A DNA stretch of 64,000 nt from Pirellulales bacterium (GCA_963733035.1 CAVTBU010000005.1:1376001-1440000), one strand, 5' to 3'; shown: positions 1-64,000, counted from the stretch's first letter. A program made the numbers and translations. The notes: generated by a model from the sequence alone, not told the origin.

Positions 1-250
1 CGTACAACCACTATTACGCGCCGAACTCCACGCTGCCGGATTGCCTGGGCACGCGATTGGGCGGCGGTCTGCAGTACAACTTTTCAGCCTACGGTTGCGC
101 GCGGCCCGCAGTCGGCATCCTGGCGGCGTTAACCTGCTGCTGGCCGACGGCTCGGTCCGTTTCATCAACGAGGCGATTGACGTGCGACCCTGGCTGAGCC
201 TTTCCACGCGAGAAGGGGACGAGCTACCCGCGTCGACGGAAAATCCTTAA
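1..250 (+). CDS. DUF1559 family protein, C-terminal part (5' truncated by window; apparent 1-nt frameshift near 97)
   Basis: Frame 3 reads [14 protein letters not shown]...YG, then frame 2 continues [23 protein letters not shown]...[11 protein letters not shown], the H-X9-DG C-terminus typical of DUF1559. Confidence 0.85.
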
Positions 251-277
251 CCACGAGCACCCTCATCACGGTAAACC

Positions 278-1063
278 ATGACCACCGAAACGAAACGTGC
301 CTTCGTATCTGGCGAGCAGATTACGCGATATCACACCGACGGTTACCTGATCCTGCGCGATGTGTTTCCGCCCGACGAAGTGGCGGCGCTGGCATCCGAG
401 GCCGAAACACTCATCGGCCGGACCGAGCTTATCGACTCGGCCAACATTCGCTGTCGCTGGTCCGACCACGTCCGTACCGGCGAATGCCTGTTCGATTGTT
501 TCGATCCGGTGATCGACATCGGCCCGGTTTGTCGCCATGTCGCCAGCGACCCGCGCATCGTGGATCCACTTAGTGCTCTCTACCGCGAGCCGGCGGTGCT
601 CTTCAAGGATAAGTTGATTTTTAAGCGCCCGGGAGTGAAGGGGTACAATCTGCACCAGGACTATATCAGTTGGCCGGAGTTTCCTCGGAGCTTCGTCACG
701 GTGATTCTGGCCATCGACCGAACCGACACCGAAAATGGCGGCACGGAAATCTTTCCCGGCTATCACACCCAAGGGTATCTCTCGCCTCCAGATGGCGACT
801 ACCACGAGTTGCCTCTGGATACGATTGACGAGTCGCGAGGGATCGTGCTCGATTTGGACCCGGGCGACCTGGCGATCTTCAGCGGCTTCACTCCGCACCG
901 CTCCGCCCCAAACACAAGCAATCGCTGGCGCCGGCAATTGTATTTAAGTTACAATCGCCAGAGCGACGGCGGCCATCAGCGTGAAGCCCATTACCGCCAG
1001 TTTCACGACTGGCTCAAAATGAAATACGCTCAGTACGGGCGCGGCGAGGTTTACTTCCAATAG
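278..1063 (+). CDS. Phytanoyl-CoA dioxygenase (PhyH) family Fe(II)/2-oxoglutarate dioxygenase
   Basis: DGYLILRDVF N-terminus, HQD iron motif, ENGG, distal PHRS His, RRQLYLSY 2OG-binding Arg region. Confidence 0.9.
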   Translation: MTTETKRAFVSGEQITRYHTDGYLILRDVFPPDEVAALASEAETLIGRTELIDSANIRCRWSDHVRTGECLFDCFDPVIDIGPVCRHVASDPRIVDPLSALYREPAVLFKDKLIFKRPGVKGYNLHQDYISWPEFPRSFVTVILAIDRTDTENGGTEIFPGYHTQGYLSPPDGDYHELPLDTIDESRGIVLDLDPGDLAIFSGFTPHRSAPNTSNRWRRQLYLSYNRQSDGGHQREAHYRQFHDWLKMKYAQYGRGEVYFQ

Positions 1064-1143
1064 CAGTCGGCCCCCAAAACGATCATTCACCAACGGCCCG
1101 GGAACCGCTCTTTTCCGGAAACTCCTCGCGGGAGCACTGAATC

Positions 1144-2199
1144 ATGTCATCGCCCCTTCCAGTCATCGCCTCCGCAACCGACAACGGCCAGGTATTGTTT
1201 CACCTCTCGTTAAACGTCGACGATCTGACGCGCAGCGTCGACTTCTTCCGTTTGCTCTTCGATCAGCCCCCTTCGAAGCATCAGCGAGACTATGCAAAAT
1301 TCGAATTGTCCGATCCGCCGCTGGTGCTCTCGCTCGAACCGACGCGAACGCCGCGCGGCGGCAAGCTGAATCACCTAGGGTTTCGGCTGGCCAACTCCGC
1401 CGTGCTCGTCGCAATGCAAAAACGCCTTGAGCTAGGCGGCATCTCCACTTCGCGCGAGGAAGGCGTCGAGTGCTGCTACGCCCGCCAAACCAAATTCTGG
1501 GTTACCGATCCCGACGGCAATCTGTGGGAAATGTATACGTTCGAAGCCGACCTCGAGCATCGCGGAATGGGCCAGGTCCCGCGCAAATCGAACGAGTCGG
1601 TCGCGGCCTCCGATCGCTCGGCGCCGGCCCCCGCCATCTGGGCTCATCGACTCGGCGAGCCCTTCCCGGTGCGAATTTTGGCGGATTCCGACGGCGTTGA
1701 CGAAGTCTTGCTGCAAGGAACCTTCAACGCCCGCCTAACGAGCGAGCAGCGTCGCGGGCAACTGGTCGAGGTTCTGAGAATCCTGAAGCCTGCCGGCCGT
1801 GTGATGCTGCACCAGCTAACCGCGGAGCGGTCGGTCGCGACCATCCGTACTCCCCTTCCCGGCCCCGCGGTGGCCGTCGAAGCGGTTCCCACCGCCGAGG
1901 AAATCGCCGACGATCTGGCCGCGGCCGGTTTCATCCAAGTCGAATTCGAAAAGCTCGGCGACAACCCTTGTTTCAACGCCGACGGCGTCGCGTGTCGCGA
2001 AACAAAACTCATCGGCCACAAGCGGGCTCCAAGCTCGACCGGTCCTGCGCGACATGTCCTTTACAAAGGCCCATACCGACAACTCGAAGACGACCTGGGG
2101 AACCACTTCCGCCGTGGTGTCTGGACCGAGGTCGATGCCGCCACCTGGCAGTCGCTCGCCGCTTCGTCGTTGGCAGATCAATTCGCGATGCCCCGATAG
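1144..2199 (+). CDS. arsI: ArsI/CadI-family VOC metalloenzyme fused to a degenerate methyltransferase-like C-terminal domain
   Basis: FHLSLNV, LNHLGF, ECCYARQTKFWVTDPDGNLWE in the N-half; the C-half aligns by eye with the C-terminal half of ArsM (VDEVLLQGTFN / RILKPAGR / LAAAGF). Confidence 0.8.
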   Translation: MSSPLPVIASATDNGQVLFHLSLNVDDLTRSVDFFRLLFDQPPSKHQRDYAKFELSDPPLVLSLEPTRTPRGGKLNHLGFRLANSAVLVAMQKRLELGGISTSREEGVECCYARQTKFWVTDPDGNLWEMYTFEADLEHRGMGQVPRKSNESVAASDRSAPAPAIWAHRLGEPFPVRILADSDGVDEVLLQGTFNARLTSEQRRGQLVEVLRILKPAGRVMLHQLTAERSVATIRTPLPGPAVAVEAVPTAEEIADDLAAAGFIQVEFEKLGDNPCFNADGVACRETKLIGHKRAPSSTGPARHVLYKGPYRQLEDDLGNHFRRGVWTEVDAATWQSLAASSLADQFAMPR

Positions 2200-2228
2200 G
2201 TCACGACCAGCGGCCAGGAGAATCGCAC

Positions 2229-2272
2229 TTGACCCAATCGATGCGCGCCACTATATTTGCTTACACGAATAT
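2229..2272 (+). promoter_or_regulatory. sigma70-type promoter of arsR with overlapping ArsR-operator-like inverted repeat
   Basis: TTGACC (2229-2234)-N17-TATATT (2252-2257); imperfect palindrome ATATTTG-N6-CGAATAT (2253-2272). Confidence 0.7.
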
Positions 2273-2618
2273 GAAAACCAAATCCGGGCCCAACGTCGAC
2301 TTGATGTTCCGAGCTTTTTCGGATCGCACGCGGTTGCGCATTTTACATATGCTCGCCAGCGGCGAATTATGCGTGTGCGACATCGTCGCCGTGCTGCGAG
2401 TTCCGCAGCCAAAAGCCTCACGACACCTGGCCTACCTGCGGAAGGCGGGTTTGGTCATGGCACGCAAGGAAGGACTTTGGAGCTACTACCGGCTGGCCCC
2501 GGCCCAAGGCACCTTCCACCGGAAACTTCTCGACTGCCTGGCTTGCTGCTTCCAGGAAGTTCCTGAGTTGGTAGCCGACGCCAAACAGATCGCCGCGCGC
2601 AAAGCCTGCCGCGGCTAA
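2271..2618 (+). CDS. arsR: ArsR/SmtB family arsenic-responsive repressor
   Basis: FRAFSDRTRLRIL, ELCVCDI metal box, SRHLAYLRKAGLV HTH, C-terminal CLACC. Confidence 0.92.
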   Translation: MKTKSGPNVDLMFRAFSDRTRLRILHMLASGELCVCDIVAVLRVPQPKASRHLAYLRKAGLVMARKEGLWSYYRLAPAQGTFHRKLLDCLACCFQEVPELVADAKQIAARKACRG

Positions 2619-2650
2619 AATTTTTTACCAATCTATATTCGCTTACGCGT

Positions 2651-3130
2651 ATGAATAACACGACTCCGAATCCTGAAAAGAAACTCACCGTGCTCTTCCT
2701 GTGCACCGGAAACTCCTGCCGCAGTCAGATGGCTGAAGGCTGGGCGCGGCACCTCAAGGGCGAACAGATCGAAGCCTACTCGGCCGGAATTGATCCCCAT
2801 GCACTGAACCCGTGGGCCGTGCAAGTCATGGCCGAAGCGGGCATCGATATCAGCCGGCAACGCTCACAGCACATCAACGAGTTCGAAGATGTCGAATTCG
2901 ACTACGTTGTTTCCGTATGTGATCGGGCCCGCCAATCGTGCCCGGCGCTTCCCAGCGGCAAGCACCGATTGCACGTGGCCTTTGACGATCCGCCACGCCA
3001 GGCAATCACCGCGGTGACCGACGAACAAACCCTCGCTCCGTATCGCCGCGTCCGCGACGAGATTCGCAAGTTCATTGAGGAAATGCCTGACAATCTGGCA
3101 ACTTTCTCATCAACCACTCCCGGAGGTTAA
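2651..3130 (+). CDS. arsC: Arsenate reductase, thioredoxin-coupled (LMW-PTP fold)
   Basis: CTGNSCRSQMAEG P-loop, C-x6-CP pair (VCDRARQSCP), FDDP, RVRDEI. Confidence 0.92.
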   Translation: MNNTTPNPEKKLTVLFLCTGNSCRSQMAEGWARHLKGEQIEAYSAGIDPHALNPWAVQVMAEAGIDISRQRSQHINEFEDVEFDYVVSVCDRARQSCPALPSGKHRLHVAFDDPPRQAITAVTDEQTLAPYRRVRDEIRKFIEEMPDNLATFSSTTPGG

Positions 3131-3133
3131 CTC

Positions 3134-4032
3134 ATGTCCATCGAAAAGATCGTGCAATCGAAGTACGGCGCCATGGCCACAAGCGGGCGATCGAGCGAGC
3201 ACTCCGGCGTCAAGGCGGTGGCCGAAGCGTTCGGCTATTCGCCCGAACAACTCGCCGCAATTCCGGCGGAAGCCAACATGGGGCTCTCGTGCGGCAATCC
3301 CACCGCCTTTGCAAGTCTCAAACCGGGCGAAGTGGTTGTCGACCTGGGCTCCGGCGGAGGGTTGGATGTGTTTCTCGCCGCCCAAGCGGTCGGCCCCACC
3401 GGCAAGGCAATCGGTATCGATATGACGCCCGAGATGATCGCGCTGGCCGAGACGAACAAACAGCGCTCGGGAGCCACAAACGTCGAGTTCCACCTGGCCA
3501 CGATCGACAACATGCCGTTGGCCGACGAATCGGTCGACTGCGTGATCAGCAACTGCGTGATCAATCTGGCCAGCGACAAGCCGGCCGTTTTCCGCGAAAT
3601 CGCCCGCGTACTAAAGCCCGGCGGCCGGTTGGCCGTCAGCGACATCGCGCTCAAGCGAGAGTTGCCGCCAGAGCTCAGCGAAAGTCTGGCTGCGTATGTC
3701 GGATGCGTGGCCGGTGCTATTTCAATCGACGAGTATCGCCAGGGACTGCGCGCGGCGGGTTTCGCGCACGTCGAAATCGTCGACACCGGCGCGGACTTGA
3801 ACGCCTATGCAAAGGCCGACAACCAGGCCGGTTGCTGTGCGCCGGACCCTCCGAAGCGGCGCTGCCCGTGGTTGACGGCGGCCAGGCGGAAGGCAGCTTT
3901 CCCGAGCAGCTGCGCGAGCTGATGACCAAGTATAATGTCAACGACTACGCCGCCAGCGTGAAGGTGTACGCCGTCAAGACCGCCGAGGCCGCCCAATCGT
4001 GCTGCAACCCCGTGCATGGCGAGTGCTGTTGA
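3134..4032 (+). CDS. arsM: Arsenite S-adenosylmethionine methyltransferase (apparent frameshift near 3840)
   Basis: [30 protein letters not shown]; the tail [16 protein letters not shown]...CC continues in another frame to TGA at 4030-4032. Confidence 0.9.
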
Positions 4033-4124
4033 ATGCGCGACATGGCCAGTCGGGGGTTGCCAGCGCCCGCGTTGCGAGAAACAATCGGCGTGCCTCCCCA
4101 CTGGCCACTCACCGTGAGACACCT

Positions 4125-4772
4125 TTGAACGAAACTACCACCGACACGCTGGCGGCAGCCTTAGCGCGGCACGAAATCGAACTGCCCGAGGAGCAAATCG
4201 AACCGCTCGATCGTTATTGCCGCTCGTTGTGGGCCTGGAACGAGAAGCTCAACCTCACGCGGCATACCGACTACGAGAAATTCGTCGCCCGCGACGTCGT
4301 CGATTGCCTGCAACTCGAGCCGTTGCTCGAACCGGGCGAACGCGTGCTCGACGTGGGGACCGGTGGCGGCGTGCCGGGCGTGGTGCTGGCGATCTTGCGG
4401 CCCGACCTTTCCGTGGCACTCTGCGATTCGGTGGCCAAGAAGGCCAAAGCCGCCGGCGAGATCATCAGGGAAGTCGGACTCCCGATCACCGTCCATCATC
4501 GGCCGGTCCAGGAACTGCTAGCCGAAGAGCACTACAACACGCTGGTCGCGAGAGCCGTGGCCCCTCTGGCGAAGATGCTTCGCTGGCTGGCCCCGCATTG
4601 GCATTCGTTCGACCGCTTGCTGGTCATCAAGGGCCCGGCCTGGGTCGAGGAACGGAGCGAAGCTCGCGAAGCCGGTCTTCTCAAGCGGCTGCAAATGCGC
4701 AAGGTGGCCAGCTACCCGATGGCTGGCACCGAATCGGAAAGCGTCGTGCTCTCGATTCGGCCAAACGAATAG
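4125..4772 (+). CDS. rsmG: 16S rRNA (guanine(527)-N7)-methyltransferase RsmG/GidB
   Basis: WNEKLNLTR, VLDVGTGGGVPG, ARAVA, IKG motifs; TTG start inferred. Confidence 0.9.
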   Translation: MNETTTDTLAAALARHEIELPEEQIEPLDRYCRSLWAWNEKLNLTRHTDYEKFVARDVVDCLQLEPLLEPGERVLDVGTGGGVPGVVLAILRPDLSVALCDSVAKKAKAAGEIIREVGLPITVHHRPVQELLAEEHYNTLVARAVAPLAKMLRWLAPHWHSFDRLLVIKGPAWVEERSEAREAGLLKRLQMRKVASYPMAGTESESVVLSIRPNE

Positions 4773-5021
4773 TGGAGATCGTCCTCTCGGCATTCGTGCG
4801 ACTATTTCGTCTACAAACGACCGCCGAATCGGGGTTACTCGCCGCCGGCAGCTTGCCTTGTGGGCCTGTGCGGCGCTCCCTATACTGGTTGTCTTTCCCA
4901 CACCGCAAAGTCGCCTGCCGGAGGTCCTCTGGCGTGGCGTTTCTGGGGCGACTAGCCCTGCCGCGAATATTCGCACGAAACCACTGTACTAGTCCAAAGC
5001 TTCACGGGAAGGATCGACATC

Positions 5022-6278
<1,257 letters not shown>

Positions 6279-6300
6279 TAGATACGCAGCTCGATATCCG

Positions 6301-6339
6301 AAAAGAGCCCAGGGGAGATTCTCCCTGGGCTCTTTTTTT
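6301..6339. terminator. Bidirectional intrinsic terminator / palindromic element between convergent genes
   Basis: AAAAGAGCCCAGGGGAGATTCTCCCTGGGCTCTTTTTTT: GC stem flanked by A- and T-tracts. Confidence 0.85.
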
Positions 6340-6399
6340 CCAGGGCCATCAAGACCGGATTTTTCCGTTACACTCGTCGTCCGTTTATCGCGGCGGCGA

Positions 6400-7266
6400 T
6401 CAACGCACCGGACGCTCGAGCATCTTTTGATGCCGCCGTCGCTGCAAAAGCAACAGCGCAGCTCCAGGGACAACCAGGGCCAGGGTGGCCGGCTCCGGCA
6501 CGACCGCCACGAAGCGCACGATGCCTTCAACGTCGGGGCGCCCGGAACTGGCCCAGCCGAGCAGCGGGTGACCCTCGCTGTCGACTGGAACGTTGAATCC
6601 CATATCATCCAAACGGACGCTCGAATTGTAGATGTTCAGAATGTACGACTTTCCGACGACGAGCGGCACGGACGGCGACCAATCAGTCGTGCCGGCCGGT
6701 ATGACGGTCGACAACACGTTGTGAAGGGGATCGCCCATTTGTGCGGTAAAAGATTGGCCGGGCGGCAGATCGAGTACGAAGTGTGGAGTCGGCGTGCTGA
6801 CGTTCGAATTGTGTATGGGTGATAGAATTACAGGCGGTGCGATGTCCGCGGCCGTGAGCAAGCCCAAGTTCGGTGTCATTTGATAGTGCCGCTCGGTTGG
6901 AAGTCCCTGGTCGATGTTGAAGTACCAGGCTTGGTCGAGCGAGGTCACGAACTGGTTGAAGTCGACGAACGCGGGCGGGGGGTCGAACGTCCAACCTCCG
7001 TATTCCGTATGGACTCGATATTGACCGTCTTGGCTGACGATCTCGCCCGACGCAAAGTCCAACTGTTGGCCACCCGGAAAAAACTCCGGATAGGCATAGC
7101 CTCGGTAAGTCGTCACGCCGTTGACGTTCTCGGCGCGCAGGTCAAGATCGACGCGCACCTCGGCGATTGACGTCGTCCGAGTGCCGAAAATAAAGAGGAG
7201 AGTCGCCGCACATCCAAGGACCTTCGATGTAACTAAATTCCGACGCAGCATGATTGCGAACCCCAT
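6400..7266 (-). CDS. PEP-CTERM sorting domain secreted protein
   Basis: N-terminal signal peptide; C-terminal VPEPATLALVVPGAALLLLQRRR. Confidence 0.85.
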   Translation of the reverse strand: MGFAIMLRRNLVTSKVLGCAATLLFIFGTRTTSIAEVRVDLDLRAENVNGVTTYRGYAYPEFFPGGQQLDFASGEIVSQDGQYRVHTEYGGWTFDPPPAFVDFNQFVTSLDQAWYFNIDQGLPTERHYQMTPNLGLLTAADIAPPVILSPIHNSNVSTPTPHFVLDLPPGQSFTAQMGDPLHNVLSTVIPAGTTDWSPSVPLVVGKSYILNIYNSSVRLDDMGFNVPVDSEGHPLLGWASSGRPDVEGIVRFVAVVPEPATLALVVPGAALLLLQRRRHQKMLERPVR

Positions 7267-8185
7267 GCATTCAACCTGGCCAATGGTGTTTCAAACTGCC
7301 TTTGCTTAGCGACTGGAGGACCGCCTGGCGCGTTCTCGATGGGTGTCGTCCGTGCGTTGACGGTTTTCGGGCTTAGTCATCGGCATTGCCCAAGAATGCC
7401 GACCCGCGGTCGCATTTTGGAACCTCGACCGTGCAACGGCCTGACCCCTTCGCTGGAAGCGGCCCGGCGTTTTCGGGCATCGTCGTCGTTGGGTACGAAG
7501 CGAAGCAAGGGCAGTAGCATCGCTCGATTTGCACTAGCGTGTGGTAATGTGCCCCCTACTGTAACTAACGACATGGGGCCGGTCAATCAAACCGGTGGGC
7601 ACCAACTAACTCTATCGGAACGCACATTTCGCGAAATACGATCCGCACAATCACCAGTGGCCGGCAAGGGATAACTTGGTCGATCCCGATCCCACTTCGA
7701 GGCCAGATCTCCCATAACTCATGCTACGAATTCTCGCGCTTGAAATCGGGCCAGCACCTGCGGCATACTCACCCGCGGTCGGATGGCCTGCGACGTGTGG
7801 ACGAGCAACAAGCCTGGGACCTTGGTTGTCTTGTCTTTGGAACCTGCCCATCCCCGCCGACACGTTTCGGCGGCACGAGGATTACGGGGTTCGCTTGCGT
7901 TCACACGTTCGCCGCTTGCCGCAAAACGACGGCGCCGGGGTACCACGGCGCTGCGAACTTGCGCGGCAGGTCTGGCTGTCTTTGCCGCACGAAGGTTTTT
8001 TAGCCTGGCTTGGCGGTGGCGGAAGCCGCCGTCACTTGACGTACTGGTAAAACGAGTGCTTCGTGCTGCATGCCGCGTGTCGCGCCGCTCGGTCGATGGC
8101 CGAGGAGTGACCAACCATTAACCACTTTCAAAGTCCAATCCCGGCTCAACCGAGCACGACACGCTTCTATTTTTAAAAAGCGTCC

Positions 8186-8232
8186 AACCAAACGCCGCGC
8201 GCACCCTTGCGCGCTGGCGTTTGGTTTTTTTG
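8186..8232 (+). terminator. Intrinsic terminator-like hairpin
   Basis: AACCAAACGCC-GCGCGCA-CCCT-TGCGCGC-T-GGCGTTTGGTT followed by a T-tract. Confidence 0.6.
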
Positions 8233-8399
8233 TTTTCAATTCGTCCTTTGTGCCCTTGGTGGTTTTTTATCAACATCCTGTTTTTAATTGCTTACAGTTG
8301 CCCCTTTCGGGGCTCAGGGATCGTCGGAAAGTCTGCCTGTCAGGCCTCGGCCTGACCTTCTGTTTTCTTGACAGAGTCGTCAAAGCGATGCGAGCAGCC

Positions 8400-8828
8400 C
8401 TAGATGTAATACATGTTCTCGCTCTGCCGCTGAATGCGGCTCACCAGGTCGGCGAACGTGATCGCACGCAGCGCGTCGTATTCCACCTTGGCCACTTCTT
8501 GCCAGGCGTCCTTCAGTACGCGGGCAGTCGACGAGCGAGGGCTCGTCGTGCTCGTAACTTCCGTGTCCTGCCCTTCGATGACGGCCATCACCTCGCCCAG
8601 CGAAATCTCCTCCGGCGGCTTAATAAGTTGATACCCGCCGCTGGCTCCCCGCGTGCTCGACACGAAGCCGGCGCCTTTGAGCTGCAGCAGAATCTGCACG
8701 AGAAACCGCGAGGGGATGCCGTGTTCCTCGGCAATCGAGCGAATCCGCACCGGTTCGTTCGAACCGTAGTGGGCGGCCAACTCGAGCATGGCCAGGCAAG
8801 CGTATTCAGTCTTGGCCGATACTTTCAT
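8400..8828 (-). CDS. Rrf2 family transcriptional regulator (CymR-like, no Fe-S Cys triad)
   Basis: MKVSAKTEYA, FLVQILLQLKGAGFVSSTRGASGGYQL, MYYI C-terminus; downstream of cysH. Confidence 0.9.
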   Translation of the reverse strand: MKVSAKTEYACLAMLELAAHYGSNEPVRIRSIAEEHGIPSRFLVQILLQLKGAGFVSSTRGASGGYQLIKPPEEISLGEVMAVIEGQDTEVTSTTSPRSSTARVLKDAWQEVAKVEYDALRAITFADLVSRIQRQSENMYYI

Positions 8829-8915
8829 AGCCGGATCGAAGCCGAAGTCGCGTGGGGCAAAGCATCAACGCAATCGGCCGCATGGAGAAGCGGCGCTCGT
8901 CGTGGGCCGAGCGTG

Positions 8916-9740
8916 CTAGTCGGACGTGTGCAGGCCGCACTCTTTTTTGGCCGAGCCGCTCCAGCGGCCGGCACGCTCGTCTTCGCCAAACATCACCGCC
9001 CGCGTGCACGGCCAGCAGCCGATGCTAGTGTATCCTTGATCGTGCAGCGGGTTGTAGGGGATGTTGTGCTCGGTGATCATTTTCCAGACGTCCTTCTTGG
9101 TCCAATTGGCCAAGGGACTGATCTTCACCAGGCCGAACTTTTTGTCCCAACCGACGATTGGAATACCAGCCCGATCACCCGTGCCCTGGTCGCGGCGGAT
9201 GCCGCTCATCCAGGCCTGCCAACCCACGACGGCTTCACGAAGCACTTTCACCTTCCGATCAAAGCAGCACTGATCCGAGTTGGTCTTATACAGCGGACCG
9301 CCGTGCGCGGCCTCGTATTGTTCGACCGTGGTTTCGGCCCGCCTGTAGTCCACCTCGAGCCCATACCGCTCTTTGATCCGGTCGCGCAGCTCCAGCGTCT
9401 CTTTGAACTGGTAGCCGGTGTCGAGATTGAACACGTAGGTGCTCGGATCGATCGCCGCCAGCATATGCAGGATGATGCAGCCCTCGGGTCCAAAGGCCGT
9501 GGCCATGGTCAGCTTGGGTGCGTAGTTTTCGACGGCCCAGGAGATAATTTCAACCGGCGTGGCCGTTTCCAACCGGCGGCTGTGTTCCGCCAGCTCGGCC
9601 AGAAACTCGGGGGTCGCTTCCAAACCGTTGTGTGTCGCCGCGGCAAGTGGAGCTTGCTTCGCGGGCTCGTTCACAATGGGAAGTTGATTCGGGAACACGC
9701 TCATCGAGGGGGCCATGAGGGTGGAGTGTCCGGTCGCCAT
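8916..9740 (-). CDS. cysH: APS/PAPS reductase (4Fe-4S type)
   Basis: LDTGYQFKET, CC pair (QCCFDRK), SIGCWPCT, C-terminal ECGLH; start may be 9704. Confidence 0.92.
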   Translation of the reverse strand: MATGHSTLMAPSMSVFPNQLPIVNEPAKQAPLAAATHNGLEATPEFLAELAEHSRRLETATPVEIISWAVENYAPKLTMATAFGPEGCIILHMLAAIDPSTYVFNLDTGYQFKETLELRDRIKERYGLEVDYRRAETTVEQYEAAHGGPLYKTNSDQCCFDRKVKVLREAVVGWQAWMSGIRRDQGTGDRAGIPIVGWDKKFGLVKISPLANWTKKDVWKMITEHNIPYNPLHDQGYTSIGCWPCTRAVMFGEDERAGRWSGSAKKECGLHTSD

Positions 9741-9766
9741 AGGTCGGAATGCCGCGATTGCTCAGA

Positions 9767-9799
9767 ATGATACTTATGTTAGTAATCAAAGTCAACTAT
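9767..9799 (-). promoter_or_regulatory. sigma70 promoter of cysH-rrf2 with possible Rrf2 binding site
   Basis: Minus strand TTGACT (9795-9790)-N17-TATCAT (9772-9767) in an AT-rich patch. Confidence 0.65.
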
Positions 9800-10020
9800 C
9801 GCCACTGTACCTCTTTATCGACCTCCACGTGCCGGGTTCTTCAGCCTGTAACGATTTTGGCGATCGCATTTTCGGCCCCGCCGGTTTGTTCGCAAGTCGT
9901 TAGCTGGCCCAGCGCTTGACGCTGCCAACCGAGCGCGCCATTCTGGTGGCCCGGCGGAAAAATGGCCGGCAACGGACCCAGACAACAGCAACACCCCCAG
10001 ATATAGCAGGTGGCAACTTG

Positions 10021-11514
10021 ATGGCGCGGCAGACCTACCTGGCGATCGACATTGGGGCATCCAGTGGCCGGCATGTGGCTGGCATGTTCGATGGCAAGCG
10101 GCTCGAATTAGCCGAGGTGTTCCGCTTTGAGAATGGCCCCGTGGCGGCCGCCGGGCATTTGTATTGGGACCTGCTGGCTCAATGGCAAAGCGTCACGCGC
10201 GGCCTCCGCGCCGCCGGTGCTGGCGACTGGGGCGAGATCGCTAGCGTTGGCGTCGACACCTGGGGCGTCGACTTCGGATTGCTCGGCCGAGGCGACGAAC
10301 TGCTCGGCAATCCGGTGGCCTACCGCGATGCCCGCACCGATGGACTGATGGAACAGGCCTTCACGGTCGTGCCGCGCGAAGAGATCTTTGCCCGCACCGG
10401 CTTGCAGTTCATGCAGTTCAATACGCTGTTTCAACTATGGGCCATGCGACGGGCAAACTCGCCGATCCTCGCCGCGGCCGAGTCGCTGCTGATGATGCCC
10501 GACCTGTTCCACTGGTTGCTCACCGGCATCAAGTCGAACGAACAAACCAACGCCACGACCACGCAGTTCTTTGATCCGCAATCGGGCGGCTGGGCCAACG
10601 AACTTTTCGCCAAGTTCGATCTGCCCACAGGTATCCTCGGTCCCTTGTCTCAGCCTGGCACGCAACTCGGCCCGCTACGCGCCTCGATTGCCGCCGAAGC
10701 CGGCCGGAACGATGTACAAGTCGTGTTGCCCGGGACGCACGACACGGCAAGCGCGGTGGCGGCGGTGCCTGCCGCCGGGCCGCCAAGTCAAAGTCCGAAT
10801 TGGTGCTACATCAGCTCCGGCACCTGGTCGTTGATGGGCGTGGAAGTGCCGCGGCCGATCGTGAGTGAGAAATGCCTGGCCCTGAACTTCACGAACGAAG
10901 GCGGCATCGGTGGCACGACGCGGCTGCTCAAGAACATCGGCGGTCTATGGCTCGTGCAGGAGTGCCGCCGAGTGTGGAATCAGTCGGGCAAAGATTTCAA
11001 TTGGGAGGATTTGACCCGGCTTGCGAAAGCAGCCCGGCCACTGGTTTCAATCATCGATCCCGATGATGCGGCATTCCTGCTGCCGACCAACATGCCCGAG
11101 GAGATCCGTAACTATTGCCGTCGCACAGGGCAGACCGTGCCCGCGGACGAGGGTGCAGTGATTCGCTGCGCGCTGGAAAGCCTGGCACTCCGTTACCGTC
11201 AGGTGCTCGGTTGGCTCGAGGAGTTGGTTGGCACGCGAATCGATACGATCCATGTCGTTGGCGGGGGCACGCGGAACCGCGAGCTTTGCCAGGCCACGGC
11301 CGACGCCTGTCAGCGCGTCGTCATCGCAGGACCGGTCGAAGCCACGGCGATCGGCAACGTCGTCGTACAGGCCATCGCTGCTGGCGAATTAGGTTCGATC
11401 GAAGATGCCCGCGCGGTCATTCGCGCCAGCTTTCCACCCGATCGCTACGAGCCCCAGGACGCGCCCGCCTGGGACGAAGCCTATGGCCGTTTTCTCAAGC
11501 TGGTGAAGAAGTGA
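10021..11514 (+). CDS. rhaB: Rhamnulokinase family (FGGY) sugar kinase
   Basis: LAIDIGASSGR, GVDTWGVDFGLL, HDTASAV, YISSGTWSLMG, NFTNEGG. Confidence 0.9.
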   Translation: MARQTYLAIDIGASSGRHVAGMFDGKRLELAEVFRFENGPVAAAGHLYWDLLAQWQSVTRGLRAAGAGDWGEIASVGVDTWGVDFGLLGRGDELLGNPVAYRDARTDGLMEQAFTVVPREEIFARTGLQFMQFNTLFQLWAMRRANSPILAAAESLLMMPDLFHWLLTGIKSNEQTNATTTQFFDPQSGGWANELFAKFDLPTGILGPLSQPGTQLGPLRASIAAEAGRNDVQVVLPGTHDTASAVAAVPAAGPPSQSPNWCYISSGTWSLMGVEVPRPIVSEKCLALNFTNEGGIGGTTRLLKNIGGLWLVQECRRVWNQSGKDFNWEDLTRLAKAARPLVSIIDPDDAAFLLPTNMPEEIRNYCRRTGQTVPADEGAVIRCALESLALRYRQVLGWLEELVGTRIDTIHVVGGGTRNRELCQATADACQRVVIAGPVEATAIGNVVVQAIAAGELGSIEDARAVIRASFPPDRYEPQDAPAWDEAYGRFLKLVKK

Positions 11515-11616
11515 TCGGAAATGCACCAGGCCAGAGATTTCGCGGCAAATGCTAGCACGGCAACTCGCCGCTGGTGGTCGATAACCTATGACGGGACCAA
11601 TTGGAGAAGCGGGATC

Positions 11617-11832
11617 ATGGGCTATCGACGAACCATTCTCTTTGCGCTCGCGACGGCGCTCGCATTCGGGCCATCCGTTGGCTGCACGATTCAGGACGTG
11701 TTTCGCACGACCCTCGGCGGCATTAATTCCGATCGCGCCGCGTTGAACAAGATCAACCCCGCGAACGACTACTCCTATCCCCAGTCCGACGAGCAGCGCA
11801 CGGTCTGGCGATTGCCCAAGTCAGACAAGTAG
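11617..11832 (+). CDS. Small putative lipoprotein
   Basis: Basic N-terminus, hydrophobic stretch, lipobox-like SVGC; GGAG upstream. Confidence 0.5.
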   Translation: MGYRRTILFALATALAFGPSVGCTIQDVFRTTLGGINSDRAALNKINPANDYSYPQSDEQRTVWRLPKSDK

Positions 11833-11857
11833 AGACGCGGCAAAGGTGCGTCAAACC

Positions 11858-14071
11858 CTATTCGAGATACAAGAACTCGTTGGCATTGAATAATGCCAGG
11901 CAGAAGTCGACCAGTGCCGCGGCCAAAAACGGATCGTCGGGCCTGGAGCCGTCGAGCGGAATTGCGAGCGAATCGCTATCGCGGCCTTCGGCCCGCAATC
12001 GCTCGGACTGCTCCGCGAGGAACCGACGGCCGGCCGCGACTTCCTCGGCGCTGGCTGCCCGATTGAACACTCGCAAGTATGCCTGCCGCATGGCCTGCGC
12101 TTCGCCGTCAGACAAATCGTCAACCTCGGCGGGCCAGACAGCCCCGGCCAGCCATCGAGCACATTCCAAACTGAACTGCGAATTGAATTGCGTTAACGAT
12201 TGGGTCGCCGTGGTCGACTCGTGCCGCACGGCGCAGCTCGCGTTCGTATCGGGTCGATCGAACACGTCGAACATCGGATACCGCAGATTACGGCGAACGA
12301 ACAAGTAGATGCTACGCCGCCGAGAATCTTCCGCATCGCCGTTGACCTGCCACTGATTCTTGAGCAGCGTGGTGGTGACTTCCGCTGGCAGTGGCGGACG
12401 AATTCCGGGTCCGCCCGTACGCGGCGACAGTTTACCGCAGGCGGCGAGCATCGCATCGCGAATGGCCTCGCCATCCAGCCGAGCGCTGGGACGATGCCAG
12501 AGCAGCTTGTTGTCCGGATCGAGCGATTGCGAGCGTTGCCAGGTCCGGCGCGCCGCCGCGATCTGTTCGTCCGACCAGGCTGCATCATACGGTACGCTCG
12601 CGAGCCGATACGCACGCGAGGTCACCATCCGCCGGTGCATCTCTTTCATGCTCCAGTCATCATCGATGAACCGCTCGGCGAGCCAATCGAGCAGCTCGGG
12701 ATGCGTCGGCACTGCACCCATCGTGCCGAAGTCGCTCGGCGTGGCCACCAGACCGCGACCGAAATGCCATTGCCAAAGCCGGTTCACCATCACGCGCGCC
12801 ACCAGGGGATTATCTGGTTGCATGAGCCACCGCGCCAGCTCACTGCGTGGCCGTTCTGGCGAAACGACAGCTGCGCCCTCGTCGCGCAGCACGCTCGGAA
12901 AGGCACACTCGACAAGGGGACCTTCGCGGCGGAAATCGCCACGCAAATACAAATGTGCTGTCCGGGCCTTGCCGGGCCGCATCACGCGTCCCGTTGGCAA
13001 TTCCGGCAGCGGCGGCGCGGTCTTGAGCAACTTGACCAGCCCGCCATAGTCCTCGCGATCATCGTCGTCGAGTTCGGCCAAGGCTTGCTGGAGCGAGGGA
13101 CGCACGTCAGGGTTCTTTTCACGAACCAGTTCCCGGCCGAGAGCCTCGAGTTCTTCGCGCCGAGCCGCGGCCAGGCGGAACTTTGAATCGCGAGCTTCCT
13201 CAGCGGCCCGTCGCGCGACCAATTCCTCGGGCATGGGAATGGCGTGATCGCGAAAGATCTCCGCCGATTCGAAAAACGCCCGCAAACGATAGAAATCCTG
13301 AATACGAATTGGATCGTACTTGTGATCGTGGCACTGGGCACAACCGAACTGCATCGCCAGAAAGACGCTTCCGACCGCCGCGGTCATTTCGTTCAGCACA
13401 ACGTGCCGCCGCTCCTCCTGCAAGTTGATGTCCGGCATATCCGGCCCGCATAGCAGAAAGCCCGTGGCAATCGCGGCATTCGGATCGTGTGGGTGAATTT
13501 CATCTCCCGCCAGTTGCAAGCGCGCGAACTCGTCGTATGGCAGATCGCGGTTCAGTGCGTCGATAACCCAGTCGCGGTACCGCCAAGCGTTCGGCCGTAG
13601 CAAATCATGTTCGAAACCGTCCGTCTCGGCGAATCGCGCCAGGTCGAGCCAGTGCTGCGCGTAGCGCTCGCCATAAGCAGGCGAGGCCAGCAACCGATCT
13701 ACGACCTTTTCGTAAGCGCCAGGTGAATCGTCCGCCAAAAACCTTGAAACTTCCTCGGGAGACGGCGGCAGTCCGACGAGATCGAAGTAGGTACGTCGTA
13801 AGAGGGTTGCCTTCCCCACCGCGGGCAGCGACTCGATCGAATTTGCATCGAGTGACGCTTTGAGAAACGCATCGATCGGATATGCATTCCAAACTTGATC
13901 GGCAACTTGCGGAACAGCACTTTTCGCTCGCGGCAAGTAGGCCCAATGATGCCGCTCGCTTTCCGTGATTGGCACCTCCTCCAACTCGTGTGCGGCGGAG
14001 GCTCGCTCGGCGGCTGCGAAGCACGCCGTGGCCGACACGAGCAGCAGGCTGACAACGCGACGGAGGTTCAT
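11858..14071 (-). CDS. DUF1549/DUF1553 planctomycete domain protein
   Basis: PIDAF, LLRRTYFDLVGLPP, YGERYAQHWLDLARFAET, CAQCHDHKYDP, VNRLWQWHFGRG, THPELLDWLA. Confidence 0.92.
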   Translation of the reverse strand: MNLRRVVSLLLVSATACFAAAERASAAHELEEVPITESERHHWAYLPRAKSAVPQVADQVWNAYPIDAFLKASLDANSIESLPAVGKATLLRRTYFDLVGLPPSPEEVSRFLADDSPGAYEKVVDRLLASPAYGERYAQHWLDLARFAETDGFEHDLLRPNAWRYRDWVIDALNRDLPYDEFARLQLAGDEIHPHDPNAAIATGFLLCGPDMPDINLQEERRHVVLNEMTAAVGSVFLAMQFGCAQCHDHKYDPIRIQDFYRLRAFFESAEIFRDHAIPMPEELVARRAAEEARDSKFRLAAARREELEALGRELVREKNPDVRPSLQQALAELDDDDREDYGGLVKLLKTAPPLPELPTGRVMRPGKARTAHLYLRGDFRREGPLVECAFPSVLRDEGAAVVSPERPRSELARWLMQPDNPLVARVMVNRLWQWHFGRGLVATPSDFGTMGAVPTHPELLDWLAERFIDDDWSMKEMHRRMVTSRAYRLASVPYDAAWSDEQIAAARRTWQRSQSLDPDNKLLWHRPSARLDGEAIRDAMLAACGKLSPRTGGPGIRPPLPAEVTTTLLKNQWQVNGDAEDSRRRSIYLFVRRNLRYPMFDVFDRPDTNASCAVRHESTTATQSLTQFNSQFSLECARWLAGAVWPAEVDDLSDGEAQAMRQAYLRVFNRAASAEEVAAGRRFLAEQSERLRAEGRDSDSLAIPLDGSRPDDPFLAAALVDFCLALFNANEFLYLE

Positions 14072-15508
14072 GCCAGAATCTCCGTCACGACATGACCGGC
14101 CACGTCCGTCAGTCGTCCGTCGCGGCCGTTGTGCAAGTAGGTCAACTGCTCGTGCTGTATGCCCAACAGGTGCAGGATCGTGGCGTGTAGGTCGTGGACA
14201 TGAACTTTGTTTTCCACTGCCCGTAGTCCGAACGGGTCGGTGGCGCCGTAGGCAAAGCCGCCGCGCACGCCGGCGCCCGCCAGGCAGACGGTGTAGCCCC
14301 AAGGATTGTGGTCGCGTCCTTTCCCTTGTTCGCTCATCGGCATGCGGCCAAACTCTCCGCCCCAGACAACCAGCGTGTCGTCAAGCAAGCCGCGCCGCCG
14401 CAAGTCTCGCAACAATCCCGCCACGGGCTTATCGGTCTTGCCGCAGTATTCCGTGTGGTTTTGTAATACGTCGTGGTGGGCATCCCAGCCGTTGGTGTCG
14501 CCGGAGTAGAGCTGCACGAATCGCACGCCTCGCTCGACAAGCCGGCGGGCTAACAAGCAGCGACGGCCGAATTCATCGGTCTGTTTCTCGCCGATTCCGT
14601 AGAGAGCGAGCGTCTCTGCCGTTTCATCACCTAGATCGACGACCGCCGGCGCCGCCGCCTGCATGCGGAACGCCAGTTCGTACGCCTCGATGCGGGCATC
14701 CAGATTCGCTGGATTATCGCGCAACAAACCGTGCCTGCGATTCAAATCCCGTAGCAGATCGATGCTGCCCTGTTGCTGGACGCTCCCGATCGACCGCTGC
14801 GGGCGCAGATCGACCACCGGCGCGGCACCGGGTCGAAACGTTGTACCCTGGAAGGTAGCGGGCAAGTATCCATTGCCCCAGGCCGCCGGACCTCCCTTGA
14901 TGCCGCCGCCAGGATCAGGCAGCACGACGAACGCTGGCAGACTATCGTTTTCGGTCCCTAACCCGTAGCTCACCCAACTCCCAAGACTGGGTCGACCCAT
15001 CAGCACACTGCCGGTGTTCATCTGATACACCGACTGCGGATGATTCACGCTGTCGCCATGACACGACCGCAGGACGCAGAGCTCGTCGGCCACTTCGGCC
15101 ATCTGCGGCAGAAAGTCGCTGATCTCGAGCCCCGACTGGCCGCGCGGACGAAACGGCTTCACCGGCGCGAGCAGCGGATTGGCCGCTACCTTCCGCCGCG
15201 TCATGACGGGCCCAACGCTCTCGGGCAATGGTTGCCCGGCATGCTTTTCGAGCTCTGGCTTCGGGTCGAATAAGTCGACATGGCTCGGTCCGCCATGCAT
15301 GAACAGATAGATGACTCGCTTGGCCCGGGGAGTAGCGTGCGAGCGGTTTCGGTGCTAACGGCCGGTTTATTGCTTCGGTTTCCGCCCGAGCGACCGACTC
15401 ACGGGCAAGCAAAGAAGCCAGGGCAATTGCTCCGAAACCTCCCCCGGCTTGCTGCAAGAATGCTCGGCGAGTGGTGGCAGTGCCGCGCGGCACATGACGA
15501 GGCAGCAT
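14068..15508 (-). CDS. DUF1501 domain protein with Tat signal (apparent frameshift near 15343)
   Basis: TRRAFLQQAGGGFG Tat-like N-terminus in one frame; AKRVIYLFMHGGPSHVDLFDPKP...GEFGRMP, GRDHNP in another frame. Confidence 0.9.
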
Positions 15509-15639
15509 CACACGCTCTCCCAGAGGGGTCAGAAATGCGGCTTTTAGCGTACCATGGCGGACTCTGCCACTCAACGAAACGGACCGTTCCGTGTGAATGC
15601 TCACCTACGACTCACAGGTTCCATCGTTCGGCCGTTGGT

Positions 15640-15945
15640 TCAGGATGAGAGCATCCGTTGTAAAAACATCCCCAGGCTTTCGACATAGTCTTTGGCCTCT
15701 TTCAAACCCACCCCGGTTTGCGATCGGTAGAGCTTGATGGCTTCGATCTTCTGGCCGCCACGAACCAATTCGACGATCCGGGTATCAAGTCCCTCGTGCG
15801 GATCAATGCCCAGATTCTTGAGAATCAGATCGAGCTTGTGATCGAGTGCCGCCAGCCGGCCGGACGAATCTCCGCCACCTCGAACGAACAGTGAAATGAT
15901 CGCCAGAACGAGGATCGCGATCAGCAACCACGTGTCGGTCGACAT
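15640..15945 (-). CDS. Small membrane-anchored protein with ribosomal L7/L12 C-terminal-like domain
   Basis: N-terminal TM helix; KIEAIKLYRSQTGVGLKEAKDYVE. Confidence 0.75.
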   Translation of the reverse strand: MSTDTWLLIAILVLAIISLFVRGGGDSSGRLAALDHKLDLILKNLGIDPHEGLDTRIVELVRGGQKIEAIKLYRSQTGVGLKEAKDYVESLGMFLQRMLSS

Positions 15946-16099
15946 GCCTATTGCTCCTGAAGGTTTTGCGAACAGACCTAACCGGACCCGTCCCTTGCCA
16001 GCTGGTGACGGCAGTAGTATATCGAACCTTTCGGTTCCAACTACACGTCGCTGGCCGAACACCGCCTGAGCGGCTGTTCCAGGCACAGAAAGGTCAATC

Positions 16100-16648
16100 A
16101 TGGAAGCGCTCGACGTCATCCGCCGCCTGCACCAACACCGAATGTGGGTGAACGCACAGTTGCTGTCTGCGGCGGAAACACTTTCGAACGACGATTTGCA
16201 AAGAACCTTCGCCATCGGCCAAGGAACGCTCTGGCGGTCGCTCGTGCACATGTACGCGGCCGAATGGGTGTGGCTGGCGACACTCGGCGGCGACGAAGCT
16301 CCCGTACTCCCCGGCGACCGCGCTGACGACCTACCAGGTAACCAGCAGGGTGAAGGAGGGTTGAAGTCGCTGGCCGAACTTCGCTCGTCATGGGAGCAAC
16401 TCGACGACCGCTGGCGGGCCTATCTGGCGCAACTGGCCGAGAGCGAACTCAACGAGTCGGTCTTCAAGGTCAGTAGCCTCCAGCGTGCGCGATTTTCCAC
16501 GAAGCGACTCGACATTCTGCTGCACGTTTGCACGCATGCCCACTATACGGCGGCCCAGGTGATGAATATGCTGCGGCAAGTCGGCGCGGCGTCGCTTCCC
16601 GACCCCATGCTGATTACCATGGCACGACAAGAAGCGGCCGCACGTTAG
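16100..16648 (+). CDS. DinB family protein
   Basis: LVHMYAAEWVW and HVCTHAHYTAAQV His motifs. Confidence 0.85.
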   Translation: MEALDVIRRLHQHRMWVNAQLLSAAETLSNDDLQRTFAIGQGTLWRSLVHMYAAEWVWLATLGGDEAPVLPGDRADDLPGNQQGEGGLKSLAELRSSWEQLDDRWRAYLAQLAESELNESVFKVSSLQRARFSTKRLDILLHVCTHAHYTAAQVMNMLRQVGAASLPDPMLITMARQEAAAR

Positions 16649-16700
16649 ACTACGTCGGGCGGACCTCAAGCAGCTTCGGCACCAGGGAGTACATGAGCAA

Positions 16701-17744
16701 ATGATTCGCGTGGGCATCGCTGGCATCGGCTTCATGGGCATGATTCACTACCTGGCCTACCAAAAGGTTCGCGGCGCGAAAGTCGTCGCGTTGTGCGAAA
16801 CGCAGCGCGAGCGACTCGCCGGCGACTGGCGGGCGATCAAAGGCAACTTTGGTCCGGCCGGCAAAAAGATGGATCTGAGGGGCATCGCCAAGTACGAGCA
16901 GCTCGACGCGATGCTGGCTGATCCAAACGTTGACGTCGTCGACATCTGCTTGCCGCCGGCGGCACACGCTCCGGTTGCCATTGCAGCGCTCAAGGCCGGG
17001 AAGCACGTCTTTTCTGAAAAGCCAATCGCACTGACCGCCGCCGATGCCACGAAAATGGTCAAAGCCGCCCAGGCCGCTGGCAAACAGCTGATGATCGGCC
17101 AGGTGCTGCCATTCTTCCCGGAATTCGCCTTCGCGTACAAGGCGGCGACCAGCGGCAAGTACGGCCGGCTGCTGGGGGGGCATTTCAAGCGAGTGATCTC
17201 CGACCCACAGTGGCTCAAGGATTTCTACGATCCGCAGAAGGTCGGCGGACCGATGCTCGACCTGCATGTCCACGATGCACACTACATCCGCTTGCTGTGC
17301 GGCATGCCAACGTCGGTCATGACGAGCGGCCGCATGCGGGGTGACGTGGCCGAGTACTTCGTTTCTCAGTTCCTGTTCGATGATCCCGCGCTCGTTGTCA
17401 GTGCCCTGAGCGGCGTGATCCATCAGCAGGGGCGAGGCTTCTCGGTCGGCTTCGAAATCCACCTGGAAAAAGCCACCCTGCTTTACGACTTTTCTGTGAT
17501 CGACGACAAGCCGGAGGTCAGCATGCCGCTGACCGTGTTGCGAGCCAACGGCAAGGTCGAGCGCCCCACGATGAAGAGCGCCGACCCCGTGGACGCCTTC
17601 GTCGATGAGTTGACTGAAGCGGCAAAGACCGTCAAGAGCGGCCGCCCCTCGGCGCTGCTCGATGGGCAATTGGCACGCGACGCCGTGTTGCTTTGCCAGA
17701 AGCAAACTGAGTCGATTCGCCGGCGGCGGCCCGTCAGCATCTAG
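16701..17744 (+). CDS. Gfo/Idh/MocA family oxidoreductase
   Basis: GIAGIGFMG, GKHVFSEKP, GGPMLDLHVHD. Confidence 0.9.
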   Translation: MIRVGIAGIGFMGMIHYLAYQKVRGAKVVALCETQRERLAGDWRAIKGNFGPAGKKMDLRGIAKYEQLDAMLADPNVDVVDICLPPAAHAPVAIAALKAGKHVFSEKPIALTAADATKMVKAAQAAGKQLMIGQVLPFFPEFAFAYKAATSGKYGRLLGGHFKRVISDPQWLKDFYDPQKVGGPMLDLHVHDAHYIRLLCGMPTSVMTSGRMRGDVAEYFVSQFLFDDPALVVSALSGVIHQQGRGFSVGFEIHLEKATLLYDFSVIDDKPEVSMPLTVLRANGKVERPTMKSADPVDAFVDELTEAAKTVKSGRPSALLDGQLARDAVLLCQKQTESIRRRRPVSI

Positions 17745-18211
17745 CCACCAACGATTTGACATCACCGGACACCTGAGTCCAGCGGGAATGGCTTCGCAGG
17801 TCAGTTTGACGCCGGTTCCGCCGGTGTCGATCGCGCCGGTTCTCACAGCTCGCCGAGCGGCTGTCCAGTGCGCGCAGCGGGCAAAACCGTTGCCGGCTGT
17901 CTCTCCCGCGAAAGCGATTTTCTGGCCGTAACCGCAAGAGCCATCGCGTCGTACACCCCTTGGTGACGATTGTGCGGAGGATCCGGCGAGACCGTGGGAA
18001 AAATCTTTTGCCCCGTTTTTTGACCACTGCCATTTCGTGGCCTATAGTGTTTTTGGCCGGCGTTCTCGACCCACCTACCGGCCGCGCGTTGGTTCGACAA
18101 CACGAGCGACAGCGAGCTGTCACGCGGCCGGGCCTTTCGAGTAAGGAACCGGCTCTTTTCGCCGGCGGACAGCGGCGCGCACTCGCGAGACGCATCACAA
18201 CGGAAGGCCCC

Positions 18212-19849
18212 ATGCAAAAGCTCACCCAGCGGTGGTTTCTTCTTGCGCTCCTGCTCTCCTGGCTGGCGGTACCCGCGTTTGCCCAGACGCAGATTCGGAT
18301 CGTTCAGCCCGAGCAAACAAACGTCGCCGAGCTAGACGGCGTGCTTCAGCGTGCCCAGCAGGCGGAAATTGAGCAGCGGTGGGGCGAAGCGCTGGCGATT
18401 TACGAAGAGGCGCTGCGTGAATACCCGGGCCACGCCACGCTGGGCAACCGCCACAACCTGGCGAAGATTCATTACGACCTTGGACGGCGCTACAACGATA
18501 CCAGCTTTTTGCGCGCCCTCACCGGGGTCGATGAGCGGCAGGCGTTGGCCCTCTATTCCGAGGTCTTGGTAAAGGTAGAAACGCACTACGTGGCCGCACC
18601 TGACTGGGCAGCCCTCGTGGCCCGCGGCACGCAGGACTTGCAAGTAGCCTTACACCAGAAGAACTTTCGAACACGACACCTGACCGGCCGCTCGCAGGCC
18701 GAGCTCGAAGCGTTTTCCGATAGCATCGGCCGGTTTACCGCCGGCCGCCGCATTCAGACTCGGCAACAGGCGATCGACACGGTTTCGGCCACCGCCCGCT
18801 ATGCTCAAGAACGGTTGGGAATGTCGCCCACGGCGATCACGCTTGAATACACATGTGCCGCCATCGGCGCGCTCGACTCCTACTCGGCATACCTGACCAG
18901 CGACCAACTGACCGACGTCTACTCGCAGATCGAAGGCAATTTTGTCGGCCTGGGCATCGAGTTGAAGGCCGACGACGGCGCGCTTTTGATCGTGAAGGTC
19001 ATCCCACGCAGTCCGGCCGAACGGGCAGGAATTCGTGCCGGCGACCGCATTACCGAAGTGGACGGCAAAGCTACGGCTGACTTCTCAACCGACCAGGCCG
19101 CCGACCTGCTGCAGGGACCGGAAGGCAGCATCGCGCAGGTCGTGGTGCTCAACGAAGCCGATCAAGCCCGCCGGTTGGCCGTTCGCCGCGAGCACGTCGA
19201 AGTGCCCAGCATCGACGATGTCAAAATCATCGATCGCGAAGCGGGCGTTGGCTATCTAAAGTTGACATGCTTTCAGAAGACGACCAGCCGCGACTTGGAT
19301 GCCGCCATGTGGAAGCTGCATCGCGAGGGAATGAAGAGCCTGATCATGGATCTGCGCGGCAACCCTGGCGGTCTGCTGACCGCGAGCGTCGAGGTGGCCG
19401 ATAAATTCGTGGACGAGGGCGTGATCGTCTCCACCCGCGGACGCAGCCCGCTGGAAGACTACAACTACACGGCACACAAGGCGGGAACTTGGCGAGTTCC
19501 GTTGGTGGTGCTCATCGACGGCGACAGTGCCAGCGCCAGCGAGATTTTCGCCGGTGCCATTCGCGACCACCGCCGCGGCAACATCGTCGGCCAGCGAAGC
19601 TACGGCAAGGGCTCGGTCCAGGGGATCTTCCCGCTCTCGATCGCCGGCTCGGGCGTGCGGCTGACCACGGCCAAGTTCTTTTCGCCGCAGGGACATCCGA
19701 TCAACATGGTCGGCGTACAGCCCGACATCATCGTGCAGCGGACGGCCAAAGTTTCCCAGGCCGATGCCGCCGAAGTGAATGAGCGACTCGGCGACACCGT
19801 GCTAAATTCCGGGCTGCAAGCGGCCCGGCGCCAGACGGCCCAACGCTGA
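18212..19849 (+). CDS. S41 family C-terminal processing peptidase with PDZ domain
   Basis: Signal peptide, FVGLGIEL PDZ, DLRGNPGG, SASASEIFAG, YGKGSVQ. Confidence 0.92.
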   Translation: MQKLTQRWFLLALLLSWLAVPAFAQTQIRIVQPEQTNVAELDGVLQRAQQAEIEQRWGEALAIYEEALREYPGHATLGNRHNLAKIHYDLGRRYNDTSFLRALTGVDERQALALYSEVLVKVETHYVAAPDWAALVARGTQDLQVALHQKNFRTRHLTGRSQAELEAFSDSIGRFTAGRRIQTRQQAIDTVSATARYAQERLGMSPTAITLEYTCAAIGALDSYSAYLTSDQLTDVYSQIEGNFVGLGIELKADDGALLIVKVIPRSPAERAGIRAGDRITEVDGKATADFSTDQAADLLQGPEGSIAQVVVLNEADQARRLAVRREHVEVPSIDDVKIIDREAGVGYLKLTCFQKTTSRDLDAAMWKLHREGMKSLIMDLRGNPGGLLTASVEVADKFVDEGVIVSTRGRSPLEDYNYTAHKAGTWRVPLVVLIDGDSASASEIFAGAIRDHRRGNIVGQRSYGKGSVQGIFPLSIAGSGVRLTTAKFFSPQGHPINMVGVQPDIIVQRTAKVSQADAAEVNERLGDTVLNSGLQAARRQTAQR

Positions 19850-20108
19850 GGCTGGTCTCGATCCTGGCGGTGCCAGCAGGCCACCATGTAACGCCACTGG
19901 GAGCCTGGCGCCCGATGCAAGCGGCCACACCTCCCGCCCGATCGCGCTAACCATCGAACGCCATTGCCAGGTCTCGGCGATACAACCTGTCAAACCAGCA
20001 GTTTGCACCGGCCGGCTCCCGCGTTAGGATGGGGAGCCGGAGAAGGGGGCAGCGTCTTCTCCAGGCGTTGATGGGTCGACTCGATTGGACCGCGGAGTTC
20101 GGGAGACG

Positions 20109-22488
20109 ATGTTCGAAGGACTCGGAGCGGTGGTTTCGCGCCATGGCCGGTCCGTCGTCGCGCTGTGGATCGCACTCGCCGTCGGGCTGCACCTGATCGC
20201 GCCACGCTGGGACGATGTTACCCACGACGGCGACTTGGCTTATCTGCCCGCGTCGATGCCAAGTTCGCGGGGCGTGCAACTGCTCAACGAAGCCTTTCCC
20301 CAGGAGCACGGTCGCAGCGAACTGGCCGTGATCGTCGAGCGCCCCAACGGCCCGATGTCCACCGCGGACCTGCTCTGGTCTGACTCGTTGGCCGAACTGT
20401 TTCGCACCCATGCCGATCGGCTTGAACTTTCCGACGTCTGGAATCGCAATACCGAAGTCGTCGGCAACAAGCTGACGAGTCGCATTAGCGACGCGGGCCA
20501 GGCAGCCGTGACCGTGCTCAAAGTGAAGCACGAATTCATGGCCACGGCCAACATACGCCTGCTCGATGAGGTGCAGGCACAGCTGGCCAAGGCGAGCAAA
20601 ACAGCACCGTCCGGACTAAACGTCGGCGTCAGCGGCTCGGCCGCGATTGCCGGCGACATGCTGAAATCGGCCGCCGAGAGCATCAAGAACACCGAGTGGA
20701 CGACCGTCCTGCTGGTGGTTGTCATCCTGCTGTTGGTCTATCGGGCTCCGCTACTGGTGCTCGTGCCGCTGGCGACCATCGGCGTGGCGCTCGATTGTTT
20801 CGATCGACGTGCTCGCGCTGCTTACGCAACTGGGTCGCCTGTCAGGCTTCGGCTGGTGGCACTTTAAGGTCTTCACAACGACTAAAATCTTCATCATCGT
20901 CATCTTATTCGGATCGGGCACGGACTTCTGCCTGTTCTTGATTTCTCGCTATCGCGAGGAGTTGGGCCGCGGCGTGCGGCAGCAGGCGGCGGTGGCGAAG
21001 TCCGTGGGGCGTGTAAGCGAGGCCCTCGTGGGGAGCGCCCTTACGACGATTTGCGGACTATCGATGATGTTCTTCGCCGACTTTGGCAAGTTCACCAGCA
21101 GCGGTCCGGCAATCGCGTTGTGCCTGGCGATCACGTTGACGGCCTGCCTCACGCTGGCCCCTGCATTATTGGTGCTCGGCGGCCGTGCGATATTCTGGCC
21201 GTTCGGCTGGCCAGCGGTTGGGCATGGCGAAGGTGAGGCCCCGAGCGTAGGCAACCGCTTTTGGAATTGGGCCGCTGGCGCGATCTTGCGTCGCCCAGGT
21301 CTGATTCTTGTGGCCAGCGTCTTGCTATTGCTCCCGTTCGCCTATCGCGGCACCTCGGTGCAGCTGACATACGACCTTTTGGGCGAGTTGGCGGCCAGCC
21401 GGGCGAGCGTCCGCGGCACGGAGATCGCCAGGCGGCACTTCAGCCCGGGCGAGATGGCTCCTATTACGCTCCTGGTTTACAAGCCCGGCGCAGAATTCAA
21501 TGAGAAGTCGGGAGAGCGGCAGATCGGCCGATTGACCAAGACGCTGTATGACATGCCGGGCATCGAAAGCGTGCGGAGCATCACCGAACCGACTGGCGAC
21601 CCGCCCGGCTACTTCCAACCGCTGCGTGCCCGCGGTCTGCAGAAATTGGCCGCCCGCAAACATAAGTTCACGCGAGCCCGGTTTTTGACGCCGGTTCCAG
21701 AGCTGGCTGGAGAGGTAGCGCGGCTCGACCTGGTGTTTCGCGACGAGCCGTTTTCGCCACAGGCCGTGGCGCGTCTCGATCGGTTGGAAGATTGGCTCGA
21801 CGATCAACGTGTCGACGCCCAGTCGCCGTGGCACAAGGCGAATTTTGCGTTCGTAGGCACCACCGTTGGTGTCCGCGACCTGGAACAAGTGACGGCCAGC
21901 GATCAGCGATTGATCCAACAGCTGGTCGTGCTCGCCGTGCTCGCCGTCTTGATCGTCATGCTACGGCGTCCGCTCATCTGTCTCTATTTGATTGCCTCGG
22001 TGCTGTTCAGCTACCTGGTGACAATCGGTGCCACCCAGTGGTTCTTCGCATGGCTCTACGGGTCAGCCTACTACGGTCTCGACTGGAAGGTGCCGATTTT
22101 CTTGTTCGTCATCCTGATCGCCGTGGGCGAGGACTACAACATTTACCTCGTCACTCGGGTCTTGGAAGAACAACAGCGCTATGGGCCGTTGGACGGGCTG
22201 CGGCGCGCGGTCGCCAAAACGGGGGGCATTATCACAAGTTGTGGTGTGATCATGGCCGGCACGTTCATCTCGATGACCACCGGAACGCTACGGGGCATGA
22301 TCGAATTGGGCTTCGCCCTGTCGCTTGGCATTCTGCTCGATACGTGCGTGGTGCGACCCGTCTTGGTGCCAGCCTTTCTGACGCTGGTTGAACGCTATCG
22401 CCGGCGGCCAAGTCAGTCGCCCCCCGTCGGCGGACCAGCGCCGCTTCCACAGGGTCCCTGGCCAGAACGGGCGGCGGCCAGTCGCTAA
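20109..22488 (+). CDS. MMPL/RND family transporter (apparent frameshift near 20790)
   Basis: Multiple TM helices; FGSGTDFCLFLISRYREE and VGEDYNIYLVTRVLEE motifs; two overlapping ORFs. Confidence 0.88.
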
Positions 22489-22656
22489 TTCACGTCGGAG
22501 CCTCGAACTCCTGCTTTGCTGGCAGGGGGTGCCTCGAATTAAGGCGTCCGGCTGTAGCACGCCCGACGGCGGAAAAACCAGCCAACAACCGTAAGCCTTT
22601 CTCAAACAAAAACTTAAGATTTTGACAAACACGACCGACACGCTCGGCTGCTAGCG

Positions 22657-22671
22657 TGGCACGCGAGTTGC
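22657..22671 (+). promoter_or_regulatory. sigma-54 (-24/-12) promoter upstream of GSIII
   Basis: TGGCACGCGAGTTGC matches TGGCAC-N5-TTGC exactly, 77 bp before the start codon. Confidence 0.8.
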
Positions 22672-22747
22672 CAATACGATGGGCGACGCTTTGCGCGCCA
22701 GGAACCATCCAACCAAGTGAACCTCTTTTTGCCAGGAGTCGAGAACC

Positions 22748-24925
22748 TTGAGTAACGCACGCCAGGACGCGATCGCGGCCGTCACCAACTACAAGTCAAA
22801 CGGGCAGGCTTTGAATTTCCGAGACACCACATCGGCCTCGATCTTCGCCGCCAACGTGTTTAGTGAAAAGTCGATGAAGGACCGCCTGCCCAAGAGCGTC
22901 TATAAGGCGCTGCAGCGGACCTGCCGGATGGGCGAGGCGCTCGACCCGACGTTGGCTGATGCCGTCGCTTCGGCCATGAAAGACTGGGCCATCGAAAAGG
23001 GGGCCACCCACTATGCTCATGTGTTTTATCCTTTGACCGGCTTGACGGCCGAAAAGCACGATAGCTTCTTGTCGCCGAGTGACGACGGCGGCGCCATGGC
23101 CGAGTTCTCGGGCAAGGAACTCATCCAGGGTGAACCAGACGCGTCGAGTTTTCCCTCGGGCGGTATCCGCGCCACGTTCGAAGCCCGCGGGTACACGGCC
23201 TGGGACCCAACCAGCCCCGCCTATATTCTTGAAAATCCGAACGGCACAACGCTTTGCATCCCAACGGCGTTTTGCTCGTGGACGGGCGAGGCGCTTGACA
23301 AGAAGACCCCTGTGCTCCGTTCAATGCAGGCCCTTAACAAACAAGCCCAACGGGTCCTGAAGCTATTTGGACACGAAAACGTCGGACCGATTACCGCGAG
23401 TGCTGGTCCGGAACAGGAATACTTCCTGATCGACCGCAATTTCTATTTTGCCCGGCCCGATATGGTCACTTGCGGTCGCACGCTCTACGGAACGAAGCCG
23501 CCCAAGGGCCAGGAGTTTGAAGATCACTATTTCGGCGCAATTCCCGAACGCGTGTTGGCCTGCATGCTCGAGACGGAGCGTGAACTCTATAAGCTCGGGG
23601 TTCCGGTAAAAACGCGGCATAACGAGGTCGCCCCCGCCCAGTACGAAGTCGCGCCGCTCTACGAAAACGCGAACGTCGCGACCGATCACCAACAGTTGAT
23701 CATGCAGACTCTGCAACGCGTGGCGCAAAAGTACGGGATGACCTGCCTGCTGCACGAAAAGCCTTTCGCAGGGATCAATGGTTCGGGCAAACATGTCAAC
23801 TGGTCGCTCGGCGGCTCAATCGGCAACCTATTGGAACCGGGCGAAAACCCGCACGACAATGCCCAGTTCCTCACGGTCTGTGCGGCGGTAATTCGTGCCG
23901 TACATTTGCATTCCGACTTGCTCCGACTGACGGTCGCCAGCAGTGGTAACGATCACCGGCTGGGCGCCAACGAAGCTCCACCGGCGATCATCTCGATCTT
24001 CCTCGGCGATCAACTTTTTGACGTCTTTGAGCAAATTGAGAAGGGGAGCGTCACCGGATCGAAGCACGCGGGAACGATGACAATCGGAGTCGACACGTTG
24101 CCGCCGCTTCCCAAGCACGCCGGCGACCGCAACCGCACCAGCCCGTTTGCCTTCACCGGAAACAAGTTCGAATTCCGGGCGGTTGGCTCGAGCCAGTCGA
24201 TCGCAGGTCCCTTGGTGGTGCTGAACACAATCGTGGCCGAGAGCCTCGACTACATCGCCACTGCACTGGAAAAAGAGACTGGAGGCGATCCAGCCAAGCT
24301 CAATGCCGCCGTTCAGAAGGTGGTGCAAGCCGTCATCAAGGAGCACAAGGGGGTGCTGTTCAATGGAGACAACTACTCCGAGGCCTGGCACAAGGAAGCC
24401 GAAGCCCGCGGTCTGCCGAACCTGAAGAACACGGTCGAAGCCCTGCCCGCATTGATCGCCCCCAAGAACATCGCGATGTTCGAAAAGTATGGTGTGCTCA
24501 GCTCGCGTGAAGTCCACAGTCGCTACGAAATCTACATGGAGCGGTACTGCAAGGACATCAACACCGAAAGCCACGCCGCACTGAGCATCGCCAAGACCAT
24601 GATCCTGCCGGCCGCTTACCGTTACCAGGGCGAACTGGCCTCGACGGCCGCTTCGCTGAAGGAGGCTCTCGGCGGGAATGTCGACACTGGCATGTTAAAA
24701 ACCGTTACCGGGTTGGTTGCCGACTTGGAAAAGTGCATTGGCGATTTGGAAAGTGCCATGGCGCACGAGGGTGCCGGCGATCTGGCCGCCGAAGCCAAGC
24801 ACTTCCAGTCGGAGGTCATCCCGGCGATGGGTGCGGTCCGGACCGTGGCCGACAAGCTCGAAACCGTCGTAGCCGATGATCTTTGGCCGCTGCCGACCTA
24901 TCGCGAGATGTTGTTTATTAAGTAG
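22748..24925 (+). CDS. Glutamine synthetase type III
   Basis: 725 aa; [62 protein letters not shown]. Confidence 0.95.
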
Positions 24926-24963
24926 TTGCCATCGGACAAACTGCCATTCAAGGCAGCCATTTC

Positions 24964-25002
24964 ACGCCCCACGCCGCTTCGAAGCGGCGTGGGGTGTTTT
25001 TT
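24964..25002 (+). terminator. Intrinsic terminator after GSIII
   Basis: CGCCCCACGCCGC-TTCGAA-GCGGCGTGGGGTG followed by TTTTTT. Confidence 0.85.
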
Positions 25003-25219
25003 GTGATGTGCTTCGGGCCACAACTCGGCGCGTCGGCACGGGTCTCGCCAACTCGGCCGGTTGGCGCGCTCTCGCATACGACACAGTTGACGGCTTTGCC
25101 AAGCGCCCTTTTCGCTCTTCCGCCCGGCGTGTTGCATCGCGCCGACGATTCTCTATGATGACGGCGGATATCGGGTCCCGAGGGCGGGCACGTTCAACTC
25201 TGGCGGAAAGGGAATCGTT

Positions 25220-26632
25220 ATGAAGCCAAAAGAAGTGTTGGCGTTGTGTCGTGAGAAAGACGTCAAGGCAGTCGATCTGCGGTTCATGGATTTTCCGGGT
25301 CTGTGGCAACACTTCACGATCCCGGTCAGCAAGCTCGAAGAGGAAATCTTCGAGAACGGCCTGGGCTTCGACGGGTCGAGCATCCGCGGCTGGCAGGCCA
25401 TCAACGAGAGCGACATGCTGGTGGTCCCCCAACCCGAAACGGCCTTTCTCGATCCGTTCACCGAGTTGCCCACGCTGGTGATGATCTGCAATATTCAGGA
25501 CCCGATCACCCGCGAAGATTATAGCCGCGACCCCCGCAACGTGGCCCGCAAAGCGGTCAACTACCTGAAGAGTTCCGGCATCGCGGATACGTGCTTCATT
25601 GGTCCCGAGGCCGAGTTCTTCATTTTTGACGATGTCCGCTTCGACGCCCGCTCTAACGAAGCCTACTATCACGTGGACAGCGTCGAGGGAGAATGGAACC
25701 GCGGCCGGGTGGAAAGCCCGAACCTGGGTTATAAGCTGCGGTACAAGGAAGGATACTTCCCGGTCCCGCCGTCGGATCAGATGATGAACCTCCGCAACGA
25801 GATGATGCAGACCATGATCGATTGCGGTCTGGACGTCGAAGCCCAGCATCATGAAGTGGCCACCGGCGGCCAGAGCGAGATCGACCTGCGGTTCAATGAT
25901 CTGGTGCGGATGGCCGACCAGATGATGATCTACAAGTACATCATTAAGAACGTTGCGGCGCGGCACAACAAGACGGTCACGTTCATGCCCAAGCCGCTTT
26001 ATGCCGACAACGGATCTGGCATGCACACCCATATCTCGCTGTGGAAAGGGGGCAACCCGCTGTTTGCCGGCAGTGGATACGCCGGACTGAGCGAAATGGC
26101 CATGCATGGCATTGGCGGTCTGCTACGTCATGCGCCCGCGATCCTGGCATTCAGCAACCCGACAACCAACAGCTATAAGCGCCTGGTGCCGGGCTACGAG
26201 GCGCCTGTCAACCTAGCCTACTCGCAGCGAAATCGCTCCGCCAGCTGTCGCATTCCGATGTACAGCCCCAGCCCCAAGGCCAAACGGGTGGAGTTCCGCT
26301 GTCCCGATCCGAGTTGCAATCCGTACCTGGCTTTCTCCGCGATGCTGATGGCCGTGATCGACGGCATTCAGAACAAGATCAACCCCGGCGATCCGCTCGA
26401 CAAGGACATTTATGACCTGGCGCCAGAGGAACTGGCCGAAGTACCCAAGACGCCCGGCTCGCTCGAAGATGCGCTGGCCTCTCTGCGTGCCGATCACGAA
26501 TTCTTGCTCCGCGGCGACGTGTTCACGCCCGACGTGATCGACACCTGGATTTGGTACAAGACCGAAAAGGAAGTCGATGCGTTGCGTCTGCGGCCGCATC
26601 CGTACGAATTCTGCATGTACTACGACATCTAA
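25220..26632 (+). CDS. glnA: Glutamine synthetase type I
   Basis: [27 protein letters not shown], adenylylation-site region DKDIYDL. Confidence 0.97.
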
Positions 26633-26747
26633 ACGCGAATAACGGCCCGGGCGAGATGGATCAACGGGGCGCTGCGAATCATTCGGCGGTGCGCCGGCGA
26701 TCCCGTGCCCGGAACGAACTCCGCTCTCCTCATCCTTGGGAATTCAA

Positions 26748-27474
26748 ATGGCTCTCTCCCCCGAAACCCTGAAAAAGCTTGGCCAGTTCGATACGCCCAC
26801 CATCTGCAACGTCATCGAATTGTTTGACGTGCGGCCGCGAACCGCGGGCTACATGAATTCCACGATTAAAGCCGCTTTTCCCGAGATGCCGCCAATGGTT
26901 GGTTTCGCCTGTACGGCGGCCTTTCGCAGCAGCGCCGCCCGCCGGGGGAGATGCCTACGGATCAATGGAGCAGCAGGTCGAACTGTTTGGCAGGCTCGAG
27001 GGTCCGGCGGTGGTCGTGTTTCAAGACATCGACGATTCCCCCGTGGCCGCCACGTTTGGCGAAGTCATGTGCTCCACGTACAAGGGCTTCGGCTCCACCG
27101 GCCTGATTACCTCCGGCGGTGGGCGCGACTTGCTGCAGGTGCAGGCGATTAGCTACCCGGTGTTCACGGGCTCGACGATCTGCTCGCACGGTTATTGTCA
27201 CATTTTGCACGTGGGCATGCCGGTGCATGTGGGCGGTCTACCGGTTAGCACGGGCGACCTGCTGCACGGCGACGCGAATGGCGTGACGAACATTCCCGTC
27301 GACATTGCATCCGAGATTGCCGACATAACGCAGGAATTTGTCGATGCCGAAAAGATCGTCCTCGACTACGTCAACGGCAGCGGTTCTAAGACCGCCGCTG
27401 GCTTGGCTGCGGCCCGAAAGGAATATGGCGTGGTCGTGGCGAAGCTGACCGAGCGAATCCATCAGAAGAAGTAA
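26748..27474 (+). CDS. RraA/HMG-aldolase-like family protein (apparent frameshift near 26933)
   Basis: [10 protein letters not shown], then [22 protein letters not shown] in the next frame. Confidence 0.85.
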
Positions 27475-27573
27475 CCCATTCGAGGATCGCACCGATCGTA
27501 ACGCAAGCCCAGGGAGTACATTCCCTGGAGTTCAGATGTGTCCGATCGCGTGCAAGTCGGCTATTTACTTGAT

Positions 27574-27882
27574 TTACTTCTTGACGGTTCGGCCAAGTTG
27601 CTTCTCGACGCTGGCTACTTTGGCGTCCAGCGCTCGGGGATGTCCCTTGCGCACGTCAATTTTTGCCGATACCGAAACGCGGTCGCAGTCCGCCATCATG
27701 GTGTTGATACATTCCTTGAGTACGTCGAGCAACTGATCGATGTCACCTTCCACGACCGTTCCCATCGCGTGCAGTTGGTAGTCGAGACCGCTCTTGTCGA
27801 TGACGTCAACGGCTTTGGCGACGAATTGACTCACGCTTTCGCCGGCACCCAGCGGCGTGATACTGAATTCCAAGAGTGCCAT
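27574..27882 (-). CDS. MTH1187 family thiamine-binding protein
   Basis: FSITPLGAGESVSQFVA, HAMGTVVEG, KIDVR...KVASV. Confidence 0.88.
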   Translation of the reverse strand: MALLEFSITPLGAGESVSQFVAKAVDVIDKSGLDYQLHAMGTVVEGDIDQLLDVLKECINTMMADCDRVSVSAKIDVRKGHPRALDAKVASVEKQLGRTVKK

Positions 27883-27990
27883 CGCCCTGTCCTCCTTCAT
27901 GAATTCACTCAAAGAAAAAGCGGTGCCAACAGCCATGGTACACCCGGCTCCTGGCACCGCGATATTCTAACAATTTCGCTTTCGTCCGCG

Positions 27991-28899
27991 TTATTCAATG
28001 CCCTTTTGCATCTTGAGCCAGGCCACCATGCACTTGGTCACTTTTTCGGCTGCGTCCTGCTGCACGAAGTGGCCGGCCTGGGGAATCGTCACCAAGGTCA
28101 AATCCTCGTCAAGCCAATTCCAGGTGTCGTTCAGCGCTCCGGGCAACAGCGCCTCGTCCTTCAAACCATGGAACATCAGCACCGGGCATTTGACCGGCGG
28201 GAACTTCTGCTCTTCGTCGTACTCGTATGGCTCCTTGGGATAGTTGGCCTTGTAGTAGTTGAGCATGCCCTCCATGCTCGACCGCTGGAACGCTTCCAGG
28301 TACTTCTTCTTGGCTTCCGGATCCTTCACCCAAAACGTGAGCATGAAGGGCTGCATCTTCGAGGCCGCGTCGGGCTTTTGAAAGTTACGGGCATACGATG
28401 AGTTCTGCTGCTGCTTCGGGTTATTGGCCAGTTCGCGAGTTAGTCCCTTGGGATGCGGCAAATTGAGAATGATCAGTTTGTCGGTCTTGTCAGGGTGGGT
28501 CATCGCGTAGGTCCAAGCCACCATGCCGCCCCAATCGTGCCCCACGATGATTGCTTTGTCCGCTTTGAAATGGTTGACCACCGCATCGACATCGGCCACG
28601 AGCTTGGGCATGGCGTAGCTCTCCACGCCCTCCGGCTTGTCGCTCAGGTTGTAGCCCCGTTGATCGATGGCCACGACCTGAAAGTTCTTGGCCAACTCCG
28701 GCATTTGCTCCCGCCAGGTGTACCAGAAATCGGGAAACCCATGAATCAGCACCACGAGCGGCCCCTTGCCGGCCGTGACGTAGTGAATTTTGACTCCCTC
28801 GGAGTCGGCGTAGCCTTCCTCGCCCAAGTCCTCGGCGCTGCTGGCTTGGACCGAGCAGGCAAACATCACCAACAGAGTGAATGCCAGAATTTTGAACAT
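27991..28899 (-). CDS. Secreted alpha/beta hydrolase (epoxide hydrolase-like)
   Basis: Signal peptide, HGFPD, GHDWGG nucleophile Asp, GHFVQQD. Confidence 0.9.
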
Positions 28900-29179
28900 A
28901 CGAATCGCTCCTAGCTAGCAGTCAGAAGATGCCTTCGGCAAGTGTGGTTGCTCGTCAAGCTATCCGCTGGAACCGGTCCAGGCAAGTTTTGGCCAAATAA
29001 AGCTAGTTCAGGACTGGAGTTTCTGGGTTCCGACAAGTCCGGTCGGCATACCCGCCGAGTTGACCTTCCAGCATTGAGACCGGTTTTGTACTACACGAAT
29101 ATTCGGCCCTGACGGTGGGGGCCCGAGACCTCCGCCGTGGACCGGTGCACCGCCCAATTGACCTCAACTCAACTTGATT

Positions 29180-30428
29180 ATGCAGACCATCACGACCCTG
29201 GCCGAACTCGACGCAAAGGTGGCCGAGTGTGAAGACGCGCGACAGGTTTCGGACGACGCCCTACGACGCGTATTTCGCAGCTTTCGCATGGATCCACCGG
29301 CGGATATGCCGCGACACCCGTTCAGCGAAGAATACTCGCGCTATCAGCTGGCCCTGTACCACCGGCTCGCGGGCAAGCCATACGATGTCCGCAATGAGGT
29401 CACGTCGCTGGAGGTCGAAGAGGCCGCCAAGTGTCCGTTTCCGTATAACACCGGCGGCACCGTAACGACCGCCGATCAATACACTGCCATCGGCGCTCTG
29501 CTGCGGCGACTGGATTTGGCGCCAGGCGCGCGTGTCCTCGAGTTCGGACCTGGCTGGGGCAATACGACGCTGGCACTTGCTCTGTTGGGCTTCCAGGTCA
29601 CGGCCATCGACATCGAAAAGCGGTTCTGCGACCTTGTTCAGAAGCGCCAAAATGCACGGCGTTTCGGTCGAGACAATTCATGCCGACTTCCAATGGGTCG
29701 AGCAAGTCGAACGGCCCTACGACGCGGCGATCTTCTTTGAATGCTTCCACCACTCGGCGGATCACCGCCGGCTACTCCGATCACTTCGCCAAGCCGTTAA
29801 GCCCGACGGGCGCATTCTTTTCGGTGGTGAACCCATCAGTTCGGATTTTCCCGTCCCTTGGGGATTGAGGATGGACGGGCAATCGTTGTGGTCGATCCGC
29901 AAACACGGCTGGTTCGAACTCGGATTCAATGACCGCTACTTTGTGGAAGTTCTTGCTGCCGAAGGTTGGCTCGCGACAAAATACGCCTCGGGCGACACGC
30001 CGGTTGCCGATGTTTGGGTGGCGCGCCGATACCGCGGCGAGCCGTTTGTGTTCTCCGCCACCGACGGCCGCATCATCGTGCCGTCAGAAATGCGAGATTC
30101 TGCCGGCATCGCGTTGCAGAATCTCGCGGAGCAATGGGGATTTTTCGGACCCTACATCACATTGCCCGCCGGAAAGTGGCTAGCACGAGTCGTGCTTCAA
30201 CAAAATAGCCCCCGCGAGGGCCGTGGAACGCTAGACGTCTGCGCCGGCGCGGACCATCAGGTGCTTGCCAGCCAGCAATTCGAACTTGGCGAGCTCGCAC
30301 CGGATAAACACAATCTGGAAATCGAGGTCTCGTTGGAGCGTGCCGTGTCGGACGTCGAGGTCCGCTTCCATTGCGAAACCGCCGTCTGCTTGGCCGTGAC
30401 CCGCATTGAGCTGACGCCGCGGGTATAA
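29180..30428 (+). CDS. Class I SAM-dependent methyltransferase with C-terminal beta-sandwich-like domain (apparent frameshift near 29645)
   Basis: VLEFGPGWG motif I in the first ORF; FFECFHH, VKPDGRI and FGPYITLPAGKW in the second ORF. Confidence 0.8.
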
Positions 30429-30531
30429 GTTTGCCGCGGCCAGGTGTGCTCGATTCTCCGTCCGGGTTGTCTGCGACCCCGTCAAACGATAAGACTATCG
30501 TTTCATCACCGGCGGCCAACGATTGAATCAG

Positions 30532-31179
30532 ATGTCCAAACTCCTACACGACCACCGCGTTTTCTGGCGGCAATTTCGCGAAAACTACCACACCACTGGC
30601 GCCATCGCCCCCAGCAGCCGGTTCCTGGGCCAGGCTCTGGCACGCTACGTTGGCAGCGAACCATCTCAGCCGCAGAAAGTTCTCGAAGTCGGGCCTGGCA
30701 CCGGGTCGGTCACCGCGCACATCGTGCGACGTTTGGGGCCATACGACACCCTCGATCTAGTCGAACTCAACGAACAGTTCGTCCGCCGTCTCGACGAGCG
30801 TTTTGCCAGCGAACCAGCCTTTTGCAAGGTTGCCGACCGCTCGCGCGTTCTCCACCAGCGATTGGAGTCGCTGGGCCGCTCGGCGGACTACGACGTGATC
30901 GTCTCGGGGCTGCCTCTCAACAACTTTCAAGTGGCCGACGTCCAGCAAATTCTCGAGTCCTTCCGCGAACTGTTGCGTCCTGGGGGCGTACTTTCGTTTT
31001 TCGAGTATGTCGCAATTCGAAAGGCGCGAGCGCTGGTAAGCGGACCACGGGAACGGGTCCGTCTGAAGGGCATTGCTCGGGCACTTCACGACATCCTTGG
31101 GGCCTACGAAATTAAGCGGGACTGCGTGTGGGCGAACATCCCTCCGGCGTGGGTTCACCATGTGCGTATTCCGGCCTGA
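30532..31179 (+). CDS. PmtA/OlsG-like lipid N-methyltransferase
   Basis: TGAIAPSSRFL, VLEVGPGTG, IVSGLPL, NIPPAWV. Confidence 0.75.
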   Translation: MSKLLHDHRVFWRQFRENYHTTGAIAPSSRFLGQALARYVGSEPSQPQKVLEVGPGTGSVTAHIVRRLGPYDTLDLVELNEQFVRRLDERFASEPAFCKVADRSRVLHQRLESLGRSADYDVIVSGLPLNNFQVADVQQILESFRELLRPGGVLSFFEYVAIRKARALVSGPRERVRLKGIARALHDILGAYEIKRDCVWANIPPAWVHHVRIPA

Positions 31180-31384
31180 AACTTCCCGGCGGTCCCGGGA
31201 TGTCCCAGTTGGCGCCACGCGCCGTTGCGGCTCGGCAGGCATCGGCCTGGCGAACCGTTATTGCCGCTTGCGCAAGCCCTGCCTATACTAGACTTTGGGT
31301 AAGCGGCGCCGATGCGCAAGTTCGTTCGCCTGCCTTCCCGCCGAATCGCTCCCACCCGACTCCAGCCCCTTCGGAGGCCCTGCG

Positions 31385-32893
31385 ATGGAACGTCGCCGTT
31401 GGCACTGCATCTGGCTTTTGCTTCTGGTGTCCCTCATCACGCGTGGGGGGGTTTTGCGTGCCGAGGAGTCCAAACCGCCCACCGCTGTCGACAGGAAGGC
31501 GGAGAGCGACTTCGAGCTCTATCAGATCTTTGCCGATACGCTCGATCAGATCGAACGCAACTACGTCAAGGATGTCAGCCGCCGAGAGCTGATGGAAGCC
31601 GCGATCCAGGGAGTGTTGGAAAAGCTCGATCCCTATTCAAACTACATCAGCCCCGACGATATCGGCCGTTTCAAGTCGAGCGTCGAACACCAGTTCGGCG
31701 GCATCGGAATTCAGATCGGTATTGAAGATGGTCAATTGAAGGTAATCAGCCCGCTGTTGGGCACACCGGCATATCGGGCGGGCCTCGAGTCGGGCGACGC
31801 AATTCTCGAAGTTGACGGTAAGAGTACCGAGGGTATTCAGATCGATGAAGCGGTCAAGCAGCTCAAAGGCGATGCGGGCACCAAGGTTACGCTGACAATT
31901 CGGCACGCGGGCTCGCGCGAAAAGGAGACGATCACGGTTGCTCGCGAGGTCGTCCATGTCGACACTGTGCTGGGTGATACCCGCAAGAGTGACGACAGCT
32001 GGGATTTCATGCTCGATCACGACAAACATATCGGCTATGTGCGGATTACCGCCTTTGGCCGCGAAACGGCGGGCGACCTGAAGAAAGCTTTGGAAGAATT
32101 GCAGCAGGAAGGCCTGAAGGGGCTGATTATCGACTTGCGCTTCAACCCCGGCGGACTGTTGAGCGCCGCCATCGATGTCAGTGATCTGTTCCTGTCGAGC
32201 GGTAAGATCGTGAGTACCAAGGGCCGCAACACGCCGGAGCGGACGTGGGAAGCCCAGAAAGAAGGCACCTTCGAAGGGTTCCCGATCGTGGTTCTGGTGA
32301 ATCACTACAGCGCAAGCGCAAGCGAAATCCTTTCGGCGGCCCTGCAAGACCATCACCGTGCGGTTGTTATCGGCGAGCGCACTTGGGGTAAAGGTAGCGT
32401 GCAAAACGTGATTGAACTCGAGGAAGGCAAGAGCGCCCTCAAGCTCACCACGGCAGGCTACCACCGTCCCAGCGGCAAGAACATCCATCGCTATCCAGAC
32501 GCCAAGGATAGCGATGAGTGGGGCGTCATGCCCGACAAGGACTACGAAGTGAAGATGAACGGCAGCCAAACGGCGCGGCTACTCGAGCATCGCCGCCGCC
32601 GCGACATCCTGATTGGCCAGCATGAAAAGGCCTTGGCCGCCACCGATACGTCAGAAGCGGAAAGGCCCGCCGCAAGCGAAGAAAAGTCGACCGTGGAAAG
32701 CGCGCCGGCCGAGGCCGATCAGAAGAAGCCAGAGGGCACCGAAGCGGCAGAGCAAAAGCCAAGCGAAAAGCCACCCGAGCACCCGCCAGTGGAGGACACC
32801 GCCGATGCCAGCGACACGGATGTACCATTTGTCGACACGCAATTGCAGAAGGCCGTCGATTATCTGAGTTCCGAGCTGGCCAAGGCCGAATAG
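31385..32893 (+). CDS. S41 family C-terminal processing peptidase (CtpA-like)
   Basis: Signal peptide, LDPYSNY, FGGIGIQI, DLRFNPGG, SASASEI, WGKGSVQ. Confidence 0.92.
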   Translation: MERRRWHCIWLLLLVSLITRGGVLRAEESKPPTAVDRKAESDFELYQIFADTLDQIERNYVKDVSRRELMEAAIQGVLEKLDPYSNYISPDDIGRFKSSVEHQFGGIGIQIGIEDGQLKVISPLLGTPAYRAGLESGDAILEVDGKSTEGIQIDEAVKQLKGDAGTKVTLTIRHAGSREKETITVAREVVHVDTVLGDTRKSDDSWDFMLDHDKHIGYVRITAFGRETAGDLKKALEELQQEGLKGLIIDLRFNPGGLLSAAIDVSDLFLSSGKIVSTKGRNTPERTWEAQKEGTFEGFPIVVLVNHYSASASEILSAALQDHHRAVVIGERTWGKGSVQNVIELEEGKSALKLTTAGYHRPSGKNIHRYPDAKDSDEWGVMPDKDYEVKMNGSQTARLLEHRRRRDILIGQHEKALAATDTSEAERPAASEEKSTVESAPAEADQKKPEGTEAAEQKPSEKPPEHPPVEDTADASDTDVPFVDTQLQKAVDYLSSELAKAE

Positions 32894-33074
32894 GCGATAC
32901 GATTTCTTTCTGTCAGGCACAAAGACCCGTCACCCGGACGGCGTTTTTTGGCGCGGCATGGATCAAAAGAACCGGTGCGTCCAGAATCTTCATTCGCGGT
33001 CCATTGACCAACGCACTACCGGGACGAGACTATAGATAGCCTGTCTTCGCCACTCAAGCTCGCCATGCACGACC

Positions 33075-34106
33075 ATGCGGCGCATCCTGATTCTGGAAAC
33101 CACCTGCGATGAAACGGCCGCGGCTGTCGTCACCGACGATCTCGAGGTTCTTGGCTCGGTCGTCGCCTCGCAAGATGAACTGCACAAAAAGTATGGTGGG
33201 GTCGTGCCCGAGATTGCGTCGCGGGCACATGTCGAGCGAATTCTGCCGGTGATTGACGAAACGCTGCGGAGAGCCAAACTGACTGTCCGTGACATCGATG
33301 CGGTGGCCGTGGCCAATACGCCCGGACTGGCTGGGTCGCTGCTCGTTGGGCTCTCGGCCGCAAAAACATTGTGCCTGGCGCTCGGAGTGCCACTGCTCGC
33401 CGTGAATCACTTGCAGGCGCATATCTACGCCTGCCAGTTGGCAGCCCGGCGCGAAGTATTTCCTTGCCTGGGCCTGATTGTTAGCGGTGGGCATTCCAGC
33501 CTCTATCGCTGTCACTCGCCGCTGGACTTCGAATTGCTGGGGGGCACCATTGACGATGCTGCCGGCGAAGCGTTCGACAAAGTTGCCAGCCTCCTCGGCC
33601 TTCCGTTTCCTGGCGGTCCGGCAATGGATCAAGCCGCCAAACAAGGGAATTCGCAAGCTTTCGACCTGCCGCGACCGCTGCTTGACTCGGACCGGCTGGA
33701 CTTCAGCTTTAGCGGCCTGAAGACAGCCGTGCGGTACCGCATCTGTCGTCCTGGCGAAAGCGTGCCAACGTCGCTCGATCCGCAATTGGTGGCCGACCTT
33801 GCGGCCAGCTTCACCGAGGCGGTCGTGGACTGCTTGTGGGGGAAGACCAAACTCGCCCTCGAACGGACAGGGCTGAAAAGGCTTTGCGTTGGTGGAGGTG
33901 TGGCTGCTAATTCGAGGCTTCGCCAGCGGTTGGAACAGCAGTGCACGGATCTGGGCATCGAGCTGTTCATCCCGCCCATGCGGCTATGCACGGACAACGC
34001 CGTGATGGGAGCGATTGCTGTGGAACGATTGCGTGCTGGAATGACCGAGCCCCTGGACTTGGACGCCCACCCTGGGCTAATGCGCCCTATTCGGGCTGGC
34101 TCCTAG
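33075..34106 (+). CDS. tsaD: tRNA N6-adenosine threonylcarbamoyltransferase TsaD
   Basis: ETTCDETA, GGVVPEIASRAH, NHLQAH, VSGGHS, DDAAGEAFDK, CTDNAVM. Confidence 0.95.
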   Translation: MRRILILETTCDETAAAVVTDDLEVLGSVVASQDELHKKYGGVVPEIASRAHVERILPVIDETLRRAKLTVRDIDAVAVANTPGLAGSLLVGLSAAKTLCLALGVPLLAVNHLQAHIYACQLAARREVFPCLGLIVSGGHSSLYRCHSPLDFELLGGTIDDAAGEAFDKVASLLGLPFPGGPAMDQAAKQGNSQAFDLPRPLLDSDRLDFSFSGLKTAVRYRICRPGESVPTSLDPQLVADLAASFTEAVVDCLWGKTKLALERTGLKRLCVGGGVAANSRLRQRLEQQCTDLGIELFIPPMRLCTDNAVMGAIAVERLRAGMTEPLDLDAHPGLMRPIRAGS

Positions 34107-34175
34107 CGCGCCTTCGGTCAACAAGTTCGCGCTGGACGGCGGGCAGCCGATACGTGGTCAAATCGCGAGGAACGC

Positions 34176-37100
34176 TCAGAAAGAGCCGCTACCGGAACTA
34201 CCGCTGCTACCTGAACTCGTACCGGTGCTGCCGCTAATCAGGTTGAATGTTGTGACATCGCCGACACCAGTGAAAAAGGGCATGGGCGAGACCCGGATGT
34301 ACCGGCGATCCGCCGAAACCACGCCCGACCCCATCAACGTAGCGCCCGAGGGAAGCACGGTAATGACCGGCTGATATCCGACGGCCTGATTGGCGAACGG
34401 AATGCCGAGCTTTCCCGCACGCGAAACACCCAGACGGCCGTTGGCGCCCTGCGAGGAATTTGCCTCTTCGTTGACGAGTTGAGACACGATGGCCTGATTG
34501 ACGGCCAACTGTGTCTGGGCAGCATTCACCAATTGGTGTTCGGCGAGCGGCTCTTTCCGGCGTCCTTCGGGCAAGTCGAACACCATCAAAGCGTCCTGTT
34601 GGCCGAGCGGGATTTGGTCCCGCATGTGTTTTTCTTGTGGTGTGCCGTAGTGTGCATACAGGTCGACCGTGACCTTGCCTGCCGTGATCTTGCCCCACAC
34701 GCGGCGGATCAGCACGCGGTAGGTACCGGCGAAGGCCTCGGGACACTCGTACGTCTCGGTCGTCGATCCTTCAACTCCACTCCGATCGTCGGAACTGCTA
34801 TCGCCCAGCAATACACCGCCGTCGGCAGTGCGCGGGTTTCGGAAAGTGCAGATCGTCCCCGACGGTCCTTCAACCATCAAGTCAACGTCGGCATCGCCGG
34901 TCCAGGTGACTTTGACAATGCAGTCGCGAATGGAAGCCTTGTCGAGTGCCGCTTGGAAACGCTCGGCTTCCTCGTTACGATTTTCGCTCTTCAGTTGGGC
35001 GATGGCCGCGGTGGCGGCACGTTTGGCTTGGCTGACGACTTTTGCCTTATCCTTCGGCCAGGCCTGTTTGAGAATTCCCAGGCTCGACCAGCGAACACCG
35101 TCCATGTCGCCGACCCGCTGGGCCAATTGCAGACCATACAAATACGGCTCGGGCCGCAGGGGCTCGAGCAGGGCAACATGGTGAAACACCTTCAAGGCCC
35201 GCGATTCAAGGCCGCTACGCCCCATGTATTGCGCTGCGTAGAGAAGTTCATCAGTTGAATCGCTGAAATCAACGGCCGACATCAGAGCTCGTTCGATCTC
35301 GCTCCGAGGGCTGCCGGCAGCCTGCATCGCCAGCGACACCGCTTCGTACATCCACGGCTGCGGGTGCCCTTGCCGCAAGGCAGCCCGGATGAGACCCACG
35401 GCGTCATCGAACTTGTGAGCTTGCATGAGCTTCCGAACCGTCGCGCGGACGTCCGCATCGGAAACGTCTTTGTGGCTGTCGAAGTAGTCACTCCAAGCCG
35501 TTTCCGAATCGACACCGGTCGCGATAGCCAGCTCGATCGCGACGGGTTTTTTGGCCGGCTTACGAACGGTCTTAGCAACTGGCTGCGGAACGGGCTTCGC
35601 GGGTGCGGCCGGAGCTTTTGTGGCGGCCGATTGAGTCTTGGACTTGGGTCCGAGCTTGAGGTCATCAGGCACGGCAAACATGCCGCCACCCATGCCACCG
35701 CCCATGCCACCCATGCCACCGCCCATGCCACCTCCCATGCCGCCCATGCCACCTCCCATGCCGCCCATGCCACCTCCCATGCCGCCCATCATGCCACCGC
35801 CCATCATGCCACCGCCCATCATTCCGCCACCCATCGACTGCACGGGAATGACCAGGTCGGCAACGGGATAGGCTTTTGTAACCAGCTCGGTTTCCGCCTT
35901 GTCCTGCGTGGTGATCAAGAGCACTTCATCCTTGATGAGGTATGTCAGGTCGTACTCGCCAAGCAGCAACCGCAAGGCCGACTTGAGCGAGATTCCATTC
36001 ACGTTTCGCGTAACGGGTGTTTCGGAACCAACGCCCGCATCTTCCAAAGCACGATTATCGAGTTGGATTTCAATGTCGTGGTAGTCCTTCAAATAAGCCA
36101 CCGCATCGCTCAGGGGCATTTCGGTGAATTCCATTCGCGTGGGGCTCTCCAGCGCGTCGCGAATCTTCTTCTCGATCGCCGAAACTTTCTTGAGGTCGGT
36201 CGACGTGTACCGTTTTCGGCGTTCGGTCATTTCCTGCCAGAGGTCGGCCGGCGGGTAAACCACCGGTTGATCATCCGGGAACGGCATTAGGGCAACTTCC
36301 ACGGTACCGAGCGTATCGACGACCGCCTTTTGCCGAGCCATCCGCAGCGCCAGGTCCGCCTCACGAGCGCCGGTCATGTGGGCCGTCAAGGCCGCCGATT
36401 GCCCGATCGGCAGATTGGGGTCCAGGCGTGCCACTTCCATCTCGCCAATTTCGTCGGCCGCCACGTAGCGCCCCTCTTCCATCAGCGAATTGAAGCGATC
36501 CATCAACTGCTTGATCTTCTCTTCTTTGCGAATCAAGTTGTTCGCAATCCGCAAACGGTCAAGCGCACCGGCTTGCGCCAATTCGTGCTGCTGTTGGAGA
36601 ATGTCCTTCGTGGCCGACCGGCGGGCCGACTCGCGCAAGGCCGCTTCCAATTGTCCGCGAAGTTGTGCCCGCACCTCGGCCTTCAGTTCCGGCGAGTGAA
36701 CCACGCGACCCAGCAACATCTTGAGGTCGTCCTCGATGGCGGCCGGGTCGGATTCCATACGGGCGCGAGCGGCGCGGAGCGCATCGTCTACTTCCGTGCG
36801 AATCAGGTCGGTCATGAGCCGATTGTGCTGCTCGATATTCTCCAAGAGTCGACCTTCGCCTTCGTTCACCTCATCGACTTCCGGAGTTGCTGGGCCAAGA
36901 ATCTCAGCCGGAGCCGGAGGCGTCGCCAGCCTGGGTGCAGCCGTGGTTGGTGCCGGTGGAGTCGCCTGTTCATTGGAGAACTCCCGGACTTCCAGCCCGT
37001 CCCGGGCCTTCGCGGCAACCGTGCCGCCGGTACGCTGTTTGTCGAGTTGTTTTCGCACCGCCAGGGCGGCTTCATCGTGAGGATCGCGACGCAAGGCTTC

Positions 37101-38228
37101 ATCGGACAAGCGAGTTGCTGTCTCCAAGTTGCCGGAAATAAGTGCTTGCTGGCTCAATTGACCCAGCAAATGCGTCCCTTCGTTGACCATCCGCCGCGCT
37201 TCCTGCAGGCCACGGGTACCCAGAGTCATCAGCCGCACGCCGCCATCGACGTGGGAGGCCTCAACCAACACTGGCAGGAAGGCATAGTCAGGATTCGCCT
37301 CGCCAACGTCGAGCGTCCAGCGGAACGTCTGATCCTTGGTGCCGGCACGGGCAACCATTTCGACCGAGAACTCATGGGGCAATTCCGCTCCCGCCTTTCC
37401 GAGCACGATCGTATCCCGATCGGTCCGCAAAGGGGGCATCTTTTGCGGGTAGATTTCCGCCACGGCTTCCGGCCATGCCGTGCTGGTCGGCCATAGCACG
37501 GTGCCGCGCACGGCACTTGCCAGGAAGCTTCCGGCCTGTTTCGGGTCGATGCTGTCGTCATCAATCGCCAACATGCCGCCGGTTTGATTCGCCAGGCAGG
37601 CCATCAATTGACCATCGACTTGCGGGCCGATTGCATAACTCGACACCGAAACCCGCGCGTTAACCAATTCGTCGACTAACTCACGAAATTGTTCCACGCC
37701 CAAATAGGAGGCGGCGCTCACGCCATCGCCGATGTATACGACTGTCCGCTGCGCCGTGCTGTTGCCATCGAATTTTGCAACTGCTGCTCGCAGGGCACCG
37801 GCCAAGTCCGTCGCGCCCAGGGGAACACGTTCACGAAGCGACTGAAGAGCAAGCTTGACTTGGTCGCCCTGCGGCGATGCAAAACCCGGCGAAAGCGGCA
37901 CGGCATCCAAATCGACGGCCATCAGCTGAACGCGATCGGTAGACGCAAGACCGGCCACGAGCGCGTCCAGCGATTCAAGCGCTTTCTCGCGAATGATGCC
38001 GGTCTGGCTAGCCGACGTGTCGAACAAAATGACGACGTCGCGCGGCCCAGTCGCGGGTACAGTCGCGTTGGGCGCCAGATTCAAGGCGAAATAGGTCGTG
38101 CCATCGGCAGCAGTATAGCTCTGCAACGACGGTTCGGGGATTGCCGTATCCGCCTTCGCGAAAAGACCAACCAGGGACGCCCCGACAAACAGCGCGAGCG
38201 CGGTCAAACGAAACTGGTGCCTCGACAT
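34176..38228 (-). CDS. Large secreted protein: VWA domain, helical region, secretin-N-like domain, Gly/Met tract, TPR-like region
   Basis: Signal peptide; VVILFDTSASQ MIDAS; SLKSALRLLL...YLIKDEVLLITT; C-terminal VVSADRRYIRVS. Confidence 0.8.
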   Translation of the reverse strand: MSRHQFRLTALALFVGASLVGLFAKADTAIPEPSLQSYTAADGTTYFALNLAPNATVPATGPRDVVILFDTSASQTGIIREKALESLDALVAGLASTDRVQLMAVDLDAVPLSPGFASPQGDQVKLALQSLRERVPLGATDLAGALRAAVAKFDGNSTAQRTVVYIGDGVSAASYLGVEQFRELVDELVNARVSVSSYAIGPQVDGQLMACLANQTGGMLAIDDDSIDPKQAGSFLASAVRGTVLWPTSTAWPEAVAEIYPQKMPPLRTDRDTIVLGKAGAELPHEFSVEMVARAGTKDQTFRWTLDVGEANPDYAFLPVLVEASHVDGGVRLMTLGTRGLQEARRMVNEGTHLLGQLSQQALISGNLETATRLSDEALRRDPHDEAALAVRKQLDKQRTGGTVAAKARDGLEVREFSNEQATPPAPTTAAPRLATPPAPAEILGPATPEVDEVNEGEGRLLENIEQHNRLMTDLIRTEVDDALRAARARMESDPAAIEDDLKMLLGRVVHSPELKAEVRAQLRGQLEAALRESARRSATKDILQQQHELAQAGALDRLRIANNLIRKEEKIKQLMDRFNSLMEEGRYVAADEIGEMEVARLDPNLPIGQSAALTAHMTGAREADLALRMARQKAVVDTLGTVEVALMPFPDDQPVVYPPADLWQEMTERRKRYTSTDLKKVSAIEKKIRDALESPTRMEFTEMPLSDAVAYLKDYHDIEIQLDNRALEDAGVGSETPVTRNVNGISLKSALRLLLGEYDLTYLIKDEVLLITTQDKAETELVTKAYPVADLVIPVQSMGGGMMGGGMMGGGMMGGMGGGMGGMGGGMGGMGGGMGGGMGGMGGGMGGGMFAVPDDLKLGPKSKTQSAATKAPAAPAKPVPQPVAKTVRKPAKKPVAIELAIATGVDSETAWSDYFDSHKDVSDADVRATVRKLMQAHKFDDAVGLIRAALRQGHPQPWMYEAVSLAMQAAGSPRSEIERALMSAVDFSDSTDELLYAAQYMGRSGLESRALKVFHHVALLEPLRPEPYLYGLQLAQRVGDMDGVRWSSLGILKQAWPKDKAKVVSQAKRAATAAIAQLKSENRNEEAERFQAALDKASIRDCIVKVTWTGDADVDLMVEGPSGTICTFRNPRTADGGVLLGDSSSDDRSGVEGSTTETYECPEAFAGTYRVLIRRVWGKITAGKVTVDLYAHYGTPQEKHMRDQIPLGQQDALMVFDLPEGRRKEPLAEHQLVNAAQTQLAVNQAIVSQLVNEEANSSQGANGRLGVSRAGKLGIPFANQAVGYQPVITVLPSGATLMGSGVVSADRRYIRVSPMPFFTGVGDVTTFNLISGSTGTSSGSSGSSGSGSF
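35679..35835 (-). repeat. Coding low-complexity repeat encoding (GGM)n/(GGGM)n
   Basis: Tandem CCCATGCCACC/CCCATGCCGCC units on the + strand. Confidence 0.9.
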
Positions 38229-38686
38229 CGACGTGTCTCCACTCACAAAGTGCCGGCGGCCAGGCATACATCGTGTTCCGATAGCGATGGCCAAAGCGCG
38301 CGGATTGAGTTGCTAGAACAAGCGGCCGGGGAGTTCCCTGCCCGAACGCCTATTCTATTCGGTCAACAGAAGTTACGCCAGAAAATTCGCCGAAAATTGT
38401 CGTCTTGATTGGGCCGGATAGTCGGCCGGGACGACGGCGATCTTGCGTACGCACACCGCGTGGTGTCGCAAATCTCGTGAAATTCGCCTGCGGCCCACTT
38501 TTCTCGTCGGCGCCAAGTAAAATTGCGGCCCCCGACCGCTGAGACCACAAGTCTTCTGGCCCCAAATTGGCGATTTTCGTATTTTGCGTCCCAATGCCCT
38601 AGTTTGTCCCCGTGTGTAAGGCTCGCCTGGCAGGTAACAGGCTCCTACCTAACCGGATGCCGCCTCGCGCGGCCCACAGAATTGCC

Positions 38687-39892
38687 ATGAAAAAGACCGC
38701 CCTTCTCTGCGTCCTCTCAGCCGCGGCCGGAGCATTTGGCTGGGAACTATGGCTGACTGTTTTGGCGCCATCGGCCCTGGTTGCCGAGGAACCTCGACTC
38801 CAAGCCCGCCCGGGAGCACCACGGTCCGAAAACAGCCCGATCGCGCCAGCATTTGTCGGAGCCCATCGTTTGCCCGTCCCGCCGAGCGACGACGAACTGA
38901 CACCAGAGGAGCGGATCAATGTGGCCGTCTACGAGAAGGTAAACCGGAGCGTGGTCAACATCAGGACCGAAACGGTACGCACCGATGCGTTCTTTTTTCT
39001 GGCCACCGAGGTGCCGGGTGAAGGTGCGGGCTCCGGGTCGGTGCTCGACATCCAGGGCCACGTGCTAACGAACTATCACGTCATCGACGATGCGAGGGCG
39101 ATCGAAGTCACGTTGTTCGATGGCAAGACGTACGAAGCCCGCGTCGTTGGGCACGACGAATCCAACGACATTGCAGTGCTCAAGATCGACGCGCCTGCCG
39201 ATTCGCTGGTGCCTGTCGAACTTGGCGACTCGCGATATCTGCGGGTCGGACAACGGGTGTTTGCGATCGGCAATCCGTTCGGCTTTGAACGAACGCTGTC
39301 GATCGGCATCATTTCCAGCCTGAATCGAACACTTCCGGCCCGCAACCACCGCTTAATCAAATCCGTTATTCAGATCGACGCTGCGATTAATCCGGGCAAC
39401 TCCGGGGGGCCGCTGTTGGACAGCCACGGGCGTCTGATCGGCATGAATACGGCCATTGCCAGCCCGACCGGCCAAAGCGCCGGTGTGGGATTTGCCATTC
39501 CCGCGGCAAATATTACGCGCGTCGTACCACAATTGCTGAAGCGAGGACGAGTGATTCGTCCGGACGCGGGAATTACGCATGTGTATCCAACGGATAAGGG
39601 TCTGTTGATTGCCGCCATGGCGCCGGGGGGAGCGGCGGAGAAGGCCGGGCTGCAAGGATTCCGGATTGTGCGACAGCGACGCCGCCAAGGACCGTTGTCG
39701 TACGAAACACGCACCATCGACCGTCACGCGGCGGACTTGATCATTGCCGTCGATGGCGAAGTAATCACCTCGCCGAGCGAGTTCTTGTCGCTCATCGAGG
39801 CGCGCGAACCTGGCGACGAAGTTGTATTGACAATCGTCCGAGACGGCCAACAACTGCGCGTTCCGTTACGACTCACGGCGGATGACTCGTAG
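38687..39892 (+). CDS. HtrA/DegP-family serine protease with PDZ
   Basis: LTNYHVI, DIAVLKI, IQIDAAINPGNSGGPL. Confidence 0.93.
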   Translation: MKKTALLCVLSAAAGAFGWELWLTVLAPSALVAEEPRLQARPGAPRSENSPIAPAFVGAHRLPVPPSDDELTPEERINVAVYEKVNRSVVNIRTETVRTDAFFFLATEVPGEGAGSGSVLDIQGHVLTNYHVIDDARAIEVTLFDGKTYEARVVGHDESNDIAVLKIDAPADSLVPVELGDSRYLRVGQRVFAIGNPFGFERTLSIGIISSLNRTLPARNHRLIKSVIQIDAAINPGNSGGPLLDSHGRLIGMNTAIASPTGQSAGVGFAIPAANITRVVPQLLKRGRVIRPDAGITHVYPTDKGLLIAAMAPGGAAEKAGLQGFRIVRQRRRQGPLSYETRTIDRHAADLIIAVDGEVITSPSEFLSLIEAREPGDEVVLTIVRDGQQLRVPLRLTADDS

Positions 39893-39945
39893 TACGCCCT
39901 CAACAGTCATGCGCGAACACCAACTCATTGTGACTCGGCATGAGC

Positions 39946-40035
39946 CTACGGTCCCAGCGTCGCGCGACCCACCGCCCAAATTACTAGGAACAGAATTGCC
40001 GTAATCAGCAGCACACCCAGGGTCGAAAAGAACAT
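39946..40035 (-). CDS. Possible 29-aa single-TM small protein
   Basis: MFFSTLGVLLITAILFLVIWAVGRATLGP: clean hydrophobic helix in an otherwise empty gap. Confidence 0.3.
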   Translation of the reverse strand: MFFSTLGVLLITAILFLVIWAVGRATLGP

Positions 40036-40494
40036 CGCGTCTACTTTTGTTAGTTCAGAAATCAACGCTACAAAACAAATTCGCCAACATCCTCTCGAAC
40101 TGAATCGAGACGTCAGAATGGATTTCAACGTTGTGCCGGCCGACTGTCAACGGCGAACCGAAGTCGGTCGGGAGGAGGATTCGCGAAGCCATTCCAACGG
40201 GTCCTCGATGTGCTCGTTCACTCCGGTCTGACATTCGTCTCTGACGAAGTGCGCCCCCGACACTGACTTTCATCGCCCGACGTAAAGTTAGCACACGAAG
40301 TGCTTTAGGCGCAATGGGTCACGCCGACCCCCCAACATCGGGTATTTCGCGCAATCTTGAAAATTTTCTCACAAAATTCGAAACGATTGCGACGCGGCGC
40401 GGTTTGAGCGGTTACTCGGAACGGGTCGGATTCAACCGGTGCATCCGACTGTCTAAATCCGCGCGCATGGGACTATTTGCAAAGGAGCGAGCTA

Positions 40495-41394
40495 ATGAGA
40501 CTGATGAAAACCAGCGCGGCCCTGCATGTGGCCGCGGCACTCGCGTTCTTATTGGTGAGCGCGAGCGCTAGGGCGTCGATGATCAGTTGGGACGTCGACC
40601 CAAGCCAAAGTTACATCCGACTGAACCTGCCAGATCAGGCCGTCACGGTCGATACAACGACGGCTACCATTCGTCTGCGCGACGCCAATAGTACTTCGAA
40701 TTGGACGGACGCAGGCGGAAAACGAGCGTTTCTTGATGGAACGATCGCCACAGACTTTGTGGACGGCGCATCCATCGAGTTCCTCTCTGGTCTGAACAAC
40801 CTGTTTGCACTAGAGCAAACGAGTCTGCGACCCAATCCAGCCGCGTTCAACCCAAACCTGGTCGACGGTTCGAACCCAGACGGGACCTATACCGACACGA
40901 GCACGGCGCTAGCCGCCTTCGGCGCGCGGGTACGCGGATCCGTGTCAATTTTGACTCTGGACCTTGGCTATCTGGCGATCCGAGATGTCCTGTTTGACAT
41001 CGGAAGCGGCATCGTTCCTCTCGACGGCCTGGGAAACTATCTCGGCAATACGACAGCCGTGGGAATTCCGTCCTCCGTGGTCGATGTCGATGGGCTTAAT
41101 GCCGCACTCGTTGGGCAGGTGATTCCTGACGTGTACCATGCCAGCCTGACGGTGCCTAGTCAGACGAACACGGCGGGAGGCACGGTTACGAATCTGGGCG
41201 GTCTGCTGCGGCAACTTACCGTTAGCGTGAATGTGCCAATCGCGATTGACCTCGACGGGACGATCGTTACCGGAAGTGCGACGGGACAGATCGTGGCATT
41301 CGCCGTCGTCCCTGAGCCAAGCTCGCTGCTGATGGCGGGCATCGCTGCGCTTGGTCTGTGTTGGGCAGGCCGAGGGCGATTCAGTACCCGCTAA
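40495..41394 (+). CDS. PEP-CTERM sorting domain secreted protein
   Basis: Signal peptide (ASARA); VPEPSSLLMAGIAALGLCWAGRGR. Confidence 0.88.
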   Translation: MRLMKTSAALHVAAALAFLLVSASARASMISWDVDPSQSYIRLNLPDQAVTVDTTTATIRLRDANSTSNWTDAGGKRAFLDGTIATDFVDGASIEFLSGLNNLFALEQTSLRPNPAAFNPNLVDGSNPDGTYTDTSTALAAFGARVRGSVSILTLDLGYLAIRDVLFDIGSGIVPLDGLGNYLGNTTAVGIPSSVVDVDGLNAALVGQVIPDVYHASLTVPSQTNTAGGTVTNLGGLLRQLTVSVNVPIAIDLDGTIVTGSATGQIVAFAVVPEPSSLLMAGIAALGLCWAGRGRFSTR

Positions 41395-41424
41395 ACAACT
41401 CGCGTTCCTTGTCTAGCGGAGACT

Positions 41425-41459
41425 GCGTGGCAGGCACCTACGCGCGGTGCCTGCCACGC
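41425..41459. terminator. Perfect 14-bp hairpin between convergent genes (terminator or REP-like)
   Basis: GCGTGGCAGGCACC-TACGCGC-GGTGCCTGCCACGC. Confidence 0.6.
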
Positions 41460-41494
41460 TCGTCGCGTGCTCCAGGGCAGCCCAAAGTCCGTCC

Positions 41495-43195
41495 TTAGGC
41501 GGTCCGCTGAATTTCCAGCCCATGTTCGTTGATCATCAGCTCACGGATTTTGAACTTTTGAATCTTGCCCGTGACTGTTTGCGGGAATTCTTCCACGAAC
41601 TTGACATACCGCGGAACTTTGAAGTGCGCGAGGCTGGCTCGGCAAAACTGGCGTATTTCGTCCTCGGTGGCCGTGCAGCCCGCCTTCAACTTGATCCAGG
41701 CACACAACTCCTCGCCGTATTTCTTGTCGGGAACCCCTAGAACTGCCGACTGTTCAACGGCCGGATGTTCGAATAAGAACTCCTCGATCTCGCGTGGATA
41801 AATGTTCTCGCCACCGCGAATCACCATTTCCTTAATACGCCCGGTAATTTTGTAGTAGCCGTTCGGGAGCCGGACCGCCAGGTCGCCGGAATGCAACCAG
41901 CCATCAGCGTCGATCGCTGCGTGCGTGGCCTCAGGGTTCTTGTAGTAGCCGATCATGATGTTATGACCTCTCGCGCAGAGCTCCCCTTGCTGATTGTCGC
42001 CGAGAGTGCTGCCGGTGGCCGGATCGATGATTTTGCACTCAACGCCCGGGAACAACGTACCCACGGTCTCGACCCGTAGTTCCAGCGGGTCGGTCGTGCG
42101 GCTTTGTGTAATCAGGGGAGAAGCTTCGGTAAGTCCGTAGCCGATCGTCACTTCCCGGGCGCCCATCACTTCAATAACCTGCTTCATGACCTCGATCGGA
42201 CAGGGACTGCCGGCCATGATGCCGGTGCGCAGCGACTTCAGATTGCGCTCGGGCAGCGAGGGGTGTTGAAGCTGTGCGATAAACATCGTGGGTACGCCGT
42301 ACAGCGCCGTGGCACGCTCTTTCTCAATGGCCGCGAGCGTCGCCTCGGCGTTGAAGCTCTCGGCCGGCACGACCATCGCGGCCCCGTGAACGACCGCCGT
42401 AATCGTTCCCAACACGCACCCAAAGCAGTGATAGAACGGCACTGGAATGCAAATCCGGTCTTCGGCCGTCAATGCCTGGCACATCCCGGCGTAATATCCA
42501 TTGAGCAGCAGATTGCGGTGGCTGAGCGTGGCCGCCTTGGGAAAGCCGGTCGTTCCGGAGGTGTACTGGATATTGACCGGCTGAGTGGCCTCGAGGCGTT
42601 TTTCGACCGCGGACAGTTGCTCGTCGCTTACCCGCTCGCCGCGCTTCAGCATCTCGTTCCATGTGATACCGCCGTGCGGGCCTGCGTCCTCCAGGGCGAC
42701 GACCCAGCGGAGGCAAGGAAAATCCTTGGCTTCCAACTCTCCAGGCTCTGAACGGCCTAGTTCGTGACAAACTTCGGACAACATTTCGAAATAGTCTGAC
42801 GTCTTGAAGCGATGTACGAGAAACAAGGCGACTGAATCGCTTTGGTTCAGCACGTATTTGAGTTCGAACGGACGATACGCAGGGTTGATGTTTACTAACA
42901 CTGCACCAATCCGTGCGGTGGCGAACTGCAGGATCACCCACTCCGGCACGTTGGTAGCCCAAATTGCCACGTGCTGGCCGGTCTCAATGCCCAGGGCTAA
43001 CAATCCCCGTGCAGCCCGATCGACTTGGGCGTCGAACTCGTGGTAGCTCATCTTGAGCCCCAGCGCCGGAAACACCAGCGCGTCGTTTGCCGGATGTTGC
43101 CGTGCAATGCTGCGGAGCACTTCCCCTAAGGTAAGACCATCCACCCAGGGCATGGCCTGCCGATCCGCCGCGGGAGTACGCTTGGTCGTGGACAT
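41495..43195 (-). CDS. AMP-binding acyl-CoA synthetase
   Basis: QYTSGTTGFPK, GYGLTEASP, WLHSGDLA, RGGENIYPREIEE, TGKIQK. Confidence 0.93.
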   Translation of the reverse strand: MSTTKRTPAADRQAMPWVDGLTLGEVLRSIARQHPANDALVFPALGLKMSYHEFDAQVDRAARGLLALGIETGQHVAIWATNVPEWVILQFATARIGAVLVNINPAYRPFELKYVLNQSDSVALFLVHRFKTSDYFEMLSEVCHELGRSEPGELEAKDFPCLRWVVALEDAGPHGGITWNEMLKRGERVSDEQLSAVEKRLEATQPVNIQYTSGTTGFPKAATLSHRNLLLNGYYAGMCQALTAEDRICIPVPFYHCFGCVLGTITAVVHGAAMVVPAESFNAEATLAAIEKERATALYGVPTMFIAQLQHPSLPERNLKSLRTGIMAGSPCPIEVMKQVIEVMGAREVTIGYGLTEASPLITQSRTTDPLELRVETVGTLFPGVECKIIDPATGSTLGDNQQGELCARGHNIMIGYYKNPEATHAAIDADGWLHSGDLAVRLPNGYYKITGRIKEMVIRGGENIYPREIEEFLFEHPAVEQSAVLGVPDKKYGEELCAWIKLKAGCTATEDEIRQFCRASLAHFKVPRYVKFVEEFPQTVTGKIQKFKIRELMINEHGLEIQRTA

Positions 43196-43223
43196 TCTTG
43201 GATCCGCCCTCCCCGAAAAGTTG

Positions 43224-44414
43224 TTACTCCCTGAGCGGTGCCGAAATAGCCACCGCGCAAGGCACAAAGATCATCAACGGCAGCCAGGCGGCCAGCGACG
43301 GCTCAAGCAGGTAGCTGGCGCCGAGAAAACGACAACCGAGGACGACTAACATGAACGCCACCACCAGCGCCAGGCACAATCCGATTGCCATAAACACATT
43401 ACGGTTTGACCGAGAAAGTACCAGCGGCAACCCCAAAAACAGAAGCGTCAGGTCGAGTACCGGTTGAACGATCCGCGAATGGATAGCCATCCGCTCGCCG
43501 GCGCCGTAGTCGAGACTGCGATTCCGCAAGCCGCGTATCAACTCCCAGGTACTGGACAATTGCCGCCAATTGCTGTCCGCCGCAAGATACTCGAAGCCGA
43601 CGTCGCTCGCCACAAAACACTGCCCCGGTTTCAACCAATCGTAGTCCCGTGGCGTAAGCAACACCGGCGGTCCATCGCCCAGGCCTAGCGACTTTCGCTG
43701 GTCTAGGTCGACCGGCTGGGTCACGCCGGCCATCAGATAGCCGCCCGGCCGGTCTCCTTCCGGCGGCTGATAAAACGCGTTTTCCGCCACGACGCGCGGA
43801 CCATACCGATCTAACCCGGCAGGCATCTGAAAATCGGGTTTGTGGATTCGCTTCTCGTCTCCGTAAACCTGGTCGGACGCACGGAGCAACACGCCGGTTT
43901 CGTAGTCGTAGCGCGGGATCAGTTGTTTTCCGCGACTTCCGCCCAGATTCTGCGCGTTGTGGCTCAGGTTTTGTCGTACCGTGGAGATCGGTATGACCAG
44001 CTCGCGATTGGCCACCTTAAGCCCGATAATCACAATCGCCGTGGCGATCAACGGCTTGATTACGCGCGATTTGGGAATGCCCGCGGCTTCAAGTGCGGTT
44101 AACTCGTTGTGCCGCTGAATCCAGGTTACGGTGAACATGGCCGCGATCAACGTGACGATCGGACTTGTGCTATCGAAGAACGACAACGCGCGGTAAGCGT
44201 AATACTGGCCCATCACCGTCGTAAGGCTGCTGTTGTCGCGCGAGTAGGTAATGAATTCTTCCAGGTTCGTAAAGGCGTCGATGACAATATACAAGCCCGT
44301 CAGGCTGCAAAAGCAAATCAAAAAGGTTTGTACGAACTGCCGCAGCAAATAGCGATCGACGATCAACAACCCGCGCACCGGACGAGGTGTTGCGATGGGA
44401 TTCGAGTTCGCCAC
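43224..44414 (-). CDS. LptF/LptG family LPS export permease
   Basis: IVDRYLLRQF, RHNELTALEAAGI, C-terminal AAWLP; 3+3 TM layout. Confidence 0.88.
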   Translation of the reverse strand: MANSNPIATPRPVRGLLIVDRYLLRQFVQTFLICFCSLTGLYIVIDAFTNLEEFITYSRDNSSLTTVMGQYYAYRALSFFDSTSPIVTLIAAMFTVTWIQRHNELTALEAAGIPKSRVIKPLIATAIVIIGLKVANRELVIPISTVRQNLSHNAQNLGGSRGKQLIPRYDYETGVLLRASDQVYGDEKRIHKPDFQMPAGLDRYGPRVVAENAFYQPPEGDRPGGYLMAGVTQPVDLDQRKSLGLGDGPPVLLTPRDYDWLKPGQCFVASDVGFEYLAADSNWRQLSSTWELIRGLRNRSLDYGAGERMAIHSRIVQPVLDLTLLFLGLPLVLSRSNRNVFMAIGLCLALVVAFMLVVLGCRFLGASYLLEPSLAAWLPLMIFVPCAVAISAPLRE

Positions 44415-44455
44415 GAATTATTGCCTCCTGTTAGTTCGTGGACAGCCGCTCATTC

Positions 44456-45731
44456 CTAGTGCGAACGACGAATGGCACGCGACAGGGCCTCGACCCCTCG
44501 GCGAATGTTCTCTGGCGATTGCACGCCAAAACTCAAACGAATCCGATCCTTGCGTGCGGGGAACCCAGCCGACGGATAGCAGTATTCACCAGGCACGTAG
44601 AGCACGCCCTCGGCCAGTGCATGCTCGATGAGCAATCCGCCCGGGCCAGCATCCATCCCCTCGGGTAGCTCAAGCCATACGTAGAGCCCGCCGCTGGGAC
44701 GATTCCATCGCACGCCCGCAATTCCGCCCAAAAAGTCGTCCATGGCCCCGAGCATGGCATCCATTTTCAATTGGTAGTTCTGCCGCAGAAGTGCCAGGTG
44801 AGGCTCGAACAGGCCCCGCTCAAAGACCGCCGACATTAACTGTTGATTCAGGTGCGGGGAACCGAAATCGATGGTTGCTTTCAGGCCCGAGACAGGCCCG
44901 ACCAATTCCTCGGGCAAGATGCCCCAGCCCACGCGCACGCCGGGGGAGAACGACTTGGAGAAGGTTTCGGCCACGATCACCGTTTCGCCGCTTTCGTCGA
45001 AGGCCCGCAGGCTTGGCACGTCGGTGCCCGAGTATCGCAGTTCGCGATACGCCGCGTCATCAATCACGTAGATCGGCGCGGGTTGACTGTGTCGTTTGGC
45101 AATCTCCACGATCGCCTCGCGACGTTCGACGGGAAGCGTTACCGTACTGGGATTTTCAAAGTAGCTTGTGACATAAATCGCCTTAACACGCTGCCGTTCG
45201 CCCGCTTTTTCCAGCCGTTCGAGCGATTCGCGCAGCGCCTCGGGAATGATTCCCTGTTCATCTATTGCCACGCCGACGGCCCGCGCCGAGACCGTGGAGC
45301 ATTCCCAGGAAGACAAAATAAGTCGGCGCGGCACAAAGCACGATGTCACCCGGGTCGAACAGCACTTCTCCGACCAAATGCAACAACTGATTGCTGCCGG
45401 CGGTGAGCAACACCTGGTCGACGGCGGGGCGATACCCACGGGATTCTCCATCCGCCGACAGTAATCTGGCCAACACCGCCTCACGCAGAGGTAGGTACCC
45501 CGCATTCGTACCGTATTGCAGCGCCGCTCGCCCTCGCTCAAGGTCGCCGAGCACAGCAGCTAACGCCTGCTGCGTTTCGACGACCGGCAGACTGGCCTGA
45601 TCGACAAATCCGGCTGCGAGCGAAATGAGCTCCGGCTGCGCAAGCGCGCAGCGCATCAGCTCGCTGATCGGCTGCTGATCGAAACACCGGTGCGCTGACT
45701 CAGACGTCGGGGGGCGGTCATGGAAGGGCAT
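44456..45731 (-). CDS. PLP-dependent class I/II aminotransferase (apparent frameshift near 45285)
   Basis: LISLAAG, ALQYG, TAGSNQ in one ORF; DAAYREL, TFSKSFSPGVRVGW in another. Confidence 0.88.
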
Positions 45732-46186
45732 CGCTGGGTCGAGGATGGCGGCGAAACCTTATTTAAGCTTTTGCGGTAGGTCAAGATCGGTCAATGTCAC
45801 CCTCGACGCTCGTTCGGAGGACTGTTTGGCTGCAATGAGTGCGAACACGCGAAATTCTCAGAAATTTTCTTGTCTAAATCTAGGACCTGGATGTTGCAGC
45901 CGTTAGAATCGAGGCTGCTGGCAAGCTGACTTGCTTTACCTAACTCATACCGGAACAGACCTCAGGAAAGGACGCTACTGGCGTCGTCGCGCGTAATTCG
46001 ACTTCCTTTTGCGCCGGTGTTGTTCGTCCGTTTCGTGGACTGCCAGGCTTTCCCGTCTGAGTCCTCCCGAAAGGAAGGATCCCGTCTCTCCGCCGCACGG
46101 CGCCCAGTTTCCAGATGCCCACTCCGGGGCGATTAGCTTCCGGTGCGATGACGCGCGACGATGTTTGGTAGGTCCGGATCGTATCT

Positions 46187-49100
46187 ATGTTGAGAAGACT
46201 GCTGAGCAGAGCATTTGGTTCTTCGCTACCGGCGCGGTCGCGCCGACAAAAACCCCGACGGCTACCGCAACATTGGCGCAGCTTTCATCCCGCAATTGAC
46301 GCGCTGGAAGACCGCCGTTTGCTCAGCGTCTCACCTGCGACGGACGAGGCTGCCTGGGTGGCCTCTCCGCTGAATGCGACGGCCGAAGTCGTGGGCAGGC
46401 GATTGTTTTACAACAATTCCCGGTTTGATGGAAATAATCCTGCAATTAACGCCACGGATGACTCGGCCATCGCCACCAACAAGATTGCACTCGTCAGCGG
46501 TCAAACGGCCACGTTCAACAACTACATCAGCTACTCAGCGGGGATCAACGGCCTGATGATCGACATCGCGGGCCTGGCGGGCACGCCAACGCTCGACGAC
46601 TTCGTGTTTCGCGTCGGAAACAAGAATGACGTCGCGTCCTGGAGCGATGCACCAGCTCCGACCGGCTTTAGCCTGCGTCCGGGTGCCGGCGTGGGCGGGT
46701 CGACGCGCATAACTATCACTTGGGCCGACGGTTCAATTCGCAATCAATGGTTGCAAGTGATGGTCTTGGCTACGCCATCCACGGGACTTGCCACTGCCGA
46801 CGTGTTTTATTTCGGGAGCGCCGTGGGAGACACAGGGAATTCGCCTTACAACGCCGCATCAAATGCCACCGATCAACTTCTCGTGCGCACGAACCCGCAT
46901 GACAATACGAATCCGGCCTTGGTTACGTCTGCCTACGACTTCAATCGCGATGGACTGGTCGATTCGTCGGATGAACTAATCTCGCGCACCGCCTACGCGA
47001 CGAACTTCGCGCTGTTGAATTTGATCACGCCGGACAATTTCAGTCCCGCCGAGGTTGTCGGCCGGCAAGTGTTTTACAACAACTCGTCGTTCGACGGCAA
47101 CAATCTGGCCGCTGGTGCCGCCGACGACAATGCGATTGCCACGGACAAAACCGCGCTGCTCCCGGGTCAGACAGCGTCTTTCGCCAACTACACATCCTAC
47201 AGTCGTGGCATCAATGGCATCATGATCGACGTCGCGGGGCTGACGGCCACGCCGACGCTCGACGACTTCGAGTTCCGCGCCGGGAACGATAATTTGCCGG
47301 ATGGTTGGAGCCTGGCGCCTGCGCCCAGCAGCATTTCGGTCCGCGCCGGAGCCGGCGCAGGAGGTTCTGCACGTGTGACACTGGTCTGGCCAGATGGCAC
47401 GATCGTGGGCAAGTGGTTGCAGGTCACGGTGAAGGCCACCGCCAACACATGGCTCGTGAAGCCCGATGTTTTTTACTTTGGCAATGCAGTCGGCGAAACC
47501 GGTAACTCCGCGTCCGACGCCAAAGTGACAACGGCCGACTACCAGGCCACCAATCAATCCGTGGGCGCGACGAATGTGGCGGTTACTTCGCCGTACGACT
47601 TCAATCGCGACGGCTCGGTGACCTCGGCAGATACGTCAATCTTAGTCGCCAATTTGGTGAATCCCGAGCTCAAGTTAATCACTCCGGCACACGCCGCGCC
47701 AGCAGTTCCCTTTAATGGCCTGCCGGCGTTCATGGATTTTGTCTCAACCGACGTGGTCAACCGCGGCATCTTCTACAATAACTCGCAGTATGACTCGCTG
47801 AATCCGCTGATCGATGCAAAAGACGACAATGCGATTGCGCCGGACAAGGTGGCGCTTTTGCCCGGCCAAACGGCTACGATGGCCAACTACACCAGTTACA
47901 CGCGCGGCATCAACGGGATCTTTGTCGATATTGCCGGCGCGCCGTACAACTTGACGCTCGACGATTTCGAGTTTCGCATCGGTAATTCGACGGATCCCTC
48001 CACCTGGTCCCAGGCCCCGGCGCCGCTACAACTTGTTGTACGCCCTGGCGCGGGCGTGAATGGCTCGCAACGGGTGATGATCGCATGGCAGGACAATGTG
48101 ATTCAAAACACCTGGTTGCAGGTAACGGTGAAGTCGACATCGGTCACCGGTCTAAAGCAAGACGACGTGTTTTATTTCGGGAACCTCATTGGCGATGCGG
48201 GAGCAAATGCCATGCTGCCCGTCGTCAATGGATCGGATCAGATTTTTACCCGTAACCAAACATATAACTTCATCAGCGCGGCCCCGATTACGCACGTGGC
48301 GGACTTTAACCGGGATATGCTGGTCAATTCAACCGACGAGTGGGCCTCGGCCCGCAATCAAGGCAAATACCTAGTGAATCTGACGGCTCCGCTGCCAAAT
48401 ACGGCCCTTGAACCGCACCTTCCGCTGCCAAATTTTTTCCAATCCGGCGACTCCGGGATTTATGTCTCCTTTGCACCGAACCTCGTAAAGACGCCGGATG
48501 GAACCATACTCTATATCGCCGAAGCGCGATCGGGCATTGGCGACGACACTGGCTACGGAATTCTCCTCAAGCGCAGTTTTGATGGCGGAGTCACATGGAC
48601 CCCGATCTCGATCATCTATCAGGAGGCGACCAACGCCATTCGAAGCCCGGCCGCGGTCGTTGACAATGTTACGGGCGAAGTGTTCTTGCTGTTTACGCGC
48701 AATGACAGCGAGATCCTCGTCACGTCTAGCAAAGACAACGGCGCCACCTGGTCTGCTCCGACCAACATCACGAACGACGTCAAAGTAACGAGCGACGGAA
48801 ATCCGAATCCCGCCGCGTTCCCTGACACACCCTGGGGTTGGTACGCTGTCGGCTCGGGTCACGGCATTCAATTGGAGCACGGTGCCTATGCCGGTCGGCT
48901 GATGATTACCGGAGACCACCGGTTGACGGCCGATCGGACTGGCCCCTCGTGGTCGCACGTCATCTACTCCGACGACCACGGCCAGACCTGGCATCTGGGC
49001 GGTGGACTTCAGCAGACGAGCGCCAACAACAACTCGAATGAAAACGTCATCGTCGAGCAAAGTAACGGCGTCCTCTACATGAACATTCGGGTGACCACCT

Positions 49101-50977
49101 CCGAGTTTCGCGCTTTCTCGCGCAGCTACGATGGCGGCATGACGTGGCAGAACATGTTCGTCACCGCACAACTGCAAACGTCCTCGGTGAATGCATCGAT
49201 TTTGCGAGTAAACGATAACACGCTCCTATTTGCTGCCCCCGACTCGAACAACGGTGGTCGGCAACGGATGACGATCTGGATCAGCCATACGGACGGCTAT
49301 AGCTGGACAAAGACGAAAGCCGTTTTCTACGGCTATGCGTCGTACTCGGACATGGTCCTGGTCGGCGACGACACCGTGTTGTTGGCGTTCGCATCCGGGC
49401 GTGTGGGGGAGGTTTCACAACAAAACAATACGCTGGTGCGATTCAACCTGCGGTGGCTCACCGAGCCTGGCGTGCCGCAATTCACCTGGCAATTCGCGGA
49501 GAAAGCCCCGGGCCAACGCGCCGAGATCGACAATACGGCGCTGATCGACGACTCGGCATGGGATAACCGTGCGATGGCCATGGCGAGTAACGCCGCATCC
49601 GCGCCCCAGTATGTCGATGGTCCCAACGGCCACACGGCGCTGCGCTTAACGGAGGGTGTCGACGCCGTCATGCTGGCAGGCACTCGAACCACAGCCTTGC
49701 AGCTGGAAAAGTCCGACAGCATGACCGTGGAAATGACTCTGCGAACAACGGACACTTCCGGCGTAATCATCGGAGCCCGCCCGGGCATTCGCGGTTGGTC
49801 GCTGCAAATCGTCAACGGACACGTCGTTTTCCTTGCCGTTGACAGTATGAGCAACTCCGCAATGGTGGTGAGTTCCGTCAACATAAGCGACGGAAGCTGG
49901 CACCGCCTGGTTGCGATCCGTGACGCAACCACCAAAATCTTGACGCTGATCGTCGACGACGTCGACATACAGACGGCTGTCGATGCGACACAAGGTACGC
50001 TTGCCAACGCAGATGCGATTATGCTCGGTGCCTACAACGATGGTACGCAACAACTCGCATTTGACATTGACGTTTTGCGTGTCACCAGAGCGGCGCTGAG
50101 CGCCGACGAATTCATGCCGGCTGATTTACCCGAGCCGCCCCGTTGGCCGGCACCCACATTCGGCAGCAATGCCCCCAATACAATCGCCGGACTGGCGTTC
50201 TGGTTGCCGGCCTATCAGCCCACGCTGTACTACGGTGACACCAATTTTACCGACACGTTGGCCGTGCATCCGACTGTCGGGTCGGTGGCCCAATCGGCCC
50301 ACGATGTCTCGCCAAATGCGTTTCGAGTGAAGGCGAATTTCGGCAACCGCGGGGTCTTGTATGCGGAGGATTCGCAAGTGGGGGCGAGCTGGCAGTTTGA
50401 ACCTGAAACGGCCGACGCCGCACACTCGCTAATTGTCAACGCTTCCAACGGAACGAAGCCGAACAGTTTCGATTTCGTGCAAAATACTGGAGAATTCACG
50501 ATTTCGACGTTTGTCAAGGTCGATCAATGGACCGGCTCATCAATGTCGTTGTTCGACAACATCAATGCCACTACCTCGAATCCGGGATTCTCGCTGATGT
50601 TACAATCAGACGGTTCATTGCGGCTGATGGTTGTTGGTTCAGCGGGGACGGTGCGATTCAATGACTCGACACCAATTGGGACGATTTCGCAACACGCGTG
50701 GTACCAGATTGCAGTGGTCGGCAACGGTCAAGGGCAACCCGTCACTTTTTACGTTACGCCGGTAACGAGTGCGGCCGTCGATGCTTACCAGTCTAGTGCC
50801 TTTGCGATCGGGAATGGACAGTATCCCACCACCAGCAGCCAGGATTTGGCGATCGGCGGCCGAATTAATTCCCAGGCCGCTTTCAATGGCGAGATGGTCG
50901 ATCAAACGATCTACAATCGAGCGCTAACGACCGCGGAAATACAGCAACTTTTCAACTACACCAAAAAAACGAACTAA
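46187..50977 (+). CDS. Giant secreted protein: three planctomycete repeat domains + GH33-like sialidase propeller + two LamG-like domains
   Basis: LEDRRLLS motif; 3 x ~215-aa repeats with DFNRDG-like EF-hand/dockerin-like ends; five Asp-boxes (SxDxGxTW-like); DGSWHRL and FNGEMVDQTIYNRALT LamG signatures. Confidence 0.85.
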   Translation: MLRRLLSRAFGSSLPARSRRQKPRRLPQHWRSFHPAIDALEDRRLLSVSPATDEAAWVASPLNATAEVVGRRLFYNNSRFDGNNPAINATDDSAIATNKIALVSGQTATFNNYISYSAGINGLMIDIAGLAGTPTLDDFVFRVGNKNDVASWSDAPAPTGFSLRPGAGVGGSTRITITWADGSIRNQWLQVMVLATPSTGLATADVFYFGSAVGDTGNSPYNAASNATDQLLVRTNPHDNTNPALVTSAYDFNRDGLVDSSDELISRTAYATNFALLNLITPDNFSPAEVVGRQVFYNNSSFDGNNLAAGAADDNAIATDKTALLPGQTASFANYTSYSRGINGIMIDVAGLTATPTLDDFEFRAGNDNLPDGWSLAPAPSSISVRAGAGAGGSARVTLVWPDGTIVGKWLQVTVKATANTWLVKPDVFYFGNAVGETGNSASDAKVTTADYQATNQSVGATNVAVTSPYDFNRDGSVTSADTSILVANLVNPELKLITPAHAAPAVPFNGLPAFMDFVSTDVVNRGIFYNNSQYDSLNPLIDAKDDNAIAPDKVALLPGQTATMANYTSYTRGINGIFVDIAGAPYNLTLDDFEFRIGNSTDPSTWSQAPAPLQLVVRPGAGVNGSQRVMIAWQDNVIQNTWLQVTVKSTSVTGLKQDDVFYFGNLIGDAGANAMLPVVNGSDQIFTRNQTYNFISAAPITHVADFNRDMLVNSTDEWASARNQGKYLVNLTAPLPNTALEPHLPLPNFFQSGDSGIYVSFAPNLVKTPDGTILYIAEARSGIGDDTGYGILLKRSFDGGVTWTPISIIYQEATNAIRSPAAVVDNVTGEVFLLFTRNDSEILVTSSKDNGATWSAPTNITNDVKVTSDGNPNPAAFPDTPWGWYAVGSGHGIQLEHGAYAGRLMITGDHRLTADRTGPSWSHVIYSDDHGQTWHLGGGLQQTSANNNSNENVIVEQSNGVLYMNIRVTTSEFRAFSRSYDGGMTWQNMFVTAQLQTSSVNASILRVNDNTLLFAAPDSNNGGRQRMTIWISHTDGYSWTKTKAVFYGYASYSDMVLVGDDTVLLAFASGRVGEVSQQNNTLVRFNLRWLTEPGVPQFTWQFAEKAPGQRAEIDNTALIDDSAWDNRAMAMASNAASAPQYVDGPNGHTALRLTEGVDAVMLAGTRTTALQLEKSDSMTVEMTLRTTDTSGVIIGARPGIRGWSLQIVNGHVVFLAVDSMSNSAMVVSSVNISDGSWHRLVAIRDATTKILTLIVDDVDIQTAVDATQGTLANADAIMLGAYNDGTQQLAFDIDVLRVTRAALSADEFMPADLPEPPRWPAPTFGSNAPNTIAGLAFWLPAYQPTLYYGDTNFTDTLAVHPTVGSVAQSAHDVSPNAFRVKANFGNRGVLYAEDSQVGASWQFEPETADAAHSLIVNASNGTKPNSFDFVQNTGEFTISTFVKVDQWTGSSMSLFDNINATTSNPGFSLMLQSDGSLRLMVVGSAGTVRFNDSTPIGTISQHAWYQIAVVGNGQGQPVTFYVTPVTSAAVDAYQSSAFAIGNGQYPTTSSQDLAIGGRINSQAAFNGEMVDQTIYNRALTTAEIQQLFNYTKKTN

Positions 50978-50986
50978 CCGCCGGCA

Positions 50987-51796
50987 TTGATGCGGCGGCT
51001 CGCCCGCATGCGCCGTGCCGCACGCTCATCTCGATCTGCCTTTCCTTGCACAACGAATTGGCGGCGCACCGGCAGCCGATGGCTCGGTCTCGGCCTCAAT
51101 CTGGTCTTTCCTCCCATTTGCGCGGGATGTCAGGCGGCGATTGAACCGGGAACGGCAATTGCGTTGTGCGATCCTTGCCGCGAAAAATTCATCGACACAA
51201 GTCCTGCCTGCGACCGGTGTGGATGCAGACGGCCACCGGACGGCGCGCCAGAGGTATGTTCGCATTGTCGCCAGTGGCACCCCAAGTTCGAGCGCGTATT
51301 TCGACTGGGAAGCTATGAGGGGGAGTTGCGTAGGGCCGTTTTGAGAATCAAACGTACTCACGAACGCGCGCTGGCCATCGCGCTTGCGGAGATATTGGGC
51401 GAGGCGTTCGCCGCCCGATTCTCGCAGCAGCCTCCCGACGTCGTCATCCCCGTTCCCATGCACTGGACCCGACGCATTTGGCGCGGAACTAACAGTCCGG
51501 AAACCATCGCGACGCGGCTGGCATCCCGTTTAAATATCCCGCTGGCGACGGAAATCCTCGTGAGATCTAAACGTACGGCACCTCAGGCACCGCTCTCGCC
51601 TCCCAAGCGACGGGCCAACGTGCGCGGTGCGTTTCGTGTTCGCCCGCATAGCGATCTGCCGGGTGCTCGAATCCTTCTGGTCGACGACATTATGACGACC
51701 GGGGCCACGCTCAACGAAGCGGCTAAGGTCCTTGCCACGGCGGGAGCCGGCGAAATCACGGTCGCCGTGCTGGCGCGAGCCGAGGGACACGCCTGA
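50987..51796 (+). CDS. comF: ComF family protein (double zinc ribbon + PRTase)
   Basis: Four CxxC motifs, IPVPMH, LLVDDIMTTGAT; start uncertain. Confidence 0.85.
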   Translation: MMRRLARMRRAARSSRSAFPCTTNWRRTGSRWLGLGLNLVFPPICAGCQAAIEPGTAIALCDPCREKFIDTSPACDRCGCRRPPDGAPEVCSHCRQWHPKFERVFRLGSYEGELRRAVLRIKRTHERALAIALAEILGEAFAARFSQQPPDVVIPVPMHWTRRIWRGTNSPETIATRLASRLNIPLATEILVRSKRTAPQAPLSPPKRRANVRGAFRVRPHSDLPGARILLVDDIMTTGATLNEAAKVLATAGAGEITVAVLARAEGHA

Positions 51797-51886
51797 CCGC
51801 CCAAAGCGGGTTGTCGTTTCGTCGGGAATGAACAGAATAGGAAGCGACGTCCTGTCAACCTACGAACTTCGCCAAGCAGGTTTCCG

Positions 51887-52816
51887 ATGAGCGATTCGCG
51901 TCTTCGGCTCGGAACGCGGGCCAGCGCGCTTGCCCGTTGGCAAGCCGCCTGGGTCGCCGCACAGCTCCAGAATCGCGGCATCGTCGTCGAGCTCGTCCCG
52001 ATTACAACCAAGGGAGACACGCAATCTCGCGACCCGATCGGCAATCTTGGTAGTCCCGGCGTGTTCACCAAGGAGCTTCAACGGGCGCTGTTGGACGAGC
52101 GAATCGACCTGGCCGTGCACAGCCTAAAGGATTTGCCAACGGACGAAATTGATGGTCTATGCCTCACGGCCGTCCCAGAACGGGAAAGTCCACGCGATGT
52201 GCTCATCAGTCGCCAGTCGCTTGATTTCGACGCCTTACCGTCTGGTGCCGTGGTTGCCACCGGAAGCCTGAGGCGCCGCGCGCAGCTATTGCACGCCCGG
52301 CGGGACTTGCAAATGCGTGACATTCGCGGCAACGTGGACACGCGCCTGGAGAAGCTGGCCGACGGGCAATTCGATGCACTGGTGCTGGCCCATGCGGGGC
52401 TGAAACGCCTGGGCCTGGAAGGGCGAATCACCCAGATTCTTCCCGACGCCTGGATGCTGCCAGCCGTGGGGCAAGGCGCGCTTGGAATCGAATGTCGTCG
52501 CGCCGACGCGTCGACCCGCGAAGCACTCGCGGTGCTCGATCACGGTGTAACGCATCAGGCGGTTACCGCCGAGCGAACGTTGCTGGCCAAACTGTCGGGC
52601 GGATGCCTGGCGCCGATTGCAGCCTGGGGGCGAATGGCACACGATGGACAGCTACAGTTGGACGCCGCAGTTCTGGCGGCCGATGGAAGCCGCCGTATTG
52701 CCGATTCAGTTCTCGGCCCTGGCAGCGAGGCGACCCGTCTGGGAACAGAACTTGCGGCGATGTTGATCGACCAAGGGGCAAGCGAATTGATTTCGCAAGC
52801 TCGTGTTGGCGGATGA
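51887..52816 (+). CDS. hemC: Hydroxymethylbilane synthase
   Basis: GTRASALARWQA, DLAVHSLKDLP, IRGNVDTRL, GGCLAP. Confidence 0.95.
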   Translation: MSDSRLRLGTRASALARWQAAWVAAQLQNRGIVVELVPITTKGDTQSRDPIGNLGSPGVFTKELQRALLDERIDLAVHSLKDLPTDEIDGLCLTAVPERESPRDVLISRQSLDFDALPSGAVVATGSLRRRAQLLHARRDLQMRDIRGNVDTRLEKLADGQFDALVLAHAGLKRLGLEGRITQILPDAWMLPAVGQGALGIECRRADASTREALAVLDHGVTHQAVTAERTLLAKLSGGCLAPIAAWGRMAHDGQLQLDAAVLAADGSRRIADSVLGPGSEATRLGTELAAMLIDQGASELISQARVGG

Positions 52817-52900
52817 ATCGAAGTGGGTGCCGACAAACTCGCTTTCGCGTCACGGCGTGGCCGCGAAGAGTTGCCGGTCCCCTACTTTCGCGCCAGGCAG

Positions 52901-52928
52901 AATAGTCTTTCCGTGGCGTAGCCGATAA
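52901..52928 (+). promoter_or_regulatory. Possible sigma-28 (FliA) promoter of fliW
   Basis: Perfect GCCGATAA -10 at 52921-52928; weak -35 (AATAGTCT). Confidence 0.4.
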
Positions 52929-53109
52929 AGTCATCCCGGTTTGCCGCGCAAGCTCCAAGCCTCCTTAATTTGTGGTGCCGAGACAACTCGTGGCCGATCT
53001 AGGCTATGTGTGCTAGTACGAGTCGCGCATGCAAGAAAGGTGCCGCAGGGCGAAAGTGTCGCTGTGTTGACGGCGCCAATTGTGAGCTTCACGGACGGAA
53101 GAACACGCC

Positions 53110-53550
53110 ATGGAAATCCAAACCACCCGGTTCGGTCAGTTGGAAGTCGCCGCCGGCGATGTGCTTCGCTTTCCGGCCGGCCTACCCGGTCTGAACGATT
53201 GCACGTCGTGGGTCTTGTTGGCTGATTCCCACAACGACGCGTTGGGTTGGTTGCAGAGCATCGACCATCCCGACGTGGCGCTGGCCGTCGTAAGTCCGCA
53301 GCGATTCGTCCCCAACTACGAATTGCGTGTTGGCCGCGGCGAACTCGGCGCGGAATTGTCAAACCGAGTGGACGAACTCCACGTGCTGGTTGTCGTTAGC
53401 ACCAGTGATCGCGGAATCACCTTGAACCTGAAAGCCCCGTTGGTCATTCACCTACGAGAAGGCATCGGTCGCCAGGTGATTTCCAATAGTGACCACCCGG
53501 TACAATACGAACTGACATCCCAGGCCCCCCCGGTGAGCAAAGCCGCGTAA
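53110..53550 (+). CDS. fliW: Flagellar assembly factor FliW
   Basis: TTRFGQL, FPAGLPG, WLQS, NLKAPLVI, GRQVI; adjacent to csrA. Confidence 0.9.
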   Translation: MEIQTTRFGQLEVAAGDVLRFPAGLPGLNDCTSWVLLADSHNDALGWLQSIDHPDVALAVVSPQRFVPNYELRVGRGELGAELSNRVDELHVLVVVSTSDRGITLNLKAPLVIHLREGIGRQVISNSDHPVQYELTSQAPPVSKAA

Positions 53551-53753
53551 ACGAGAGATCCCAAGAAACAAAGGGCGACCGAATGGAAATGTCGGTCGCG
53601 GCCAGATCATACGGATTAAACCACCCTCAACAACCCCGCCGCCGCCCGCGCTCACCCAAGCCCGTGCGAGGCAAGCCCCCCGGAAACACCGCCACTTTCC
53701 GGACATCCCCGCCAACGGCCCCCGTGGCCAGCGGTCTATAGGAAGGAGTCACG

Positions 53754-53999
53754 ATGCTTGTTCTGTCGAGACAGCGCGACGAAAGCATCATCATCGGCGA
53801 CAATATTGTCGTCACGATTGTCGACATCCGCGGCGACAAGGTGCGGTTGGGTATTAACGCGCCCACTGAGATTCCGGTGCATCGCCAGGAGATCTACGAA
53901 GCCATTCAACGCGAGAATCGCAGGGCCAGCCGCGTCGAACCGAAAGATATGCGGGGACTGGGTAATTCGGCTACGGATCCCAAGCGACCGACGCCTTAG
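53754..53999 (+). CDS. csrA: Carbon storage regulator CsrA
   Basis: MLVLSR..ESIIIGDNI...VRLGINAP..IPVHRQEIY; AGGAG RBS. Confidence 0.96.
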   Translation: MLVLSRQRDESIIIGDNIVVTIVDIRGDKVRLGINAPTEIPVHRQEIYEAIQRENRRASRVEPKDMRGLGNSATDPKRPTP

Positions 54000-54206
54000 C
54001 CCCTCCTCTTCGAATGGAATCAACGCTGCACGCGCACCTCGGTTCGAACCGTAGTCCGACACCCGGCTATCACTTCGCCCTGCAATTCTGATTTGCGACC
54101 GGCAAATTCCCTGCCAGTGCCACGCCGTGCACCACTCCTCAATCGACGTTCTCGGCCCTATGATGGGTGAAACGAGAACCATTTGTTTGCGAGGAGACCT
54201 ACCGCG

Positions 54207-55070
54207 GTGAGCACCACGAAGACCCAAATTCGCGTCGGTCACAGTCCGGATCCAGACGACGCGTTCATGTTCCATGCGTTGGCCAACAAGAAGATCGACA
54301 CCGGCCCCTATGAGTTCCATCACGAACTCGTCGATATCGAAACTCTCAATCGTCGCGCTTTCTCAGGCGATCTCGAACTGACGGCTGTCAGCCTGCACGG
54401 CTACGCTCACCTGACCGACAAGTACATGCTCTGCCCATGTGGGGCGAGCATGGGCGACGGTTACGGTCCCATGGTGATCGCCACGCACGCCTACAGTATC
54501 AAGGACCTCAAGCGGATGACAATTGCCGTGCCCGGCACGCTAACCACCGCCTACCTGGCACTGCGGCTCTGCCTGGGCATCGACTTCAAGCACGTCGTCG
54601 TCCCGTTCGACGAAATCATTACTGCTGTCGAATCGGGGAACCACCATGGAACGCCGATTGACGCCGGGCTGATCATCCACGAAGGGCAACTTACTTATGC
54701 CGATCGAGGGCTGACGCTCATCGTCGACACGGGAAAGTGGTGGCTTGAATCCACGGGCCTGCCGCTGCCGCTGGGCGCCAACGCGATTCGCAAGGACCTT
54801 GGTCCGCAGGTGATTTCCGACGTGAACCGCCTGCTCAAACAGAGCATTCAATATGGGCTCGATCATCGCGAAGAGGCGCTCGCCTACGCGCTGCAATACG
54901 GCCGCGATTTGGATCAGAAGCGGGCCGACCGATTTGTCGGGATGTACGTGAACGACTGGACGCTCGATTTTGGCCAGAGGGGCCGCGAAGCCGTTCGCAC
55001 CTTACTTGCTCGCGGCTACGAGGCAAAAGTAATTCCAAAGTTGATCGAACCTGAGTTCGTTCAGGATTAG
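54207..55070 (+). CDS. mqnD: 1,4-dihydroxy-6-naphthoate synthase (futalosine menaquinone pathway)
   Basis: GHSPDPDDAFMF, DIETLN, IIHEGQLTY, LPLPLG, MYVN. Confidence 0.88.
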   Translation: MSTTKTQIRVGHSPDPDDAFMFHALANKKIDTGPYEFHHELVDIETLNRRAFSGDLELTAVSLHGYAHLTDKYMLCPCGASMGDGYGPMVIATHAYSIKDLKRMTIAVPGTLTTAYLALRLCLGIDFKHVVVPFDEIITAVESGNHHGTPIDAGLIIHEGQLTYADRGLTLIVDTGKWWLESTGLPLPLGANAIRKDLGPQVISDVNRLLKQSIQYGLDHREEALAYALQYGRDLDQKRADRFVGMYVNDWTLDFGQRGREAVRTLLARGYEAKVIPKLIEPEFVQD

Positions 55071-55081
55071 AGGTCGTATTC

Positions 55082-55369
55082 GTGTCCAGTTTCCAGCCGC
55101 CCCGACGACCGGAACGGCCCGAACTGCATCGGCCAGCGCAGCCTAAAACGTCGCTATTGCCGGTCGTGTTCGTGATTGTTCCGCTAATCGTATTGATTAC
55201 GGGAGCCGTCGCTTTCGCCGGCATGGCGGGTTTGTTGATGCTGGCGGTAGTCGCCAGTGTGCCGGCATTTATGCTGCTGCACTATCTACTGTGGGGGCGC
55301 TGGCTTGGCAAAAGCATCCGTCAGCAAGTTGCCGAGGAAAAGGAACAGGACGGCCGCGAAGACGTCTAA
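55082..55369 (+). CDS. Small two-TM membrane protein
   Basis: Hydrophobic core then HYLLWGRWL; 11 bp after mqnD. Confidence 0.65.
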   Translation: MSSFQPPRRPERPELHRPAQPKTSLLPVVFVIVPLIVLITGAVAFAGMAGLLMLAVVASVPAFMLLHYLLWGRWLGKSIRQQVAEEKEQDGREDV

Positions 55370-55447
55370 CCAAGACAGTTATGAGCCGACGATCAGACAT
55401 ACTCGACGTGTCGGTTACGGAAGGTAAGCGTAGACTCCTCTCCATTC

Positions 55448-56023
55448 CTAAAAGTAGTCAGGCTCACCACCCGCCTTCCACTTGATGTTGCAACCGATGC
55501 TCGGTTTCTGATCGACCAGGTCTGGTTGGCCAGCCAACACGGCGTCGAGCGCGGCGCGAAGATCCTGACCTGTTAAGGGCACACCTGAGTCCGGTCGACT
55601 GGCGTCCATCTGCCCGCGATAGACGAGCTTTTGGTTTCTGTCAAAGACGTAGAAGTCGGGTGTGCAGGCGGCGTGATAGGCTTTTGCCACCTGTTGGGTT
55701 TCGTCGTAAAGGTAGGGAAAGGTGTAGCCACGCAATTCGACTTCGTGGACCATCTGTTCCGGCGAATCAGCCGGGTGAGTCGACGCGTCATTGGCATTGA
55801 TTCCCACCACCGCGACGCCTTTAGCCTGATATTCCTGTGCCAGCTTCGCCAGTTCGGGTGCAACGTGGATGACGTACGGGCAATGATTGCACATAAAGAT
55901 AACCAACAGCGCCTTGGCATCCTTGAAGTCAGCCAGCGAAACCGTCTGGCCATCGACGTTTGGCAGCGAAAAATCTGGGGCCTTGGTACCCAGCGGCAAC
56001 ATCGTACTAGGCGTCAAAACCAT
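55448..56023 (-). CDS. Thioredoxin-family (AhpC/TSA-like) protein
   Basis: APDFSLP, CNHCPYV, AACTPDF, SIGCNIKWK; AGGAGG upstream. Confidence 0.9.
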   Translation of the reverse strand: MVLTPSTMLPLGTKAPDFSLPNVDGQTVSLADFKDAKALLVIFMCNHCPYVIHVAPELAKLAQEYQAKGVAVVGINANDASTHPADSPEQMVHEVELRGYTFPYLYDETQQVAKAYHAACTPDFYVFDRNQKLVYRGQMDASRPDSGVPLTGQDLRAALDAVLAGQPDLVDQKPSIGCNIKWKAGGEPDYF

Positions 56024-56250
56024 GAACACTCCTCCTAACGGGCATTCCCCATGGAATCTGATCTATAGTTTGTTCGGCCGAGAAGGTAGCCTCCCCCATC
56101 CGACCGTCCGCATTGCTGTGCTCATCTTAACAATGACCCAACGGCGGCAAACCCCCGTCGGTTGATTTGTTGACACCCGCGGCCAAACCACTACAGTGAA
56201 GCCCGGCACCGTAGGCGTGCCGCTTGCCCCCTATTCAAAGGAAACGAGTC

Positions 56251-56985
56251 ATGAACGAAAGCTACAATCCGTATGCCAGTTGGGGCATGGTAGCCGCCGA
56301 AGCGGAAACGAGTGATCGAGCGAAGTTCATCCGCTTGACGTACTTGCATCTCCTGGGGGCAATCCTGGCGTTCATCGGCGTTGAAGCATTCCTGCTAAGC
56401 GTTCCCGTCGTCCGCGAGACGATGATGTCGATTCTGGGCACGCGTTTTGGCTGGCTAATGGTACTGGGAGCCTTTATCGGCGTCAGCTATCTGGCCAACT
56501 ATTGGGCCAGTTCTTCCACATCGGTGGGCATGCAGTATTTGGGGCTTGTGGTTTATGTGCTGGCTGAGGCCGTGATCTTTGTTCCATTGCTGGTCGTGGC
56601 CGAGAGCTTTACCGAGGCCACTGGTACGAATGTCATCGGCATCGCGGCAGCGCTTACCATCGTCACGTTCATCGCGCTCACCGCGATCGTGTTCCTGACC
56701 GGAGCCGACTTTTCTTTCCTGGGTCCGTTTCTAGGAATCGCGGCCATCGTGGCGATGGGTGTCATCGTGTGCGGCCTCTTGTTTTCGCTGAATCTTTTCG
56801 GAATCATATTCATCGGAGCGCTCCTCCTGCTGTCAGCAGGCTACATTTTGTATGATACCAGCAACGTTTTACATCATTACCGCATCGGTCAGCATGTGGC
56901 CGCGTCGCTGGCGCTGTTCGCGTCGGTGGCACTGATGTTCTGGTATATGGTGCAGCTCGTGATGTCAGTAACGTCGCGCGATTGA
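56251..56985 (+). CDS. Bax inhibitor-1/YccA family membrane protein
   Basis: FIRLTYLHL, ~7 TM, ILYDTSNV. Confidence 0.85.
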   Translation: MNESYNPYASWGMVAAEAETSDRAKFIRLTYLHLLGAILAFIGVEAFLLSVPVVRETMMSILGTRFGWLMVLGAFIGVSYLANYWASSSTSVGMQYLGLVVYVLAEAVIFVPLLVVAESFTEATGTNVIGIAAALTIVTFIALTAIVFLTGADFSFLGPFLGIAAIVAMGVIVCGLLFSLNLFGIIFIGALLLLSAGYILYDTSNVLHHYRIGQHVAASLALFASVALMFWYMVQLVMSVTSRD

Positions 56986-57167
56986 GACGAGCGATTTTCA
57001 TACATGCACTGTCACGCTTGACGCTAGGCGTGTTACATCGCACGGGTGTCCAGCATCGCGGAAGTCGGCGGTGGCCCATTGAAACTGGCCGCCAAATCTG
57101 CCGGAATCTACAATCGCGCCGCCGGACACAATTTTGCCGGTTGCGTGGCAAGAATTGCGGAAAACCC

Positions 57168-57563
57168 ATGTCCGAAACGGTCGAATACCCGCCGCTTTAC
57201 TTGGCTGGCATCGCCTTTTTCAACAACTGCGACTTTTTCGAGAGCCACGAAGCCTGGGAGGAGCTTTGGACCGACTATCGGGGCCCCTCGCGCAAATTCT
57301 ACCAGGGGCTGATTCAAGCGGCGGTGGCTTTGCACCACTTCGGCAACGGCAACATTCGCGGGGCGCGCAAGTTGTACTTCAGTACCCGCGGCTATTTGGA
57401 GCCCTATCTACCGTTGCACATGGGGCTTGACCTGGAGAAGTTCCTGCAACAATTCGAACAGTGCTTTGCCGAGGTAACCGCCAGCCAGGAGGATTTTCCT
57501 CAAATCGACATTGTGCCGGACTTGATTCCTGAAATCCACCTGAACCCACCCCCGGTGGAATAA
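57168..57563 (+). CDS. DUF309 domain protein
   Basis: FFESHEAWEELW, FYQGLIQAAVALHH. Confidence 0.9.
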   Translation: MSETVEYPPLYLAGIAFFNNCDFFESHEAWEELWTDYRGPSRKFYQGLIQAAVALHHFGNGNIRGARKLYFSTRGYLEPYLPLHMGLDLEKFLQQFEQCFAEVTASQEDFPQIDIVPDLIPEIHLNPPPVE

Positions 57564-57627
57564 AGGGTGCGAGTGCCCGGCGACGTCCATACCACCTTGG
57601 TTCCGCTTCGCCCGCTGTAAACCCACT

Positions 57628-58332
57628 ATGGCCGACCACGAAGACGACCTGACGTTTGTGCCCGACCATTTCTCAGGCCGCGCACGTTTGTTTCCACTGC
57701 CGAACCTCGTGCTGTTTCCGCACGTGATCCAGCCACTGCATATCTTTGAGCGACGCTACGTAGAGATGTTTCTCGATGCCGTCGAGGATGACCGGCTGAT
57801 CGCGATGTCCGTGCTCGAATCCGGCTGGGAGAATGACTACGACGGTCGTCCAGCAATTGCGCCGGTCGCGTGCCTGGGTCGGGTGATCACCTGGCAGGCA
57901 CAAGGCGACTCCCGCTACAACCTGCTGCTGCTTGGCCTGCAGCGCGTGCGTATCACTTGCGAGCTGCCACCGCAGCGATCGTTTCGTGAGGCCGAGGTAG
58001 AGCTGTTGCCGGATTGTTACCCGCCACAGACCGAGGAGTTGCGTCCCGCCTTGCATCAAAAACTGGTGGCGACATTTGAGCAATTGATGCCGCGAATCAA
58101 AGATGCCGACGAACTGTTCAATCAGCTATCCGTGGAAAGCGTAACGCTTGGGACGCTTACCGACGTGGTCGCCTACGCGCTCGATCTGGAACTGCACGTG
58201 AAGCGAGCGCTACTCTCTGAACCGTGCGTCGATCGCCGTGCCACCATGCTCCTATCGCATCTTTGCGGGGCCAAGCGCGATACGCGGCCATTGAGCCTGG
58301 CCGGGTTTCCACCGGCTTTTAGCACGAATTGA
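57628..58332 (+). CDS. LON peptidase substrate-binding domain protein
   Basis: LFPLPNLVLFPHVIQPLHIFERRY. Confidence 0.88.
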   Translation: MADHEDDLTFVPDHFSGRARLFPLPNLVLFPHVIQPLHIFERRYVEMFLDAVEDDRLIAMSVLESGWENDYDGRPAIAPVACLGRVITWQAQGDSRYNLLLLGLQRVRITCELPPQRSFREAEVELLPDCYPPQTEELRPALHQKLVATFEQLMPRIKDADELFNQLSVESVTLGTLTDVVAYALDLELHVKRALLSEPCVDRRATMLLSHLCGAKRDTRPLSLAGFPPAFSTN

Positions 58333-58398
58333 TGCCCCGAAACGATCTCGGCATTGCGCCGCTTGACCGTTTGACCCGGTGGCTTTTAAGATCGATTC

Positions 58399-59064
58399 AT
58401 GCCTACCACCAACAACCAGCCCGAAGATCACACCACGACGGACGTCGGCAGCCTTGCCGGCGAGCAGGATCCTGCCCAGTTGCAGCCTGGAAGGTCACCT
58501 GTGGACGAGGCTCGCATTGCCTCGGCCGTGCGTGAAATTCTCTCAGCGGTGGGCGAAAATCCAGACCGAGAGGGTCTGCGCGAAACCCCCGCACGCGTGG
58601 GGCGAATGTACGCCGAGATGTTTAGCGGGCTGCACGAAGACCCACGCGCACACCTGCGGAAGTTCTTCACCGAGCAATACGACGAGGTCGTATTGGTTCG
58701 AGATATCAGTTTCAACAGCATGTGCGAACACCATATGCTGCCATTTATGGGGCAAGCGCACATCGGCTACATGCCGAATGGCCGCGTGATTGGTCTGAGC
58801 AAGTTGGCTCGCGTCGTCGAGGTCGTGGCCCGTCGACCGCAAGTGCAAGAGCGGATGACCGAAACGATCGCCAACTTGTTACTCGAAGAACTGGACGCCC
58901 GGGGCGTGGCCGTGGTCATCGAGGCGACACATACGTGTATGACAATCCGCGGCATTCGCAAGCCGGGAAGCCTCTGCGTGACTTCGGCCATGAAGGGAAT
59001 CTTCCGGTCAAATCTCTCCAGTCGTTCAGAAATGATGAACCTAATTTACGGCGGCCGCCGATAG
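58399..59064 (+). CDS. folE: GTP cyclohydrolase I
   Basis: REGLRETPARV, SMCEHHMLPF, GLSKLAR, QVQERMT, HTCMTIRG. Confidence 0.96.
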   Translation: MPTTNNQPEDHTTTDVGSLAGEQDPAQLQPGRSPVDEARIASAVREILSAVGENPDREGLRETPARVGRMYAEMFSGLHEDPRAHLRKFFTEQYDEVVLVRDISFNSMCEHHMLPFMGQAHIGYMPNGRVIGLSKLARVVEVVARRPQVQERMTETIANLLLEELDARGVAVVIEATHTCMTIRGIRKPGSLCVTSAMKGIFRSNLSSRSEMMNLIYGGRR

Positions 59065-59216
59065 CGGGAACAAACTCTCAATCGTGCAAGTGCGGCTTTT
59101 TTCGGTACCCTTCTCGCCGCACGTCCAATATTGCCGCAGCCCCCTTTTCAAGGGGCGTTGATTTGGGGAAGATTTCGGCTCGCGATTGACAAAATTTTCC
59201 GCGGGACCCGTCGCTT

Positions 59217-59969
59217 GTGGCTATTCTGACACAGTTCATCTTTCGCCTCTCGTTCGGCATGGCGCTGGGTATGGCGCTTACCAGTGCGAAGCAGGTGACC
59301 AGTGGGTACTATCGCAACCATTTATATGTGCTGCTGGGCTTGAATGTCCTGGCAGCAATGGTGGCGATTACTTCCGATCAGCGATTCGATTTGTTACCTC
59401 CGATTGTGGCGGCGGTCCTAAGCTACGTCGGCGCGGTCATGTGGCTCTATGAAAAACCACGGGCGGGAGTCGTGTCGCTCGGCCTCTTGTCGGCCGTCGA
59501 TCTTTGGGGCGCCTGGGCAGCAACCAACTGGCAACCCGCCACCGATCCATTGCGAACGACGCTTGTGACCCTCGATCCGCTCACCAGCGGTCTGCTACTT
59601 GGCTTCACGATGGCGGCCATGTTCCTGGGACACTGGTACTTGAATTCGCCCGGCATGTCCATCGGTCCGCTGGAACGGCTCGTGGTGCTGATGGGGGTGG
59701 CCGTGTGCTTGCGGGCGGTCGTCGAGGGGATCATTACGGCCCTGTATCTGGCGACCGGCTGGCCCAGCACGGGACAGTTGCTGTTCATCGCACTGCGCTG
59801 GCTGTCGGGCCTGATTGGAGCCATCATTCTGGTAGTTATGACCCACAAGACGCTAAAAATCCCCAACACGCAGAGCGCCACGGGAATCCTGTACGTCTGC
59901 GTGATTGCCACATATCTGGGCGAACTCGTCTCACTGTTGCTCGACCTGCCGGCTGCTCCGCCGATTTGA
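59217..59969 (+). CDS. Hypothetical multi-pass membrane protein
   Basis: ~8 hydrophobic helices; AMFLGHWYL and NTQSATGILY conserved-looking motifs. Confidence 0.75.
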   Translation: MAILTQFIFRLSFGMALGMALTSAKQVTSGYYRNHLYVLLGLNVLAAMVAITSDQRFDLLPPIVAAVLSYVGAVMWLYEKPRAGVVSLGLLSAVDLWGAWAATNWQPATDPLRTTLVTLDPLTSGLLLGFTMAAMFLGHWYLNSPGMSIGPLERLVVLMGVAVCLRAVVEGIITALYLATGWPSTGQLLFIALRWLSGLIGAIILVVMTHKTLKIPNTQSATGILYVCVIATYLGELVSLLLDLPAAPPI

Positions 59970-60165
59970 AATCTGGCGCACGGAGGCCCCGCCAATGGCA
60001 TCGCCGGATCGACCTCCGCGCGACCGGCCAAAGCCCCCAATCGGAACTTTTGTTATGGCCGATGCCGCAAAGTTTTGCCAATGTGAACATTTCCCCGCGA
60101 CTGGCGTCGTCCTACAATAGAACAGGATTGTTTTGGTCGAAGTCAGTGTACAAGGAGATTCCGCA

Positions 60166-60525
60166 ATGCGCCACATGACGATTTTGGGGCTAGTCGTTGC
60201 GTCGATGATACTGACTGCTGGCCGTGCGCATGCCCAAGGCTGGTTTCAGGGAACATCGGACAACCCCGTTGGCCCCACGGTGAGTCCGTACTTGAACCTC
60301 CTACAAACGAACCAGTTTGGTGCTACGAACTACCAATCATTGGTGAAGCCGCTAGTCGACCAGCACAACGCAATCAACCGCCAGGGGAATTCGCTAAACC
60401 GCCTGCAACAGCAAGTAAACACGTTTAGTTCTGGCGCAGGCAGCGCACCTAGTGGACAGGGTACCGGCCATGTAACGTTCTTCATGAACTATTCGCACTT
60501 CTATCCGCCGCCGGCGGCCCGCTAA
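60166..60525 (+). CDS. Hypothetical secreted protein
   Basis: AGGAG RBS, signal peptide (AHA), PTVSPYLNLL, FMNYSHFYP. Confidence 0.7.
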   Translation: MRHMTILGLVVASMILTAGRAHAQGWFQGTSDNPVGPTVSPYLNLLQTNQFGATNYQSLVKPLVDQHNAINRQGNSLNRLQQQVNTFSSGAGSAPSGQGTGHVTFFMNYSHFYPPPAAR

Positions 60526-60665
60526 GCCGAGCCGCGAATGCTTTTCTTCGCCGCTGGGCTGGCGTCGCGCGGGGCGTAAAGTTTGTCGCAACTTCACGGC
60601 TGTGCTAGATTGACCGGGCCGCGGTGCGTTGGCCACCGCCCAAGGTCTTTCTGGGAGCCCGTACG

Positions 60666-61253
60666 ATGAACTATCGCGCGTTTTGCCTTTTCGGGTTGCT
60701 GTGTCTCATCCAGTTCGGATGCGTTCAGCGGATGTCCGATGAAGCCGCCCATCCCCTGATTGGCAAGAAGGCCCCGCTATTCACCGGCACGTTGCTCGAC
60801 GAGAGTGTTTTCGATCTGGGCGAGCACCTGGGACAGGACGTAATCATCCTTGACTTCTGGGCCACCTGGTGCGGGCCATGCCGCGAAGCCTTGCCAACGC
60901 TTGCAAAAGTTGCCTCCGAGTATCACGATCGTGGCGTGGCGTTTTATGCCGTCGACATGGGCGAAACTGCCGCCGAGGTGCAAGCCTATCTCGACCAATC
61001 TTCGCTGCCGTTGACTGTCGTTATGGACAGCGATGGATCGGTGGCCGACGCGTACGGGGTCGAGGCAATTCCGCAAACCGTGATCATTGATCGTCGAGGG
61101 AACGTGCGTTTCGTGCATGTTGGAGTCAGCGGCGACCTGCGGCAGCGCTTGACAAGCGAACTTGACGAGTTGGTTGCTGAATCCGGTTCGGTCGAAAACG
61201 CGGCGCCGATGGCGAGGGTCAATGGCGTTCCCAAGTATTCTCAATGGAGGTAG
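60666..61253 (+). CDS. TlpA-family disulfide reductase (probable lipoprotein)
   Basis: LDFWATWCGPC, IPQTVIIDRRG. Confidence 0.9.
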   Translation: MNYRAFCLFGLLCLIQFGCVQRMSDEAAHPLIGKKAPLFTGTLLDESVFDLGEHLGQDVIILDFWATWCGPCREALPTLAKVASEYHDRGVAFYAVDMGETAAEVQAYLDQSSLPLTVVMDSDGSVADAYGVEAIPQTVIIDRRGNVRFVHVGVSGDLRQRLTSELDELVAESGSVENAAPMARVNGVPKYSQWR

Positions 61254-61258
61254 TCCAG

Positions 61259-62044
61259 ATGCCAGTGCTCAGCCGTTTCGGCATATGTCTGGTGCTAGTC
61301 GCGCTCACGAACGCGGGCATCGCTCCACTTCTGCGCGCGGCCGACTTTCATCATGTGCACCTCAACTCGACCGACCCGGTCGCAGCCGCCAAATGGTACG
61401 CCGACAACTGGGGAGGCGAGGCCAAAAAGACTGGCATCTTCAGCGCAACAAGCTTTGGAAAGGTTGTGTTCATTTATTTCAAGGCCAAGCCGGGCTTTGC
61501 CGGCTCCCACGGCAGCGTCGTTGATCACATTGGCTTCTCAGTGCCGAACCTTGAGACCAAGCTAAAGCAGTTGGCCGACGCCAAGGCCGAGATCGTTTCC
61601 GGCATCGAGCAGGAAGGCTCCATCCGCTATGCCTACGCAAAGGATCCCTGGGGTACGCTCATCGAAATCCTCGAAGACCCCGAAATTCAAGGATTTCATC
61701 ACGTACACCTGGCTTCCGTCGACCCGCAGAAGACCCTCGCTTGGTATTCGTCGGCCTTTGGCGGCCAAGTAAGCCGGTTTGCGGGCCGGGTGCCCGGCAT
61801 CCGTTACGGCGATGTGTGGCTCTTGGTCAGGCCGGTGATGGAGGCGCCCGCGCCAACCAAAGGTCGATCGATCGACCATATCAGCTGGGCTTTCAAGGAC
61901 CTCGACGCCGAAGCGGCACGGCTGAAAACTGAGGACGTGAAATTCACGATGGAACCGACCAAATTCGGCTCGGGAAAGATCGCGTTCGTAATCGATCCAT
62001 CGGGAGTGCTCATCGAACTTGTCGGACCGGCCAAGGCGAATTGA
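61259..62044 (+). CDS. Secreted two-domain VOC (glyoxalase) family protein
   Basis: Signal peptide; duplicated FHHVHL...DHIGF/DHISW...DPxGxxIE. Confidence 0.85.
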   Translation: MPVLSRFGICLVLVALTNAGIAPLLRAADFHHVHLNSTDPVAAAKWYADNWGGEAKKTGIFSATSFGKVVFIYFKAKPGFAGSHGSVVDHIGFSVPNLETKLKQLADAKAEIVSGIEQEGSIRYAYAKDPWGTLIEILEDPEIQGFHHVHLASVDPQKTLAWYSSAFGGQVSRFAGRVPGIRYGDVWLLVRPVMEAPAPTKGRSIDHISWAFKDLDAEAARLKTEDVKFTMEPTKFGSGKIAFVIDPSGVLIELVGPAKAN

Positions 62045-62072
62045 TCCTGACGCGGCGTGCGAAACCATGCCG

Positions 62073-62654
62073 CTAGGGGACATAACCGAGTCTGGCTTCG
62101 AGCCCCGACCGCACGTTCGGCCACTCGTCGACCGTAACACTGTAGATCACGGTGTCGCGAATATATCCATCCGGCCGGATCATGTGCTTGCGCAGCACGC
62201 CTTCGCGAACCGCGCCTAGTTTTTCGATGGCCCGCTGACTGTGCGCATTGCGCAGGTCGGTCTTCAGCTGCACGCGTACCGCTTTTTGATCCTCGAAGGC
62301 ATGGCGAAACAGCAGGTATTTGCATTCGGGATTGACGAGCGTGCCCTGATGCGGCTTGGCGATCCAGGTGAACCCAATTTCCACGCCACGATCGGCCGGG
62401 CGAATGTCCAGATAAGATGTCACACCGATCGCGCGTCCTGACTCACGATGCACGATTGCAAAGGGGCAATACCCGGTTGCCGAACCGAGGAACTGAATCA
62501 GTGCCGTGAAGCCGGCGGGCGAAAAATCAGGCGGCGGAAAATGGTAAGTGAACAGGTCGGGCGAGCAGGATGCCGACAGATCCCCGGCGTGACTGGCTGC
62601 CAGCGGCACGAGCCGGGCCACCCGCCCTTCAAGCGTAATTGGCCGAATGTCCAT
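62073..62654 (-). CDS. GNAT (RimJ/RimL-like) N-acetyltransferase
   Basis: VEIGFTWI, SQRAIEKLGAVREGVLRKH, RDTVIYS. Confidence 0.9.
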   Translation of the reverse strand: MDIRPITLEGRVARLVPLAASHAGDLSASCSPDLFTYHFPPPDFSPAGFTALIQFLGSATGYCPFAIVHRESGRAIGVTSYLDIRPADRGVEIGFTWIAKPHQGTLVNPECKYLLFRHAFEDQKAVRVQLKTDLRNAHSQRAIEKLGAVREGVLRKHMIRPDGYIRDTVIYSVTVDEWPNVRSGLEARLGYVP

Positions 62655-62711
62655 GCCGCGAATGATAACGCCAGATGATAAACTTCAAGCTCACCAACCC
62701 CGAGGACATCT

Positions 62712-63056
62712 TTATGGCTGATAGCCGCGACGCGAACTGGAGCGCGTTTCAACTTGCGGCTCGTTCGAATAGTATGCCCGGCTGCCCGGCTGTCGTTCAA
62801 CGGCACCATCTTGCGGTAACATGCCACGACTTCGTTGCCAGGAGTGCAGCCGCTGCGATACCGTCGGGGCTGGAATCGGGCCCATGCCATATCCCAAATA
62901 GAGAAACCCGTTGTGGACGTAGTAGTTGTGATTGTTGCGCGGGACTCGGCAGTTGTATCGCTCCCGCGCGCTGCAGTTTGCCGCCTGAACCAAAAGGGCC
63001 AGGAGTCCGGTCGCCACTACGATGTTCCCCTTCCACCATCGCACTTTACGGTTCAT
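62712..63056 (-). CDS. Hypothetical, possibly secreted protein
   Basis: GGGGAG before ATG; basic + hydrophobic N-terminus; no family recognised. Confidence 0.4.
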   Translation of the reverse strand: MNRKVRWWKGNIVVATGLLALLVQAANCSARERYNCRVPRNNHNYYVHNGFLYLGYGMGPIPAPTVSQRLHSWQRSRGMLPQDGAVERQPGSRAYYSNEPQVETRSSSRRGYQP

Positions 63057-63253
63057 CGGCTCCCCACCTTCGTTCGCCTCGTTTACAGACGGGCTGACTG
63101 CCCTCTTCAACAGCTTCGACCGGCCACACCTCCTACTGCAGACTCTCGCCGGCCAGCGGGCAGATCGGCTCTTGGTGTACCTCGTCGCACGCGATGTGCC
63201 GCTTGTAGCGATTCACGTGTCACCAGCCCATCGGCGAACGGTGCGTCCTACGG

Positions 63254-64000
63254 CTAGCGTTCGAGTAGCTGTCCCATGGCAAGCTCTGCCAGCAGTTCAT
63301 CATCCGGTGAGGACTCGGCCGGGCGCAGCTCGGTCCCGGCGATTTTGTCCAAAACGAGCTCGTTTACTTCCCATGCGCCTGTCCGTGGTTCAGAGGTGAC
63401 ATCCGCTCGCCGAAGAATCAAACTAGCCGAGACACTCGTTGTCGCTTCTTGGCCCACAGGTAACTCGTTATCGCGCAGGGCCAATGCCGCCGCAACGGCC
63501 GCATGGCTCTCGTCCGCCGATGCGGACGCCGTTGCAACCGGTGATGGTGCGAGAGAGAGCATGTAGAGATACCCACCGTTTGTGCGTGCTATGATTTGAT
63601 CGTCGGCGTTGACGAGCCCATTTCGATCAAAGTCGCGAATGTTGGTTACGCTCTGGCCGAAGGCCAGATGAATTCGCGCGCTGATCTCGTCCACGGCATT
63701 CGTCACGGCAATCGTCGAAGATGCACCTTCGCCGGTATCTCCCACACGATTGCCGAAATAGAAAACATCGGGCGTTACCAGTCCGGTGTGTGAATTGGCG
63801 GCCGCAGTAACTTCAAGCCAGGTATTTTTGACGGCGCCGTCGTCCCAAATGATTTCTACGCGGTCGGCTCCCGATTCTCCGGCACCCGGACGAACCGAAA
63901 TCGCCGTCGGGCTCGGTGCCGCCAACCACGTGGCCGGCGAATTGTTCGTACCCATACGAAATGTGAAGTCATCGGCACTAATCGTGCCATGCGAACCGGC
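63254..64000 (-). CDS. C-terminal end of a large secreted protein carrying the same repeat domain as 46187-50977 (5' truncated by window)
   Basis: VRPGAG...RVEIIWDD..VKNTWLEV...DVFYFGNRVGDTG...DFDRNGLVN. Confidence 0.85.
   Translation of the reverse strand, partial: AGSHGTISADDFTFRMGTNNSPATWLAAPSPTAISVRPGAGESGADRVEIIWDDGAVKNTWLEVTAAANSHTGLVTPDVFYFGNRVGDTGEGASSTIAVTNAVDEISARIHLAFGQSVTNIRDFDRNGLVNADDQIIARTNGGYLYMLSLAPSPVATASASADESHAAVAAALALRDNELPVGQEATTSVSASLILRRADVTSEPRTGAWEVNELVLDKIAGTELRPAESSPDDELLAELAMGQLLER

Follow-up and report, generated by a model that had tools for sequence, protein, structure and literature searches.

Oxidative cleavage of the carbon-phosphorus bond in the PhnY/PhnZ and PhnY*/PhnZ1 systems starts with a PhyH-family Fe/2-oxoglutarate (2OG) hydroxylase and is completed by a second oxygenase; PhnZ, the adjacent partner of PhnY, is an HD-domain di-iron enzyme. 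Methylguanidine is demethylated by a dioxygenase together with a lyase under riboswitch control (PMC12508155). In SAR11, a larger protein with an ArsI domain, 'CsdB', is upregulated by dimethylarsenate and has been proposed to demethylate this compound (DMA; PMC6426599). A characterised ars operon with a PhyH dioxygenase or a DUF1559 gene was not known to the author of the original prediction; our literature search found no publication on a module of a PhyH dioxygenase and an ArsI fusion. The dioxygenase and the fused arsenic-carbon lyase presented here, with their own uptake genes and a DNA switch, are probably an undescribed pathway for the degradation of organic arsenic compounds.

The window, the whole stretch of 64,000 nucleotides that was analysed, starts with six co-oriented genes on the + strand, separated by gaps of 27, 80, 71, 32 and 3 bp (ORF reading). 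Number, orientation and spacing of these genes had been predicted in the same way and matched the ORF calls, and the family assignments were upheld by profile searches. The 3' end of a DUF1559 gene, prepilin-type with HX9DG motif (1..250, ORF 2-250; PF07596/TIGR04294), is followed by a PhyH-family Fe(II)/2OG dioxygenase of 261 aa (278..1063; PF05721, E 1.9e-27, 97 bits) and an ArsI/ArsM-like fusion protein of 351 aa (1144..2199; N-domain ArsI_CadI_VOC, NF041414). Downstream lie arsR (2271..2618), arsC (2651..3130) and arsM (3134..4032). All six had been read as one pathway cluster; instead, the genes form two adjacent units, DUF1559-PhyH-fusion and arsR-arsC-arsM. A sigma-70-like promoter match, TTGACC-17-TATATT (2229..2257, + strand; 10 of 12 consensus positions), is located in the 71-bp gap before arsR and, as a consensus match only, suggests a separate transcription unit; moreover, arsR-arsC-arsM adjoins the module only sporadically.

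The second unit is a classical ars operon with an ArsR/SmtB repressor, an arsenate reductase and ArsM co-oriented in one unit, the arsM gene being frameshifted in the assembly. ArsR (HTH_5/metalloregulator) has an ELCVCD motif in the DNA-binding region, presumably an As(III) site. ArsC belongs to the thioredoxin-coupled arsenate reductases related to low-molecular-weight phosphatases (LMWPc); with arsC_pI258 it reached 143.5 bits, below the cut-off of 174.3. The As(III) SAM methyltransferase ArsM scored 293.6 bits with the arsenite methyltransferase family NF008823 (cut-off 263). Its gene is split: reading from 3134 meets a stop codon at 3922, and the C-terminus is encoded in the frame ending at 4032, with a frame change of one base near 3841. 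The DUF1559 gene in this assembly has a one-base frameshift near position 96 of the window. Two extra bases, one behind 96 and one behind 3841, are present in contigs of a relative with 90-99% identity (run X2), weakly supported at contig depths of 2.2 and 4.2. No other net frame-changing indel was found within these genes in the run X2 contigs; the loss of a base at 1618 (-1) is offset by a gain at 1621 (+1), and an indel at 3128 falls on the arsC stop. Both frameshifts were absent from the original prediction.

In the fusion protein, residues about 19-139 constitute an ArsI-type VOC C-As lyase domain, followed by a disordered linker and, at residues about 160-351, an ArsM-like half-methyltransferase domain. 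The N-domain obtained 132.1 bits with NF041414 (cut-off 116) and E 9.7e-13 with PF00903, which bears out its predicted ArsI identity; the C-half is arsenic-derived (ArsM) as well. Foldseek top matches of the N-half were the C-As lyases 5v0f and 5cb9, and alignment of the fusion to a solved C-As lyase gave E 5e-21. Across 24 sequences H20, H77, E129 and Cys110-Cys111 were invariant; they align with the QLALRV, DHLG, CCYA and WEVY segments of the solved enzyme. H20, H77 and E129 are presumably the Fe(II) ligands (Gln/His, His, Glu) and Cys110-Cys111 the vicinal pair holding the trivalent arsenical. The N-domain has both the VOC fold and the ligands and cysteine pair of an ArsI C-As lyase. For the C-half, the sole NCBIfam match was ArsM (model positions 166-334 of 356), and the best Foldseek matches were ArsM/AS3MT. 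A GxGxG SAM motif was not detected within residues 160-351, and the cysteine of the ArsM GCVAGA segment aligns to valine or alanine in the fusion (AVAVEA). A role as ArsM methyltransferase was rejected for this domain without SAM motif and without As-binding cysteines. The second half is an ArsM relic in which canonical SAM binding is impossible; both halves go back to enzymes of arsenic metabolism, ArsI and ArsM.

PhyH has the double-stranded beta-helix fold, the HxD...H triad (H126, D128, H207) and the arginine for 2OG (R218) of Fe(II)/2OG dioxygenases, and these residues are invariant even in paralogues. The fold model (pLDDT 86) matches proline, leucine and ectoine hydroxylases. Cys59 and Cys70 are subfamily-specific: they are missing from four aligned distant paralogues, which are located in polysaccharide loci. 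Cys74 occurs in about two thirds of the copies and is conserved only in closer relatives. Some sources name homologues of PhyH 2-aminoethylphosphonate dioxygenase. The best curated family is the PhnY* methylphosphonate hydroxylase NF052437; at 82.2 bits, far under the cut-off of 500, PhyH was rejected as a PhnY*/PhnY phosphonate hydroxylase equivalog. Family affiliation and the label of the homologues would fit a module that imports and degrades a small non-arsenic anion, a phosphonate/phosphinate or an organosulfur compound, with PhyH acting like PhnY/PhnY*, the VOC domain replacing PhnZ and the ArsI/ArsM resemblance reflecting ancestry only. VOC enzymes such as FosA do bind phosphonates, yet FosA matches were weak here. 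Such a substrate is unlikely: besides the low PhnY* score, the VOC domain passes the ArsI/CadI cut-off, keeps a vicinal cysteine pair useless for a phosphonate, and is joined to an ArsM-like domain.

Of the 80 loci in the genomic survey seeded with PhyH, 72 contained an ArsI-domain match and 71 the full fusion ORF; among the nine loci without the ORF, five end less than 1.4 kb past PhyH, one is cut upstream, one has a degraded copy and two truly lack the fusion. Seeded with the fusion, the metagenome survey revealed PhyH ahead of the fusion and in the same orientation in 49/80 loci; of the 34 loci whose upstream sequence spans 2.4 kb or more, 31 have it there. A phylum sample of 301 genomes contained the full-length fusion in three genomes, and a PhyH orthologue of more than 55% identity was present in exactly these three, on the same contigs. 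The two genes are almost obligatory neighbours, paired far beyond chance. The PhyH:fusion complex model scored 0.84, the best of three controls 0.58 (PhyH kept, fusion replaced); the mark applied to this score was reached by 116/157 solved complexes and 2/215 mismatched pairs, and is rough here as our own alignments were used. The runs shared at least 77% of the contacts, with a partner pLDDT of at least 86. It is the model alone that would place PhyH on the start of the ArsM-like domain. A functionally coupled pair is supported, since both genes are neighbours in both survey directions, share an operator (see below) and yield a complex model that passes the controls. The proposal that PhyH and the ArsI fusion act together has thus gained ground (71-72/80 and 31/34 loci, common operator, 0.84 versus 0.58).

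Alternatively, the fusion alone might be an ordinary lyase detoxifying MAs(III) or aromatic arsenicals, with PhyH merely co-transcribed for an unrelated function. Stand-alone ArsI functions without a partner (PMC6205960), and 25 genomes of the 301-genome sample have a match to the ArsI domain only, without the full-length fusion. The full-length fusion in this sample occurs only with PhyH, however, and the pairing seen from both survey directions, the operator common to both genes, the complex model above the mark and the subfamily-specific cysteines of PhyH leave little probability for a lone lyase.

The start of the DUF1559 gene (L002 11133) lies 867 nt before the window. Outside the window, 17 nt before its ATG, a 28-nt palindromic operator was located (L002 11088-11115 = G000:C5:1375088-1375115); reading the upstream sequence, as suggested in the original prediction, had recovered both gene start and operator. 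It is the one strong operator site in the whole source genome, which has only about 30 DUF1559 genes. DUF1559 was present in 36/80 PhyH-seeded genome loci. With an upstream position in the same orientation in 25/80 loci, and with the operator in front of it here, DUF1559 belongs with PhyH and the fusion, as had been predicted. The operator consensus AACATTCTnACGnnCGTnAGAATGTT is a 26-bp palindrome common to the module genes. Seventy sites were counted in 38 of the 80 genome loci, compared to a mean of 1.54 (maximum 5) in 50 shuffles; the independent metagenome set contained 11 sites versus 0.36 by chance. Most sites (63/70) are situated at the start of PhyH, DUF1559, TonB receptor, TonB, ArsR or fusion genes. 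This one palindromic operator is common to the module genes, among them the MFS transporter, TonB receptor/TonB or DUF1559, and, in other genomes, a regulator of the Cys-rich ArsR type.

The PhyH-fusion module is spread across many soil and water bacteria. PhyH-seeded genome loci contained an MFS transporter of the lactate/oxalate-formate kind (58/80), the Cys-rich ArsR (38/80), a siderophore-type TonB receptor (16/80), TonB (11/80) and, by motif reading, a COG0523-like GTPase (4/80). The MFS, the TonB-dependent receptor/TonB and the dedicated Cys-rich regulator with its operator had been missed in the original prediction. The regulator scored 74-85 bits with NF033788 (cut-off 55); a C-terminal GCC motif was present in 38 of 39 copies and an N-terminal cysteine in most (by eye, uncounted). 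In the source genome, the module MFS is missing (best match 22-26% identity) and the Cys-rich ArsR copy sits elsewhere, without operator. Taken together, MFS, TonB receptor/TonB and a dedicated regulator with operator suggest that the module serves uptake and catabolism and not simply resistance. Such proteins resemble nutrient uptake and would also suit the import of a non-arsenic anion; the regulator, however, is of a thiol-rich ArsR type, not of a phosphate-starvation type, and no HD-domain PhnZ-like gene was found among the annotated recurrent neighbour clusters.

The solved structures nearest to the Cys-rich regulator are the Ni/Co sensors NmtR and SrnR. Together with the siderophore-type receptor, the GTPase at four loci and an NCBIfam family spanning CadI besides ArsI, this resemblance would agree with a module that keeps a thiophilic or transition metal (Cd, Ni, Co, Zn) in balance. 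An SmtB/ArsR-type sensor would then control the TonB receptor and the transporter, along with CadI-like and PhyH proteins without an assigned role. We regard this as improbable. ArsR/SmtB repressors normally switch on efflux at excess metal, not uptake; two oxygenases hardly fit a metal ion; arsenic is the element indicated by the ArsM-like domain and by the linked ars operons, and the GTPase is present in just 4/80 loci.

Linkage to canonical ars genes was sporadic in the same neighbourhood survey that established the PhyH-fusion linkage as recurrent, so that only the latter part of the predicted association holds. ArsM was found in 0/80 and ArsC in 1/80 PhyH-seeded genome loci, ArsM in 2/80 and ArsC in 1/80 fusion-seeded metagenome loci. 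In L137 the module is followed by arsR, arsM, an MIP channel and arsC, in L148 arsM follows the fusion, and L040 has a lone ArsC match after PhyH. An ars unit next to the module thus recurs, though infrequently. The rarity is in line with a non-arsenic substrate, yet ars operons do recur next to the module (window, L137, L148). Neither Acr3, ArsB nor ArsP was detected in the whole 92%-complete source genome, which extends the lack of an efflux pump noted earlier for the window. Synthesis or tailoring of an arsenic natural product, the alternative given in the original prediction, draws on the nearby arsM in the window and on the frequent role of PhyH-family enzymes in natural product tailoring. 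It has become very improbable: radical-SAM, aminotransferase or other biosynthetic genes were not recurrent in 160 loci, the partners that do recur serve uptake or, in the case of the lyase, bond cleavage, arsM rarely adjoins the module and the ArsM-like domain has no SAM motif.

An organoarsenical is a plausible substrate of the module, and we lean, by a little, towards two units: a conserved, co-regulated module that would take up and oxidatively degrade a small organoarsenical, beside an ordinary ars operon. We infer a chemistry of hydroxylation followed by C-As cleavage. PhyH may hydroxylate the carbon adjoining arsenic in an anionic, probably pentavalent arsenical, for instance dimethylarsenate, methylarsenate or an alkyl-arsenical of larger size. 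From the unstable hydroxylated product a trivalent arsenical would arise, which could be passed inside the PhyH:fusion complex to the ArsI domain for cleavage of the remaining C-As bond to As(III). The Cys-rich regulator would leave its operator once the trivalent arsenical appears, and arsR-arsC-arsM would handle the inorganic arsenic set free by the module. Several observations speak against an organoarsenical module: the rarity of canonical ars neighbours; a TonB-dependent receptor and an importer-like MFS, i.e. nutrient acquisition, odd for a toxic element; the phosphonate hydroxylase as closest curated family of PhyH and the 2-aminoethylphosphonate dioxygenase label; the proximity of the regulator to Ni/Co sensors and the limited conservation of Cys74; the one complex control at 0.58; and the source genome without module MFS and with its Cys-rich ArsR copy elsewhere, without operator. 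More tentatively, the module might be the missing aerobic demethylation/dealkylation route for pentavalent organoarsenicals, with import by TonB receptor or DUF1559 and MFS, a Cys-bearing Fe/2OG hydroxylase, channelling in the PhyH:ArsI/ArsM-like complex and a new arsenical-sensing ArsR with operator. If so, arsenic metabolism would gain its first Fe/2OG oxygenase, and a DUF1559 protein would for the first time have a functional context.

With PhnY/PhnZ the module shares the proposed order of an Fe/2OG hydroxylase and a second oxygenase cutting a carbon-heteroatom bond, but the second enzyme is of the VOC ArsI type instead of an HD-domain PhnZ; the subfamily-specific cysteines of PhyH and an ArsR-type regulator are further differences. 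Compared to the ArsI C-As lyases (Bacillus sp. MD1; Thermomonospora curvata 5c4p, 5v0f, others), the fusion keeps the VOC fold, the metal ligands and the vicinal cysteine pair at 34-39% identity to the solved enzyme. It differs in the additional ArsM-like domain of about 190 aa, in a histidine as first metal ligand where the solved enzyme has glutamine, and in its partnership with PhyH, mostly outside classical ars operons and tied to uptake genes. The C-half resembles ArsM/AS3MT (4fr0, 6cx6, 8xt7) by sequence profile and fold, but is without the SAM-binding N-half, and its domain start serves for docking of PhyH in the model. As far as the available part of PMC6426599 goes, SAR11 'CsdB' likewise holds an ArsI-like domain inside a larger protein, and methylarsenicals are taken up and used, not merely resisted; the fusion partner there is cysteine desulfurase-like, and a PhyH partner is not described in that part. 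The methylguanidine system (PMC12508155) differs in substrate, lyase family and regulator, a riboswitch, and is alike in being a two-gene demethylation unit of an Fe/2OG dioxygenase and a subsequent lyase under a ligand-responsive switch.

Eighty genome loci around PhyH homologues, mostly of Planctomycetota and some labelled Verrucomicrobiota or Acidobacteriota, were surveyed for genes accompanying the PhyH dioxygenase gene (278-1063 in the window, plus strand). An ArsI-domain match occurred in 72 of these loci and a full open reading frame of the ArsI/ArsM-like fusion protein (351 aa; 1144-2199, plus strand) in 71, in 60 of them on the same strand and no more than 3.5 kb downstream. Because the cluster of fusion ORFs also contained a 'CG' paralogue and four GTPase-like ORFs unrelated to the fusion, the fusion was counted per locus and cross-checked by tblastn. 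Five of the nine loci lacking a fusion ORF end less than 1.4 kb past PhyH, one is cut upstream, one holds a degraded copy and two are truly without. The reverse survey, with the fusion as seed in 80 metagenome loci, revealed PhyH ahead of it on the same strand in 49; of the 34 loci whose upstream sequence reached 2.4 kb or more, 31 had this arrangement. A PhyH fragment at the edge of the contig was seen in one further locus, and two loci were without PhyH. The coupling of dioxygenase and fusion that the original prediction had proposed thus recurs in both directions. Among 301 genomes of the phylum (one sample), three had a PhyH orthologue with more than 55% identity and the full-length fusion was present in the same three, on the same contigs; another 25 had an ArsI-domain match only.

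The pair is accompanied by a recurrent set of genes. A major facilitator transporter of the lactate/oxalate-formate kind was present in 58 of the 80 genome loci, an ArsR-family regulator with a C-terminal LDLGCC motif in 38, DUF1559 in 36 (25 of these upstream on the same strand), a siderophore-type TonB-dependent receptor in 16 and TonB in 11; DUF1559 and the receptor shared a locus only once. By eye, most printed copies of the regulator carry an N-terminal cysteine as well. The source genome has only about 30 DUF1559 genes in 6.6 Mb, hence the adjacency to the module is not a matter of chance. A further ORF cluster, c16, could not be annotated with Pfam and was set aside as a presumed shadow ORF opposite the TonB receptor gene. 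In four of the 80 loci, motif reading placed a COG0523/CobW-like P-loop GTPase with a CxCC motif near the module (L020 8405-9502, L036 3494-4594, L043 5743-6816, L062 3095-4234).

These genes share a putative operator. In the source genome, a palindrome of 28 nt precedes the DUF1559 start codon by 17 nt; its consensus, AACATTCTnACGnnCGTnAGAATGTT, gave 70 sites in 38 of the 80 genome loci versus 1.54 (maximum 5) in 50 shuffles, and 11 sites versus 0.36 in independent metagenome loci. Sixty-three of the 70 sites were at starts of module genes: 20 at PhyH, 15 at DUF1559, 10 at the TonB receptor, eight each at TonB and the Cys-rich ArsR, and two at the fusion cluster. The single strong site in the source genome is the one before DUF1559. 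By this distribution the module is a regulon, to which DUF1559 belongs in this organism, and the surveys together show a conserved, co-regulated pair of PhyH and ArsI/ArsM-like proteins with uptake genes. The obvious candidate for operator binding is the Cys-rich ArsR. Its copy in the source genome (LNLGCC motif; contig C7, 533033-533458, minus strand, equal to locus L083 7033-7458) lies apart from the module; its neighbour is a murA-like ORF, so named by eye, and the operator scan gave no site there.

The ORF listing together with Pfam and NCBIfam bore out both the layout of six co-oriented genes, with gaps of 27, 80, 71, 32 and 3 bp, and their family assignments: the 3' end of DUF1559 (2-250), PhyH and the fusion are followed, all on the plus strand, by arsR (read from 2271 to 2618), arsC (2651-3130) and arsM (from 3134). 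The window corresponds to 1376001-1440000 of contig C5, and upstream sequence placed the start of the DUF1559 gene 867 nt before it. Both DUF1559 and arsM are disrupted in this assembly: the frame of DUF1559 changes near position 96, and arsM stops at 3922, with the C-terminus typical of ArsM encoded in another frame as far as 4032, the shift lying near 3841. Contigs (Logan) of a soil-metagenome run with a relative 90-99% identical to the window had an extra G behind 96 and an extra C behind 3841 (depths 2.2 and 4.2) and showed, within these genes, no further indel with a net effect on the frame. The two breaks thus probably either reflect misassembly in short homopolymers or are peculiar to the strain. 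Pieces of every gene were covered by short contigs from four DNA runs with only small shares; none physically linked the two sides of the gap between fusion and arsR. A scan revealed no inverted repeats in this gap or in that between PhyH and fusion. By eye, the stretch 5022-9740, just past rsmG, seems to contain sulfur-assimilation genes, with an ATP sulfurylase-like ORF (5022-6278) and, on the minus strand, an Rrf2-like regulator (8400-8828) and a PAPS-reductase-like ORF (8916-9740).

A sigma-70-like match (10/12) in the gap ahead of arsR fits a separate transcription unit of arsR-arsC-arsM. The proposed six-gene linkage stood in so far as it recurs: locus L137 has the order Cys-rich ArsR, DUF1559, major facilitator transporter, PhyH and fusion, then another arsR, an intact arsM (70% identical), a MIP channel and arsC; in L148 arsM follows the fusion, and in L040 an ArsC match follows PhyH. 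It is rare, however, with ArsC in one and true ArsM in none of the 80 genome loci around PhyH. The noted lack of an efflux pump extends from the window to the whole source genome (92% complete), from which Acr3, ArsB and ArsP are absent; two MIP channels are encoded elsewhere in it.

The two halves of the fusion descend from arsenic enzymes. Residues 19-151 passed the ArsI/CadI equivalog model of NCBIfam (132 bits, cut-off 116) and align with a solved C-As lyase (E 5e-21); H20, H77, E129 and the vicinal pair C110-C111 were invariant in 24 homologues. Residues 179-345 matched ArsM as sole NCBIfam family (model positions 166-334 of 356). The best PDB folds for the fold model (pLDDT 83.8) were C-As lyase for the N-terminal and ArsM/AS3MT for the C-terminal half. 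The likeness of the latter to ArsM is visible only to profile and fold comparisons: phmmer with this domain alone found no match among PDB sequences, and an Atlas look-up returned generic Methyltransf_31/11 clusters, consistent with ArsM without being specific. The SAM motif is absent from this half and the cysteine of the GCVAGA motif of ArsM aligns to AVAVEA, so it is predicted not to be a methyltransferase. Next to the usual fusion gene, a paralogous one occurs in tandem in L024, L040, L044, L045, L050 (7761-8987), L054, L055, L062, L070 and L075, and L080 was listed with the paralogous copy alone; this copy is without the vicinal pair, mostly having one cysteine (TVCGY), and was typed 'other' in L024, L054 and L055. 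In one complete genome (L004), a RuBisCO-like protein (10411-11616) directly follows the fusion; against 2,3-diketo-5-methylthiopentyl-1-phosphate enolase it scored 372 bits, under the cut-off of 409.

In PhyH, the HxD...H triad and the arginine were invariant; judged from the alignments, the catalytic residues of dioxygenase and fusion are intact. The fold model (pLDDT 86.3) resembles hydroxylases of small molecules, namely proline hydroxylase H11, GriE and EctD. Cys59 and Cys70 are retained in nearly all of 81 copies. Cys74 is retained in 51 of 78, being Thr in 26 and Ala in one, and the notion of three invariant cysteines was dropped for this reason. All three are missing from four aligned distant paralogues (L086-L089). 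The distant paralogues L084-L089 (34-37% identical in the alignment, 38-45% over the matched stretch) neighbour glycoside hydrolases, sulfatases and AraC regulators and are a separate, also uncharacterised, subfamily. About 22 kb ahead of the window (contig C5, 1354047-1354757) there is a second, very distant PhyH-like match with 24% identity. The modelled complex of PhyH and fusion scored 0.84, the best of three controls 0.58; among solved complexes 116 of 157 attain the mark for this score, among mismatched pairs 2 of 215, counts that are rough here owing to the use of our own alignments. Runs had at least 77% of contacts in common and partner pLDDT of at least 86. In the modelled interface, residues 157-189 and 213 of the fusion, from the beginning of its ArsM-like domain, meet PhyH residues 33-51, 58 and 80-88, which adjoin its Cys-bearing segment. 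The model supports binding of the two proteins, stopping short of a demonstration.

We infer an organoarsenical as substrate: PhyH would hydroxylate the carbon adjacent to arsenic, and the product would be passed on to the lyase domain of the fusion. Several points speak against it: ars genes seldom adjoin the module, the TonB uptake genes resemble nutrient acquisition, and the best curated family for PhyH, the methylphosphonate hydroxylase PhnY* (82 bits, cut-off 500), acts on a phosphonate. A search of the literature outside subscription journals found no paper on such a module. Two sources (PMC6426599; bioRxiv 10.64898/2026.08.27.747368) describe ArsI acting on methylarsenite; together with a third (PMC6205960), they call arsenic demethylation pathways sparsely studied and present ArsI as the known aerobic demethylase. 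The module occurs in cultured strains, for example Zavarzinella formosa DSM 19928 (L074), Anatilimnocola sp. NA78 (L012) and Planctomycetales bacterium 10988 (L004), and is thus directly testable; in cultured Lignipirellula cremea (P0089) only the PhyH gene was seen. It would also provide an initial way into DUF1559, a very large family in planctomycetes. How much toxic or volatile arsenic forms in soils, peat and waters is governed by the arsenic cycle there. To our knowledge, ArsI is the sole aerobic enzyme that takes carbon off arsenic; a dioxygenase as its conserved partner, equipped with dedicated uptake genes and a regulator, would mean a new step in this cycle.
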